Shown: positions 1-64,000 of the stretch, piece after piece
Layout of the letters: every line of letters starts with the position of its first letter
Numbering within the stretch: the first letter of the stretch is position 1
Origin: Thermodesulfobacteriota bacterium
GTDB taxonomy: Bacteria; Desulfobacterota_D; UBA1144; Nemesobacterales; JAJCZQ01
DNA: 64,000 bases
Assembly: GCA_965215275.1 (NCBI GenBank)
Contig: OZ244044.1
Span: 1,248,001-1,312,000 of the forward strand
Direction: 5' to 3'
Notes under the pieces: model-generated
Told to the model about the DNA's origin: nothing
Databases searched by the model: none
The model's input: only the letters and a program-made list of their open reading frames with translations
Translations under genes and position numbers: made by a program

Positions 1-538
1 TAACACCTCTGACCGTTCCATCTTCAATTATAAGTTTATTGCCCGCCATCTCGTTAAATATCATTACACCTGCTTCTTCCGCTTTCTGTCCCAGCCACTC
101 ACCAACCTTACTTATTGAGGCAACATAGTTCCCCTTGTTGTGCATTGTAGGAGGAGTTGGCAGACCGTATGAACCTTTTTCGGTCAGGAAGTAAACAGCT
201 TCACCTTTAACGGATTGAAAAAAGGGAAAATCACTCTCTTTCATATCTGGAAAAAGGGTCTTGAACCCTATAGGGTTAATAACTGCGCCTGAGAGCAGAT
301 GTGCCCCGGGATATTTTCCTTTTTCAATTATGGCAATGGGTATTTCACCAAGGGATTCCATCAATTCGGGTTCTTCTGAAAGAAGCTGGCTCAGCCTGAT
401 AGCCCCGGCAAGGCTTGCCGGTCCCGCGCCAACGAACAACACTCCAACTTCCACACAATTATCAGGGTCGTTACTCGCTCCCGTTATAAATTCATCTTTT
501 TCAACAGGTGGTCTAAATTCTGCTAGATTGTTTGACAT
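1..538 (-). CDS. Electron-transfer flavoprotein:quinone oxidoreductase / FixC-like FAD oxidoreductase, N-terminal part (runs off the window)
   Basis: Manual translation from ATG at 538: MSNNLAEFRPPVEK...VLFVGAGPASLAGAIRL...IIEKGKYPGAHLLSGAVINP...MHNKGNYVASISKV. FAD-binding GAGPA and GAHxLSGA motifs. Not in the ORF track. Confidence 0.85.
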   Translation of the reverse strand, partial: MSNNLAEFRPPVEKDEFITGASNDPDNCVEVGVLFVGAGPASLAGAIRLSQLLSEEPELMESLGEIPIAIIEKGKYPGAHLLSGAVINPIGFKTLFPDMKESDFPFFQSVKGEAVYFLTEKGSYGLPTPPTMHNKGNYVASISKVGEWLGQKAEEAGVMIFNEMAGNKLIIEDGTVRGV

Positions 539-729
539 ATGGATTATCTCCCTAAACTTAAAAAAGATAAGCGTTTCTGCTGGTATCCTATGACTTGATA
601 TGCTAAACAAAATACAGCAAAAGTCAAGTCAAAGGATACTGTATGCTGGGTATCGCAGCACTACCCCTCTTGACAAGCAATCTACAAATGTTAAATTCTT
701 GATATAGAAATGTATTGATTGGAAATGTT

Positions 730-1704
730 ATGAGAAAAAATAGAATAAGAAAATTATCAGATTACGTTCTAGCGAAGAAAGAAGGTAAAGATAATCAAAG
801 GAAATTTAGACGTTTTGAATATAGTGGAAGAGGAGTTAAAAATCTTACTACATCGTTAAATAATGCTGGGGATTATATTAAATCAAAAAACGTTGTTCAG
901 CTACTAAGCAATCGTCAACTACTTAAACTTACCGAGAAGGTAGTGAAATCAGTTCCTACTAAATTTGACCAAGCGATGGATGCTATCTACCTGCAGACAA
1001 GAATCGGTGGCGGTAATCACAGATTGTTTGATGGTAGACATACTTTGTCAGGAGCATGGAAAAGTGCTTTTAGTATACAAGGCTGTACTAACTCCGAAAA
1101 AGCTATTGGGTTTTTAAAGAGTTTTATAAAGGACCTGTCAACTCCTAAAGGAATGCCGTTTGTTACTATACAACCCAAAACTTATGACAGTATATCTAAT
1201 ACATTAACAAAGATACCTGGCGTAGACAGAAGGTATGTTTACGATCTGTTAAGCTACAATGTGTTAAAGGTTGCGTCAGTTTCAATAGGTTTAGCAGCTA
1301 TACTGTATCACCTTAATCAACAAAATTACGATCAGTTAGGTGAAATATTAGGTAGTATAGGTATCGTAGCTGTTGCAAGTGCTAATCTGCTTCTCGGAAT
1401 TATAGCAATAGCTTTTACAGCTTATGTTATAAAAACCGGAACATTAAAAACAAATTCGGTAATTAAAGGAGCTTCTATAACTACATTAGGGTTCGCACTA
1501 TTTAGTATGATGTCTGCTCCTGTCCTGATAAAACTTACAGTGGTTATGACCACTTTGGCAATAGCTGACAAATATGGAACTGAAGATAATATAAATAAGA
1601 TGACAGCATTAAAAGATCAGTTAAAAGGTATACTAAAAAACAACATCAAAAAAATACACTTTCTATCAATTCCAACAAGATTTTCCAGACAGTGCTTGTC
1701 TTGA
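730..1704 (+). CDS. Hypothetical membrane protein, AT-rich
   Basis: Long ORF (715-1704, first ATG at 730) with several hydrophobic C-terminal segments. TTGACA at 670-675 upstream. No recognisable motif. Confidence 0.6.
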   Translation: MRKNRIRKLSDYVLAKKEGKDNQRKFRRFEYSGRGVKNLTTSLNNAGDYIKSKNVVQLLSNRQLLKLTEKVVKSVPTKFDQAMDAIYLQTRIGGGNHRLFDGRHTLSGAWKSAFSIQGCTNSEKAIGFLKSFIKDLSTPKGMPFVTIQPKTYDSISNTLTKIPGVDRRYVYDLLSYNVLKVASVSIGLAAILYHLNQQNYDQLGEILGSIGIVAVASANLLLGIIAIAFTAYVIKTGTLKTNSVIKGASITTLGFALFSMMSAPVLIKLTVVMTTLAIADKYGTEDNINKMTALKDQLKGILKNNIKKIHFLSIPTRFSRQCLS

Positions 1705-1782
1705 GAATATTAGCTATGAAGTAATTTATAAAAGTGCTCTTATAAAAACCGTAGCCTTAAATAGCAATCCTTAAACACTGTT

Positions 1783-2316
1783 TCACCCCAATATCTCTTT
1801 AATACTTTTTCGTTGTGTTCTTTCTTCTTTTGCAACGGCTTCTTCCGTGGGTTTACCGACCGCTACAGCAGCAAGGATCTCATATTCCTCTTCGTTTACA
1901 CCTAATACCTTATAAGCCTGCTCTACGTCAAATCCTGCCATTGCGTGTGCACTGAACCCCATGGCATGTGCCTGAAGGGCCATGGACATCCATGCGGCAC
2001 CGGCATCAAATGCGTAATTTCTGTTGTTTTTTCCAGTTTTTACAAAGGTTTTTTTAGAAGCAATGAAACAGAGAAAACCTGCATTTTTTACCCAAGCTTG
2101 ATTTCCTTCAGCAAGCAGTAAGAAATATTCCTGTTTCTGCCGTTCTGTCCTGCCGTAATAAAACCTCCAGGGCTGTTCATTGAAACACGAAGGGGACCAG
2201 CGTGCTGCCTCAAAGAGCACTTCTATCTGATCCTGGGTCAATTTTGTGCCATCGTAGGCACGACTGCTCCACCGGTCTATAAACTGGCTTGCTACACTTT
2301 TATTCGTGCTTCTCAA
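1783..2316 (-). CDS. Nitroreductase family protein
   Basis: RWSSRAY, EAARWSPSCFNEQPWRF, DAGAAWMSMALQA motifs. Confidence 0.9.
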   Translation of the reverse strand: MRSTNKSVASQFIDRWSSRAYDGTKLTQDQIEVLFEAARWSPSCFNEQPWRFYYGRTERQKQEYFLLLAEGNQAWVKNAGFLCFIASKKTFVKTGKNNRNYAFDAGAAWMSMALQAHAMGFSAHAMAGFDVEQAYKVLGVNEEEYEILAAVAVGKPTEEAVAKEERTQRKSIKEILG

Positions 2317-2317
2317 C

Positions 2318-3868
2318 TTAAATTCCTCTCGAACTGGAAGACCTGGGGTTTTTTCTTCTCCAGCGAAGTTTGTTCAGAGCGTTAATATAAGCCTTGGCAC
2401 TGGCAACAACAATATCTGTATCTGAACCATGTCCCCGGGAAATAATACCTTTATCCTCGTCGATGACCCTCACTGACACTTCTCCCTGAGCATCTGTACC
2501 ACCAGTTATTGCAGAAACGGAATATTTTTCAAGTTTAGGGTATTCACCAGTTGCCTTTTTGATCGCCTTGCATATTGCATCAACCGGTCCGCCCCCTGTC
2601 TCAGAAGCAACGACTTCACTGCCGTCAATACTGATCTTGACGGTAGCCGTCGGGGACATACCCGTTCCACCCGCAAAATTTACCGTTATGAGTTTGTAGT
2701 AGTCCGATGAACGCAGAAACTCCTCGTTTATCAGTGCCTCTATATCTTCGTCAAAAACGTACTTTTTCTTGTCTGCCAGATCTTTGAATTTCTTAAAGGC
2801 TATCTCTGTATCCTCATCACTTAAAAAATATCCATACTCTTCAACCCTGTTTTTAAAGGCGTGTCTGCCCGAATGTTTGCCCAGAACGATCTTGTTCGAT
2901 GGAATACCAACCTCGCTAGGTTTCATTATTTCATAAGTTTCCGTATGTTTAAGCACGCCGTCCTGGTGAATGCCCGCCTCATGAGCGAAGGCGTTTGCCC
3001 CTACAATTGCCTTGTTAGGCTGTACGTTCACACCGGTAACCTGAGAAACAAGTCTACTGGTGGAATAGATATTCTTCGTGTTTATTCCAGTAGTATAAGG
3101 ATGAATATCGTTCCTTGTTTTAAGGGCCATGACTATTTCCTCAAGCGACGAATTACCAGCTCTCTCCCCCAGTCCGTTGATAGTACATTCAACTTGCCTT
3201 GCACCTTCTTTTATTGCCGCAAGTGAATTTGCCACCGCAAGTCCCAGATCATTGTGACAGTGAACGCTCAGCACCACGTTGTCCAACCCGGCTACCCTGT
3301 CCTTCAACGTTTTTATAATAAAGGCAAACTCTCCGGGGGTTGTGTATCCAACGGTGTCCGGAATATTTATGGTCGTGGCGCCGGATTTAACGGCAATGTC
3401 AACTGTTTTACACAGGTAATCTATATCGGTCCTTGTGGCGTCTTCACAGGAAAATTCCACGTTATCCGTATAGTTTTTTGCATGCTTGACCGCACCGCTT
3501 ATCATTTCAAGCACTTCTTCTCTCGATTTTCTGAGCTTGTGCTTTAAATGTATGTCAGACGTGGCAATAAACGTGTGGATCCTCGGGTTCGCGGAATGCT
3601 TAACTGCTTCCCATCCGCGGTCTATGTCTTTGAAACTCGCCCTGCACAGGCCCGCTACCTGACAATCTTTTATCTTCTCGGCAATTGTCTTGACTGAAAT
3701 AAAATCTTCCTCTGAAGATATGGGAAAACCAGCTTCAATTATATCAACGCCAAGTTTTTCAAGTTGATAGGCAACCCTCAACTTTTCTTCCATTGTCATA
3801 CTGCAGCCCGGCGCCTGCTCTCCATCCCTTAAAGTCGTGTCAAATATGTTTATATAGTTATTTTTCAA
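2318..3868 (-). CDS. leuA: 2-isopropylmalate synthase
   Basis: DTTLRDGEQ, HCHNDLG, GERAGN, HEAGIHQDG motifs and C-terminal regulatory domain. Confidence 0.97.
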   Translation of the reverse strand: MKNNYINIFDTTLRDGEQAPGCSMTMEEKLRVAYQLEKLGVDIIEAGFPISSEEDFISVKTIAEKIKDCQVAGLCRASFKDIDRGWEAVKHSANPRIHTFIATSDIHLKHKLRKSREEVLEMISGAVKHAKNYTDNVEFSCEDATRTDIDYLCKTVDIAVKSGATTINIPDTVGYTTPGEFAFIIKTLKDRVAGLDNVVLSVHCHNDLGLAVANSLAAIKEGARQVECTINGLGERAGNSSLEEIVMALKTRNDIHPYTTGINTKNIYSTSRLVSQVTGVNVQPNKAIVGANAFAHEAGIHQDGVLKHTETYEIMKPSEVGIPSNKIVLGKHSGRHAFKNRVEEYGYFLSDEDTEIAFKKFKDLADKKKYVFDEDIEALINEEFLRSSDYYKLITVNFAGGTGMSPTATVKISIDGSEVVASETGGGPVDAICKAIKKATGEYPKLEKYSVSAITGGTDAQGEVSVRVIDEDKGIISRGHGSDTDIVVASAKAYINALNKLRWRRKNPRSSSSRGI

Positions 3869-3992
3869 AAATACATCCTGTTCCGATTTTTGTTTTATAA
3901 CTTATCATCTATCCTTTTATCAATCAACAAATAGTGAATCTGTACTTACAGAATATTATTTTAATTGTTAAGAAATTATTAAAAAATTTTTC

Positions 3993-4022
3993 TTGACAAG
4001 ACATCTCATATTTTGTTAATCT
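3993..4022 (+). promoter_or_regulatory. Putative sigma70 promoter of dnaA
   Basis: TTGACA (3993-3998), 18 bp spacer, TAATCT (4017-4022) preceded by TG. Confidence 0.45.
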
Positions 4023-4042
4023 TGTTTTCAACTTAAAGCCAT

Positions 4043-5458
4043 TTGGTGGGTGGTTTTTGGAGAGGTTATTTGAATAAGAATTCCGGACAAGAGGAGATTC
4101 CCTTCTCTGTCAACTGGTCAGTTGTATTGGAAAAAGTGGGAGAGAAATCCATCCCAGGAGTTATAGACTGGCTCCAACCGCTACAATTAGTAAGTCAAGA
4201 TACGAAATCTATAACATTAGTAGCTGATTCTACTTTTAATAAAAACTGGGTGCTAAACAACTATCTTGACCTTATAAGCAATACTATTGAGGAAATTTAC
4301 AAAAGAGAACTTGAAATTGAGGTCCTTTATTACAAGGAAAATCAAAAAAAGGAAAGCCAAAAAAAATCGACCAAAAATATGCCAAGAGAACAATATTTGG
4401 TTGACCTGACATGTAAGTTAAACCCCACATACTCGTTTGATAAGTTTATTGTCGGACCAAGCAACAAGTTTGCACAAGGAGCATCTTTAGCTGTTGCAAA
4501 GGCTTCACTCCTTAAGAAAAAAAAACAAAACCACAATCCTCTTTTTATCTACGGAGGAGTAGGTCTGGGAAAAACCCATCTGATCAATGCAATTGGTAAT
4601 TATGTAAAACAGGAGAGCAGAGGTGAACTGAACGTTTGCTGTCTCTCGTCTGAGGAATTTACTAATCAGTTCATCAAGGCACTAAAAAACAACTCGATGG
4701 ACGATTTTCGCAACTCTTACAGATATGGATGTGACCTGCTTCTGATAGACGATATTCAGTTCTTTGCCGGGAAAAAAGACACCCAGGAAGTCTTTTTCCA
4801 CACGTTCAATGCACTCTATGAATCTAATAAGAACATAGTATTAACAAGCGACAAACCACCAAGTGAAATGCCAGATTTACAAGACAGGCTCATTTCAAGG
4901 TTTGAGTGGGGTTTAACTGTTGATATTCAACCTCCAGAATTTGAGACCAGAATGGCAATACTATCGCAGAAAGCGGAATCAGAAAGCGTTACATTCCCAG
5001 ACGACGCCAAAATGTTCCTGGCACAACATATAGAGTCAAACGTCAGGAAACTGGAAGGTATGTTTAACAAATTGGTGGAAATTTCAAAACAAGAAAAAGA
5101 AGAGATCGATATAGAACTGGTAAAACAGGTAATAGGAGTAATAAAAAGAGATAATAAAGTAACCAAAATTGAAATTATTTTAAAAGAGGTAGCGGGCTAT
5201 TTTGACTTGAAAATATCAGACCTGAAATCGAAGTCGAAACTCAGAAATATTGCAGTTCCAAGACAAATAGCCATGTATTTATCACGAAAATACACCGTTT
5301 ATACTTTTGAAGAAATAGGAGAAAAACTTGGAGGAAGGGACCACTCGACCATATCACACGGATTCAATAGAATAGAGACAAGAATTGATGAAGACGATCA
5401 ATTAATTAAAAAACCTATAAAAGAACTGGTTAAAAAAATAGAAGGTAAAATTACCTGA
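4043..5458 (+). CDS. dnaA: Chromosomal replication initiator DnaA (start uncertain)
   Basis: NPLFIYGGVGLGKTHL Walker A, LLLIDDIQF Walker B, RDHSTI in domain IV. Confidence 0.97.
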   Translation: MVGGFWRGYLNKNSGQEEIPFSVNWSVVLEKVGEKSIPGVIDWLQPLQLVSQDTKSITLVADSTFNKNWVLNNYLDLISNTIEEIYKRELEIEVLYYKENQKKESQKKSTKNMPREQYLVDLTCKLNPTYSFDKFIVGPSNKFAQGASLAVAKASLLKKKKQNHNPLFIYGGVGLGKTHLINAIGNYVKQESRGELNVCCLSSEEFTNQFIKALKNNSMDDFRNSYRYGCDLLLIDDIQFFAGKKDTQEVFFHTFNALYESNKNIVLTSDKPPSEMPDLQDRLISRFEWGLTVDIQPPEFETRMAILSQKAESESVTFPDDAKMFLAQHIESNVRKLEGMFNKLVEISKQEKEEIDIELVKQVIGVIKRDNKVTKIEIILKEVAGYFDLKISDLKSKSKLRNIAVPRQIAMYLSRKYTVYTFEEIGEKLGGRDHSTISHGFNRIETRIDEDDQLIKKPIKELVKKIEGKIT

Positions 5459-5680
5459 ATTTTTTGTGGAAAAACTTGTTATTAATATGTGAGTAGTTTA
5501 TGATATTCAGAAGTTTTTATTTCCCATGTTGATACAATGTATATTAAAACAAAAAACTATTAACAGTAAAAAATCAGTAACAGAAAAGGAAAAAGTGACT
5601 TATTCACAAATTCACAATCCTTATTATTACTATTATTAAAATAAAACTATTTATATATTAATAACAACAAGGAATAAAAG
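5459..5680. other. Replication origin oriC
   Basis: AT-rich dnaA-dnaN intergenic region. DnaA boxes TGTGGAAAA (5465-5473) and TTATTCACA (5600-5608) with overlapping AAATTCACA, followed by trinucleotide-periodic TTATTATTACTATTATT. Confidence 0.85.
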
Positions 5681-6832
5681 ATGAAATTTTCTGTGGAAAA
5701 ACAAGTATTTTTGGAAAAAATAGCATTGGTGTACGGCATTGCAGAGAAAAAGACTACGATGCCTATTCTTTCCACCCTGCTTTTAACGAGTTCAAAAGAC
5801 CAGGTAAAAATTACTGCTACTGATCTTGAAACCACTATAAGTACCTGGATGGATGCTGAAGTTGAAAAAGAATCCAGCATTGCGGTCCCTGCACATACTT
5901 TATTTGATATTGTGAAGGGCCCACAGATCCCGCCAAATGGAAATATTACAGTTGAAGAGATAGGGAACAGCTGGGTCCATCTGGTAACTGATAGCGGTGG
6001 AGATTATAAAATAACCGGACTGCCTGCGTCTGATTATCCTGATATTCCTGACGTTTCCAAGAGCGGTTTGTTTGAGATTGACCCTGATTTACTGGAAGAT
6101 ATGATCTCTAAAACGATCTATTGTGTTTCTTCTGACGATATGAGAAGGAATCTTTCCGGGATCTGTTTTGAAAAAAGCGGAGAGAACAACTTGAGGTTAG
6201 TAGCAACAGATGGACACAGATTGAGCAGGATAGAAAAAACCCTTTCTGCCAATATAAGTATAAGTACGGTGCTCGTTCCAAGGAAGGGTTTATCGGAACT
6301 CATAAAGGTGCTGAAGAGTATAAGTTCAAAGAAACAGGAAAATAAAGATACTTCCACTCAAGGTGATACTGTTCAGATAGGGTGTGAGAAAAAATTCTTT
6401 GTGGTAGCGGGAGAGGATGTGCTTCTTTTTTCCAGACTGATAGACGCAGAGTTTCCCGACTACAAACAGGTTATCCCTGACGAAACGGAATTTGAAGTAG
6501 AGGTCGACAGGATTTCGCTTCTGAACTCGTTAAAAGGAGTAGGTGTATTATCTTCCGAGAGAACAAGGAATATGAAAACAATATTTGATGATAATGTTCT
6601 GACCATTGCTTCTTCATCACCTGAAGTTGGAGAAGGAAAAGAGACCATTCAGGTTAATTATACGGGTTCTCGGAAGGAAATAGGTTTTAGCGGAAGTTAT
6701 TTGGTAGACTGCCTTTCTGCCATTGACCAAGACAAAGTCTTTATCAGGTTCACGGACGAGCTTAGTCCTGTGTTGTTGAAACCCAAAGACAAAGATGACT
6801 ATCTTTGCATTGTGATGCCAATGCGAATTTAA
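5681..6832 (+). CDS. dnaN: DNA polymerase III beta sliding clamp
   Basis: ATDLE, LVATDGHRL, FPDY, C-terminal VMPMRI; follows dnaA. Confidence 0.97.
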   Translation: MKFSVEKQVFLEKIALVYGIAEKKTTMPILSTLLLTSSKDQVKITATDLETTISTWMDAEVEKESSIAVPAHTLFDIVKGPQIPPNGNITVEEIGNSWVHLVTDSGGDYKITGLPASDYPDIPDVSKSGLFEIDPDLLEDMISKTIYCVSSDDMRRNLSGICFEKSGENNLRLVATDGHRLSRIEKTLSANISISTVLVPRKGLSELIKVLKSISSKKQENKDTSTQGDTVQIGCEKKFFVVAGEDVLLFSRLIDAEFPDYKQVIPDETEFEVEVDRISLLNSLKGVGVLSSERTRNMKTIFDDNVLTIASSSPEVGEGKETIQVNYTGSRKEIGFSGSYLVDCLSAIDQDKVFIRFTDELSPVLLKPKDKDDYLCIVMPMRI

Positions 6833-7002
6833 ATGTTTCTTTTAAGTTCAACGCTATTTGTTTTCTGCTTGACGTACTTTCTGTTCCTGTCCACTTGAGA
6901 CACCTCTGTCTATAACCATTTTCTGCCTGTGCTCTTGTATGACTTGACTTTTAAGAAGAGCTTTTATAAATTAAACAAAAAATTAAGTTGTTTACTTAAA
7001 AT

Positions 7003-8490
7003 ATGCTTGGAAAGTTCGTAGGAATAGATCTTAACAACAATAACGCAAGGGTCTGCGTGGTGGACAGGTCTTTTACGGGTGACAGGATAAAGACGAAGGA
7101 GTCCGTGTCCTTTCAGCTGGGGACCGGTGATAGTAAAAATGGAAAACATGGGGTGGCCTATTCGGTTTTGAGTAAATTTAACGTACCCAGTTACAACATA
7201 TGTACGGCTATCGCAGCTCCTGCAATATCCCTGAAGGTACTCAGGTTCCCATTTAAAGATTCCAACAAAGTAAGGCAGACCTATAAGTTCGAACTTGATA
7301 ACGAAACTGTATATGACCCTGATGAAAAGATTAATTCGTACCACCTGGTAAAAAGGGATGATTATTCAGAAGCGCTTGTTTCAATGTTCGAGAAGTCCGA
7401 CGTCAGATCGTTTCTTGACCTTATGGACGGGTATGGAATTGACCCGAAGTTCATAACGTATGCTCCAGCTGCTTTTAGTTCGTTGAACGGTCAGCTTTCC
7501 AACGAAAGGCCGTTTTTACTGGTGGATGTGACCTGTAGCGATATAAATTTCATACTTTTTGACGAGAAAGGTGTCAGGAGGGTCAGGTCGTCAAGGGAAC
7601 CCTTTTCAGATTTTGTGAACGGACTTGGAATTAAAAGCGGAGACGATTTTACCTTCACAGGTCTTTCCGGCACGGACATAGAAAAGGAGAAATTTAACCC
7701 GCTCGTTAAAGAAACTGTCAGAACGATGCGTTTTTTTGAAAAGGAACTGAGAGACGAGATTAAATCAGTTGTTCTTACCGGGGAGCTGTGCCTGCTCAAT
7801 GGTGTGGAAAATATATTTAAGGAAGGCCTGAACAGACCGGTCAGCAAGATATTCATTCCAGACCTTGGTGAAGAGGACTCACCGATTTTTGCAAGGGCAT
7901 ATGCGATCGCCTTGTACGGGGCCCATTCCAATCAGGACAGTATAAATCTCAGGATCAATGAATTTGAGTTTAAAAGTAAAAGCCTGGATATAAGAAAGAA
8001 TTTCCTTGTTCCAATACTGCTTCTTGCGGTTTTTCTAACGCTGACCTTTTACAGGTCGGGGTCCAACGCTATAACTTCAGGGAACAACGTTAAAATACTG
8101 AAAAAAGAACTTCAAAAAGAGGTAAAGGAAGTATTTCCGAACATACCGTCCGTTATACCTGACCCGGTTTCCTTTATGCAGTATGAAGTGGTAAAGGTGC
8201 GAGATAAGATCAGTTTGATAGAAGAGGTTAAAGGTGGTTCTACTCCCTTGGACGTAATAAGGAACATAACGTCGATCTTTTCGTCCAATCTGTATACAAG
8301 GGTCGATGAGATCAGGTTTGAATCTGAAAAGCGGGTAAAGCTCTGGGGCAGGTGTAATTCTTATAAGGACATTGCAAAAGTAGAGAAAGTATTATCCGAG
8401 TCCAGTAAGTTCACGAAAGTCAAAAGAGAACAGGTCAGTCAATCAACTGACAATACCGTTAAGTTTATCATGTCAATGGTGGTGAATTAG
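7003..8490 (+). CDS. gspL: Type II secretion GspL / PilM-PilN-like protein
   Basis: N-terminal actin-like domain (VGIDL, VVLTGE), INLR motif, single TM segment, periplasmic ferredoxin-like tail; upstream of GspM- and GspN-like genes. Confidence 0.7.
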   Translation: MLGKFVGIDLNNNNARVCVVDRSFTGDRIKTKESVSFQLGTGDSKNGKHGVAYSVLSKFNVPSYNICTAIAAPAISLKVLRFPFKDSNKVRQTYKFELDNETVYDPDEKINSYHLVKRDDYSEALVSMFEKSDVRSFLDLMDGYGIDPKFITYAPAAFSSLNGQLSNERPFLLVDVTCSDINFILFDEKGVRRVRSSREPFSDFVNGLGIKSGDDFTFTGLSGTDIEKEKFNPLVKETVRTMRFFEKELRDEIKSVVLTGELCLLNGVENIFKEGLNRPVSKIFIPDLGEEDSPIFARAYAIALYGAHSNQDSINLRINEFEFKSKSLDIRKNFLVPILLLAVFLTLTFYRSGSNAITSGNNVKILKKELQKEVKEVFPNIPSVIPDPVSFMQYEVVKVRDKISLIEEVKGGSTPLDVIRNITSIFSSNLYTRVDEIRFESEKRVKLWGRCNSYKDIAKVEKVLSESSKFTKVKREQVSQSTDNTVKFIMSMVVN

Positions 8491-9102
8491 TTGGAGATAG
8501 ATCATATATATTCAAAGGTCAAAGAGCTGAAACTGCAGCTTCAGCCTCGGATCAAAAAACTGACGGATTACATAAACAGTTCTCAAAGAGACAAAAAAAC
8601 GGTCTATATTGTTTTGGCCGTTGTTTTTCTCCTTGTTCTGATAGTTTTTTATAATGTATTTGCGGGAAATTCCGAGAAGCATCAGAGGCAGATATCTGCT
8701 CTGGAGGGAAATCTCGTGAAGGTCAGGTCGCTTGCAGGCGAATACAGGCAGAAAAAGCGTCAGCTGGAGCAGCTGAGCGGAGCTATAAAAAAAGAGGACG
8801 AATCGCTGATATCAGTTATTGAGAAGATATTTATAGACAATGGGATCAGGCGGAACAGGTTTTCGATCAAGGACAGCAAGCTGGACGAAAGCTACTCGTA
8901 TGAACTGTCCGGTGAAGCCACCGTTCAGGTGGAACTTAAGGAAGTCCCGTTTAAAAGGGTTATAGACGTACTTTACTCCATTCAGAGCAGGGACAGTTTT
9001 TTAAAGGTCTCAAACCTCAGGATCAGAACCAAGTTCAACAACTCCGAGATGGTTGACGTTTCTTTCAAGCTGTCAACTTTCGAAATAGCACAGGATATGT
9101 GA
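8491..9102 (+). CDS. gspM: Type II secretion GspM-like protein
   Basis: SQRDK followed by TM segment, coiled coil, then VELKEV...LYSIQ...LKVSNLRI pattern. Confidence 0.65.
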   Translation: MEIDHIYSKVKELKLQLQPRIKKLTDYINSSQRDKKTVYIVLAVVFLLVLIVFYNVFAGNSEKHQRQISALEGNLVKVRSLAGEYRQKKRQLEQLSGAIKKEDESLISVIEKIFIDNGIRRNRFSIKDSKLDESYSYELSGEATVQVELKEVPFKRVIDVLYSIQSRDSFLKVSNLRIRTKFNNSEMVDVSFKLSTFEIAQDM

Positions 9103-9103
9103 A

Positions 9104-9976
9104 GTGATAAACAGAAATTCAAAATATTTAAAGTATATAGCGTCCGTAGTCTTGTTTTTCTTTTTCTTTACGTTGTTCTTTTATATTTATTTTCCATCCG
9201 ATTCTTTAAAGAAGAGGATAAGTTTGGAGATCAGGGATCGCTTTGGTCTGAGCGTGGATATTGGTACTGTGGATATTTCCCCACTTGCCAATATAAAGAT
9301 AGGGGACCTTCGGCTGACGGATGAGGGGAAAGGAACGGAGAAACCGTTGCTTATTGACGAGATAAAAATATCTCCTTCTTTGTCCTCTTTATTTAGTAAA
9401 GGTAAAAAGGCTTCCTTTATCGCAAAGATCGAAGAAGGCAGTCTTGAAGGTACCGTGGACTACTCCGGTGGTAAAAAGCTGGATTTTTTAGAGGCAAAGC
9501 TGGACAGGGTCGATATCAAGGTCATGGAGAGTTTGTTAAAGAACGTGGAAGACGTTCCAGGTTTTGGCGGGAAGGTAAGTGGAGAGGTTAATGTTTTAAC
9601 TGACCGGAAGGGCTCTGTAAAAGGTGATTTCAGGCTGCGTTCAGACGATCTTTCACTCTCTGGTTTAAAGATCAGGAATTTTTCTTTACCGGACTATAAA
9701 AGTTTGAGATCGGATATCAAGGGCAGGATAAACAGGGGCAGGACATGGATTGATAACCTCCGGATCGAAAGTGAGGACTTTGATCTTGTTCTTGCCGGCA
9801 CGGCACCGCTGCCCTGGAAGATAAAAAAGGGGACTTTGGACCTTTCCGTCAATCTGGAATTAAAAACGGGTTCTAAAATGAAGTTTCTCAAGGCCTTTAT
9901 GAAGGAGGAAGAGGACGGAACCATATCTGCAAAGATCAAAGGACCTTTTAGAAAGATCAGGTTTGAGAAAAATTGA
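9104..9976 (+). CDS. gspN: Type II secretion GspN-like protein (full copy with N-terminal TM anchor)
   Basis: TM segment followed by YIYFPSDSLK, beta-rich body; position after gspL and gspM. Confidence 0.65.
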   Translation: MINRNSKYLKYIASVVLFFFFFTLFFYIYFPSDSLKKRISLEIRDRFGLSVDIGTVDISPLANIKIGDLRLTDEGKGTEKPLLIDEIKISPSLSSLFSKGKKASFIAKIEEGSLEGTVDYSGGKKLDFLEAKLDRVDIKVMESLLKNVEDVPGFGGKVSGEVNVLTDRKGSVKGDFRLRSDDLSLSGLKIRNFSLPDYKSLRSDIKGRINRGRTWIDNLRIESEDFDLVLAGTAPLPWKIKKGTLDLSVNLELKTGSKMKFLKAFMKEEEDGTISAKIKGPFRKIRFEKN

Positions 9977-11684
9977 GATTGAATGAAACTTATAAGCAAC
10001 TGGAGAAGTTATGAGCTTGCTAACTGGTGTTGTAATCACTTGTGGGACGATCGAGCTTTTCAAAGTTGCATCCGATTCTTTAAAGAAGAGGATAAGTTTG
10101 GAGATCAGGGATCGCTTTGGTCTGAGCGTGGATATTGGTACTGTGGATATTTCCCCACTTGCCAATATAAAGATAGGGGACCTTCGGCTGACGGATGAGG
10201 GGAAAGGAACGGAGAAACCGTTGCTTATTGACGAGATAAAAATATCTCCTTCTTTGTCCTCTTTATTTAGTAAAGGTAAAAAGGCTTCCTTTATCGCAAA
10301 GATCGAAGAAGGCAGTCTTGAAGGTACCGTGGACTACTCCGGTGGTAAAAAGCTGGATTTTTTAGAGGCAAAGCTGGACAGGGTCGATATCAAGGTCATG
10401 GAGAGTTTGTTAAAGAACGTGGAAGACGTTCCAGGTTTTGGCGGGAAGGTAAGTGGAGAGGTTAATGTTTTAACTGACCGGAAGGGCTCTGTAAAAGGTG
10501 ATTTCAGGCTGCGTTCAGACGATCTTTCACTCTCTGGTTTAAAGATCAGGAATTTTTCTTTACCGGACTATAAAAGTTTGAGATCGGATATCAAGGGCAG
10601 GATAAACAGGGGCAGGACATGGATTGATAACCTCCGGATCGAAAGTGAGGACTTTGATCTTGTTCTTGCCGGCACGGCACCGCTGCCCTGGAAGATAAAA
10701 AAGGGGACTTTGGACCTTTCCGTCAATCTGGAATTAAAAACGGGTTCTAAAATGAAGTTTCTCAAGGCCTTTATGAAGGAGGAAGAGGACGGAACCATAT
10801 CTGCAAAGATCAAAGGACCTTTTAGAAAGATCAGGTTTGAGAAAAATTGAGATTGAATGAAACTTATAAGCAACTGGAGAAGTTATGAGCTTGCTAACTG
10901 GTGTTGTAATCACTTGTGGGACGATCGAGCTTTTCAAAGTTGCATCCGATTCTTTAAAGAAGAGGATAAGTTTGGAGATCAGGGATCGCTTTGGTCTGAG
11001 CGTGGATATTGGTACTGTGGATATTTCCCCACTTGCCAATATAAAGATAGGGGACCTTCGGCTGACGGATGAGGGGAAAGGAACGGAGAAACCGTTGCTT
11101 ATTGACGAGATAAAAATATCTCCTTCTTTGTCCTCTTTATTTAGTAAAGGTAAAAAGGCTTCCTTTATCGCAAAGATCGAAGAAGGCAGTCTTGAAGGTA
11201 CCGTGGACTACTCCGGTGGTAAAAAGCTGGATTTTTTAGAGGCAAAGCTGGACAGGGTCGATATCAAGGTCATGGAGAGTTTGTTAAAGAACGTGGAAGA
11301 CGTTCCAGGTTTTGGCGGGAAGGTAAGTGGAGAGGTTAATGTTTTAACTGACCGGAAGGGCTCTGTAAAAGGTGATTTCAGGCTGCGTTCAGACGATCTT
11401 TCACTCTCTGGTTTAAAGATCAGGAATTTTTCTTTACCGGACTATAAAAGTTTGAGATCGGATATCAAGGGCAGGATAAACAGGGGCAGGACATGGATTG
11501 ATAACCTCCGGATCGAAAGTGAGGACTTTGATCTTGTTCTTGCCGGCACGGCACCGCTGCCCTGGAAGATAAAAAAGGGGACTTTGGACCTTTCCGTCAA
11601 TCTGGAATTAAAAACGGGTTCTAAAATGAAGTTTCTCAAGGCCTTTATGAAGGAGGAAGAGGACGGAACCATATCTGCAAAGAT
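9195..11684 (+). repeat. Exact tandem repeat, 874-bp unit, about 2.85 copies
   Basis: Units start at 9195, 10069 and 10943 with CATCCGATTCTTTAAAG; the third unit diverges after 11684. Confidence 0.97.
10011..10850 (+). CDS. Duplicated GspN-like copy lacking the native TM anchor
   Basis: Identical to 9104-9976 from SDSLKKRI onward; new N-terminus comes from the repeat junction. Confidence 0.45.
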   Translation: MSLLTGVVITCGTIELFKVASDSLKKRISLEIRDRFGLSVDIGTVDISPLANIKIGDLRLTDEGKGTEKPLLIDEIKISPSLSSLFSKGKKASFIAKIEEGSLEGTVDYSGGKKLDFLEAKLDRVDIKVMESLLKNVEDVPGFGGKVSGEVNVLTDRKGSVKGDFRLRSDDLSLSGLKIRNFSLPDYKSLRSDIKGRINRGRTWIDNLRIESEDFDLVLAGTAPLPWKIKKGTLDLSVNLELKTGSKMKFLKAFMKEEEDGTISAKIKGPFRKIRFEKN

Positions 11685-11736
11685 TAAACTTGCATCCGAG
11701 ATAGAAAAATTAGAGAACAATAACAGACGAGCTTAG
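10885..11736 (+). CDS. Third GspN-like copy, chimeric at both ends
   Basis: Same body; C-terminus replaced by LASEIEKLENNNRRA. Confidence 0.4.
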   Translation: MSLLTGVVITCGTIELFKVASDSLKKRISLEIRDRFGLSVDIGTVDISPLANIKIGDLRLTDEGKGTEKPLLIDEIKISPSLSSLFSKGKKASFIAKIEEGSLEGTVDYSGGKKLDFLEAKLDRVDIKVMESLLKNVEDVPGFGGKVSGEVNVLTDRKGSVKGDFRLRSDDLSLSGLKIRNFSLPDYKSLRSDIKGRINRGRTWIDNLRIESEDFDLVLAGTAPLPWKIKKGTLDLSVNLELKTGSKMKFLKAFMKEEEDGTISAKIKLASEIEKLENNNRRA

Positions 11737-11866
11737 GAAAGTGAAACATTACTGTGCCACTGACACTTCAGCAGGCAATTGACCGTATTAACAGATATGT
11801 TCTTTCATTAAAAACTGAGCAATTTTGTTATTTAAGTTTTTATAATTTATTTTTAAGTGTTCAGAT

Positions 11867-12952
11867 ATGAAAACTTCTAAGATTTTAGACAAGTTGAGAG
11901 GTCAGATAGATGATATTGACCGACAGGTCCTGGAGCTGGTCAGTGAAAGAGGAAAAGTGGCTCTTAAAGTATCAGAGCATAAACAGAAGAACTCATTAAG
12001 GATATATGATCCTTCCAGGGAAAAAGAGATAGAGAAAAAACTCCTTGAGACCAATTCAGGGCCTCTTTCGGACGAATATATAATATCTATATTCAGACAG
12101 ATCATTTCAGGTTGCAGAAGTTTACAAGGGTCGACAAAAGTTGGTTATTTAGGACCTCAGGGAAGTTTTTCAAGCCAGGCTGCGTTCCATAAATTTGGGG
12201 AATCCGCTGAGATCATACCTTTTGGAAATCTCGAAGATATTTTTGAAGAGGTAAGTGCCAAGAGGCTTGAGTTCGGGATCATACCAGTGGAAAATTCCGT
12301 TGAAGGGTCCATTGGCAGCGTTCTTGATATCCTTCTTTCCTGGGATCTGATAATAACTTCGGAACATTATGAAAGAATAAGGCATTTTGTTCTCTCAAAG
12401 ACCGGCCGGATGAACGACATAAAGGTCCTTGCCTCTCATCCGCAGGCTTTTGGACAGTGCAGGAACTGGATAGGGAGAAATTTGAAAAACGTTGAACTCC
12501 TTGAAACCTCAAGCACCGCGGCCGCGGCAAAAATTGCCTCAGAAGATCAAAAAGTAGCCGCTATTGCCAGCGACCATGCCGCCTCTATTTACGGCCTAAA
12601 GACCGTTCAGTCCTATATTGAGGACGACGCTAAGAACACGACGAGATTTTTAATAATGGGCCATGAAGAGACCTCGATCACCGGGGAGGATAAAACCTCC
12701 GTTGTTTTCTCTCTCAAGGACGAGCCCGGCACGCTTCACAAATCGTTTTTTCTCCCGTTTGCGAAAGAGGACGTGAATCTTTCCAAAATCGAATCAAGAC
12801 CAAGTAAGGACAGGGCATGGGAATATGTTTTTTTTGTTGACTTTATTGGTCATCACAAGGAGAAAAAGATAGCAAAACTGATACAAAGAGTGGAAAAAAA
12901 CTGTATCTTTTTGAAAATTTTAGGGTCTTACCCGATTGGAAAGATCAGTTAG
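11867..12952 (+). CDS. pheA: Chorismate mutase / prephenate dehydratase (P-protein)
   Basis: LRGQIDDIDR chorismate mutase domain, YLGPQGSFS, PVENSVEG, NTTRF, KIESRPS, LGSYP. Confidence 0.96.
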   Translation: MKTSKILDKLRGQIDDIDRQVLELVSERGKVALKVSEHKQKNSLRIYDPSREKEIEKKLLETNSGPLSDEYIISIFRQIISGCRSLQGSTKVGYLGPQGSFSSQAAFHKFGESAEIIPFGNLEDIFEEVSAKRLEFGIIPVENSVEGSIGSVLDILLSWDLIITSEHYERIRHFVLSKTGRMNDIKVLASHPQAFGQCRNWIGRNLKNVELLETSSTAAAAKIASEDQKVAAIASDHAASIYGLKTVQSYIEDDAKNTTRFLIMGHEETSITGEDKTSVVFSLKDEPGTLHKSFFLPFAKEDVNLSKIESRPSKDRAWEYVFFVDFIGHHKEKKIAKLIQRVEKNCIFLKILGSYPIGKIS

Positions 12953-12959
12953 GGATCTT

Positions 12960-14045
12960 ATGCAGCCTCTTGACCAAGTCAAAAAATTAGTTCCCTACCT
13001 GCCTGGAAAACCGGTCGAGGAAGTGGAACGCGAGTTCGGAATTAAAAACTCGATCAAACTTGCTTCTAATGAAAATCCCTTGGGTCCTTCAAGACTGGCA
13101 ATGAAAGCCATTGAAGATATGGTCGGTCAGGTGCACCGTTACCCTGATGGGGGCTGTTTTTATCTAAAGAGAAAAATAGCTTCGTTTTTAGAGGTGAAAG
13201 AGAAGAATTTGATAATCGGCAATGGTTCCAACGATCTGCTGGAGTTGATAGCCAGGACGTACCTTTCCCAAAACGATGAAGCGATCTATGGAGAGTATGC
13301 ATTTATCGTTTATCCCATTGTAGTGCAGTCGGTCGGGGCCAGACACGTCATTTCTCCCATGCCGGAATTAGTTCATGATCTGAAGGACTTTTCCTCAAGG
13401 GTTACGGACAGAACAAAGATCATATTTCTTGCCAACCCTAATAATCCGACTGGAACCATTTTCAGAAAAGCGGATTTTGAGAGCTTTTTATCCGTTGTCC
13501 CGGACAGTGTCCTTATAGTTGTTGATGAGGCGTATTTCGAGTACGTTAACGATGAAAGTTACCCGGACACTCTTCAATATCACGGCAATTTCCCCAATTT
13601 GATCACGATCAGGACCTTCTCCAAGATCTACGGTCTTGCAGGGCTTCGCATTGGATATGCCGTGGCCTCGGAAAGTGTCACAACTTACGTTAACAGGGTC
13701 AGACAACCCTTTAACGTGAACTCTGTTGCTCAGACAGCGGCACTTGCAGCAATAGACGACAGCGACCACCTGGCGTACACCAAAGAGGTCAATGAAACCG
13801 GAATGGAATTTTTAGAAAAAGGCTTTGATGATCTGGGAATTAAATTTATAAGGTCCTGTACGAACTTTATTCTGATAGACCTTCAGCAGGATGTTATGCC
13901 GGTCTACCATGAGTTATTAAAAGAGGGTGTAATTGTCAGACCCGTGGGAGGTTATGGATTAAAGTCCCATTTAAGAGTGACGATCGGAACTGAAAGGGAA
14001 AACAGGAAAGTGATAAGATCTTTTAAAAAGGTTCTGGGTAAATGA
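12960..14045 (+). CDS. hisC: Histidinol-phosphate aminotransferase
   Basis: KLASNENP, NPNNPTG, VDEAY, RTFSKIYGLAGLRIGY. Confidence 0.95.
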   Translation: MQPLDQVKKLVPYLPGKPVEEVEREFGIKNSIKLASNENPLGPSRLAMKAIEDMVGQVHRYPDGGCFYLKRKIASFLEVKEKNLIIGNGSNDLLELIARTYLSQNDEAIYGEYAFIVYPIVVQSVGARHVISPMPELVHDLKDFSSRVTDRTKIIFLANPNNPTGTIFRKADFESFLSVVPDSVLIVVDEAYFEYVNDESYPDTLQYHGNFPNLITIRTFSKIYGLAGLRIGYAVASESVTTYVNRVRQPFNVNSVAQTAALAAIDDSDHLAYTKEVNETGMEFLEKGFDDLGIKFIRSCTNFILIDLQQDVMPVYHELLKEGVIVRPVGGYGLKSHLRVTIGTERENRKVIRSFKKVLGK

Positions 14046-14932
14046 AAATCGACTCGGTAGCCGTTATAGGGATCGGATTGATCGGCGGTTCGGTGTGCAG
14101 AGCGGTGAAAAAGTTCGAAGTTGCCCGCGAGGTCATCGGGATAGACCCTGACGAAAGGGTTCTGCGATTTGCTGCTGCAGAAGGAGTGGTCGATAAGGCA
14201 TTAGTGGAACCGGGCGGCGTGATCGATTCCGAGGTCGTGGTAATTGCAACTTACGTTGACACCATTTCTGATGTTGTTGAAAAAATACTGCCATATCTGA
14301 AGGAAGGTTGCCTGATAACCGACGTTGGAAGCGTTAAATCAGCCGTTGTAAGCGGGGTAAGCAAGGTATTGAACGACAAGGTTTTTTTTATTGGTTCCCA
14401 TCCGATCGCGGGAAAGGAACACTCGGGAATAAAGAACTCCACTCCTGATCTTTTTAATGGGAAAAAAGTGATCGTTACTCCCACGAACGACAGTAATGAA
14501 GCAGCCCTGGAAAAAATAACTGATTTTTGGGTGTCGCTCGGGGCGGAAGTCGTTAATCTTGCACCAGAGTTTCACGACAGGATATTTGCTTACGTGAGCC
14601 ATTTACCTCATTTAGTTGCCTACTCGCTCGTAAATTCCGTTTCTTCTGCCAACATAGATAATATTTTCAGTTACTCCGGGGGTGGATTGAAGGACTATAC
14701 GAGGATATCGGCAAGTTCTCCGGAGATGTGGAAAACGATTTTCTTGCAGAATAAGCGGTATATCCTTGAAAGCATGGAAGCATTTAAAATTAATATGAAG
14801 AGATTAGAGTCTGCAGTTAAGAACGAGGATATAGACGAGTTAATGCAGATCCTTGAAAATGCGGAAAACGTCCAGAGAACGGAGTCTGCTGAAACAAAAC
14901 CTTTTAATCAGGGTTGTAACGATCATGAGTAA
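14042..14932 (+). CDS. tyrA: Prephenate/arogenate dehydrogenase
   Basis: [35 protein letters not shown]. Confidence 0.94.
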
Positions 14933-15332
14933 GATCAAGAAGACAGATAAGGAATGGAAAGAGCGACTTACCGATGAGCAGTACACGGTTACACGGGAGA
15001 AAGGCACCGAAAGACCTTTCACAGGCAAGTACCACGACAACAAAAAAGAGGGATTATATAAATGTATATGTTGTGGTACCGACCTTTTTCGTTCAGATGC
15101 TAAATTTGATTCTGGTACCGGATGGCCGAGTTTTTATAAACCTTTCAGGAAAGACAACGTTAAAACCGAGGTCGACCGAAGTTATGGGATGATCAGGACC
15201 GAAGTGGTCTGTTCCAGGTGTGAGGCTCATCTTGGACACGTTTTTCCCGATGGTCCTGAACCGACCGGCATGAGGTTTTGTATCAATTCCTGCTCATTGG
15301 ACTTTTACGAGGAAAAAATTGAGACAAAGTAG
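14925..15332 (+). CDS. msrB: Peptide methionine-R-sulfoxide reductase
   Basis: [33 protein letters not shown]. Confidence 0.96.
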
Positions 15333-16080
15333 AGCAGAGGTCGCCGATAGGGTAGCATGTCTGATAAAAAGCAGTGAAAACTCCGCGGCACTTACCGGAG
15401 CTGGGATCAGTACGGAATCCGGTATACCTGACTACCGCACTCCTGGAAAAGGTCTTTGGGAGAAAATGGATATGTCCGTGGTCTCTTTAGATGGATTTTT
15501 GGAGGACCCGTCCAGATATTACGACTATTGTAAGAAACTTTACAGAATAAGGAGCCAGGCCGTTCCGAACGCGGCGCATATTCTGCTGTCAGAGATGGAG
15601 AAAAAAGGTTTTATCAAAGGTATTGTGACCCAGAACGTTGATGGACTTCACGGTTTGGCCGGTTCTAGGAACGTTCACGAACTGCACGGTTCGCTCAGTC
15701 TTGTAGTATGCATGGACTGTAAAACATTATCTTCTATGAAAGATGCAATGAAAAAAGTATTTGACGGGCAAAATCCGCCGCTTTGTGAGGATTGCGGTGG
15801 TGTTTTGAAACCGAATGCCGTCTTTTTTGGTGAGGCGCTGCCCAGGGTTCCATGGGAAGAATCCGTTAAACTCGTGGAAACATGTGATCTTTTGCTGATA
15901 ATGGGGTCGTCCCTGCAAGTGTCCCCGGTCAGTTATCTTCCTGATATTACCTTAAAAAGGGATGGAAAACTTATAATTATGAATCTTATGCCGACTCCAT
16001 ATGATGACGATGCAGAGGTTGTGGTGCGGGAAAAAATTGCTGAATTTGCCGGTATTTTGGCGGAAAAGCTGTCGATTTAA
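15319..16080 (+). CDS. cobB: NAD-dependent deacylase, sirtuin family
   Basis: [27 protein letters not shown], CxxC...CxxC, GSSLQVSP. Confidence 0.93.
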
Positions 16081-16268
16081 GTAATTTATTTCACAATTTT
16101 TATTTTTTTAAAAAAACTCTTGACATCGATAGTGGTTCTTTGATATAAATTTTAGCAAGGTGAGGAAAAAAATAGATAGAGTTAATTAGCTCTACCTTAA
16201 ATTATGATTTTCCTCTTCATAGGATTGGAGACAGTCCGTAAAAATCTTTTTTAAGGAGGGTATTAAAT

Positions 16269-17246
16269 ATGCCTAGTCATTTAAATGTTCCTAGCAAATA
16301 CTGGGAACTCACAAAGGAGGTTCCACCACCTCCAATAGAGAGAGACATCAAGTCATGGATTATAGCTAATCCTTCAGATCCTCTATGGGATATTGATGTT
16401 CTGCCTCTGACTTACACTGACAGCCGTTGGTCTGCCTTTGTAGTAAGGTGTGACGAAGCTACCAGGCAGCGTCTTTGCCCAAACCCACCTCTTACCGTAT
16501 GGGATGGAGAGGATGCTGATTTGGTTGAGTACTGGTATGTTGACCACAAAAACACTATGCTTGGTCCATACTTGGAATTCGGTGTAACCGTTTCTGCTAC
16601 ATATAAAGATCCAAATGGTAATGTTTACAAGGCTGGTTACTATCCCTATATGTATCTTACGGGGGATGCTCCGGTTGATGCTGGTCGTGTTCTTGGTTTT
16701 CCAAAGAAAATGTCCTATATAAGATGTTCCGTTCATGGCGGAGAGAAAGGTACTGATTTCTTTGGTTTTGCCATGTCACGTAATGGATATTTGATGCACA
16801 GTGCAACTGGTAAGTTTGATGATAAAGAAGTTAAGCCACCTTTCTTCTATGGCAAGACGGACTGGGGTAAGTTCAACATGAAAGTTATCACCAGGCCTGA
16901 TGTTTCAAGTTCTGAGTGGCAGTTAACCTATCTTCCATCAGCATTGCCACCGCCGTTTGACTCAATGATCCAAGGGCACAGGTTTAAAATTAAACCAGAG
17001 CACACAAGAACAGCTTCCGGCGATGCAATTAACTGGTTTGCACAAGCTACTCCTTTTGACAACATGGGAGCGGAAGTCAAGATTCAGGAAGTTACAGGTC
17101 TTATTTCTTTTGTATTTGACCTCGTTATTCCGCCTGCTGAAGTTCTTTGGACTGAAACATATGAACGTCCTGCAAGCTACAGAGGGTATGCTACTCCATA
17201 TAAATATGGATTGCGTCAGCAGTTCCCGATCAGTCAGGGTTCATAA
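16269..17246 (+). CDS. Acetoacetate decarboxylase-like family protein, paralog 1
   Basis: GPYLEFG, YPYMYL, AGRVLGFPKK (Schiff-base Lys motif); strong RBS AAGGAGG. Confidence 0.7.
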   Translation: MPSHLNVPSKYWELTKEVPPPPIERDIKSWIIANPSDPLWDIDVLPLTYTDSRWSAFVVRCDEATRQRLCPNPPLTVWDGEDADLVEYWYVDHKNTMLGPYLEFGVTVSATYKDPNGNVYKAGYYPYMYLTGDAPVDAGRVLGFPKKMSYIRCSVHGGEKGTDFFGFAMSRNGYLMHSATGKFDDKEVKPPFFYGKTDWGKFNMKVITRPDVSSSEWQLTYLPSALPPPFDSMIQGHRFKIKPEHTRTASGDAINWFAQATPFDNMGAEVKIQEVTGLISFVFDLVIPPAEVLWTETYERPASYRGYATPYKYGLRQQFPISQGS

Positions 17247-17302
17247 GAACTTTAGTTTTATGTTTTGTTGTTGAATAAAAAATTTATTTAGGAGGTATTA
17301 CA

Positions 17303-18274
17303 ATGGGTTTACAAGCAAATGAATACAGCTACCCTTGGTTAGATGAAGGTGAAGTTCCTCCATTACCTTTGGACAGGGACAGGATCCACATCATCTCACA
17401 AGGTGTTGCTGACCCAGTTTTTGATTATGATATTATTCCTCTGACATATACGGAAAGCCGCTGGATGGCTTACTGTATCCGTGCAGATGAAAACGATATG
17501 AAAGCAATCGTTCCGGAACCGATTCAGGTCACTGACGATGTAATTGAGTTCTGGTACGTTATCCACAAAAACACAATGTTAGGACCATACATGGAGTTTG
17601 GTGTAACTTTTTCAGCTACGGTTGATTCTGGTGATGGCCAGATATACAAAGCTGGTTACTATCCTTACATGTATCTTTCAAATGACTCCCCGATTTTTGC
17701 TGGGAAGGAGCCATTTGGATTTCCTAAAAAAGCTGCTTACATTGCTGGTTTTGAGCATGGGACGAACAATAACTACTTCAACCATCTTATGGAACGTCGT
17801 GGTTATATTCTCCATACTGCGAACGGTCGTTATTCAGATAAACCACTTTCCGTCAGACCAACTTTTTATGGTAAGACAGACTGGGGTCGTATGAACTACA
17901 GGATCACGACAAGACCTGACGTGTCAAATAGTATCCATGAGGTTACTTATCTTCCGTCAGAACTTCCACCGGGATTCGGCACAGGCCACCGCTTCCAGTT
18001 GGATCCAAGCAGCATTCGCACGGCTGTTGGTAGCGATATTCGTTCTTGGTATATGTCTGGTACACCTTTTGATTTCATGGGTGGACAGATTCCTGCCAAA
18101 GAGATCGTTGGTCTGATCAGCTTTACGTTTAACCTGATCATTCCACCAGCTCAGACGATATGGACCAAGACTGTGGAAAGAGGTACTGATGATATGGGTC
18201 ATGTCGTTTACTCAACACCATTTGAGTACACCATGAGACATCGCTTCTTACTGCCTCAGTACAGCCAGTGTTAG
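17303..18274 (+). CDS. Acetoacetate decarboxylase-like family protein, paralog 2
   Basis: GPYMEFG, YPYMYL, AGKEPFGFPKK; collinear with paralog 1. Confidence 0.7.
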   Translation: MGLQANEYSYPWLDEGEVPPLPLDRDRIHIISQGVADPVFDYDIIPLTYTESRWMAYCIRADENDMKAIVPEPIQVTDDVIEFWYVIHKNTMLGPYMEFGVTFSATVDSGDGQIYKAGYYPYMYLSNDSPIFAGKEPFGFPKKAAYIAGFEHGTNNNYFNHLMERRGYILHTANGRYSDKPLSVRPTFYGKTDWGRMNYRITTRPDVSNSIHEVTYLPSELPPGFGTGHRFQLDPSSIRTAVGSDIRSWYMSGTPFDFMGGQIPAKEIVGLISFTFNLIIPPAQTIWTKTVERGTDDMGHVVYSTPFEYTMRHRFLLPQYSQC

Positions 18275-18311
18275 TAAATTAGGTTGGAAACAATCGTTTA
18301 AAAAACGAGAG

Positions 18312-18344
18312 AAAAAGGGTTGCTTAACTGCAACCCTTTTTTTT
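18312..18344 (+). terminator. Rho-independent terminator
   Basis: AAAAAGGGTTGC-ttaact-GCAACCCTTTTTTTT. Confidence 0.9.
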
Positions 18345-18377
18345 ATACTTAATTTTTTATTAGAGGGAGCGTTCGTT

Positions 18378-18590
18378 GTGAAATACAAACAGTATAAGGT
18401 TGTGGAAATTCACGAAGGGGTTTTAGGGACCTTGTTGCTTGGCTCTTCAAAGCTGCCAGTTAAAGAGATAGAAAAGGAGATCAACAAATATGCTGCCGAT
18501 GGCTGGAACGTAGTGTTTCAGGTAATTGAATCTAAAAGGGTTTTCTTGTTTTGGCAAAGAGAATCAATGATCCTCACTTTGGGTAAGTGA
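18378..18590 (+). CDS. DUF4177-like small protein
   Basis: YKVVEIHEG...INKYAADGWNVVFQVIE...RESMILTL pattern. Confidence 0.75.
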   Translation: MKYKQYKVVEIHEGVLGTLLLGSSKLPVKEIEKEINKYAADGWNVVFQVIESKRVFLFWQRESMILTLGK

Positions 18591-18628
18591 TTCACGTATG
18601 AACTATGGAAAAACCTTCTACCTGTTTT

Positions 18629-20068
18629 TTAGTCAACCGTTCTTATCTGGATCGAGTCGCTGTTGGTTCGAGTAATTATATCAGAGACTACAACCACCCT
18701 TTCTCCCACTTTGAAACCTTCTTTCTTTAAAGCATCAACTGCTTTTTTAATTGTAAGTTCCGGCTCTTTGTTAAATTTTATTAAATGTGCTGCAACCGAT
18801 CTGTTTAAAGCAAGTTGCCTTTGCACCGTTTTATCTTCCGTAAACGCATATATATAAGTTTTGACAGGTCTGCGGTTCGTTACGTACTGGGCCATGACAC
18901 CACCTTTAGTTATTACGACCACTGCTCTTGAACTTATAGCTTCTGCCAGACCAACTGCCGTAGCGGCGATGTGTTGTTTTTCATTGGTTTTAATAAGGTT
19001 TTTTCTGAAATTGAGTCCTGGCTGTTTTTCGGAAGCTCTTGCAATTTTATCGGTATGTCTTATTGAACTTACGGGGTATTTTCCGATAGAAGTTTCAGCT
19101 GACAGCATTACTGCGTCCACTTCTTCATATACTGCATTGGCTACGTCTGTAACCTCGGCACGTGTGGGAATAGGGTTTTGGATCATCGATTCAAGCATAT
19201 GAGTGGCGACTATGACCCTTTTGCCTTTTTCTTGACAAAGTCTTACGATATTCCTCTGTACATTTGGCAGTTCCTCTATATTTATTTCAATGCCTAAGTC
19301 TCCCCGTGCTACCATAATGGCATCGGAAACATCAATGATCTCTTCTATATTGCGAACTCCCTCTTGATCTTCTATTTTGGAAATGACCTTTATCTTATTG
19401 GCATTTTTACCAAGAAACTTTTTAAGTTCCTTAATGTCTTTTGCTTTTCTTACGAAAGAGAGGGCTATATAGTCAACGCCGTTTTTAATTCCGAAAAGTA
19501 TATCTTTTTTATCTTTGTTCGTGATTGCGGGCAGAGCTATCTTTATACCTGGAAGGTTAACGTGTCTCTTGCTTTTTAATGTACCTCCATCAAGTATTTT
19601 GCATTTAAGCAGACCTTGATTCTTTTTCAATACTCTCAAATTTATAAGACCATTATCGACCGTGATCGTATCTCCCTCGTTTACGGCGTTGATAAGGTCC
19701 TTGTAATCAATGTGGAGTACTGAACTTTCCTCCACGTTCCCTCCTCTCACGGACACCGTTATAACGTCTCCTTTTTTTAGATTGATATCCTTTTGCAAGG
19801 TACCGGTCCTTACCTCGGGGCCCTGAGTGTCCAGGATTATCGCAACCGGATGTTTAAAGGTTTCGTTCAGTTTGGTTACCGATTTGATGATATTCAGATG
19901 AGAGGCATGGTCTCCGTGCGTCATATTAAGTCGAACTGCGTTCATTCCTGCTTTATGCATCGCACTTAATTTCTTTTCAGAGCTGGTTTCCGGACCTATC
20001 GTGCAGATTATCTTAGTGTTTCTCATGGTTAAACCTTGCTCAGAAAGCGTGTTTGAACGTTTTTTCAT
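18629..20068 (-). CDS. pyk: Pyruvate kinase
   Basis: TKIICTIGP, LDTQGPEVRTG, KIE, IMVARGDLG, PTRAEVTDVANA; start inferred from ATGA overlap with the upstream gene. Confidence 0.97.
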   Translation of the reverse strand: MKKRSNTLSEQGLTMRNTKIICTIGPETSSEKKLSAMHKAGMNAVRLNMTHGDHASHLNIIKSVTKLNETFKHPVAIILDTQGPEVRTGTLQKDINLKKGDVITVSVRGGNVEESSVLHIDYKDLINAVNEGDTITVDNGLINLRVLKKNQGLLKCKILDGGTLKSKRHVNLPGIKIALPAITNKDKKDILFGIKNGVDYIALSFVRKAKDIKELKKFLGKNANKIKVISKIEDQEGVRNIEEIIDVSDAIMVARGDLGIEINIEELPNVQRNIVRLCQEKGKRVIVATHMLESMIQNPIPTRAEVTDVANAVYEEVDAVMLSAETSIGKYPVSSIRHTDKIARASEKQPGLNFRKNLIKTNEKQHIAATAVGLAEAISSRAVVVITKGGVMAQYVTNRRPVKTYIYAFTEDKTVQRQLALNRSVAAHLIKFNKEPELTIKKAVDALKKEGFKVGERVVVVSDIITRTNSDSIQIRTVD

Positions 20069-21072
20069 TTTATCTGATTCCATAGATCAACTACCACTCT
20101 TCCTACTTGACCGCCTTCTAATATCAAATTGATCTCCCTACTTAGGTTTTCAAGGGAAACCTCTTTGCAGATCTGATCAAGACAGCTGAGGCTCCACTCG
20201 CTGGATAATTTTTTCCATATTTGTACCCTTTTGTCCATAGGGCAGCTCGCGGAATCAATTCCGATCAGGCTTATTCCTCTTAATATAAAAGGGTAAACGT
20301 TCGTGTTAAGTTCATGGGAAGCAACGTTCCCGCATGTTGTTACAGTTCCTCTTTGTTTTGTGGATCTTAAGGCGGTTGCAAGTATGTTCCCACCCACTGT
20401 GTCAACTGCTCCGTCCCAGAGACCTTTAAGCAGCAGTTTGCCTGTCTGATCATCTGTGCTTTCCCTGCTGATGATTTCAGAAGCCCCTATGTTTTTGAGG
20501 AATTCTTTCTGTTTGGATTTTCCAGTGGAGGCAGTTACTTCATAATCAGCTCTGTTTAAAATAGCTACGGCCAGACTGCCAACACCTCCCGTTGCCCCGG
20601 TTACGAGGATCTTTCCCCGTTTGGGTTTTATTCCACTTTCCTGGATTTTAAGCACGGACTGAGCTGCAGTAAAACCCGCCGTTCCATACATCATTGATTT
20701 TTTTAAAGTCAGTCCGGCGGGCATCTTTACGACCCAGCTGCCGGGAACCCTGATATACTGTCCGAATCCGCCGGATGTATCCATTCCCATATCATAACCA
20801 TGCACTATTACTTCATCTCCGGCTTTAAAGCTGTCGACTTCCGAGTATTCGACGATCCCTGCGGCGTCAACTCCCGGAGTGTGAGGATAGTTCCTTGTAA
20901 CTCCTCTGTTGCCAATTGCTGAAAGAGCATCCTTATAGTTTAAAGATGAATACTTTACTTTTGTCAGCACTTCTCCATCGGGAAGGTCATCTAAGGTCCT
21001 TTCTGATATCTCTCTTGTGAATTTTTTCTTATTTTCACTGACGACCATTGCTTTAAAGCTCTTTGATCTCAT
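20065..21072 (-). CDS. YhdH/AcuI-family NADPH quinone oxidoreductase (acrylyl-CoA reductase-like)
   Basis: YSSLNYKDAL, GTAGFTAA, VTGATGGVGS, PFILRGISLIGIDS. Confidence 0.9.
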   Translation of the reverse strand: MRSKSFKAMVVSENKKKFTREISERTLDDLPDGEVLTKVKYSSLNYKDALSAIGNRGVTRNYPHTPGVDAAGIVEYSEVDSFKAGDEVIVHGYDMGMDTSGGFGQYIRVPGSWVVKMPAGLTLKKSMMYGTAGFTAAQSVLKIQESGIKPKRGKILVTGATGGVGSLAVAILNRADYEVTASTGKSKQKEFLKNIGASEIISRESTDDQTGKLLLKGLWDGAVDTVGGNILATALRSTKQRGTVTTCGNVASHELNTNVYPFILRGISLIGIDSASCPMDKRVQIWKKLSSEWSLSCLDQICKEVSLENLSREINLILEGGQVGRVVVDLWNQIK

Positions 21073-21187
21073 ATCTTGTACCTCTGTTCATCTGGTAATT
21101 TTCTGAACAACGTTGTTTAAAAGGGATATTACCGTTCCAGACAAAGTTATTCTTGTAAACCGTAAAACTCAAGTATAATACCCAGAT

Positions 21188-22345
21188 ATGAGCGTGCAAA
21201 CACAAATTAACGGAAAGAACAAGGTCCTTGGTGGTAGAGATAAGGTCAAAGTGGCAATTGCCCAGGTCTCTCCCGTGTTCATGGATAAGCAGAAAACCAT
21301 TGAGAAAGCATGCAGTTTTATTAAACAAGCCGGCGATAATGGTGCAGAATTAGTTGTTTTTCCGGAGGCTTATATACCGGGCTACCCGGCGTTTTATACC
21401 GTAGGTTATGAAACTGATCCGCATGACTGGACCGATTTCATGATTGCCTTGCAGAATAACTCGGTTTCCATTCCGAGCGAAGATACTGAGATCCTTGCCC
21501 AGGCATCAAAAGACGCAGGTACTTACGTCGTTATAGGATGCAACGAACTCAGTGACAGGGTGGGAAGTCAGACGGTTTATAACACTTTATTATATATAGA
21601 CAGGGACGGCAGTATCTTGGGAAAACACAGAAAATTGATGCCCACTTATACCGAGCGCGTTTATTGGGGCATGGGAGACGGAAGTGACCTTGAGGTCTAT
21701 CAGACGGATATTGGAAGGATCGGCGGTCTTATTTGCTGGGAAAACCACATGGTACTTGCCAGGTCGCACATAATTAATCAAGGGGAGGAATTCCATATTG
21801 CAGTTTGGCCTGGCAACTGGAAACGAGGAAGTGACAAATTACTGGATGCAGATACGGCAGAAAAGGAAAATAACTGTCTGGCGCAGTCGCTCATAAAAGT
21901 TCATGCCTTTGAGGCGGGTTCGTTCGTTTTAAGTGCCGCAGGATACTTAACCGGGGAAGATTTTCCTGAACGATGGAACCATGTGAGGGACAGCGACCAT
22001 GTAAATTTTGACTGGTCTTTGGGTGGCAGTGCCATAGTAAATCCCGGGGGCAGATATCTTTTTGAGCCACACTTTGAGAAAGATGCCGTTCTTTACGCCG
22101 AGTGTTATGCAAATCAGATAAAAGCTGTAAAAGCAATATTTGATTCTCTTGGACACTACTCAAGATGGGACGTAGCAAGGCTGGTTTTTAACAGCGACGG
22201 ATTGTCCCCTGAGCTGAGCAGCGATCATAAACGAAGTATCGATAAGCGAATCAATTCCCAGGAAGTGAAGAGGATATCGGATAGATACGAAATTGAACCT
22301 GCGAAGTTGTATGAGATACTTGAAGAGCTAAAAAGGCTGATCTAA
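21188..22345 (+). CDS. Nitrilase (carbon-nitrogen hydrolase)
   Basis: Glu-Lys-Cys triad in FPEAY, HRKLMPT, LICWENH; GHYSRWDV. Confidence 0.9.
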   Translation: MSVQTQINGKNKVLGGRDKVKVAIAQVSPVFMDKQKTIEKACSFIKQAGDNGAELVVFPEAYIPGYPAFYTVGYETDPHDWTDFMIALQNNSVSIPSEDTEILAQASKDAGTYVVIGCNELSDRVGSQTVYNTLLYIDRDGSILGKHRKLMPTYTERVYWGMGDGSDLEVYQTDIGRIGGLICWENHMVLARSHIINQGEEFHIAVWPGNWKRGSDKLLDADTAEKENNCLAQSLIKVHAFEAGSFVLSAAGYLTGEDFPERWNHVRDSDHVNFDWSLGGSAIVNPGGRYLFEPHFEKDAVLYAECYANQIKAVKAIFDSLGHYSRWDVARLVFNSDGLSPELSSDHKRSIDKRINSQEVKRISDRYEIEPAKLYEILEELKRLI

Positions 22346-22419
22346 CCCAAAAGATACAGTTCCTGTAGAGAAGTTCCTGTTCTCTAAGTGATTTTCGAAA
22401 GACGTTCCTTTAGTGTGAT

Positions 22420-22836
22420 TCAGCTTTTCATTTCCCTCTCGGGAATGAACTTGTAGGATATTACGTCCCTGCCATCTGGGGTTTTCTTCACCACTCCCGT
22501 GGTAACGAGCATCTTCTCTCCAAGTTGAAGATTGTCCATATCCTTTGTTTCTACCTGTGCCATTACTCTTACTTTTTCTGGAAAGTCCACAAGAGCAAGT
22601 GCATAAGGCACGGGAAATTCCGGCATACTTCTTCTGACGACCGTAAATGAATGTAACACGCCGGCAGGACTTAGCAGTTTTTCTTCAATGTCATCGGAGA
22701 AGCTAACCGGGTCCGCCAAGTATTTTGGAAAGGTGTAATTATCAGATTCCTTTGAATAACCTCCAATAAGTCTTACCCTGCCTTCTTCATCTGTAGTAAA
22801 CAGATCATCTCTAAAAATTTCCTGTTTTTCACTCAT
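22420..22836 (-). CDS. DUF35 OB-fold protein
   Basis: GVLHSFTVV...VPYALALVDFPEKVRVMAQ. Confidence 0.8.
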   Translation of the reverse strand: MSEKQEIFRDDLFTTDEEGRVRLIGGYSKESDNYTFPKYLADPVSFSDDIEEKLLSPAGVLHSFTVVRRSMPEFPVPYALALVDFPEKVRVMAQVETKDMDNLQLGEKMLVTTGVVKKTPDGRDVISYKFIPEREMKS

Positions 22837-22955
22837 AAAAAACTCCTCTTACTTTGTATAGAACCAATCATACCGCTTAAAGGCAAATATTATATTCATA
22901 GTCTGTCGGTTTGTAAAATTAGGGAATTATAGTAAATAGTTGACAAAAAGAAAAT

Positions 22956-22984
22956 TTGATAAACGGGTCAGAAAATGGTAGTAT
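22956..22984 (+). promoter_or_regulatory. sigma70 promoter for tnpB, probably producing a leaderless mRNA
   Basis: TTGATA-17bp-TAGTAT with extended -10 TG; ATG begins 7 nt after the -10 and there is no SD. Confidence 0.55.
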
Positions 22985-22990
22985 TATAGC

Positions 22991-24214
22991 ATGGTTAGAA
23001 CGATCACAAGAACTGTAAAGGCAGATAGTGGTTTTCATAAAAGGCTGGATGAATTCTTGCAACAGCTTACCGACCTGTATAACGGAGCTTTATATCACAG
23101 ATTAAGATCTTATGACTGGTATGAAAAAACTATCTCTAAATACGAACAGTTTAACGAACTAACTGAGGTCCGAGAACAAGACAAGGAATTTGAAAAGTTT
23201 AATGTTACAGCTCAAAGAAGCGTTCTGGAAAGACTGGATAATGCATATAGTCCTTATTTGAACTATTTAAAGAATAAAAAAGCAGGTAAGAAGGTCAGAA
23301 AGGTGGGCAGGCCAAAATACAAAGGTCCAAACAGACCTGTCAGGAGTTTTGAAACAAACAATTATAAAAACATTGAAAAGATCGGCAGGAGAACGTATTT
23401 AACGATAAAGGGAGTTGGCAGATTATCTTTCAAAGGTAGTGTGCCTGACGGAGTTGTTTTAAAACAACCTAAAACAACAATAAGGATAGTTAAAACAGCT
23501 ATAAGAATAAAAGTCCAGTTTCTATGTGAGTTTACCAGCGAAAAGAAAAGACCTATGGACAGGTCCATAGGGATCGACCTTGGAATTATAAACAGAATGG
23601 CTTTTTCAGATGGAACTAAAATACCAGGAGTTCAGTTGAACAGAAAGGAACTGAAAAGAAAGCAGAGAATTGTTTCAAGAGCGGTAAAAGGTTCTGACAG
23701 CAGAAAGAAGAAAGTTTTATCGTTAGCAAAGGAATGGGAACGAACTACCGATCGTGAAAATAACGCTATACACAGAATGACTACCGAAATAGTAAAAAAG
23801 AACAATCATATAAAGTTGGAGGATTTAAAGATCCAAAATATGGTAAAAAATCCTTATTTATCAAGAAGTGTAACGGAACAGCAATGGGGGAAGATTAAAA
23901 CCCAACTTGACTACAAAGCCGAGATAGCTGGAGGCAAGTTAGTTTTAGTTAATTCCCATTATACAACAATGACCTGTTCTGAATGCGGAAAGGTAAATCC
24001 AAAACTGCCTTTGTCTGAAAGAGTATTCAGCTGTATATATTGCGGTTATTCAGAAGACAGGGATATAAATGCAGGTAAGAATATCAATACTCTTAATGAA
24101 GGAGACTTCATATCGGGTGGGAATAAGGTAGAAATACTCCCGATGAGTGCTAAGAGTATCAGATCAAAAGAGAATGGGGATAGAGGAACTCTGCACTCAG
24201 AACAGTACGAGTAG
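22991..24214 (+). CDS. tnpB: RNA-guided endonuclease TnpB
   Basis: LYNGAL N-terminal motif, RuvC-I GIDLG, RuvC-II LEDLKI, Zn finger CSECG...CIYCG, RuvC-III DRDINAGKNI. Confidence 0.93.
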   Translation: MVRTITRTVKADSGFHKRLDEFLQQLTDLYNGALYHRLRSYDWYEKTISKYEQFNELTEVREQDKEFEKFNVTAQRSVLERLDNAYSPYLNYLKNKKAGKKVRKVGRPKYKGPNRPVRSFETNNYKNIEKIGRRTYLTIKGVGRLSFKGSVPDGVVLKQPKTTIRIVKTAIRIKVQFLCEFTSEKKRPMDRSIGIDLGIINRMAFSDGTKIPGVQLNRKELKRKQRIVSRAVKGSDSRKKKVLSLAKEWERTTDRENNAIHRMTTEIVKKNNHIKLEDLKIQNMVKNPYLSRSVTEQQWGKIKTQLDYKAEIAGGKLVLVNSHYTTMTCSECGKVNPKLPLSERVFSCIYCGYSEDRDINAGKNINTLNEGDFISGGNKVEILPMSAKSIRSKENGDRGTLHSEQYE

Positions 24215-24243
24215 TTGTTTGTCAACTATTTACTATAATTCCC
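24112..24243 (+). ncRNA. Putative omegaRNA (reRNA) scaffold overlapping the tnpB 3' end
   Basis: Stems ATCGGG/CCCGAT (24112-24144) and TGAGTGC/GCACTCA (24144-24199) lie where TnpB omegaRNAs are normally encoded; boundaries unknown. Confidence 0.45.
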
Positions 24244-24259
24244 TAGAATTTAACAGATA

Positions 24260-25060
24260 ATGAATAACAAGGTACCTTGTGCGTTGACGATTGCCGGGTC
24301 GGACTCATGCGGTGGTTCAGGTATTCAGGCCGACCTTAAAACGTTTGCTGCTCTGAAAGTTCATGGACAGTCGGTTATAACCTCTCTCACTGCCCAGAAC
24401 ACTCTTGGTATCCGTTCTGTGTATGATCTGCCAACTGATTTTATTGAGGATCAGCTTGATGCGGTTATGGATGATATAGGGTGTGATGCTGTAAAGATAG
24501 GTATGCTCTCAAATGTCGGTATAGTGAGGTCGGTTTCAAGGAAACTTGAGCAGTATAAAATAGACAAGACCGTTCTGGACCCTGTTATGATATCCACAAG
24601 CGGTAGTAAACTTCTGGAAGATAAGGCCATTTCAGAACTTATACGTATACTTCTGCCTAAATGTTGTTTGATCACTCCAAACGTTCCCGAGGCAGAGACG
24701 ATAACCGGAATGACAATTAACGATTTAACGAGCATGAAACAAGCGTCAGAGGCCATCAGAGATCTTGGATGTGGTTCCGTACTGCTGAAAGGGGGACACC
24801 TTGCCGGATCGGAGTTCTCCTCGGACGTTTTTTTTGATGGGAATAAATTCAGGGAATACAGAACAAAGAGAATTAAAACTAAAAACGTTCGCGGAACCGG
24901 CTGTACGGTCTCATCTGCAATCTGTGCTTACCTTGCTAAAGGTCATAAGTTAAGAGATTCAATAGATCATGCTAAAAACTATATTTTTCAGTCAATTAAT
25001 AATAGTTTTAGCATAGGCAAAGGAAGCTCTTTGTTGGATCATAACTGGGATACTGATTGA
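24260..25060 (+). CDS. thiD: Hydroxymethylpyrimidine/phosphomethylpyrimidine kinase
   Basis: LTIAGSDSCGGSGIQADLKT, VKIGML, LDPVM, TPNVPEAE, KGGH, GTGCT. Confidence 0.95.
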   Translation: MNNKVPCALTIAGSDSCGGSGIQADLKTFAALKVHGQSVITSLTAQNTLGIRSVYDLPTDFIEDQLDAVMDDIGCDAVKIGMLSNVGIVRSVSRKLEQYKIDKTVLDPVMISTSGSKLLEDKAISELIRILLPKCCLITPNVPEAETITGMTINDLTSMKQASEAIRDLGCGSVLLKGGHLAGSEFSSDVFFDGNKFREYRTKRIKTKNVRGTGCTVSSAICAYLAKGHKLRDSIDHAKNYIFQSINNSFSIGKGSSLLDHNWDTD

Positions 25061-25109
25061 AGTTGACAGCGATGATTACGGTAAATATTTTGAACGAATA
25101 AGGATATAT

Positions 25110-25811
25110 TTATTGGTCCGCATCAGCGTCCACGAGCAATTTACGTCCATTGATGGGTTGCACGGGGCGATTGTTATTATGGATAATAGACCTGAATACC
25201 TTGATCTGCGTTTCAGATATCTCAATAGGTGTCGTCAGAACGATCCATTTAACCCCTTCCGAACAAGGTGGAGTGGTTAACGACCCATCATATCTGTATG
25301 AAAACCTTGATATTGGCAACATATCGTCCACGTTGATCAACTCGTCCGGGACGTTCCGTGTTTCGCCGGCGTTAGTTGGTAAATTTAGCCAGACGGGATT
25401 AAAAGCCTCATTGTTCTGCCCTTTTCTGATCATAGCCCCTATAACGGCAATTGTCCCTTCTTTACTTTTGTGAACGAGGTGCATTTCCAAGTCAAACAGA
25501 CTTTCCGCCAGGGTGTGTTCGCTGGGTGAGTGAAAATGGAACTGTTGTAGCATGTATTTCGTATCTTCTATTTCAATCCAGCTCCCTTCATCATATTGAA
25601 CTTCGATCGTGAGACCGTTGTTAAGGATTTTCAAACTGGAAGGCCGGTAGTTGAAACCGATCTCTGGAAGTTTTACTCTGCTGGCATTTTCAATGTTGAT
25701 CGGGGACTGACTTTTACCCTCCGAACAAAGGAAATAGTCCGGGCTTAATTGTCCCCATACCTCTGGTCCATTATCCGTTCCGTATCCCCACTTAACTTTT
25801 CTTTTTTCCAT
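25110..25811 (-). CDS. Alpha-class carbonic anhydrase (no obvious signal peptide)
   Basis: QSPINI, QFHFHSPSEH, EMHLVH, GSLTTPPCSEGV, NNRPVQP. Confidence 0.93.
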   Translation of the reverse strand: MEKRKVKWGYGTDNGPEVWGQLSPDYFLCSEGKSQSPINIENASRVKLPEIGFNYRPSSLKILNNGLTIEVQYDEGSWIEIEDTKYMLQQFHFHSPSEHTLAESLFDLEMHLVHKSKEGTIAVIGAMIRKGQNNEAFNPVWLNLPTNAGETRNVPDELINVDDMLPISRFSYRYDGSLTTPPCSEGVKWIVLTTPIEISETQIKVFRSIIHNNNRPVQPINGRKLLVDADADQ

Positions 25812-25848
25812 TTTTATTTGTTGTTTAGCGTAACGTATATTTTTTTTG

Positions 25849-28602
25849 GGGAATTATATACTTAACTGTGCGAAAACAAAATATAACCTTTGTATATTTA
25901 TGCACTTGACATTCATTAATAATATAAAGTAAAATGAAAAAGGTCATGAACATGTTATTTAGAGTAATACCCCCCCCCATAAGTTATTAATTTCCTTTTT
26001 CTTTCTTCTGTGCTTTGCGTCCATTGGTGCATATGGTCAGACCAGTATTAAGAACTGTGACTCCAGTGCAGCGATCGAAGCTACATTGGAAGTGGGTCGA
26101 CCGGCTATCCGAAGAAATTTAAGTGATGCCGGTTTACATTATTTTCAGATAAATCCAAATGGAAATTTTATTGCAGATATAGAGGTAGAAGATATCACCT
26201 TCTCCAATGATCAGGAATACAGTTTACAGGTATGTGACAGCAATGATGATCTGATAGCAAGTACCACTGAAGTGCATCCGAGTGATGAAGAGTCAAGAAC
26301 GAATGCCACTATACAAACTCGTTTCAGCCCGGGAACGTACTATATAGTTGTGGGAAGCAGTGGACCTACACCCTACGGGGTTCGAGTTCTAGTAGCTGAT
26401 TCTCAAAACTTATTCGATGACTATGACTGTCCAGGTATTACTACCAATTTTCCAAATGATCCCTTATACGGGTGTCAGTGGTATCTGAAACGTCAAGCGG
26501 GTGAGCTTATATTAGGTGAAAAGACAATACCACTCCCTGAAGAAGATATAGACATAAAAATAGAAGAGGTCTGGGATGATAGTGTATTTGGAGCTGGGAT
26601 TAACGTGGCGGTGGTAGATCATGGTATGGACACAGATCATGAGGACCTTGCTGACAACATAGATACCACCCTTTCTCATGATTACTCCGGAAGCGGTGAT
26701 CTGTACAGTCCTTTCAGTGGTCGTGGTACACGTGTAGCAGGCATTATAGCAGCAGTGGGTGATAACAGCCTTGGAGTAAGAGGTGTAGCACCTGAGGCAA
26801 ACATCTACAGTTATAATTTAGCTGATAACTTCAGTGATGCTAACGCAAAGGACGCCATGGTCCGTAATAAGGATATAACGGCTGTATCGGTCAACAACTG
26901 GGGACCGAAGGACCTGCCGGTTCTTACAGAGGCTTCATCGGAGTGGGAAGAAGGAGTGAGAACTGGTATAAGAGAAGGTTTTGGTGGTAAAGGTGTATTT
27001 TACGTATGGGCGGCAGGGGACGGACATGAAGGATCAGACCAGGCTAATTTTAATGAGTATTCCAACTACTACGCAGTAACTACCGTATGTTCAATGGAAG
27101 CTGAAGGTAAGCCTGCTTTTCGTAATAGTTCCTTTTCAGAAGAGGGATACAATCTATGGGTATGTGCACCGGGTTCTTATATTGTAACGACGGACAATAA
27201 CGACAGTTATACTTTTGAGTTCCCTGGAACGTCAAATTCAGCTGCTGTTGTTTCAGGAGTAGCAGCACTGATGCGGGAGGTAAACAGTGATATTAGCTGG
27301 CGGGACCTGAAACTGATACTGGCAGGTTCAACCGACCAAGGAGCTCTTGACCGTGGGTGGAATAGAAGAGCACTTAAATACGGTTCTGATTCAGAGTATT
27401 ATTTTTACAATCCAAAGTTCGGTTTTGGTACAGTAGACACCGCAGCGGCAGTAGAACTTGCAGGGAACTGGACCAACGTTCCACCGCCAATGAGGCCCGT
27501 GACGGTTTCCTCGGGTAATATCGATACAGTTATACCAGACTTCACAACGGGAGGAAACGCGGAAGACGTTTCCGCTGTTTTCACACTGAACGTACCTGAT
27601 ATAGATATACCAGGTACTGAGGTCTTTACGGAATTTATAGAGATAGGTATCAATTTCACTCACCCTTTCTTTCCTTTTTTAAGTATAGAAATAACTTCCC
27701 CTGACGGTAGAGTGTCAAAACTCACTGAGGCATATCCAGCAGAAGCTTTATCACTTTTATTATCTGGCAGATCTCTTACTGTAGACGACTTTGACTATAC
27801 AGGCAGAGAGCATCGTTTTGGTTTAGCCAACCACCTGGGAACAGACCCTGCCGGAGAGTGGACCTTGAAGATAACCAACGCTTCAGTCGCAGGTGCGGGG
27901 ACTTTACACTCATGGAACATTAAGGTCTATGGTCATATGTCTGGGGATACACCTACGTTTAACAACTGGACGATACCAGATAAGAACTACGTGCCAGGAA
28001 CTGCAATAAAGGAAACACTGCCTGAGGCAACAGCAGGGAATGGAGAATTAACCTACAGCCTGTCCCCTATTTTACCTGCTACTGGTTTACCTGCTGGACT
28101 TACTTTCAGTTCAGCTGACAGAGTGCTTAGCGGAACACCAACTGCTGTATCTTCCGGCAGTTATACATATACGGTAACGGATGAAGATGGAGATACGGAC
28201 GAACTCATCTTTACCATCAGGGTAACGACTACGCCACCAGGACCGACAGACCCACCAACAACAGGACCACCGACACGAAGACCGACATCATCAGGTACAG
28301 GCGGAGGTGGAGGAGGATGTGCGGTCTCAGATCAGAACGAAGCTGCTTCTGATCTGCTCACAGCATTGGCATCTCTGATGCTTATACCTGTATCCGTTGT
28401 GATAAGAAGGAAGATAAGGTCTCGGATAAAGGTTTAGTAATGCAGTCCTTTCCAGGACGTTGAACAAACCGGGATCTTTCCATTATTTTGATCTTCAATG
28501 TCCTTATTACAAGGGTCTAACTACAAGGTTTTCCGCCCGATACGAATATGATCTTGTAAAAAACATTTTTATTCATTTGGCGTAGTTACCTATATAATTT
28601 CC
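25849..28602. mobile_element. Possible degenerate TIR-bounded cassette carrying the S8 gene
   Basis: GGGAATTATATACTTAACTGTGCGAAA (25849-25875) versus reverse complement of 28576-28602 GGAAATTATATAGGTAACTACGCCAAA, 21/27 identical. Confidence 0.4.
25934..28437 (+). CDS. Secreted subtilisin/kexin-like S8 protein with P-domain, Ig-like domain and C-terminal sorting tail; frameshifted at a C9 tract in the signal peptide
   Basis: VAVVDHG, GVAPEA, WAAGDG, GTS motifs; P-domain (GEWTLKI...GTLHSWNIKVYG); GGGGGGCAVS-TM-RRK tail. Signal peptide joins ORF 26086-28437 only if C9 (25970-25978) becomes C10. Confidence 0.85.
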
Positions 28603-28706
28603 TTTATTTTTATCATCGGTGATAGCGAAAATGCTGACTTTGGAAAAATCTAAGGTATTATATATAGAAATTCATCAAATATATTGAAAGTGCAGGTGTT
28701 CTTGTT

Positions 28707-29570
28707 ATGTCCAGTTTGATTGACGGTAAGAAAGTATCAGAAGATACAAGGGTGGAGATCGCAAAAGGTGTAAAAGAGCTTAAGAGTGCTTACGGAATCG
28801 TTCCGGGGCTTGCCGCCGTGCTCGTTGGGGACAATCCTGCTTCGGATATATACGTTCGTAATAAAAGGAAAGCATGTGAGAAAGTCGGTATTTATTCCGA
28901 AGAGCACAGACTGTCTCAGAAAACGACCGAGGAACAATTAATGCAGCTGGTTGAAAAGCTGAATCAGGATGACAGAATTCACGGGATATTAGTACAGCTT
29001 CCACTGCCTGACCAAATTAATGAGACAAATATCCTGAGAAAGGTTTCCCCGCTAAAAGATGTAGATGGTTTTCATCCTGATAACGTCGGAAGGTTGGTTG
29101 AAGGAAATCCAAGATTTGTTTCCTGTACGCCTTACGGAATTATTAAAATGCTGGATTACTATAATATTGAAATTAAAGGTAGTGACGCAGTTGTTGTGGG
29201 AAGAAGCAACATTGTTGGCAAGCCCGTGGGCATGCTGCTTCTGCACAGGCACGCTACCGTTACGACCTGTCATTCAAGAACTAAAAACCTGGGAGAGGTT
29301 ACAGCAAGAGCGGATATACTTGTGGCAGCGATAGGAAGGGCTGATTTTATTAAAGCTGATATGGTGAAAGAAGGAGCCGTGGTAATAGATGTTGGAATTA
29401 ACAGGAATGAGGATGGTAAACTGACGGGGGACGTGGATTTTAAAGGCGTTAAAGAAAAAGCTTCCTATATCACACCTGTACCTGGCGGAGTGGGTCCGAT
29501 GACCATAACAATGCTGCTGTGGAACACGCTTGCATCAGCTAAACTGGCGTGTGAAGGTGTATCCGACTGA
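28707..29570 (+). CDS. folD: Methylenetetrahydrofolate dehydrogenase/cyclohydrolase
   Basis: YVRNK, GILVQLPLP, KDVDGFHP, GRSNIVGKP, TPVPGGVGPMT. Confidence 0.97.
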   Translation: MSSLIDGKKVSEDTRVEIAKGVKELKSAYGIVPGLAAVLVGDNPASDIYVRNKRKACEKVGIYSEEHRLSQKTTEEQLMQLVEKLNQDDRIHGILVQLPLPDQINETNILRKVSPLKDVDGFHPDNVGRLVEGNPRFVSCTPYGIIKMLDYYNIEIKGSDAVVVGRSNIVGKPVGMLLLHRHATVTTCHSRTKNLGEVTARADILVAAIGRADFIKADMVKEGAVVIDVGINRNEDGKLTGDVDFKGVKEKASYITPVPGGVGPMTITMLLWNTLASAKLACEGVSD

Positions 29571-29596
29571 CGTTGTTGTAACCGTCTCTTATGTTT

Positions 29597-30118
29597 TTAC
29601 TCGTCTTTGATACTGGAACGATACAACTCCGTGTATGACCGTTTGATCTTTTTAACTTCTTTATTGTCTTTAAGGTTTGTCAGCAGCCTGCTTACCGTCT
29701 GCCGCAGCACCGGATGCTCAAGATCAGGTTCGATTTCGCAAAGGGGTTTCAGAACGAATTTTCTTTTATGGAGTTCTTTGTGCGGTATGGTAAGTTTTTT
29801 GGTCTCCATCACAAGATTTTCATAGAACAGCACGTCGAGATCTATTATCCTTGGAGCCCACCTCCTGCTGCTTCTGCGTCCCATATGTCTTTCTGTGGTT
29901 TTTAAAGAATCCAGCAGCTTATGATGTGAAAGCGTCGTTTTTACCTTAGCCACTGCATTTATAAATCTTGGCTGACCTTCACTGCCCACGGGTTCGGTTT
30001 CATAAAAAGATGACACTGTGTTGATCGTTGTGAATTCTGAAATTGCCTTTAAGGCGTTAAGGCAGTTTTCAATTCTGTTTCCCAAGTTGGAACCGATACC
30101 TATGTAAACGTTAAACAT
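29597..30118 (-). CDS. folK: 2-amino-4-hydroxy-6-hydroxymethyldihydropteridine pyrophosphokinase
   Basis: YIGIGSNLG, YETEP, PRIIDLDVL, IPH...RKFVLKPL. Confidence 0.95.
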   Translation of the reverse strand: MFNVYIGIGSNLGNRIENCLNALKAISEFTTINTVSSFYETEPVGSEGQPRFINAVAKVKTTLSHHKLLDSLKTTERHMGRRSSRRWAPRIIDLDVLFYENLVMETKKLTIPHKELHKRKFVLKPLCEIEPDLEHPVLRQTVSRLLTNLKDNKEVKKIKRSYTELYRSSIKDE

Positions 30119-30206
30119 TATGTTTTTATTTAAGCAGATTTTGTTCTATAATGAAAATGTGAAAAATAAGGAAGTATTAACCAGCAAAACAAGGGAAGGG
30201 TAAATT

Positions 30207-30845
30207 ATGAGTAGCACAAGTAGATATTCCGGCTCGCAAAGTAAGTATGCAATGTTAAGGCAAAAGTTAACTCCTTTGCTTAAAAAAAGCGATTTTACCG
30301 TTAAGCAACTTGTTTCAATCGGGGTTCATTATATTGAATCCGACGGATATCAGACAAGTGTAGCTGAGATTGAGAAAGAGATAAGAATGGCAACTCGGCC
30401 AGTAGGGCACTGGAAGAATAAATGGGGATTTAGGTGTGCTACTGATCCTGCAGGTTCCGGTAAATTCGGTGTTAGCTTTGTTAAAGATAAGTTCAGTGGA
30501 ATAGTTACTATAGAGGAAGATAGCAGGTATCAGACTAAAACAGATAGAACACAAACAACAAAAACAACGATACTGCTGGACGACAGTGATATTGAAGGGT
30601 TTTTAAAGGATCTAAGCGGTTGGCACAGAGCGGGTAATGAAATATCAAAGGTGTACAGATGTAAGACCTTCGTAGATTCCATTGGCTTTGTTAACAAAAT
30701 TGCCATTCTTGCTGAAAAAACTGATCATCATCCCGATATACTGATCAACTATAGCAAGGTCACTATAACACTCTCCACTCACAGTGAAGAAGGAATCACA
30801 ATTAAAGATATAATCCTTGCCAAAGAGATCGAGGGACTTCGTTAG
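30207..30845 (+). CDS. Pterin-4a-carbinolamine dehydratase domain fused to an unknown N-terminal domain
   Basis: C-terminal FVNKIAILAEKTDHHPDI...LSTHSEEGITIKD motif. Confidence 0.75.
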   Translation: MSSTSRYSGSQSKYAMLRQKLTPLLKKSDFTVKQLVSIGVHYIESDGYQTSVAEIEKEIRMATRPVGHWKNKWGFRCATDPAGSGKFGVSFVKDKFSGIVTIEEDSRYQTKTDRTQTTKTTILLDDSDIEGFLKDLSGWHRAGNEISKVYRCKTFVDSIGFVNKIAILAEKTDHHPDILINYSKVTITLSTHSEEGITIKDIILAKEIEGLR

Positions 30846-30846
30846 T

Positions 30847-31155
30847 ATGGAATATGCCCAGGTATCAACGGTTTTTTATGCCATCTGTTTGACCATACTG
30901 TTCTTTTGCATTCTTTCGCTCAGGATGGCTTTTACAAACGCCGGATATGCAAAGTATTGCAGATATTTTATCAGAGCAGCAGGTGTTTTACCGGGGTTTA
31001 TTGGCGTTTTATACGGCGTCTATCTTCAGTTCATAGTAAATGACCCCTCCGGGCTGGTTATAATGACAGGTTCTTTGCTGCTGGAGGTGGCTTCCGTTCA
31101 ACTGCTTTACGTTTTAAAAAAGCACGATCAGGATTTGGATGCTGGATCCAGATAG
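30847..31155 (+). CDS. Small hypothetical membrane protein
   Basis: Three hydrophobic segments; ATG 2 nt after the upstream stop. Confidence 0.55.
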   Translation: MEYAQVSTVFYAICLTILFFCILSLRMAFTNAGYAKYCRYFIRAAGVLPGFIGVLYGVYLQFIVNDPSGLVIMTGSLLLEVASVQLLYVLKKHDQDLDAGSR

Positions 31156-31270
31156 GTAAATAAGGCAGGATCGAGACCGCTCTGACTGAAACTGGTGCAA
31201 TATAATACTCCGAATTAAATCTCCAGTTTGTTATAAGAATGTATTTTTCTCTGGAGCAAGTGACTTTTAA

Positions 31271-32725
31271 ATGAATATAAAGCTCTGTTTTCACATAGTT
31301 GGCACTTTTTTACAGTTTTTTGGCGGGTTGATGTTAATACCGTCCATCTGTTCCCTTATATACGGGTCAGGAGATGAGTACTTTTTCTTATTAACGGCAT
31401 TTATAACGGTATCTTCTGGGTTATTGCTGAAAATATTAAGCAGTGAAGCCAAAGATATAACCGAGCTGGGCAGAAAAGAAGCTTTTATTGTGGTTTTTTT
31501 ATGCTGGGTTGTAGCGAGTTTATTTGGTTCTCTTCCTTACATCTTCATGTCGGTATTTTCTAGCCCGGTGGATGCCTGGTTTGAATCCGTGGCAGGATTT
31601 ACCACGACGGGTGCCAGTGTTATTGAAGACCCATCGGTATTGCCCAGTGGTCTGCTCTTTTACAGGAGTTTTACCCAGTGGTTGGGCGGGATGGGGATCA
31701 TAGTACTGGGAGTTGCTATACTGCCCAGACTGTCCGTGGGTGGTATGCAGCTCATGAGCCTCGAATCTCCGGGTTTTGTTAAGGAAAGACTAACCCCGAA
31801 GATCGCCAAGACGGCCAAAAAGCTATGGATAATATATGTTGGCATGTCGTTGTTACTGGTCCTTTTGCTCCTGCTTTGTGGACTGCCTTTATTTGATGCC
31901 ATAGTTACTTCGTTCAGTACTTTATCCATCGGTGGGTTCACTGTAACAAGTGCCAGTATAGGAGGCTATAACAACTACTTGGTCGAGGTGTTGATAATGC
32001 TGTTTATGTTCCTTGCCGGGATTAATTTCCTTCTCCACTATTTTCTGTTAACCGGCAAGTTCTCAAAAGTATTCAGGAATTCCGAGCTGAAATTCTACGC
32101 CTTCCTGGTTTTGTTTTTCATTATTGTTGTGTGCCTGGACCTTTGGATCACGGGTTATTATGGATTTGCAGATGCTCTGAGATACTCTTCTTTTCAGGTT
32201 ATATCTGTTTTAACCACCACCGGTTTCAGTTCCGTGGATTATGGTTCTTGGCCAACGTTTTCTGTATTTGCACTGCTTGCCATGATGTTTATAGGTGCCT
32301 GTGCGGGTTCGACCACGGGATCTATTAAAGTGATCCGGATATTGATATTAGTTAAAAAAGGCTACAGAGAGATAGTCCAGCTGATCCGGACGCGTGCGGT
32401 GCACCCTATAAGGATTAACAAAAAAGCAGTGGAAAATGAAGTAGTGTCAAGTGTTACGAGTTTTTTCCTTCTTTACATATTTATATTCGTACTGTCTGTT
32501 CTGTTCATACTTATGATCGAGGATATATCGGTTGTTGGTGCACTGTCGGCGTGTGCTGCCGCGATAGGTAACGTCGGTCCGGGATTGGAAGAACTGGGTC
32601 CGGCAAACAACTATAAGTTTTTATCAAGTCTTTCTAAATTATGGCTGTGCCTTTTAATGCTTCTGGGCAGGCTGGAGTTGTATACGGTTCTGGTTATTTT
32701 TACGCCGATGTTCTGGCGGAAATGA
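31271..32725 (+). CDS. trkH: Trk potassium uptake membrane protein
   Basis: FESVAGFTTTGAS, QWLGGMGIIV, TTTGF, GSTTGSIK, GNVGPG, GRLE. Confidence 0.95.
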   Translation: MNIKLCFHIVGTFLQFFGGLMLIPSICSLIYGSGDEYFFLLTAFITVSSGLLLKILSSEAKDITELGRKEAFIVVFLCWVVASLFGSLPYIFMSVFSSPVDAWFESVAGFTTTGASVIEDPSVLPSGLLFYRSFTQWLGGMGIIVLGVAILPRLSVGGMQLMSLESPGFVKERLTPKIAKTAKKLWIIYVGMSLLLVLLLLLCGLPLFDAIVTSFSTLSIGGFTVTSASIGGYNNYLVEVLIMLFMFLAGINFLLHYFLLTGKFSKVFRNSELKFYAFLVLFFIIVVCLDLWITGYYGFADALRYSSFQVISVLTTTGFSSVDYGSWPTFSVFALLAMMFIGACAGSTTGSIKVIRILILVKKGYREIVQLIRTRAVHPIRINKKAVENEVVSSVTSFFLLYIFIFVLSVLFILMIEDISVVGALSACAAAIGNVGPGLEELGPANNYKFLSSLSKLWLCLLMLLGRLELYTVLVIFTPMFWRK

Positions 32726-32787
32726 ACTAATTTGTGGAATTAGCGAATTGTGTTATGTTTCGACAAATGTGCAGTTAGGGAGGAAAT

Positions 32788-33744
32788 ATGAATTTGAGTA
32801 AATTGCAATCAGTTAATTTAATAGAGGTATGGAAAAAAGAAACAGAGTTTACCAATTGGTTAATAAAAGCAGAAAATTTAAAATTGCTGAGTGAGGAGTT
32901 AGGTATAGGTATAATCAATCTTATTCAAACTGAAGGTAATCCTATTGATAATTTAAAATATGATATTTTAGCGGAGGGTGAAGACAACAAAAAAATTATT
33001 ATTGAAAATCAATTCAGAATCACAGACCACGACCATTTAGGGAAAGCAATTACTTATGCTTCGGGAGTTGATGCCGAGATTGTAATTTGGATTGCTGAAT
33101 ATTGTAGCGAAGCACATAAAAAAGCAGTTGATTTTTTAAATAGTCACACAAGTGACAAACTTAACTTCTTTCTTGTTAGAATAGAATTATGGAAAATTGA
33201 CGATTCTAATCCGTCTCCCAAATTTGAAGTCATTTCTCAACCTAATGATTGGGAAAAAATGTTGAAAGCATCTCAGCAAAAAGAACTATCACCCATTCGA
33301 TCGCTACAATATAATTTTTGGGACGAGTTTAAGGAGTATTGTATAAAGAATCGTTCAACATTACAAATTCAAGGAATTCACCCAAAGCCACAAAATTTGT
33401 TTGATATACGTTATGGAGATTCTAAAAGTAATATTCGATTACTTTTAGATTTCTCGAAAATCAACGGAAAATTCCAGAACGGAAAAATTTGGACTTCTAT
33501 TCTTATAACGGATAAAGACAAATCATTGTATTCTAAATTTTACTCAAATAGGGAAGAAATTGAAACAAAATTGAATACTAAACTGACATGGAATCCATCT
33601 CCTGAAGATAAAACAGTCTCTAAAATTATGATACACAAAGAGGTTAATGATATTACTAACAGAGATGAATGGGAAAAAGAATGTTTTAGTTGGTTAAAAA
33701 CTACAGCCGAGAAATTTTCTAATACATTTAAGGAATATATTTAG
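32788..33744 (+). CDS. DUF4268-domain protein with N-terminal nuclease-like domain
   Basis: DILAE...IIIENQ...DHDHLGKAITYASG motif; C-terminal FWDEF...EIETKL...W; low GC. Confidence 0.7.
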   Translation: MNLSKLQSVNLIEVWKKETEFTNWLIKAENLKLLSEELGIGIINLIQTEGNPIDNLKYDILAEGEDNKKIIIENQFRITDHDHLGKAITYASGVDAEIVIWIAEYCSEAHKKAVDFLNSHTSDKLNFFLVRIELWKIDDSNPSPKFEVISQPNDWEKMLKASQQKELSPIRSLQYNFWDEFKEYCIKNRSTLQIQGIHPKPQNLFDIRYGDSKSNIRLLLDFSKINGKFQNGKIWTSILITDKDKSLYSKFYSNREEIETKLNTKLTWNPSPEDKTVSKIMIHKEVNDITNRDEWEKECFSWLKTTAEKFSNTFKEYI

Positions 33745-33872
33745 TTTTTATAGTCCCCGTCTGAAGTTTTTGTATATTTTCCTGAATACTTGATGTGTTG
33801 TCTTTCTTTTTCTATCCATATAGTCAAGTATATAATCCTTTATAATAAACTGTAAATTATGAGGAGAATTAT

Positions 33873-35198
33873 ATGAAGGATGTGAACTTAAGACTGTTAG
33901 AGGCTGCAGATAAAGGAGATACCAAAACTCTTAAAGGTCTAATTATTGGTGGAGCAGATGTAAATAGCAGGGATTCCAAAGGTGGTAGCACTCCTCTTCA
34001 CTATAGCTGCAGGAAAGGTCACACGGAAGTTGTCAAATGTTTGATCGTTGCTGATGCCGATATTAATGCAAGAAGGAGTGATAATGGCAATACTCCGTTG
34101 CATGAGACTGCTAAAAGAGGTGTAACTGAGATCGTTAAACTTCTGCTTTTTGAAAAAGCTTATGCTTCAAGTATAGACCAGCCGGGTGGAAAGAAAAATT
34201 TTATGCCTTCTAAAGCAATTATCCATGCAAGGAATGATTTTGGCAATACTGCGTTGCATGAAGCTACTAACAGCGGCAATCTTGAAGTCGTTAAATGGCT
34301 GCTTGCTTTTCATGCAGACATTGAGGCAGAGGGAATGTATAACTGGAAGCCACTACACTATGCCTCTTGTGTGGGTAATCCTGAAACAGTCAAGATACTG
34401 TTAGACCGCCGTGCGGAGGTTAACTCAAAAAACAAGTGGGGAGATATGCCGTTACATTTAGCCGTTAAAAATAAAACCGAAGCGGTTAAAACGCTAATAG
34501 CTGCTGGTGCTGACATTAATGCAAAGGGTAATTGTGGTAATACACCTCTTCACTATGCTGCTGATACTGACGGCAGTGGTATTTTCAGAAAAAAGAAAGA
34601 ACTTGGATTTATACTCTCTGTTGCAGATTTAATTCAGCTCCTTATAGATGCCGGTGCTGATATGAACGCAAGACAGCAAAACGGTGAAACCCCACTTCAT
34701 ATTGCTTGTCGCAGCTTTAAGTCATATAAAGAAGCGGTTAAAGCACTGATAGATAGTGGTGCTGATGTGAATGCAAAAGACAATAGTGGAGAAACGCCAA
34801 TAATTGTGGCTTATAAATATGAACATATTGAAGTCGTTCAATCTTTAATTGACGCTGGGGCTGACATCCAGGACTTAATTGAATTCAAAGAAAATATTCA
34901 AAACACTAACGGCTGGACACCACTGCACTATGCTGCTAGTGGAAGTTACACTTCTATGTTGGAGTTGTTAATTGATGCCGGTGTAGATGTAAACGCAAGG
35001 GATAATGACAATCATGCACCACTGCACTGCGCTGTCCATGAAGGTAGTCACAAAAAAGAGGCAATTAAAATCCTAATTGCTGCTGGTGCTGATGTTAATA
35101 TAAAAGGCAATGACGGAGTAACACCTTTACAATTAGCTATTGAGGAGGATAACACCGAAATTGCCGAAATACTGCGCGAAGCCGGGGCCAAAGAATAA
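33873..35198 (+). CDS. Ankyrin-repeat protein
   Basis: Around ten GxTPLH...LI.AGADVNA repeats. Confidence 0.95.
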   Translation: MKDVNLRLLEAADKGDTKTLKGLIIGGADVNSRDSKGGSTPLHYSCRKGHTEVVKCLIVADADINARRSDNGNTPLHETAKRGVTEIVKLLLFEKAYASSIDQPGGKKNFMPSKAIIHARNDFGNTALHEATNSGNLEVVKWLLAFHADIEAEGMYNWKPLHYASCVGNPETVKILLDRRAEVNSKNKWGDMPLHLAVKNKTEAVKTLIAAGADINAKGNCGNTPLHYAADTDGSGIFRKKKELGFILSVADLIQLLIDAGADMNARQQNGETPLHIACRSFKSYKEAVKALIDSGADVNAKDNSGETPIIVAYKYEHIEVVQSLIDAGADIQDLIEFKENIQNTNGWTPLHYAASGSYTSMLELLIDAGVDVNARDNDNHAPLHCAVHEGSHKKEAIKILIAAGADVNIKGNDGVTPLQLAIEEDNTEIAEILREAGAKE

Positions 35199-35338
35199 GT
35201 TTGAGACTTGCGGTGGCACTATTTTCAAGAAAACGTCCTGTATTGATCTGATAATCACTTTTTTACTCCTTTCCACCTTGCGACACTGTACAGACGTGAT
35301 ATAATGAAACCTTTATTATTCATCAGGAGGCAAGTCAG

Positions 35339-36481
35339 GTGGGTTTAAATTTTGAATTTACAGAAGAACAGAGAATGTTCAAGGATATGATCGTTGATTT
35401 TGGTCAGAACGAGATAGAACCTTTGGTAGAGGACGCGGAAAAGAACGAGTTGTTTCCTGTGGAACTCTTTCCTAAACTGGGGGAAATGGGGTTGCTCGGT
35501 ATAGTTTTTCCGGAAGAGTACGGCGGGGTTGGGCTGGATAAGATCACTGACTGTATATTTTCTGAGGAGATGGGGAAAATAAACGCAGGTATAGCAATGT
35601 GCATTAACGCCCACACGAGCCTTTCAATGTTCCCTATATATAAATTTGGTACAGAAGAGCAAAAACAGAAGTACCTGGTGCCTGGAATTACAGGAGAAAA
35701 GATAGGGTCACTGGGACTTACTGAACCTTTTGCAGGGTCGGATGCAAGGAGTATCAGAACTACAGCGGTTAAAAAAGGGGACAAATATGTATTAAACGGA
35801 ACAAAAACCTGGATAACCAACGGCACGATCTGTGATTATGCGATCGTTGCTGCCTATACGAACAAGGAAAAAAAAGGGACGGGGATCAGTATATTCATTG
35901 TGGATAACGATGCCCCGGGTTTCTCCGTAAGTCAGAAGATGCACAAACTTGGACACAGGTCGGCTGATACTTCGGAGCTTATTTTTGAGAACTGCGAGGT
36001 TTCCGAGGAAAATGTGCTTGTGGGTGAAGGTGGTTTTCAGGGTGCCATGGAAACGTTGCTTGGTGCAAGAATTACACATGCGGCAAAGTCCGTTGGAATT
36101 GCCCAGGCAGCTCTGGATTATGCGCTTCAGTATTCCAAAGAGAGAGAGGCCTTTGGCAGACCGATCTCCAAGTTCCAGGCAATAAGTTTTAAACTTGCCG
36201 ATATGGCGATGAAAGTGGAAACCGCCAGATTAATGGTCTATAAAGCTGCCTGGCTTTACAGCAATGGCAAGAAATGTCTGAAAGAAGCATCTATGGCCAA
36301 GTTGTATGCTGCAGAAATAGTGCAGGACGTGGCAACTGAATGCGTGCAGGTCCTCGGAGGTTACGGCTACAGCGTTGAGTATCTTGCGGAGCGTTACTAC
36401 AGGGACGCAAAACTGGCGTCACTGACCGAAGGTACTTCCGAGATCCAGCGTATAGTCATATCAAGGGAATTGGGAATATAG
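35339..36481 (+). CDS. Acyl-CoA dehydrogenase
   Basis: GLTEPFAGSD, NGTKTWITNG, REAFGRPISKFQAI, EGTSEIQR. Confidence 0.95.
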   Translation: MGLNFEFTEEQRMFKDMIVDFGQNEIEPLVEDAEKNELFPVELFPKLGEMGLLGIVFPEEYGGVGLDKITDCIFSEEMGKINAGIAMCINAHTSLSMFPIYKFGTEEQKQKYLVPGITGEKIGSLGLTEPFAGSDARSIRTTAVKKGDKYVLNGTKTWITNGTICDYAIVAAYTNKEKKGTGISIFIVDNDAPGFSVSQKMHKLGHRSADTSELIFENCEVSEENVLVGEGGFQGAMETLLGARITHAAKSVGIAQAALDYALQYSKEREAFGRPISKFQAISFKLADMAMKVETARLMVYKAAWLYSNGKKCLKEASMAKLYAAEIVQDVATECVQVLGGYGYSVEYLAERYYRDAKLASLTEGTSEIQRIVISRELGI

Positions 36482-36562
36482 ATTGACTTTTTAATATTTT
36501 AGTATTAGTTTAATCAACTTTAATAAACAAGTTTTTAATAAAATATATTTTGAGGTGAGAAT

Positions 36563-37774
36563 ATGTCACAGAGTTTTCCAGGGATTGAAGAAACCCGTGA
36601 GTTATTAAAGAAGAAAAAGATAGTGATCGCCGGGGTCGGGGAGACCGAACAGGGAAAAATTCCCGACAAGAGTTCCTTTCATTTTCTTTCAGAAGCATCA
36701 AGGCTTGCAATTCAGGATGCAGGTATAAAAAAATCAGATGTCGATGGTCTGGTAACGGCATTTTCTTTAGTTGAGAATACGTTTATGCACTGTACTACTT
36801 TTGCCGATTATTTCGGTATGAGACCCAGTTTCTTTTCTTCGGTGGCAGTTGGTGGTGCTACTGCGGTTTGGATGGTTGCAGAAGCAACTATGGCCATTGC
36901 TTCAGGGCAGGCTGAAACTGTCCTTTGTGTAAGAGGTGATAATACTCTTTCAGGTATTTCCTCTTCAGGTATGGTCGCGTTGATCAGGGAGATGTGTCAT
37001 GCAGAGTTCGAGTATCCATACGGATTGACCACTCCGGGTGGTTATGCACTTGCAGCACAAAGGTATCTGCACGATTTTGGCAACAGACCGGAGCACTTGG
37101 CTGCAGTAGCCGTGACCATGAGAAAGCATGCCTCTGATAAAGAGAACGCAATGAACAAGGACCCGCTTACGATCGAAGACGTGCTTAGTTCAAGGGTAAT
37201 TGCTGAACCACTTCATAAGTATGATTGCTCTATAATTTCAGATGGTGGTGCAGCATTTATAGTTACGACCGAAGATAAGGCCAAGGAACTGGGAATTGAG
37301 AACGATCTGGCTTATCTCTGGGGAATGGGACAAGGTTACTCACATCAGTACCTTACGACCCTTCAGGATATAGATCAGATATACAATGCGGTCGATCATT
37401 CAGGTAAGAAGGCTTTTGGAACTGCAGGAATAGGTCCTTCGGACGTGGATATTGCTTATTTGTACGACTGTTTTACAATAACCGTTCTTCTTGAGCTTGA
37501 AGGTCTGGGTTTTGTGCCAAAAGGTGAAGGAGGGCCGTTTGCCCTTGAGGGACGTATGGAGATAGGCAAGGACCTTCCAACGAATACACATGGAGGGCTT
37601 TTATCCCAGGCACACCTGGGGGCCATGCACCATGTCGTTGAGGCCACTCTGCAGTTAAGAGGAGATGCTGGCAAGAGGCAGGTTGATGATGCCGAGGTTG
37701 CACTTGTTCACGGCAACGGAGGTATTGTTTCTGCTCATAGTACAGTTGTATTAGGTAATGAAGCACTTTCATAG
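36563..37774 (+). CDS. Thiolase-fold protein (SCP2/Ltp2-like)
   Basis: IAGVGET, DCSIISDGGAA, LYDCFT, NTHGGLLS; adjacent to DUF35. Confidence 0.85.
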   Translation: MSQSFPGIEETRELLKKKKIVIAGVGETEQGKIPDKSSFHFLSEASRLAIQDAGIKKSDVDGLVTAFSLVENTFMHCTTFADYFGMRPSFFSSVAVGGATAVWMVAEATMAIASGQAETVLCVRGDNTLSGISSSGMVALIREMCHAEFEYPYGLTTPGGYALAAQRYLHDFGNRPEHLAAVAVTMRKHASDKENAMNKDPLTIEDVLSSRVIAEPLHKYDCSIISDGGAAFIVTTEDKAKELGIENDLAYLWGMGQGYSHQYLTTLQDIDQIYNAVDHSGKKAFGTAGIGPSDVDIAYLYDCFTITVLLELEGLGFVPKGEGGPFALEGRMEIGKDLPTNTHGGLLSQAHLGAMHHVVEATLQLRGDAGKRQVDDAEVALVHGNGGIVSAHSTVVLGNEALS

Positions 37775-37790
37775 ATCAGGAGATAAGTAA

Positions 37791-38216
37791 ATGTCAGAAG
37801 AAAAAAAAGAATATAATAAGCCACTTCCGGAATTCAGACCGGAAACAAAACCATATTGGGAAGCATGTAAGAATCACGAACTTGTTATACCAAGGTCAAA
37901 AGTTACAGGTGAATACTTTTTCTATCCGAGGGCACTGTCCCCAGGTGACGATATGAGCGACGATATAGAATGGGTAAAGTCGGAAGGGAAAGGCAAGATC
38001 TGGACTTATTCAATTCACCACATGGGACCTACAAAAGCGTATAAAGGTGACCCACCGTATGTTGTGGCACTGATAGAAATGAACGAAGGGGTTAAAATGA
38101 TGTCCAACGTTATTGACGTGGATGTTAAAGACGTTCACATTGGAATGGAAGTTGAAGTTGTGTTTGAGGACGTGACCGACGAAGTAACCCTTCCAAAGTT
38201 CAAACCAGTGCAGTAA
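37791..38216 (+). CDS. DUF35 OB-fold protein
   Basis: KPLP...PYWEA, FYPR, GKGKIWTYSI, PYVVALIEMNEGVKMMSN, LPKFKP. Confidence 0.88.
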   Translation: MSEEKKEYNKPLPEFRPETKPYWEACKNHELVIPRSKVTGEYFFYPRALSPGDDMSDDIEWVKSEGKGKIWTYSIHHMGPTKAYKGDPPYVVALIEMNEGVKMMSNVIDVDVKDVHIGMEVEVVFEDVTDEVTLPKFKPVQ

Positions 38217-38248
38217 CTGACTTGGTGGTAAAACGATAAAAACTTATT

Positions 38249-38401
38249 ATGGGCAGAAAAATTCGTAGTGATGCACGTGTAAAAACTGTAGAAAAAAAGT
38301 TGGATATTGGTAATAGTCTGACTAATCCTAGCGGGCGCAATGCTCGTTCTGATAAAAAAATTGGAACACTTCGCAAGGAGTGGAAAAAGAAAGGTAAGTA
38401 G
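38249..38401 (+). CDS. 50-aa basic protein with an internal repeat (not in the ORF track)
   Basis: MGRKIRSDARVKTVEKKLDIGNSLTNPSGRNARSDKKIGTLRKEWKKKGK; RSD motif occurs twice. Confidence 0.65.
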   Translation: MGRKIRSDARVKTVEKKLDIGNSLTNPSGRNARSDKKIGTLRKEWKKKGK

Positions 38402-38488
38402 TACAGAGTACTCCACGACTTTATTTCGAATAATTAAATCATCCCTTATCTGTACTTCCGCGGAGGGATTTCAAAAGGAGAATAGATT

Positions 38489-38941
38489 ATGTCCAGGCTT
38501 TTTTATGAAGATTTAGAAGAAGGTGCAGAGCATAAGAGTTCAGGAAGAACGGTGACTGAATCTGACGTTGTTAATTTTGCTGGGATATCAGCTGACTATA
38601 ACAACATGCACGTTGATGAAGAGTTTGCCAAAAAAACGGTTTTTAAGACCAGGGTAGCTCACGGAATGCTCGTTACATCCATAGCCACGGGTCTTTGGTT
38701 TACTATGCCAAGGCTGGCTACCGTTGCTTTCATGGGACTTGAGGATTGGCGTTTTTCCGGGGCAGTTTTTCCGGGCGACACAGTTCATATAACCCGTAAA
38801 CTTGTTGAAAAAAGGGAGCATAAACGTCCTAATATGGGTTTTTTCATATTTGAGGTCAATGTCCACAACCAGAAAGAGGAAGTGGTTCAGAAAGGCAAGT
38901 GGGTTATTTTAGTTCAGAGAAAAGAGAAAGAAGGGTCATAA
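38489..38941 (+). CDS. MaoC-family hotdog dehydratase
   Basis: GRTVTESDVVNFAGISADYNNMHVD...RVAHGML. Confidence 0.9.
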   Translation: MSRLFYEDLEEGAEHKSSGRTVTESDVVNFAGISADYNNMHVDEEFAKKTVFKTRVAHGMLVTSIATGLWFTMPRLATVAFMGLEDWRFSGAVFPGDTVHITRKLVEKREHKRPNMGFFIFEVNVHNQKEEVVQKGKWVILVQRKEKEGS

Positions 38942-39000
38942 TATCTGACGTCAGATCATTTATTTAGAGGGTACGTAGTGATCCCTATATATCCTTACCT

Positions 39001-39357
39001 TTGTTAAGCTTTTTGATAGCGGGGTTTGCGTTCTATGTAGGAGAATTCTTTAATTTAGGGTTTTTTACAGAAAGGGTAGAAAAACACTTGTTTTCCATAG
39101 TGATAGTATCTACCTCAGTGATTACGGGTAGTTTCTTCATTACCAAGACATATATAAATAGTCAGATAAGTATTAAGGAAAAAGAAATGGGTAAAGAACT
39201 TAGAGAAGCTGCTAAAGAAATCATAAAGGAACAAAGAGAAAGTCTTATTTCCCAATTTGAAAAGCAAAAAGAAAGTCTGTTTGTAGAACTTGACGAGAGA
39301 CTTGATAGGAAACTTATTAATTATAAAAACGAAATCATTGAGGCCCTCCGTAGTTAA
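39001..39357 (+). CDS. Hypothetical membrane protein with coiled-coil tail
   Basis: Two hydrophobic segments and a charged C-terminus; start uncertain. Confidence 0.5.
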   Translation: MLSFLIAGFAFYVGEFFNLGFFTERVEKHLFSIVIVSTSVITGSFFITKTYINSQISIKEKEMGKELREAAKEIIKEQRESLISQFEKQKESLFVELDERLDRKLINYKNEIIEALRS

Positions 39358-39623
39358 TTTTCTTCTTTAATTATCTCTTGAAGTTGCTGGAGCGCAATTT
39401 ATAAAGTTAATATAACTTGCCTCCCCCCCCATTTTATCCTAAACAGGTTGGAGTTTTTTAGTATTTTCACCAATCTTTGTATATGATCAGCAAAGAGGAT
39501 TTACTTTGGGCAGAAAAACGGAGATTAATCCCTCATATATCAGCAACGGTGGAAGAGGGTAGCTGAAGGTAAATAAGTTATATTATCTCTTGGCTAACGA
39601 TGTATATAAATCCCTTGTTTTTC

Positions 39624-42179
39624 CTAACTGCACTTGGAATAACCACAGGATTTGCAAGTCATGCAGCCAGATTCAAATGCCAGGGCTCTATCACCACATT
39701 CCGGACAGTCTTCAAGCATGACGTCGTAGCTGCCGCTCAAGCCTTTTGTAAAGAGATCCGCTTGTTTTATGTTAGATGGAGTTTTTTTTTCCTCATTAAC
39801 GTTAGGATTATCATTATCCATAAAGTTATTTCTCAACACTGTTGCTATGGCATCAGGAATGGACATTACCAGCTTTCCATCTGAAAAAACGGGAGAGGAA
39901 CCACCTATTCCCGTCAGCTGTTCTACAACGTCCTTAACGTCAACGCCGGATCTTAGCAGCAGTGACACCAGTCTGCCAGTTGCTTCTGCGTTTGCCATTG
40001 CGGTGTAGCCTGATTTTCCAATTTGGACGAATACCTCAAGAGGCTTTTCCTGATACGTGTTTACAGTTACGTACAGGTTTCCATACCCGGTCTTTATTAC
40101 CTCCGTGAATCCCTGTAAACGCTGAGGTCTTTTTACAGGTTTGATCCCGGAAGTAGGAAGGGGATGAGGGGATGAGGTGAGGTTGGGGTGGGTGATTAGC
40201 ATCCCTTCATCCCGGGTTGAAATGTCGTCCTTTAAACTGCTGTCTAACTCTTCTTTTGCCTTTTTTTGTTTTGCACCTTCTTCTGTTACCAGAATGCCTT
40301 GTCTGGAACCTTCCCTGTAAACGGTTATTCCCTTGCATCCCATTTTCCATGCAAGAAAATATATCTTTTCAACTTCTTCCAAAGTAATGTCCGTGGGAAG
40401 GTTTACAGTACTTGAAATACACGAATCTATGTGTTTTTGGATCGCTGCTTGCATGCGAACCCGCATTTGCGGTTCTATTTCATGGGAAGTAACAAAGGTT
40501 TTTGGAAGTTCCGTCTCGCTGTCAATATCGAACTTACTAAGATATTTGTTCACCAGTGGGTGATAAACCTTAAATTCTCCTTTGGAAAGAGACTCGGAGC
40601 GTCTGTAATAAGAGAGGGCGAACATGGGTTCAACGCCACTTGTCGTGCCTGCGAGCACCGAACCGCTTCCAACTGGAGGGACGGTCAGTATGCATGCGTT
40701 TCTCAAGCCTTGATCTTTAATTTTTTCAACTACGTTCTTTCCTATGGAATCCAAAAAATCGTTAGATAGGTGTACGTCCAGATCAAAGGCGGGAAAACTG
40801 CCTTTTTCTTGAGCCAGATCGGAACTTGCTTCGTAAACGATGTTCTTGATGTGTTCAAACATCTTATCCGTGAAGTCAATTGCTTCATAACTGTCGTATT
40901 GTATATTCAGTTTGGCAAGCATATCCCCAAAACCGGTAAATCCTACCCCTATCCTTCTTGAACGAGTGGAAGCATCAGTTTGATACTTGATCGGATGCTT
41001 CTCCATGTTGTAGTCAAGTATATTGTCAAGAAATCTTACTGAATACCTGAAAGCCTGCTCAAGGTTTTTCCAATCGATCTTTGCTTCTTTTGTAAATTCA
41101 TCCGTTACGAACATAGACAGATTGACGTTTCCAAGACAGCAATTACCGTAGTCTTCAAGTGCCTGTTCGCTGCAAGGGTTTACTCCGTTGACCTCCATAC
41201 CGTTATATTCCGTAGGAGAGTATCTTTTGACCGAATCCCAGAAGATCAGTCCTGGCTCCGCTGACTCGTGAGCTGATTTAACTAATTTGTCCCATATATC
41301 CCTTGCTCGGACCTTCTTGCTTATATTTGTCATATCACTGTTAAAACTAAGTTCAAAATCCGTATCGTTCTCTACCGCTTTCATAAACTCGTCGGTGACT
41401 TTTACGGAAATGTTTGCAAACTGGACCTTCCTTCGTTCCGGGTCGTTCTTTACGTCGAGAAATTCGATTATATCAGGGTGGTCCACTCTGATGGTTATCA
41501 TTAAAGCTCCACGTCTGCCTGCCTGCCCGATCGTACCAGTTGTAGTTGACAGCAGGTCCATGAAAGAGACCGCACCCGTGGAATAAACCGCTGAATTATT
41601 TACAGGGGCTCCTTTAGGTCTCAGAATAGATATATCCGTACCTACTCCACCACCGAACGAATAAGTCCTTGCTGCTTCTTTGCACCATTCAAATATCGCC
41701 TCTATGGAATCCTCTCTGATAGGCATGAAGTAGCAGTTAAGTAAAGTAGCACGCCTTTTCTGTCCTGCTCCGAAAAGTATCCGTCCTCCCGGTATGAATT
41801 TAAAATCTGACAGCAGCCAGTGGAATTTTTCTTTCCACTCTTCTCTGAGCTGTTTGTTTTTCTCAGGAGAGGATACTTCCCTTGCAACCCTGTTCCATAA
41901 CTCTTCCGGGGTTTTTTCAACGATGTTGCCGGACGAGTCCCTGAGTGCATACTTTTCATAAAATACACGTGCTCTCAGTTCATCACCATCGAAGGCATCA
42001 ACGGTCTTGTGAGGTACCGTTATAGCTCCATCAGAGTATCTTGTATTATGGGTTTCAGAACGAGTTTCAGTTGGTTCTTCTTTGTCTTTGATATCACTTT
42101 CTAAAACTTCCTCGATCTGGTGTTTAAGGTTTTTTTCTTCAACGCTGATCAGGTTTTTACCATTGGATTTTTCAGACAT
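39624..42179 (-). CDS. nrdJ: Adenosylcobalamin-dependent (class II) ribonucleotide reductase
   Basis: FIPGGRIL, NC, RRGA, NPCSEQ, CCLGNVNL, KGITVYR, TSCPD-type domain, C-terminal CPECG...CKSCGYSKC. Confidence 0.93.
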   Translation of the reverse strand: MSEKSNGKNLISVEEKNLKHQIEEVLESDIKDKEEPTETRSETHNTRYSDGAITVPHKTVDAFDGDELRARVFYEKYALRDSSGNIVEKTPEELWNRVAREVSSPEKNKQLREEWKEKFHWLLSDFKFIPGGRILFGAGQKRRATLLNCYFMPIREDSIEAIFEWCKEAARTYSFGGGVGTDISILRPKGAPVNNSAVYSTGAVSFMDLLSTTTGTIGQAGRRGALMITIRVDHPDIIEFLDVKNDPERRKVQFANISVKVTDEFMKAVENDTDFELSFNSDMTNISKKVRARDIWDKLVKSAHESAEPGLIFWDSVKRYSPTEYNGMEVNGVNPCSEQALEDYGNCCLGNVNLSMFVTDEFTKEAKIDWKNLEQAFRYSVRFLDNILDYNMEKHPIKYQTDASTRSRRIGVGFTGFGDMLAKLNIQYDSYEAIDFTDKMFEHIKNIVYEASSDLAQEKGSFPAFDLDVHLSNDFLDSIGKNVVEKIKDQGLRNACILTVPPVGSGSVLAGTTSGVEPMFALSYYRRSESLSKGEFKVYHPLVNKYLSKFDIDSETELPKTFVTSHEIEPQMRVRMQAAIQKHIDSCISSTVNLPTDITLEEVEKIYFLAWKMGCKGITVYREGSRQGILVTEEGAKQKKAKEELDSSLKDDISTRDEGMLITHPNLTSSPHPLPTSGIKPVKRPQRLQGFTEVIKTGYGNLYVTVNTYQEKPLEVFVQIGKSGYTAMANAEATGRLVSLLLRSGVDVKDVVEQLTGIGGSSPVFSDGKLVMSIPDAIATVLRNNFMDNDNPNVNEEKKTPSNIKQADLFTKGLSGSYDVMLEDCPECGDRALAFESGCMTCKSCGYSKCS

Positions 42180-42348
42180 GTTGCAAGAACCCCTCCTTTT
42201 TTGGTATGAATGTTCGTCTTTGTTTTGACTTTGGACTCTGTAAGAATTTGTATTTATCGGTTGTGAGTATCAGGTTTTCCATTGGACTTAGCTTTATCTG
42301 CTGCTTTAGCCTTGGAGACAAAAAATTTTTTCCATCTTACTCATAAAT

Positions 42349-42406
42349 ATCAAATATATTGTAGCTAATCGTTAAAAATTAAGCCATATTCCACAATATG
42401 TAGTAT
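42349..42406. promoter_or_regulatory. Putative tandem NrdR boxes
   Basis: ATCAAATATATTGTAG (42349-42364) and CCACAATATGTAGTAT (42391-42406), 42 bp apart, upstream of nrdJ; resemble consensus acaCwAtATaTwGtgt. Confidence 0.55.
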
Positions 42407-42576
42407 ACGCTATCATACATTTTATATAAATGTCAAGAAATAAAAATCCTCACACTGTGACACAAAGGCAGTTCTGTGATAAAATAAGACCGATCTTCAA
42501 AAATGTTAACACCCTTTTACATTTCCTCTTCGGGGGACCTGTATGTTTAAACGGTGAGGGTTCAAAGACCGACAGT

Positions 42577-42996
42577 ATGCGTGTTTTAGCACTTGACGTG
42601 GGAACAAAAACTATAGGAGTAGCTGTAAGTGACGAACTTAAAATATCTTCAAACGGGGTAAAAAAGATAGACAGGAAAGATTTTAAAAATGATCTGAATG
42701 AAATAAAGAAAATCCTGGATCAGTATAAACCCACCGAAATAGTTGTTGGCGTTCCATACAGAGAAGATGGTTCGCTTGGGGCAAGAGGCATTGACATTAA
42801 GAAATTCGCAAAAAAAATTGAGAATAGTTTTAAACTTCCCGTTATATATTTTGATGAAAGCTACTCAACGGTTATTGCAGAAAGAGCCTTGATAGAAGCA
42901 GACGTTAGCAGAAAAAAAAGAAAGAAGTTAATCGATAAAATGGCTGCGGTGGTCATTTTACAGGACTATCTTGAGAGCCATAACCTATCACCCTGA
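42577..42996 (+). CDS. ruvX: Holliday junction resolvase-like RuvX/YqgF
   Basis: MRVLALDVGTKTIGVAVSD, VVGVP, DESYST, IDKMAAVVILQDYL. Confidence 0.94.
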   Translation: MRVLALDVGTKTIGVAVSDELKISSNGVKKIDRKDFKNDLNEIKKILDQYKPTEIVVGVPYREDGSLGARGIDIKKFAKKIENSFKLPVIYFDESYSTVIAERALIEADVSRKKRKKLIDKMAAVVILQDYLESHNLSP

Positions 42997-43002
42997 AATC
43001 CT

Positions 43003-43788
43003 ATGCCTTTTGCACGATCAAATGGAATAACAATTCACTATGAAATCCACGGAAAAGGTAATCCGCTGGTTTTGATATCAGGATTGGGAAGCCGTCTCGA
43101 GAGTTGGGAGACCCAGATACCGATCTATTCAAAAAGGTTTAAAGTTATCGTCTTTGATAACAGAGGGGTTGGAGCATCAGAAGTGACTGAGCCGGGATTC
43201 GGGATCGAAGATATGGCCGATGACACGATCGGACTGCTTGATCATTTGAAACTTGGTTCTGCAAGTTTTGTTGGCAAGTCCATGGGTGGAATGATAGCAC
43301 AGAGAATTGCAATTAAATATCAGAGAAGGGTAAACAAGCTCGTTATTGGCTGCAGCACATCTTCACGTGATGAAGTAGGGAACTTTATACTCAGCAGTTC
43401 CAGGGAGATCGCAAAAAAAGCGGGAATGAAGGTCGTATGGGCAATGGCGTTGTTCTTAGGATATACAAGGGAATATATTGAAAAGAACATTGATCACATA
43501 AGGCAAGTCCAGGAGAACATTTCCGAAGACGAAGAAGTTTTAAAAGGATATCTGGGGCAGCTCAAAGCATGTGAAAAGCATCATAGCCTGGATGAAATTA
43601 ACAAAATAAGATCTGATACCCTGATCATGTGTGGTGAAAAAGATCTCATCACGTCTGCGGAAAGATCGGTCGAGATGGCAGACAGGATACCAAGCTGCAG
43701 GTTAGAGCGTTTTAAGGACGTAGGACATGGATTCTGGAGGGAAAAGCAAGAAGAAGTAGATAAACTGGTGATGGAATTTCTGAGTTAG
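43003..43788 (+). CDS. Alpha/beta hydrolase
   Basis: FDNRGVG, GKSMGG nucleophile elbow, GEKD, GH. Confidence 0.9.
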   Translation: MPFARSNGITIHYEIHGKGNPLVLISGLGSRLESWETQIPIYSKRFKVIVFDNRGVGASEVTEPGFGIEDMADDTIGLLDHLKLGSASFVGKSMGGMIAQRIAIKYQRRVNKLVIGCSTSSRDEVGNFILSSSREIAKKAGMKVVWAMALFLGYTREYIEKNIDHIRQVQENISEDEEVLKGYLGQLKACEKHHSLDEINKIRSDTLIMCGEKDLITSAERSVEMADRIPSCRLERFKDVGHGFWREKQEEVDKLVMEFLS

Positions 43789-43967
43789 AAAGCAATTAAC
43801 GCTTTTACGTCCTATTAACCGTATCATCTTCTGAACGCATACCGGTTCATATATAAAAAACGGAAGCAGTTTAAAATTTAACAGAGGACTTATATAGATT
43901 AGACTTGTAGTTTTTATTTTTTGATCACGTCTCTAACCAATATAAAGTTCAGACATGACTTAACTCC

Positions 43968-45539
43968 ATGGAAAAACCGCAGTCTCAAAGCAGGGAGAAA
44001 TACCAGCACGATGGTTCGTCGCTGTTTACAAGCATCCGGGAAGGTTACTGGGTTCTTCTTGCAGCCATAATCGGCACCGGTATGCCTTTTATTGACAGTA
44101 CCGGGATCAACACGATACTCCCTATCCTGCATCTGGAGCTTGGTACAAAGATAACCCAGGCACAGTGGATAATGGTGAGTTATGCACTGTTCATTTCTTC
44201 TCTGATCTTATTTGGAGGAGCTTTAAGCGATAAATTCGGAAGAAAAAAAATATTGATTATAGGACTTGTATCCTTTGCACTTTTTTCCTTATGGTGCGGA
44301 CTTGCTCCTTCTGCTAACGCTCTTATTGTGGCAAGGGCTTTTCAAGGGGTTGGAGGAGCATTGTTAATTCCTGCCAGTCTGGCTTTGCTGACGGTCTCTT
44401 TTGATCCCAAGGTAAGGAGCAGGGCACTTGGTATCTGGTCAGGATCAGTTGCAGCTACGGCAGCACTCGGTCCGGTGCTGGGAGGATGGCTTGCAGAACA
44501 TTACTCCTGGAGATATCTCTTTTTTATAAATATACCCATTACTTTGACCATCTTGCCCATTTTAATTTGGAAAATTAAGAACGACAGGAACCTGAGACCC
44601 GTTAAACTCGACCTGATCGGTTCTCTGCTTGCTTCATGCAGTCTCGGATTTCTTGTATTTGGTCTTATTGAATCTCCGAATATGGGTTATTACGACGTCC
44701 GTATAATAGGATCTGTAGTTTTTGGACTGATATTGGGAGGAATGTTTATATCCTATGAGAAGAGAATAAAGGAACCGCTTGTTCCGATGGAGTTGTTTCA
44801 CTCAAAGACGTTTACGGGAGCGAACATCGTCTCGTTTTTATTTTGGTTTTCGTGGAACGCGGTGATCTTCTATTTACCGTTCGGTTTTATTCAGCTTTAT
44901 GAATACAGTGCCGTGGAACTGGCGGTCAGTTTTCTCCCGGGATTTTTATCTCTGCTTGTATTTGCTTCGTTTTCGGGAGATCTTATCAGAGTTTTTAGTG
45001 TAAGATCACTGTTAATGGCAGGGTTTTTGACGGTTTCTGTCTCTTTCTATCTTTTTTCTCTTCCTGGGATGAACGTAAATTATACCAACGACTGGCTTCT
45101 TGGTATTTTGCTTATGGGGGCGGGAATAGGTATATCAAGTTCGCCAATGATATCTGCTGTTGTCAGTTCCCAGGACAAGAAATATTCTGGATTGGTGTCT
45201 GGAATTAACAATGCGGTTGGCAGAGTTGGTGGTCTGATGGGTATAACTATAACAGGACTGATCGGGATCAACGTTTTCAATATTAATCTTGATAGATTTC
45301 TAGTTGATATAGCATTAGATGCGGATGCACTTGAGATGTTGAAAGCAGAGAGGATAAAACTTGTTGCGGCTAAAGTCCCGGAGTCGCTTGATGCCGAGAC
45401 TAAAGATGCCGTTCTGTTTGCACTGAGCAGTTCATTCCATATTACACTTACGTTTATGATGAAGATATGCTCTTGTATCTGCTTTATTGCAGGTCTGTTG
45501 ACGTATTTTTTTATAGATGATTCTAAAATTGATACTTAA
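43968..45539 (+). CDS. MFS transporter, DHA2 (14-TM) type
   Basis: GALSDKFGRKK motif A, ARAFQGVGGA, GPVLGGWL, WRYLFFINIP. Confidence 0.92.
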   Translation: MEKPQSQSREKYQHDGSSLFTSIREGYWVLLAAIIGTGMPFIDSTGINTILPILHLELGTKITQAQWIMVSYALFISSLILFGGALSDKFGRKKILIIGLVSFALFSLWCGLAPSANALIVARAFQGVGGALLIPASLALLTVSFDPKVRSRALGIWSGSVAATAALGPVLGGWLAEHYSWRYLFFINIPITLTILPILIWKIKNDRNLRPVKLDLIGSLLASCSLGFLVFGLIESPNMGYYDVRIIGSVVFGLILGGMFISYEKRIKEPLVPMELFHSKTFTGANIVSFLFWFSWNAVIFYLPFGFIQLYEYSAVELAVSFLPGFLSLLVFASFSGDLIRVFSVRSLLMAGFLTVSVSFYLFSLPGMNVNYTNDWLLGILLMGAGIGISSSPMISAVVSSQDKKYSGLVSGINNAVGRVGGLMGITITGLIGINVFNINLDRFLVDIALDADALEMLKAERIKLVAAKVPESLDAETKDAVLFALSSSFHITLTFMMKICSCICFIAGLLTYFFIDDSKIDT

Positions 45540-45648
45540 TCAAGTGCTTTTATTATTAGGGAATTATATCCATAGATACACCTACAGGATAATTAATACC
45601 ATGCACTTATTATAAAAAAGACCCATACGACCTCAGTGATGAAATTAT

Positions 45649-45935
45649 TCAGTGGATGTTTACTCTTGCAGTTTCAACCACGCATTTAAATGTATCAGGG
45701 TCTCTTATAGCTATTTCAGATAATGATCTTGTCCAGGTCTACTTTGACCCGCTTTAAAGCATTAATGAACCTGCTGTGAGATAAACCAAAGTCTGATAGC
45801 CGCGTTAGCTCTTATTATCCAGAGTTTTTCTAAAATCTGTATTCAGGTATTAGTGCCTCTCCTCAATTTCTTTACTTGCCTCTTATATCTAATATCAACC
45901 TTGTGTGTGCTCTTTTGCCAAAAAACCATCCATAA
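45649..45935 (-). pseudogene. rplT: Frameshifted 50S ribosomal protein L20 remnant
   Basis: Minus-strand pieces DFRK/LWIIRANAAIRL/GLSHSRFINALKRVKVDLDKI/LSEIAIRDPDTFKCVVETAR; 5' boundary approximate. Confidence 0.8.
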
Positions 45936-45962
45936 GTTCACAGATATTAAATATATTCACAC

Positions 45963-46014
45963 AAAAAAAGCAGGGTTAATTGAGTGTCATACTGACGGTC
46001 AATTAACCCTGCTT
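45963..46014 (-). terminator. Rho-independent terminator of the lipoprotein gene
   Basis: 16-bp stem AAGCAGGGTTAATTGA/TCAATTAACCCTGCTT with T-run on the minus strand. Confidence 0.85.
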
Positions 46015-46081
46015 ACATTTTTCTAATACATCAATCACATCATCTCTTGCTGACCGCTCGAGAATGAAAAACTAACAGGAA

Positions 46082-47431
46082 CTACCGGTTTTCCCAGACA
46101 AAAATGTGTTCTTTCTGGTCTTCCATTACCTCAACTGTCGAATGAAAATCAGTGTCGTCTGCTGTGCCTCCTGCATCATCCGTAAAGAACATACCGTCAC
46201 TGTTAAATTCTTCCTCTGCTGCTTCTGCCTCCGCCTCTAACAAGACTCCAGCAGCCGTTTTGACCCTGCTTCTAATTCCTTCAAGTTCTATACCATCGGC
46301 AGCATTAGTGTTATTTTCATCCAGATAAATCCCTGCACCTACTATAAATCGTCTGTAGTTCCTTGGGTCGTAAGGAACACGTGAATCAGGAACATCAACA
46401 CTATTAATGTTACCAGATATCCTGAAATAACTGAGTTTAGGTGGATTATTCAAAGTATCAGGTTCGTTAAGCTTTGGAGCCGTGTATACACTCCAGACAC
46501 CTTCCTCTACCTTGTCAGGATTGACTCCTTCTGGATTGAACCTTAGATCAGCAATTACACCTGTTACTGGAAATAGCTCATCTACTGCTTCTTTTATATA
46601 CGCCCTTCCAGAATCATCCGTAGCTCCGTAAATATCATCCCCTTCATGTGCATCCGTAGTCCTGAAGTCATCTTTTGTAACTGAACTGGCTGGATGACAT
46701 GAGACGTTTACTGAATTTATTACTGATACTGTAGATATTATTGTTATATCACCACCAGGCTCTGTTCTTGTTACACGTTCATTGATTGATTCCTCTTTTT
46801 CTATCTCTGCTATAAACAGGTAAAGTTCCCCATTTTCACTGTTTATACCAGATAGTCTTTCTATATCGTCTGGAGCAGAATGTGTACCACAAATAGTCTC
46901 AATTGCTTCATTAACCTCGGTATGGGAATAATCATGGACAATATCGTCTATACGGTCTGTAGCCTCATCAACCAGTTTTTGCAGATTTTCAATTCTGGCG
47001 TCAGTATGAGGGTTATCACCAAGACAGATCCCTGCCCCTACAAAACGATAAGCATTTTCTGCCGCTCTTTCCAGGTACGAAACCTTATAGGCTCCATCAC
47101 AATCCGTAGAATCATCAGCAGGATCAGTAACACCACCATCAGCGTCAAGATCAGACGTCCATCTATAGGCAGCCCAACCTGAATTGCCTGTAGACAGGAC
47201 ATCCCTGAATTTGTCAAAGATACGTACACCTTCTTTGCCGTATTCCGGCAACTCTGTTACATCTCTTTCCTCAGTTAAATCACCTTCACTACCGTCAGAT
47301 TGAGGATTAGGATGGAAAATCAGCCAACTGTTTCTTGGTATTGCTTCACCTTGTACGCCACCGTCGTCATCATCACATGAAACGGTAAAAAACAAGGTAA
47401 ACATCAACAACAGAACGAAAATCTTTTTCAT
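46082..47431 (-). CDS. Acidic lipoprotein with Cache-like domains, copy 1
   Basis: Lipobox TVSC; DDSGRAYIKE, KLSYFR, FIVGAGIYL, GWAAYRW...KVSY...FVGAG motifs. Confidence 0.75.
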   Translation of the reverse strand: MKKIFVLLLMFTLFFTVSCDDDDGGVQGEAIPRNSWLIFHPNPQSDGSEGDLTEERDVTELPEYGKEGVRIFDKFRDVLSTGNSGWAAYRWTSDLDADGGVTDPADDSTDCDGAYKVSYLERAAENAYRFVGAGICLGDNPHTDARIENLQKLVDEATDRIDDIVHDYSHTEVNEAIETICGTHSAPDDIERLSGINSENGELYLFIAEIEKEESINERVTRTEPGGDITIISTVSVINSVNVSCHPASSVTKDDFRTTDAHEGDDIYGATDDSGRAYIKEAVDELFPVTGVIADLRFNPEGVNPDKVEEGVWSVYTAPKLNEPDTLNNPPKLSYFRISGNINSVDVPDSRVPYDPRNYRRFIVGAGIYLDENNTNAADGIELEGIRSRVKTAAGVLLEAEAEAAEEEFNSDGMFFTDDAGGTADDTDFHSTVEVMEDQKEHIFVWENR

Positions 47432-47678
47432 TATTACCCCCCCCCCTCCGTAATTGTCTATAAATTTAAAATATCAGAACATTTACAAGATAGTTGTATC
47501 ACATGGGTTATACCTTGTCAATCATATATAACAATAATGGGAAAATTCGTGCAAAATTCATTTCAGTTTTAATAAAGCTAACATAGTTCAAAATTCCAGT
47601 TTAAAATTATCATCAACAATAGGAAGTTGCAAAGTTTTTGTTATTGGGAAAAGTTGTTACAAAATCAAGAGGTGTATT

Positions 47679-48128
47679 ATGAAGCTAAGAGACCTATATT
47701 TTACCGACGACAACATAGCAGGATTTATTGCAAGGATAGCTCTTGGAATTGTTATTCTGCCCCACGGACTTCAAAAATTGCTGGGTATGTTCGGTGGCGG
47801 AGGCTTTTCAAATACAGTTGAGTTTTTTGTCAGCAGTGGGATACCTGCTTTTATAGCTTTTTTAATTATTGTTGCAGAGTCGCTTGGTGCCTTGGCACTT
47901 ATAATGGGGTTAATGTCCAGGTTCTCTGCGGCGGCAATAAGCCTGATCATGCTTGCGGCCATCTTTATGGTGCACTTAAAGCATGGATTTTTCATGAACT
48001 GGTTTGGTAATCAGCAGGGCGAGGGTTATGAGTACCATATTCTTGCGATAGGACTTGGCTTGGTAGTTGCTCTTGTGGGTGCAGGAAAATTTTCCATTGA
48101 TCTGGTAATATCAAAGCACACACAATGA
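47679..48128 (+). CDS. DoxX-family membrane protein
   Basis: RIALGIVILPHGLQKL, VHLKHGFFMNW, GYEYHIL, GAGKFSID. Confidence 0.92.
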   Translation: MKLRDLYFTDDNIAGFIARIALGIVILPHGLQKLLGMFGGGGFSNTVEFFVSSGIPAFIAFLIIVAESLGALALIMGLMSRFSAAAISLIMLAAIFMVHLKHGFFMNWFGNQQGEGYEYHILAIGLGLVVALVGAGKFSIDLVISKHTQ

Positions 48129-48133
48129 CCGAA

Positions 48134-48394
48134 CTACCTTAAGGGGTCAACTGATATGGCTTCATCAATGAGAAGAATGGGGATTTCGTCAATGATCGGA
48201 TAGAGATACTTGCCATCTTCTCTTATAAGTCCCCCGTCCAGGGTTTTTTCCACGGGTTGATTTATACGGTTATAGATCTCCCTTTTTTCAATTGATCGGT
48301 TCAGTTGTTCAATCAAGCTGTTTTCAGCTATTCTTACTTTTTGTTTTGTTTCAGGACAGCAAACGATTGCAAGCAATTTCTTATCAATTTTCAT
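48134..48394 (-). CDS. Trm112-like protein
   Basis: LLAIVCCPETKQ...YPIIDEIPILLIDEA. Confidence 0.85.
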   Translation of the reverse strand: MKIDKKLLAIVCCPETKQKVRIAENSLIEQLNRSIEKREIYNRINQPVEKTLDGGLIREDGKYLYPIIDEIPILLIDEAISVDPLR

Positions 48395-48442
48395 ATAGGT
48401 TATATTCTATCAATTTTAAAATAGTGTTCAATCTTACCTGAC

Positions 48443-49765
48443 ATGTATTTTTACAACTTAGTCAGCTTTTTTGGTCTGCTCATCTTTTTACTTCTTGCCT
48501 GGATTATTTCTGAGAACAGGAAAAGCATAAATTACAAAACGGTGGTGTTTGGCCTTGGCTTTACGGTGGTAGCTGCTTTTTTCATTTTTCTGTTTCCTGT
48601 TGGTACAAAGGTCTTCTTGTTTCTCAATAAAGTTTTGCTTGAACTGATAAGCTCTTCGCAGGCCGGAACCGATTTTTTGTTTGGACCACTGGCTATTGCT
48701 CCTGGGTCCTTTGGTCCGGCAGGAGAAAAATCAATAGGATTTATTCTCGCCATCCAGGTTTTTCCGGTGGTCATATTTTTCTCGGCGTTAATGTCGATCC
48801 TTTACCATTACGGAATTATGCAGAAGGTAATTCAGTTTCTTGCCGGAGCGTTCTCAAAGTTTACAAAGATCTCCGGGGCTGAAGCAATGGTGGTAGTAAG
48901 CAATATATTCGTAGGTATAGAATCTGCTTTGGCATCAAGACCTTATATAGATAAGATGACAAGGTCCGAACTGTGTATGATCCTTACTTCCGGTATGGCA
49001 ACGGTCTCCTCAAGCGTGTTAAGTATTTATGTTTTTACCTTGGTAAAGGATTTTCCTTCAATTGCAGCTCATCTTATGTCTGCTTCCGTACTATCTGCAC
49101 CTGCGGCAATAGTCATCAGCAAGATAATGGTGCCGGAAACCGGTAAACCGGAAACGATGGGCAATGGCAGTAGCATTGTTCCTTACTATGAGAAGGAACC
49201 TAACGTGATAGGGGCCGTTATTAAAGGTTCTGAGGACGGCGTCAAAATGATCGTAGGAATATCCGCTCTTCTTATAGCGGTCCTTGGTATTGTGGAACTG
49301 TTTAATCTGTTCTCGGTAAATTCAGGGTATTTTATAAATGATCTTTTTGATATTGATTTTGCCTGGTCGCTTGAATCCATACTCGCTTATCTTTTCTATC
49401 CTTTTGCTTTACTGATAGGTATTCCAATAGACGACGTGTTCCATATATCAGAGGTGATAGGTAAAAGACTTATACTGACCGAAGTGGTTTCCTATCAGGA
49501 TTTTGCTGCACTGATAAAGGAAGGTAAGATCACAAATCAGAGAACGATAGTCATTACGAGTTATGCTCTCTGTGGTTTTGCACACTTTGCATCCATGGCG
49601 ATCTTTGTTGGTGGAATATCCGCACTTGCACCTAAAAGGACGTCCGAGATTGCTAAACTTGGGATAAAGGCACTGATCGCGGCGACTTTGGCATGCTTTA
49701 TAACCGCTTGCGTGGCAGGTATATTTTTTCAATCAGGCAGTGGTAAACTCCTTTTTTACAGTTGA
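48443..49765 (+). CDS. Concentrative nucleoside transporter (NupC/CNT family)
   Basis: FLFG, IFFSALMSILYH, NIFVG, GMATV, MSAS..SAPAA, YALCGFAHF. Confidence 0.92.
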   Translation: MYFYNLVSFFGLLIFLLLAWIISENRKSINYKTVVFGLGFTVVAAFFIFLFPVGTKVFLFLNKVLLELISSSQAGTDFLFGPLAIAPGSFGPAGEKSIGFILAIQVFPVVIFFSALMSILYHYGIMQKVIQFLAGAFSKFTKISGAEAMVVVSNIFVGIESALASRPYIDKMTRSELCMILTSGMATVSSSVLSIYVFTLVKDFPSIAAHLMSASVLSAPAAIVISKIMVPETGKPETMGNGSSIVPYYEKEPNVIGAVIKGSEDGVKMIVGISALLIAVLGIVELFNLFSVNSGYFINDLFDIDFAWSLESILAYLFYPFALLIGIPIDDVFHISEVIGKRLILTEVVSYQDFAALIKEGKITNQRTIVITSYALCGFAHFASMAIFVGGISALAPKRTSEIAKLGIKALIAATLACFITACVAGIFFQSGSGKLLFYS

Positions 49766-49836
49766 TCGGAAAATTAACTTAAGGATACCTAAAGGCAGAC
49801 CACGATTGGATAAGATAATGGAACCAGAGAAGAGAC

Positions 49837-51384
49837 ATGCTTCAGAGAGGTAGAAGTTTCTCAAAAATTGAAAGATACAGCAAAGCAGGAACAGTAAAAC
49901 CACTTGAGATCATTGCACGGATATCGGAAGTTTTTAAAGTGGAAAAAGAAACCTCCGAGGACGGAATAGAGATCTGTTTTGACACATTTGACGGGCGTTT
50001 ATACAAGAGCGGTCTGTGTTTAACAAAAAAAGACGACTCTTATACTCTGTCGGAAAGTCCATACCTTAAACCTTTGACGTCCATAACCGTCAGACCGAAA
50101 AGGAATTTTTCCTTTTGGCAGGATTTTCCCGCTGGTGAATTTCAGAACAAGCTTAAAAAGCTGATCGGTATCAGGGCTTTGATCCCTTTGGTCACCTTGG
50201 ACTTTAAAGATCAGGTTTTTGGAATATTTAATAAAGATGAGAAGACCGTGGCCAGACTTACTTTCAGGGAAGTTAAACCGGTAAGTAGTGGAAAAGCGAC
50301 CGGTTTTGTTTACCTGTCTTCCGTCAGGGGCTATGACAAGGAGTATAAAGGGGTTAAAGATGTACTGCTGAAGACTGGTGTACGATCTGACGATAAGGAC
50401 GCTTTACCGGACCCGTTGTTGGCACCGGGTGTTTCCTACACGGGTAAGTTAAATGTAAAACTAAGCCCGAATATGACCACGCAGAGAGCAGTTGTAAAGA
50501 TTTTGCGCGACCTGATCAACACTATCAGGCAAAATGAGGAAGGTATAATAAAAGACGTTGATACTGAGTTCTTACATGATCTCAGGGTTGCCGTCAGACG
50601 AACGAGGTCGCTTTTTTCGCAGGTCAAATCTGTTTTTTCACAGGAGATCACAGACAGGGCCAAACGGGAGTTCTCCACACTTGGCAAAAAGACGAACAAG
50701 TTACGCGACCTTGACGTTTATCTTTTAAAAAAGAAGGACTACATAAATATGCTGCCAAGTGATCTGCGTCCAGGGATCGAACCGGTCTTTAGGAGGATCG
50801 AGACCGAAAGGAAAGAAGAACAGAAAAAACTGGCACGCTATCTGAATTCCCCTTCATACAAAAAGATCATCGTTTTCTGGGATAATTTTCTTGAAGATCA
50901 GGACCTGGAAGGGTTTATGTCCCATAACTCTGCCGTTCCCGCTGCCGACACAGCTAAAAGGTCCATCTTAAAGAGATACAAGAAAATAACAGAACACGGC
51001 GGAACGATCAATGACCAGACCCCCGACCCGGATATTCACAGCCTCCGTATTGAATGCAAGAAGCTCAGGTATCTTCTTGAGTTCTTCTCGTCCTTGTTTG
51101 CCAAAAAAGAAATAACTCTTATGATAGACCACTTAAAGAAACTCCAGGATAATCTAGGTGATTTTAACGATCTGTACGTTCAGCAGGAAAGTCTGAGACA
51201 GTTCCTTGGCAAGGTTGAAGGTAAAAACAGCAGTAACCTGGAAACGATGGCAATAGGGGGACTTATTGTTGTACTATATAAAAAACAGCAAGAGGTGAGA
51301 GCTCAATTTAGTGAAAGGTTCAAAGAATTTGTCAGAACGGAAAATACAAAACTCTATGATAAACTGTTTTTTAGGGGAACTTAA
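49837..51384 (+). CDS. CHAD-domain protein with degenerate CYTH-like N-terminus
   Basis: EFLHDLRVAVRRTRS, LRDLDV, HSLRIECKKLRYLLE, LQDNLGDFND. Confidence 0.9.
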   Translation: MLQRGRSFSKIERYSKAGTVKPLEIIARISEVFKVEKETSEDGIEICFDTFDGRLYKSGLCLTKKDDSYTLSESPYLKPLTSITVRPKRNFSFWQDFPAGEFQNKLKKLIGIRALIPLVTLDFKDQVFGIFNKDEKTVARLTFREVKPVSSGKATGFVYLSSVRGYDKEYKGVKDVLLKTGVRSDDKDALPDPLLAPGVSYTGKLNVKLSPNMTTQRAVVKILRDLINTIRQNEEGIIKDVDTEFLHDLRVAVRRTRSLFSQVKSVFSQEITDRAKREFSTLGKKTNKLRDLDVYLLKKKDYINMLPSDLRPGIEPVFRRIETERKEEQKKLARYLNSPSYKKIIVFWDNFLEDQDLEGFMSHNSAVPAADTAKRSILKRYKKITEHGGTINDQTPDPDIHSLRIECKKLRYLLEFFSSLFAKKEITLMIDHLKKLQDNLGDFNDLYVQQESLRQFLGKVEGKNSSNLETMAIGGLIVVLYKKQQEVRAQFSERFKEFVRTENTKLYDKLFFRGT

Positions 51385-51505
51385 ATAGATACACCTGCAG
51401 GATACCTTTTTTAATTAATACCATGCACTTATCATAAAGGTCGGGAAGATCACTGTGATAATGTTCCCTAAATAAAGACCCACACGACCTCAGTGATGAA
51501 ATTAT

Positions 51506-51792
51506 TCAGTGGATGTTTACTCTTGCAGTTTCAACCACGCATTTAAATGTATCAGGGTCTCTTATAGCTATTTCAGATAATGATCTTGTCCAGGTCTACT
51601 TTGACCCGCTTTAAAGCATTAATGAACCTGCTGTGAGATAAACCAAAGTCTGATAGCCGCGTTAGCTCTTATTATCCAGAGTTTTTCTAAAATCTGTATT
51701 CAGGTATTAGTGCCTCTCCTCAATTTCTTTACTTGCCTCTTATATCTAATATCAACCTTGTGTGTGCTCTTTTGCCAAAAAACCATCCATAA
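51506..51792 (-). pseudogene. rplT: Second copy of the rplT remnant
   Basis: Same sequence and same frameshifts as 45649-45935. Confidence 0.8.
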
Positions 51793-51819
51793 GTTCACAG
51801 ATATTAAATATATTCACAC

Positions 51820-51871
51820 AAAAAAAGCAGGGTTAATTGAGTGTCATACTGACGGTCAATTAACCCTGCTT
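51820..51871 (-). terminator. Rho-independent terminator, copy 2
   Basis: Identical to 45963-46014. Confidence 0.85.
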
Positions 51872-51938
51872 ACATTTTTCTAATACACACGTCACATCAT
51901 CTCTTGCTGACCGCTCGAGAATGAAAAACTAACAGGAA

Positions 51939-53351
51939 CTACCGGTTTTCCCAGACAAAAATGTGTTCTTTCTGGTCTTCCATTACCTCAACTGTCGAAT
52001 GAAAATCAGTGTCGTCTGCTGTGCCTCCTGCATCATCCGTAAAGAACATACCGTCACTGTTAAATTCTTCCTCTGCTGCTTCTGCCTCCGCCTCTAACAA
52101 GACTCCAGCAGCCGTTTTGACCCTGCTTCTAATTCCTTCAAGTTCGACACCATCGGCAGCATTTTCGTTATTTTCATCCAGATATATCCCTGCACCTACT
52201 ATAAATCGTCTGTAGTTCTTTGGATCGTTCGTAAAATCATTAGTTGCTTCTATTTCTTCTTCACTAACATTATTAATGTTACCAGATATCCTGAAATAAC
52301 TGAGTTTAGGTGGATTATTCAAGGTATCAGGTTCCAGGTCGTAGCTTCCTCCTCCTGTGTCGTTAAGTTTTGGAGCCGTGTGTACACTCCAGACACCTTG
52401 CTCTACCTTATCAGGGCCGTTGCCTACTGGGACTCCTACTCCTATTCTATCTGGACTTCTTAGCTCTTCCAAAACACCTGTTACTGGAAATAGCTCATCT
52501 ACTGCTTCTTTTATATACGCTCTTCCAGAATCATCCGTATCTCCGTAGATATCATCCCCTTCTTGTGTACCCGGAGTAGATAAATCATCTATTGTAACTG
52601 AATCGGCTGGATGACATAAGACGTTTACTGAATGTATTACTGATACTGTAGATATTATTGTCTTATCATCATTAGGATCTAATTCACGGCTTAATTCCTC
52701 TATGTCTATCTCTGCTATAAACAGGTAAAGTTCCCCATTTTCACTGTTTATACCATTTAGGTTTTCTATAGCTGCTGGTTTAGAATGTGTATTACAAGTA
52801 TCAGCAATTTTGTTCTTAATCTCGTCAGTATGAGGAAAATGGTCAACCCCGTCTATAAGGTCTGTAGCCTCATCAACCAGTCTTTGCAGATTTCTAATTC
52901 TGTCGTCAGTATGAGGGTTATCACTAAGACAGATCCCTGCCCCTACAAAACGATAAGCATTTTCTGCCGCTCTTTCCAGGTACGAAACCTTATAGGCTCC
53001 ATCACAATCCGTAGGATCGTCATTACTATTAGCAGCATCAGTTACAGGAGTATCAAGATCAGACGTCCATCTATATGCAGCCCAGCCTGAATTGTCCGTG
53101 GATAGAGTATCCATAAATTTGCCATAGATACGTACACCTTCTTTGCCGTATTCCTCCAACTCTGTTACATCCCTTTCCTCAGTCAGAACACCTTCGCTAC
53201 CGTCAGATTGAGGATTAGGATGAAAAATCAGCCAACTGTTTCTTGGTTCTTCTACTTCTACTGTTCCACCTTGTACGACTTCGTCGTCATCATCACATGA
53301 AACGGCAGAAAACAAGGCAAGCATCAACAACAAGACGCAAATCTTCTTCAT
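51939..53351 (-). CDS. Acidic lipoprotein with Cache-like domains, copy 2
   Basis: Lipobox AVSC; paralog of 46082-47431 with an identical C-terminus. Confidence 0.75.
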   Translation of the reverse strand: MKKICVLLLMLALFSAVSCDDDDEVVQGGTVEVEEPRNSWLIFHPNPQSDGSEGVLTEERDVTELEEYGKEGVRIYGKFMDTLSTDNSGWAAYRWTSDLDTPVTDAANSNDDPTDCDGAYKVSYLERAAENAYRFVGAGICLSDNPHTDDRIRNLQRLVDEATDLIDGVDHFPHTDEIKNKIADTCNTHSKPAAIENLNGINSENGELYLFIAEIDIEELSRELDPNDDKTIISTVSVIHSVNVLCHPADSVTIDDLSTPGTQEGDDIYGDTDDSGRAYIKEAVDELFPVTGVLEELRSPDRIGVGVPVGNGPDKVEQGVWSVHTAPKLNDTGGGSYDLEPDTLNNPPKLSYFRISGNINNVSEEEIEATNDFTNDPKNYRRFIVGAGIYLDENNENAADGVELEGIRSRVKTAAGVLLEAEAEAAEEEFNSDGMFFTDDAGGTADDTDFHSTVEVMEDQKEHIFVWENR

Positions 53352-53582
53352 AATTACCCCCCCCCTCCGTAATTGTCTATAAATTCAAAATCTCAGAACA
53401 TTTACAAGGTAGTTGTATCACATGAGTTATACCTTGTCAATCATAAACAATAATGGGAAAATTCATTTCAGTTTTGATAAAGCTAACATAGTTCAAAATT
53501 TCAGTTTAAAGTTATCATCAACATAGGAAGTTGCAAAGTTTGTGTTATTAGGAAAAGTTGTTACAAAATCAAGAGGTGCATT

Positions 53583-53684
53583 ATGAAGCTAAGAGATCTA
53601 TATTCTACCGACGACAACGTAGCAGGATTTGTTGCAAGGATAGCTCTTGGAATTGTTATTCTGCCTCCGGACTTCAAAAACTGC
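53583..53684 (+). pseudogene. Truncated, frameshifted 5' fragment of doxX
   Basis: MKLRDLYSTDDNVAGFVARIALGIVILP, then homology to 47679-47781 ends. Confidence 0.85.
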
Positions 53685-53694
53685 CCTGACTAAT

Positions 53695-54432
53695 ATGAAA
53701 ACTGTCTCAATATACAGCATGAAAGGCGGCGTGGGCAAAACCGCATCCGTGGTCAATCTTTCATATCTGGCAGCAAAGGAAGGTCTGAATACCCTGATAT
53801 GCGACATGGACCCTCAGGCTTCCTCCACTTACTACTTCCGTATAAAGGCGTCCAAAGGATTTAGTCCGGGGAAATTTATTAAAGGTGGTAAAACCATTGA
53901 TAAGAACATAAAAGGTACGAATTATCCTTATCTGGACCTTTTACCTTCTAAACTGTCCTATCGCAACTTTGACCTTGTGCTGAACGACCTGAAAAATTCA
54001 AGGCTTAAGTTGAAAAAGATTTTTAGCGAACTTAAAGGTGACTATGATTATCTTTTTCTGGACTGTCCTCCCGGTATATCGCTGCTGTCGGAGAATATCT
54101 TTAATGCTTCCGATATAGTTCTCACTCCTGTTATACCAACGACCCTGTCGGTCAGGACCCATCTGAAAATGCTGAAATTCTCCAAAAATAAAGGTCTTGA
54201 CCTTAAGAGAATACATCCTTTTTTCTCAATGGTGGAAAAAAGAAAACTGCTTCATCAGCAAATTATGGACAAGATGGAAAAAAGGCTGGGGAATTTTTTA
54301 AAGACCCGAATACCTTACAGATCTGATGTAGAAAAAATGGGTATTTACAAAAGTCCCGTTTTTGAATTTGCGCATGATTCTTTTTCAGCACGGTCCTATA
54401 TTGAACTTTGGACGGAAATCAGAATGCTTTAA
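53695..54432 (+). CDS. ParA/MinD-family ATPase
   Basis: KGGVGKT deviant Walker A, DMDPQAS, LDCPP. Confidence 0.9.
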   Translation: MKTVSIYSMKGGVGKTASVVNLSYLAAKEGLNTLICDMDPQASSTYYFRIKASKGFSPGKFIKGGKTIDKNIKGTNYPYLDLLPSKLSYRNFDLVLNDLKNSRLKLKKIFSELKGDYDYLFLDCPPGISLLSENIFNASDIVLTPVIPTTLSVRTHLKMLKFSKNKGLDLKRIHPFFSMVEKRKLLHQQIMDKMEKRLGNFLKTRIPYRSDVEKMGIYKSPVFEFAHDSFSARSYIELWTEIRML

Positions 54433-54435
54433 AGT

Positions 54436-54915
54436 ATGCCGGAAGAGATCGAAAGGAAGTTTTTAGTTTATAACCCACCGTCAGATTATGATAAGTACCC
54501 TCATAAAGAGATCATACAGGGTTACATAGTAATTACTGATGAGACCGAGGTAAGAGTTCGTAAGAAAGGTGAGAGTTATTTTCAGACTGTAAAAACTGGC
54601 AGAGGGTTGATAAGAAAAGAGACGGAGGTCGAAATTACCCAGGACCAGTTTGATAAACTGTGGGAACTTACTGAAAACAGGCATATAGAAAAGAAGCGCT
54701 ATGAAATTCATCAGGAAGGTGTTTTAATAGAGCTGGATTTCTACGGTGGCAAACTGAAAGATCTTGTTGTTGCAGAAGTGGAGTTTGAATCTGCTGCAAA
54801 AAGCGGGGAATTTTCCCCACCCGAGTGGTTTGGTCGTGAGATAACCGAAGATGAGGAGTTCAAGAACAGGTATCTTGCATTAAAGGTAATTTCCGATCTG
54901 GATCTAGAAAGATGA
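54436..54915 (+). CDS. CYTH-domain (triphosphate tunnel metalloenzyme) protein
   Basis: EIERKFLV, IIQGY, VRVR, KKRY, AEVEF. Confidence 0.92.
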   Translation: MPEEIERKFLVYNPPSDYDKYPHKEIIQGYIVITDETEVRVRKKGESYFQTVKTGRGLIRKETEVEITQDQFDKLWELTENRHIEKKRYEIHQEGVLIELDFYGGKLKDLVVAEVEFESAAKSGEFSPPEWFGREITEDEEFKNRYLALKVISDLDLER

Positions 54916-56042
54916 AAGTAGGGATATTAAAGGAAATTAAAATTGAAGAAAATCGTGTCTCCATGACCCCGGGAGGCGTTGAGATAATGAGGGAAAATGG
55001 ACACACAGTACTTGTGCAGGCAGGTGCAGGAAAAAACAGCGGCTTTGAAGACCCGGTTTACAGCGAACACGGCGCAGAGATCGTTAATACGGCTGAAGAG
55101 ATCTATAAACACTGCGACATGGTTATGCACGTCAAGGAACCTCAGCCGTCTGAATATAAACTGATCAGAAAAGGCCAGATAATATTTGCCTATCTTCACC
55201 TTGCGGCGGAAAAAAGACTGACGAGGTCCCTGATGAGATCAGAAGCCGTGTGTATTGCTTATGAGACAATTCAAAGCAAGGACGGCACGTTGCCTCTTCT
55301 TACTCCGATGAGCGAGGTAGCTGGCAGAATGTCTGTACTGCAGGGTTCCAAGTACCTTGAAATGGAGCACGGCGGACATGGGGTTTTGCTTGGTGGAGTG
55401 CCCGGAGTTGACCCGGGAACCGTTTTGATATTAGGTGGTGGTACAGTAGGCACTAATGCGGCAAAAACTGCATGTGGTCTGGGTGCAAAGGTCTATGTCC
55501 TTGAGACCAATCTGGAACGCATGAGGTACCTCAGTGATATTATGCCGAGAAACTGCTTTATATTAATGTCAAAACCGACCACGGTAAGACGTCTGTTGTC
55601 TATAGCGGACGTGGTTATTGGAGCAGTTCTTATACCTGGTGCCAAAGCGCCAAATCTTATAACTCGGGAAATGCTGAATGTTATGAAGAAAGGTTCCGTG
55701 GTCGTGGACGTTGCCATAGATCAGGGAGGTTGTTTTGAAACTTCCAGGCCAACAACTCATGCCAGACCTATATATAATATCGACGGCATCGTTCACTACT
55801 GTGTGGCAAATATGCCTGGAGCCTTACCTGAAACATCCACGGTGGCACTGACCAACGCTACTTTGCCCTATGCCGTGGAAATCGCCAATAAAGGCTGGAA
55901 AAGGGCCATGTCGGAAAAAGAAGAGATAAAAATGGGAGCAAACGTTATACAAGGTAAGATAACCTATAAGAACATTGCTGATTCCCTTGGTTTTAACTAT
56001 ACCCCCGTTGAGCAAATATTGACCGGCGATCAGAGTTCATAA
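54912..56042 (+). CDS. ald: Alanine dehydrogenase
   Basis: KEIKIEENRV, VKEP, YLHLAA, MSEVAGR, VDVAIDQGGC, YCVANMPGA. Confidence 0.96.
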   Translation: MKVGILKEIKIEENRVSMTPGGVEIMRENGHTVLVQAGAGKNSGFEDPVYSEHGAEIVNTAEEIYKHCDMVMHVKEPQPSEYKLIRKGQIIFAYLHLAAEKRLTRSLMRSEAVCIAYETIQSKDGTLPLLTPMSEVAGRMSVLQGSKYLEMEHGGHGVLLGGVPGVDPGTVLILGGGTVGTNAAKTACGLGAKVYVLETNLERMRYLSDIMPRNCFILMSKPTTVRRLLSIADVVIGAVLIPGAKAPNLITREMLNVMKKGSVVVDVAIDQGGCFETSRPTTHARPIYNIDGIVHYCVANMPGALPETSTVALTNATLPYAVEIANKGWKRAMSEKEEIKMGANVIQGKITYKNIADSLGFNYTPVEQILTGDQSS

Positions 56043-56079
56043 TTAAAAGCGGGAACGATATAGTTTAGTGCCGAAACCA

Positions 56080-56253
56080 CTATTTCTTTACTTTTGTAGT
56101 ATTCCCTCTTGATTTTTTACTGTTCTGTTTTTGTTTATTTATTCCCCGAACCTTATCATAATTAGGTTGTAATAAAGTTTTTAATACTTCGTCCATTGTA
56201 GCTGGTATGTGTGAAATAAAGCTGTTTTTATAAGTTTTATCTTTTTCTGTCAT
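56080..56253 (-). CDS. 57-aa basic passenger ORF (not in the ORF track)
   Basis: MTEKDKTYKNSFISHIPATMDEVLKTLLQPNYDKVRG...KVKK, ending 4 bp from the TIR. Confidence 0.45.
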   Translation of the reverse strand: MTEKDKTYKNSFISHIPATMDEVLKTLLQPNYDKVRGINKQKQNSKKSRGNTTKVKK

Positions 56254-56292
56254 TTTGATTTTTGGGAATTATATTAAAATATATAGTTTATA

Positions 56293-56679
56293 TTAAACTC
56301 TGATATTTTTATCTAAAAACGGACTAAAATACACTCCTTTGCTTTCACCTTTCCTCATAGTAGAAATAACCAATTCTATAACATATTTTATTTCTTTAAC
56401 CATAAGATCAACATCTTTTTTATTTCCAAGCAAACTATCCCCTATAGATACACCAAGCACCGGACATCGGCCAAGAAGTTCATTATTTTCATCAATATAG
56501 GTAAACATTTTATATCCTTTATGTTTACCGTGATATTGTATATCTCTTATATCTTCTAACTCTTCAACAAAAAATTCTTTTGTAGCATCCATACCATACT
56601 TATCTTTAAACTCTTTCTTAACATCTGCTAAGGATGGATTATCAAATTCATTTATAACATCTAAATTAGTATTATTCAT
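56293..56679 (-). CDS. Hypothetical passenger protein
   Basis: 128-aa ORF with GAGG RBS, co-oriented with the RM genes. Confidence 0.6.
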   Translation of the reverse strand: MNNTNLDVINEFDNPSLADVKKEFKDKYGMDATKEFFVEELEDIRDIQYHGKHKGYKMFTYIDENNELLGRCPVLGVSIGDSLLGNKKDVDLMVKEIKYVIELVISTMRKGESKGVYFSPFLDKNIRV

Positions 56680-56702
56680 ATATGTTTCCTCTTCTTATTT
56701 GT

Positions 56703-57407
56703 TCATACCCTCATACTTTTCAGTGATTCTGCTTGAACCTTTTTAACTGGTTCACAATCTATATTCTTCCAAAACTTTATTGATTCTGTGAAATAGTCAA
56801 TTCTACCATTTTCAATTTTAGCAACTTCATTCCTGTAATAATTTACAGCATTGCTACAAAGGTTCAACATCCATTCTTTTTTTGAACTTTCTTTTGTCTT
56901 TATTCTTGCTGAATTTTTGATTTGAATTTGTCCCCAACCTAAAGACCCTATTCTTAAACAGCTCCAGTCATAAAACTCAATAGGTAAAAAACTGACATCT
57001 TTAATTTCAATTTGCGAATTATCCTTAATTTTATAATCTACTCTTAAAACTATAAAATGGTTACTTTGACTTTGCCTGTAGAAGTCGTTTAATACTTTTA
57101 TTGAGACCAGATTTGGCATATTAAAACCGCTGTCATTTACCCTGTAAGTTTTAATATCTATCGCATAGTAGTTGTTTTGTTCGTCATAGAAGGCAATATC
57201 TTCCATAGCCCTACGACTAAATTCTGATTTATAAATCTTAATAATATCGAAGAATAATTTACCAAAACTCTCTTTGATTAACTTTTCTATAAAATCTCCA
57301 ATAACTCTTGGTTCTGTATTATAAAAATTAAAACTTATCTGCTGTTGTTCAGAAAGATAAGTTTTTATTTTCTCTTCGATATATTCTCTTTTATTTATAG
57401 AATCCAT
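56703..57407 (-). CDS. Putative type II restriction endonuclease
   Basis: PD-(D/E)xK-like EDIAF...AIDIKT; overlaps the end of the methyltransferase gene. Confidence 0.65.
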   Translation of the reverse strand: MDSINKREYIEEKIKTYLSEQQQISFNFYNTEPRVIGDFIEKLIKESFGKLFFDIIKIYKSEFSRRAMEDIAFYDEQNNYYAIDIKTYRVNDSGFNMPNLVSIKVLNDFYRQSQSNHFIVLRVDYKIKDNSQIEIKDVSFLPIEFYDWSCLRIGSLGWGQIQIKNSARIKTKESSKKEWMLNLCSNAVNYYRNEVAKIENGRIDYFTESIKFWKNIDCEPVKKVQAESLKSMRV

Positions 57408-58274
57408 TCCTTTCCCAGAAAATTCCTTCTTTATATCCTTGAATGTGTTTTGTATATTCCGCTTGCTCTAATCTCTTTCTTGCTAACCTGCAATAATCGT
57501 TTTCAATCTCAATCCCGATATAGTTTCTTTCAAGTTTTTTAGCCACTACTGCAGAAGTGCCACTTCCAAGAAAGGGATCAAATACCAGGTCGCCTTCATT
57601 ACTGCTACATAAGACGAGTTTTGCTATCAGTTTTTCTGGCTTCTGGGTCGGATGTTCAGTATTTTCAGCCATAGACCAGAAAGGAATTGTTATATCAGTC
57701 CATAAATTAGAAGGAAAAGTGTCTCTATAGTTACACTCCTTAGACTCCGTCCAATCTTTTGGCTTCCCATTTTCTCTATACGGAGCTATGACTTTTTTTC
57801 TTAACTTAACCTTATGGACGTTAAAAGTATAAGTGTTTGAACAGGTAGCAAAAAATATATCTTCCGAACAATTTTTGAAATTAGTTTTAGCCCCTCTCCC
57901 TTTCTCTCTTTCAAAAGTTATTCTATTTCTTACTTTAAAGTGGTTGTTAAGAACATTAAATAATGAACCCGAACTTCTCCAATCGCCAAAAACATAAATA
58001 GAAGCGTCTGGCTTTAACTTCGGCTTAACCGCACTGATCCAGCTTTCAGTGTATTTTTCATAGGAAGCAGGGTCCATCTTTTTAAAAGATGAATTCCTGA
58101 AAGCCTTATTAAGATTGTAAGGGGGATCGGCAACAAGTAAGTCAACAGATAGATCTTTAATTGAATCTATCTGTTCAAATAAATCTCCACATATAACATT
58201 TTCATCTGGTTCTACCCCCCCCCATTACCGTTCAGAGATGATATTGTTATAGTTTTGTTCTTTTTGGATTTCAT
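57391..58274 (-). CDS. Beta-class N4C/N6A DNA methyltransferase, frameshifted at a G9 tract
   Basis: ATG at 58274 reads to GGG GGG GGG TAG; one extra G gives VEPDENVICGD...VADPPYN continuing into ORF 57391-58077 (HPTQKP, DPFLGSGTS). Confidence 0.88.
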
Positions 58275-58360
58275 TTCAACTAATCAAATCAGCGTATTAA
58301 TCTCTTATCATTTATTATTTAACAACCTTATATCAAACTGTGAATGATTAGTCAACATAT

Positions 58361-59299
58361 TTATCGTATCAATTCTTTGTATTTCAATCTCTTACCTGAT
58401 AATCCTTTAACAACAATATTCATCTGATCCATAGTAGGTAAAGGTCGGATATTATGTCTGCCAGCATATTCATCTACATAGCGTTGCAGGTGTTTCCTGC
58501 TCATGAAATGGTAGACCCCAGTATGTCCTCTTTTTAGCATAGACCAGAAACTTTCCATACCGTTGGTATGCGCCTGTTCCTTGATATATTCACCTACTCC
58601 ATGATTAACTGTCTCGTGTTTATATCCCTTCTTATTCAGTCCGCTATATCCTAAATTCTCATCTGTATAGATTGTTGATCCGTCTTGAACTGTTTCCTTG
58701 ATCATATTTTGCAGTTCATCCTTCTTAACGGTTTCTGTTACCTTTGCTTTTACTTTCTTATCTATCCTTGACTTAATACCCACTACTGCGGATTTAGTTT
58801 TAGTGCTTCTACCCTGTGTTCCCTTCACTTTTTTACTGGCATGTTTGTTTCTCTCAAGTCCGCCAACATAGGTCTCATCCATCTCTATTGGAGACAGTAA
58901 AGGATTATCTGACTGCTCGTCAAACGCCTTCCTTATTCTGTGTCCTAAATACCAGGCTGTCGTTTGAGTAACTCCTATATCTCTTGCCAGCTTATGGCTG
59001 GATACTCCCTTTAAATTTGTAGTCATCAAATATATAGCTAATAACCATTGATGCAAAGATAAATTACTACCTTCAAATACAGTGCCTGTTCTGACACTAA
59101 ATCGTTTATCACAATCTTTACACCTATAAGGCATAGTTGCATGTTTAGATTTAGAAGTTCTTACACTTCCACAACGAGGGCAACATTTATACTCATTATC
59201 CTCACCCCAGAGTATCTTCTCAATATGTTTTCTTGCTGAATCCTCGTCTGGAAACATTTTATTAAAATCATATAAACTAACTTTTTTTCTATGTGCCAT
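58361..59299 (-). CDS. IS1595-family DDE transposase
   Basis: Zn ribbon CPRCG...YRCKDC, EMDETYVGG, YTDE, HTNGMESFWSMLKR, HLQRYVDE. Confidence 0.95.
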   Translation of the reverse strand: MAHRKKVSLYDFNKMFPDEDSARKHIEKILWGEDNEYKCCPRCGSVRTSKSKHATMPYRCKDCDKRFSVRTGTVFEGSNLSLHQWLLAIYLMTTNLKGVSSHKLARDIGVTQTTAWYLGHRIRKAFDEQSDNPLLSPIEMDETYVGGLERNKHASKKVKGTQGRSTKTKSAVVGIKSRIDKKVKAKVTETVKKDELQNMIKETVQDGSTIYTDENLGYSGLNKKGYKHETVNHGVGEYIKEQAHTNGMESFWSMLKRGHTGVYHFMSRKHLQRYVDEYAGRHNIRPLPTMDQMNIVVKGLSGKRLKYKELIR

Positions 59300-59440
59300 T
59301 TACTTCTCCTTCGTTTATCTTATGGTAATATATTACCATTTTTAACTTGATAAATCAAGTCATTTTCGGCACTAAACTATATCGTTCCCTTAAAAGCAGT
59401 TACCTGCAGAAACTGATCGTTTATCTGTACACTTATAAAC

Positions 59441-59475
59441 AAAAAAAGGGAGGCAAAGACCTCCCTTCCTTTTTA
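59441..59475. terminator. Bidirectional Rho-independent terminator
   Basis: AAAAAAAGGGAGG-caaaga-CCTCCCTT between convergent units. Confidence 0.75.
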
Positions 59476-59500
59476 ATGATCTGAATTAACTAACTGATTA

Positions 59501-60028
59501 TTATGGAGTTCCTCCAAAAGGATTCCACTTTTCAGTAAGTAGCAGCATACCTGGTATCAGCAGGGTGACAAAAGATTCAATTAAAAACAGATAAGCTACC
59601 GTGGTACTTAAACTCTTGCCTTGCGCAAACGTGAAAAAGCAAAGCAGGGTCAACAATGCCCAAGCCCAACAGAACAGTCCGAAATACAGACCAGCTGGAC
59701 CCATGGCATAGAAATGATAACCATACCAAAGGAACGCTATAGTGGCGAACAGGCAGTACCAACCGAGCCCTTTTGCGTCATGCCCATGAACAAAAATGGC
59801 ATACACCAATATATATATAAGAGCAAAAACACTCACTAACGCAGTAGCTGCCGTTAACCCCAGATCGTGAAGCTTCCATGCAGCTATAAGAATTAGTACA
59901 GCTACACCAAGGTTAAGAACCCCAACTTCCTTGGCACCCGTTTTACCTAGAAGGGTCATACCATTTGCAAAGAATACGAACCCGACTAGTAGTAAGACAT
60001 ATCCTAATAATCCTTCAACTGGAACCAT
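59501..60028 (-). CDS. AmiS/UreI-family urea/amide channel
   Basis: LLGYVLLLVGFVFFANG, KEVGVLN, KGLGWYCLF, about six TM segments; start uncertain. Confidence 0.8.
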   Translation of the reverse strand: MVPVEGLLGYVLLLVGFVFFANGMTLLGKTGAKEVGVLNLGVAVLILIAAWKLHDLGLTAATALVSVFALIYILVYAIFVHGHDAKGLGWYCLFATIAFLWYGYHFYAMGPAGLYFGLFCWAWALLTLLCFFTFAQGKSLSTTVAYLFLIESFVTLLIPGMLLLTEKWNPFGGTP

Positions 60029-60313
60029 GTCTCTCAATACCTCCTTTATTAATTTTAAAATATTTTACCATATAACACACCCCTTTACCATTATAATGGA
60101 TTAAATCATACTTACTTAGCTGATGTCAAGTAAATTTTAAGAGGATAAAGGGGAGCAAAAGGTCTTTTTAATACAAAAAATTCCCTAACAGACTGTAATA
60201 ATTGAAAAATAATCCTGAAATCAGGGATTTTGAACATATCGGAATATAAGTGACTTTGATTGAAAAAATCCATGAGCGTACGTATAAACTCTGCAAATAT
60301 TGATTTTGTTCAT

Positions 60314-60724
60314 TTACTGCTGATCGGATGGATCTTTGGCCCTTGCCCTTGCCAGCTTAAGTTTGTGGTTAACTTCCTTTAGTTTTTCCAGATCTTCTGA
60401 AAGTTCTTTAAGCCGGCTTTCGAGGAGTTCAAGTTCTTTTTTAGCCGCTTCCTTATCGATCGAATCCGGACGTTCAGCATCGTCCGTGAGTATTCTGACG
60501 CTGTCTTCGTGTACTTCGGATAAACCACCGTGAATTATTACCGACCTGGTCTCAGAGCCGGTTTTAAATTTTACGTGTCCGGGAGAAAGGGTTGAAATAA
60601 AAGGTACGTGGCCGGCAAGTACCCCGAACTCTCCAAGGGACCCAGGTATTATGACTTCTTTAACCTGCTCATCTATTACGAGCATGGATGGAGTTATTAC
60701 TTTAAGATTGATCAATTCAGCCAT
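60314..60724 (-). CDS. atpC: ATP synthase epsilon subunit
   Basis: LKVITP, GEFGVLAGHVP. Confidence 0.95.
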   Translation of the reverse strand: MAELINLKVITPSMLVIDEQVKEVIIPGSLGEFGVLAGHVPFISTLSPGHVKFKTGSETRSVIIHGGLSEVHEDSVRILTDDAERPDSIDKEAAKKELELLESRLKELSEDLEKLKEVNHKLKLARARAKDPSDQQ

Positions 60725-60729
60725 TTTCC

Positions 60730-63047
<2,318 letters not shown>

Positions 63048-64000
63048 TTACGATAGCTCACCCAGCTGTTGTGCCAGATCATCAAGTGCTGCTTTTATCT
63101 TTTCAGCAAGTTCATCAGAGATGGCTTTTTTATCTTTGATCTCGTCAAGTATATGGCTGTGTCCGGATTCAATATAGGACAACATCTCTTTTTCATATTT
63201 CTGCACGGCGGACACGTCGTATTTATCAACGTAGCCGTTGGTTACGGCAAAGATAGTAAGGATCTGTTTTTCAACGGGAAGTGGTTTATACTGTCCCTGC
63301 TTCAACGCTTCGACCAGACGGCTTCCTCTTGCCAGCTGTGCCTGCGTGGTTGCATCAAGGTCCGAGGCGAACTGTGAAAAAGCCTCGACCTCCCTGTACT
63401 GTGCAAGCTCCAGCCTTAAAGTACCCGCCACGCTTTTCATGGCCTTGACCTGAGCGGACCCTCCGACCCTGGACACTGACAGTCCAACGTTGATCGCCGG
63501 TCTGATACCGGAGTAGAACAGGTCGCTTTCGAGATATATCTGTCCGTCCGTGATCGATATGACGTTCGTTGGAATATAGGCTGAAACGTCCCCTGCCTGT
63601 GTTTCTATGATCGGAAGCGCGGTCAGGGAACCTCCGCCGTCCTCGTCCCTCATTTTGGCCGCGCGTTCAAGGAGCCTTGAATGAAGGTAGAACACGTCCC
63701 CGGGGTACGCCTCGCGTCCCGGCGGTCTTTTGAGCAGCAGGGAAAGCTGTCTGTACGCCCAGGCGTGCTTGGTCAGGTCATCGTAGATTATAAGTGCATG
63801 TTTTCCCGAGTCCCGGAAGTACTCTCCTAAAGCACAGCCTGAGAAGGGCGACAGGAACTGAAAGGGAGCAGGAGTGCTCGCCGTGGCCGACACGATGGTC
63901 GTGTATTCCATTGCGCCGTGTTCCTTCAGTTTATCAACGACCTGTGCAACTGTTGACTGTTTCTGTCCGATCGCCACGTAAATACAGTAAACGTCCTCGT
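63048..64000 (-). CDS. atpA: ATP synthase alpha subunit, C-terminal part (start outside the window)
   Basis: [38 protein letters not shown]. Confidence 0.98.

Follow-up and report, generated by a model that had tools for sequence, protein, structure and literature searches.

TnpB-only elements with IS1595-type ends in a Thermodesulfobacteriota genome: copies, one-sided flank motif and predicted guide RNA

The closest described relatives of the locus considered here are TnpB nucleases linked to transposons of the DDE type. The accessible text of PMC10691335 (Altae-Tran et al. 2023) distinguishes six such branches, DDE-1 to DDE-6, with inverted repeats, several of them being mobile, along with solo TnpBs that have matching ends and are proposed to move in trans, while ISL2, IS630 and IS1031 are named as TnpB-linked DDE partners in the accessible sections of a 2026 review (PMC13565253). 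The present element resembles these systems in that the 3′ end of tnpB lies near the end of an inverted repeat. No IS1595-TnpB element is described in the openly accessible literature searched, with the reservation that Additional Files 10-11 of PMC10691335 may include IS1595; the main text of that paper is without this family, its supplement has it as a profile accession, and the part concerned contains no analysis of flank motif or scaffold. The original prediction for this locus treated a tnpB enclosed by terminal inverted repeats (TIRs) as a departure from the usual carriers; IS1595-type ends do distinguish it, whereas TnpB in DDE elements, also as a solo gene, had been published before (PMC10691335, accessible text). 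The arrangement is thus published in outline, and the controlled flank motif together with the scaffold fit is added here.

The IS1595 family, which includes non-autonomous and passenger-carrying members, is described as having GGG-started repeats of ~26 bp and 8-bp duplications (PMC8101967, accessible text). The element shares both features and resides in one genome with NF033547 transposases, but it has no transposase in the unit, its cargo is an RNA-guided nuclease whose predicted RNA includes the right repeat, and its one-sided flank motif is absent from tnpB-free members. TnpBs of IS200/IS605 and IS1341 elements (ISDra2, ISGst) belong to the same protein family with RuvC D-E-D and zinc finger, and the likeness is predicted to extend to an RNA at the 3′ end of the gene, a left-flank motif, a right-flank guide and a stem-loop pseudoknot; unlike them, the element here lacks hairpin ends and HUH TnpA and has inverted repeats and duplications. 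The IS605 transposase reads the target-adjacent motif (TAM), whereas the controls described below suggest that the IS1595 transposase does not. Serine recombinase, typical for IS607, is missing from this genome, while repeats and duplications are present.

In Fanzor RNAs, the scaffold is built in part from repeat sequence and from bases of the flank or the duplication (Yoon et al. 2023, PMC10711439), and the 5′ duplication is read as part of the TAM in section 6.2 of PMC13565253. With Fanzor1/Fanzor2* of eukaryotic cut-and-paste transposons and with IS607 TnpB, as presented in the accessible text of PMC10711439, the system has in common the participation of repeat or flank bases in the RNA scaffold; it differs in being bacterial and in that only the first of the 8 duplicated bases is predicted as scaffold. 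Why a DDE transposon keeps TnpB is an open question in both of these sources (PMC13565253, section 6.2; PMC10711439). Because the transposase seems blind to the motif, yet 40/40 well-defined insertions carry it, the flanks may record the benefit of TnpB to the element, and by supplying the predicted TAM, guide start and scaffold they render this question directly testable. The element would provide a bacterial parallel to the capture of Fanzor by cut-and-paste transposons, and it makes available compact nucleases whose TAM is predicted to be very short.

The tnpB element, its insertion site and its copies

The window, i.e., the whole stretch of 64,000 nucleotides that was analysed, belongs to a genome (G000) represented by one contig of 1.99 Mb with completeness of 99.87%. 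The element and its flanks are composed as follows.

22914..22921, + strand: 8-mer TAAAATTA on the left flank, native motif 1 in the spacer between DUF35 and thiD
22922..22947, + strand: left TIR of IS1595 type, 26 bp
22991..24214, + strand: tnpB, 407 aa, RuvC D196/E277/D358 and C4 zinc finger intact
24218..24243, + strand: right TIR, 26 bp, doubling as 3′ end of the predicted scaffold
24244..24251, + strand: right flanking 8-mer TAGAATTT, native motif 2, a -10-like box upstream of thiD

The unit (22922..24243, ~1.3 kb) carries tnpB as its sole cargo, with no transposase inside. As originally proposed, the gene is intact in its RuvC motifs (D196-E277-D358) and C4 finger and is tightly bracketed by perfect 26-bp TIRs: the arms at 22920-22947 and 24218-24245 complement each other without mismatch (100%) along 28 nt, comprising the 26-nt repeat plus TA, with 43 nt between the left repeat and the ATG and 3 nt between the stop codon and the right repeat. 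The little room expected for an IS200/IS605 left-end hairpin is likewise borne out, since a left-end DNA hairpin was not found, the folding of the left part being matched by that of shuffled sequences (-2.3 kcal/mol, z -0.59). An outward-facing TATAAT is positioned near the tip of each repeat (window 24232-24243 and 22922-22933).

Multiple TIR-tnpB-TIR copies with 8-bp target-site duplications (TSDs), which were to be sought in support of the original prediction, do exist. Eight full copies of the family to which the window copy belongs (family A) are located at different loci of G000, being 84-100% identical and retaining a full-length ORF in 7/8 cases; because homology stops at the repeats in these 8 copies, the tnpB-between-TIRs unit is genuine and not a product of chance. 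Flanks match at 8/8 positions in 4 copies, 7/8 in 2 and 6/8 in 2, so that a duplication at 7/8 or better accompanies 6/8 genome copies, the window copy itself being without it, and the same holds for 32/43 clade-A elements of relatives (see below). No two copies of the family are identical (lowest dS 0.009), and a 326-bp internally deleted copy carries an 8/8 duplication. In sequencing run X5, two loose element ends, which probably represent one insertion, join at a site that is empty in G000 and where the 8-mer occurs once. Since this pre-insertion site holds a single copy of the 8-mer, the duplication is of 8 bp, and the TA duplication initially offered as an alternative is refuted both by this site and by the 8-bp flank matches.

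Two further tnpB families in similar ends were revealed in G000: family B with 8 copies (protein ~45% identical) and family C with 3 copies (~28%). At G000:C1:1616480-1619605, two family-B elements stand head to head with 16 bp between them and one 8-mer each. Units without transposase at G000:C1:17470-21955 and 1898058-1900957 are flanked by two MITE-like ends of 415-446 bp with repeats near those of family A; their cargo by eye resembles ABC ATPase and TPR proteins, and the first of them has an 8/8 duplication. For a 2-Mb genome the IS1595 load is very high, with 31 matches to the transposase and 19 tnpB elements bounded by TIRs.

At the window site, TAAAATTA and TAGAATTT agree at 6/8 positions, precisely as reported at the outset, but their interpretation as an aged IS1595-type TSD did not survive comparison with relatives. 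The empty DUF35-thiD site searched for was found in 4/4 family relatives, representing other species, where both genes are adjacent and element-free. Both flanking motifs are present in 4/4 of these genomes ~20 bp apart, each preceded by TTTG, and belong to a promoter-like array TTGTAA-N17-TAGAAT. Because the two 8-mers are separate native motifs there, an aged duplication is ruled out for the window copy; judging from these other species, ~12 bp are apparently missing at the site, and the loss may have occurred via adjacent deletion or via recombination between two inserts. The element thus interrupts this conserved promoter-like array, which lies upstream of thiD, and with its outward TATAAT may take the place of the array. 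Among four sequencing runs, no contig passing over the element at the window site was found.

IS1595 ends, candidate partners and relatives

The window holds one more element that is relevant to the origin of the ends.

56051..59389, - strand: autonomous IS1595 element with transposase at 58361-59299, control with the same family of ends

This element, brought up in the original prediction because of its TIR, is real, having a 26-nt perfect repeat, an 8/8 duplication and an NF033547 match of 194 bits; its repeat, however, shares 15/26 positions with that of the tnpB element, which rules it out as the best-matching cognate partner. It carries an N6/N4 DNA methylase (PF01555, E 1e-40) and two ORFs without Pfam match, perhaps a restriction-modification pair. 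IS1595 elements with more similar ends were expected in the same genome and are there: profile search gave 31 IS1595 transposase matches in G000, 21 of them over the NF033547 cut-off, and the closest ends, those of the IS1595 at C1:1100815-1102101, differ by 2-6 mismatches across the 8 copies (6/26 for the window copy). The transposase of this element is frameshifted, and contigs from two runs read likewise. Intact IS1595 transposases also reside in the genome, for example at C1:436585-437514 or C1:1539097-1540029, with a repeat that resembles one subfamily over its outer 19-20 bases. None of 20 IS1595 transposase regions has a tnpB match. Where the locus was noticed to lack tnpA and serine recombinase, the genome as a whole gave 0 Resolvase matches at 99.87% completeness and one weak Y1 transposase match located 49 kb from any tnpB element. 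Since its ends match those of IS1595 elements, the tnpB element is likely mobilised in trans by an IS1595 DDE transposase. It has IS1595-like TIRs of ~25 bp and, within its family, 8-bp duplications, while an internal transposase is absent; with only tnpB and no DDE transposase inside, it is provisionally filed as a non-autonomous derivative of the IS1595 family. At window positions 26086-28437, a subtilase S8 is encoded that contains a P-domain and an Ig domain, and similar genes adjoin IS1595-like ends elsewhere in the genome.

Within the phylum, 33/120 genomes matched the tnpB element, and 29 of these are among the 36 genomes of one genus (g10), which belongs to the same order and another family; in its own family, 0/4 genomes matched. 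The set examined comprised 152 tnpB regions from 128 loci of relatives, 80 of which were chosen from the phylum match list and 48 taken as returned, and 19 own loci. A repeat pair was detected in 101 tnpB regions, one spurious pair having been dropped. The tree, calculated in a quick version and with row L007_x as an outlier, joins families A and B, clade A of g10 and ten further proteins (support 99) and sets clade C apart from them, which suggests at least two separate captures of TnpB by the same kind of ends. Homolog search in genome and metagenome contigs returned 80 and 52 loci with only distant TnpBs, the best segments being mostly 26-46%; no GGG-type repeat pair was found among them, and three have unrelated inverted repeats. 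Viral contigs gave 0 matches to the right-end pattern.

The product of the window tnpB matches OrfB_IS605 and Cas12f1-like_TNB among Pfam/NCBIfam profiles and reaches 203 bits with the guided_TnpB profile (cut-off 100), whereas both subtype models remain below cut-off, the IS200 one scoring higher (181 bits) than that of IS607 (107 bits). Its motifs are GIDLG (194), KLEDL (275) and DRDINA (356), with CSEC (329) and CIYC (348) in the zinc finger, and its nearest natural solved relative is PDB 8bf8 (E 3e-28). D-E-D is retained in 7/7 and in 42/42 full-length copies, with dN/dS of 0.20 and 0.14, respectively, and the overall range of 0.12-0.20 signifies purifying selection. The motif regex gave D-E-D in 0/7 family-B proteins, which is a miss of the regex, as family-B sequences show HADxN.

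One-sided flank motif and predicted guide RNA

The predicted motif, scaffold and guide are positioned as follows.

22912..22914, + strand: TG plus the first base (T) of the left 8-mer, putative target-adjacent motif TGT
24112..24244, + strand: predicted core of the guide-RNA (omega RNA) scaffold, based on covariation over 58 element ends
24112-24117/24139-24144, + strand: predicted scaffold stem
24119-24124, + strand: predicted loop pairing with 24238-24243; the predicted scaffold is completed by another stem and by a hairpin that runs through the right repeat
24245..24260, + strand: predicted flank-derived guide, its start and length suggested by register with the TIR-less tnpB ends L007, L027 and L019

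The flank count took in clade-A elements whose duplications match at 6/8 positions or more, with shared sites removed. The base located 5′ of the left duplication (position -9) is G in 40/40 distinct insertions, compared to 7/40 on the mirror side. This is composed of 8/8 in G000 (TG in 7) and 32/32 in g10, with mirror G in 2/8 and 5/32 and background G of 0.19 and 0.25, respectively. Eight of the 43 clade-A elements of relatives were dropped for duplications below 6/8, of which 5 have G and 3 have none as called. The motif is thereby short: G, mostly TG. It is absent from tnpB-free IS1595 controls: with duplications of 7/8 or better, G on either side was registered in 8/24 (Fisher p 1.5e-9) and, for end-matched elements, in 2/5 (p 7e-4), 3/5 having it on neither side, both p values overstating the significance because kin are not independent. 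The first duplicated base is T in 8/8 family-A copies of G000 and A in 28/28 clade-C elements of g10. Controls favour A at this position on both sides (15/24 and 16/24), a two-sided preference by which duplication base 1 would be partly set by the transposase. Families B and C of G000 have A at -9 (3/3 each), and other TnpB clades in similar ends display other flank motifs.

For the RNA, 58 element ends were compared, including 15 from G000. Pairs of the 6-bp stem are kept in 54-58/58 ends with two-sided changes, and the second stem as well as the hairpin through the repeat covary across element ends. The loop GGGA is able to pair with the terminal TCCC of the repeat; pseudoknot pairs 1-4 are formed in 57-58/58 ends and, being nearly invariant, show compatibility rather than covariation, while pair 5 is formed in 45/58 (3 compensated, 13 breaks) and pair 6 in 33/58. 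TIR-less tnpB ends from the same order have the loop GGAAC, matched by the end GTTCAC. From the register with these ends, base 1 of the duplication is predicted to be the last base of the scaffold, the guide to start from base 2 and the TAM to be (T)GT here. The predicted scaffold has 0 matches in Rfam. When the predicted guides were compared with G000 at ≤2 mismatches, no match preceded by TGT turned up, and in the filled sites to which they belong the guides come after CCCT. In 36/37 clade-C and 22/43 clade-A elements of relatives, duplication base 1 pairs with the loop, but such pairing was ruled out as a general rule, family-A copies having C opposite T in 3/8 and T opposite T in 5/8.

Proposed mechanism and alternatives

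The interpretation which we consider rather probable is that of a tnpB-only element with IS1595-type ends, moved in trans, whose TnpB cuts empty sites beside a TGT-like motif. Its starting point is the presence of copies at unrelated loci with 8-bp duplications and with ends like those of co-resident IS1595. An IS1595 transposase supplied in trans would insert the element at AT-rich 8-mers being indifferent to the outer base. The RNA is predicted to run from the 3′ end of tnpB through the right repeat, with its loop GGGA bound to the terminal UCCC of that repeat; the scaffold would end on the first duplicated base, and the guide would begin at duplicated base 2. An empty allele, which has (T)G plus duplicated base 1 right before the guide match, would then be cut and either repaired from the filled allele or lost, while the match in the filled allele follows CCCT and would be spared. 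Such a drive would benefit motif-adjacent insertions only, these would persist, and the one-sided G would be the result. According to the accessible parts of the respective reports, TnpB cuts empty donor joints and raises retention (10.1101/2023.03.14.532601) and fixes new insertions in multicopy plasmids (10.1101/2025.02.20.638934). In the literature searched, a description of the IS1595 excision route was not found. We infer the cutting of empty sites from the strong one-sided flank motif that the compared sequences display. The ratio of 40/40 is very strict for selection acting after insertion and would also be compatible with a one-sided transposase or with insertion steered by TnpB.

It is possible, though unlikely, that the partner transposase itself prefers a one-sided G, TnpB being matched to it and cutting empty sites without creating the bias. 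Correspondence of this kind between TnpA and TnpB is reported for IS605 (10.1101/2023.03.14.532601, accessible part), an absolute 40/40 is easier to obtain at the moment of insertion, 2/4 end-matched controls from relatives have G on the transposase 5′ side, and the A preferred by controls at duplication base 1 (15/24) implies that the motif partly belongs to the transposase. This preference is nevertheless two-sided (15 and 16 of 24), and with respect to G all controls taken together stay at background (8/24), 3/5 end-matched tnpB-free elements having it on neither side; moreover, the motif differs between TnpB clades that occupy similar ends.

A bias that tracks the cargo, is one-sided, tied to the orientation of tnpB and exceptionless could also arise if TnpB bound its own motif and recruited or oriented the IS1595 transpososome, imposing both motif and orientation. 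We regard this steering as quite improbable in view of the intact nuclease residues of TnpB, targeting modules such as Cas12k being, in contrast, without them, and of the 20 IS1595 transposase regions, none of which carries tnpB. If true, a minimal step toward RNA-nuclease-directed transposition would have evolved here independently.

Host start codons give ground for another view of the G. In g10, 16/60 distinct insertions are placed directly after the ATG/TTG of a long host ORF (e.g., L003, L004, L202, L216, L234, L241 and L250), and in 16/16 the right end supplies an ATG in frame, which likely rescues the gene that was hit; in clade C, a one-base difference in the position of this ATG (25 versus 24 nt) is mirrored by an equal displacement of the site (6 and 3 cases). 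Proceeding from this, G could mark nothing but tolerated sites, with insertions behind start codons rescued by the ATG of the right repeat and TnpB as a passenger. Start-codon insertion accounts for a large part of the clade-C motif but does not account for that of clade A, since among the family-A copies of G000 0/8 are situated behind start codons, yet G is found in 8/8, and with start-codon sites removed, G persists in 25/25 remaining clade-A sites, many of them GG, AG or CG. As dN/dS of 0.12-0.20 also speaks against a passenger, the explanation is disfavoured for clade A and, on the whole, very improbable. Hardly credible is the capture of an ordinary IS605/IS1341 tnpB by a MITE, with its own end inside the element and a fixed guide, for although TGTCAA occurs in some right repeats as in IS605 right ends, it is present in tnpB-free IS1595 repeats too and absent from other tnpB subfamilies, the left-end hairpin was not found, the loop GGGA fits the repeat tip where TIR-less relatives have GGAAC fitting GTTC, and in place of the one-off insertion named beforehand as refuting, there is a lineage-wide clade.

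Two observations on the loci of relatives stand apart from the choice between cutting of empty sites and its alternatives. In several cases, one and the same host gene start has been struck by different TnpB clades across genomes (L011/L238; L200/L208/L241; L216/L250), and such starts may be either hotspots or tolerated sites. At L008 (G019:C4) and L009 (G027:C13), which come from another family of the order, TnpB-like genes are followed directly by short CRISPR-like arrays.
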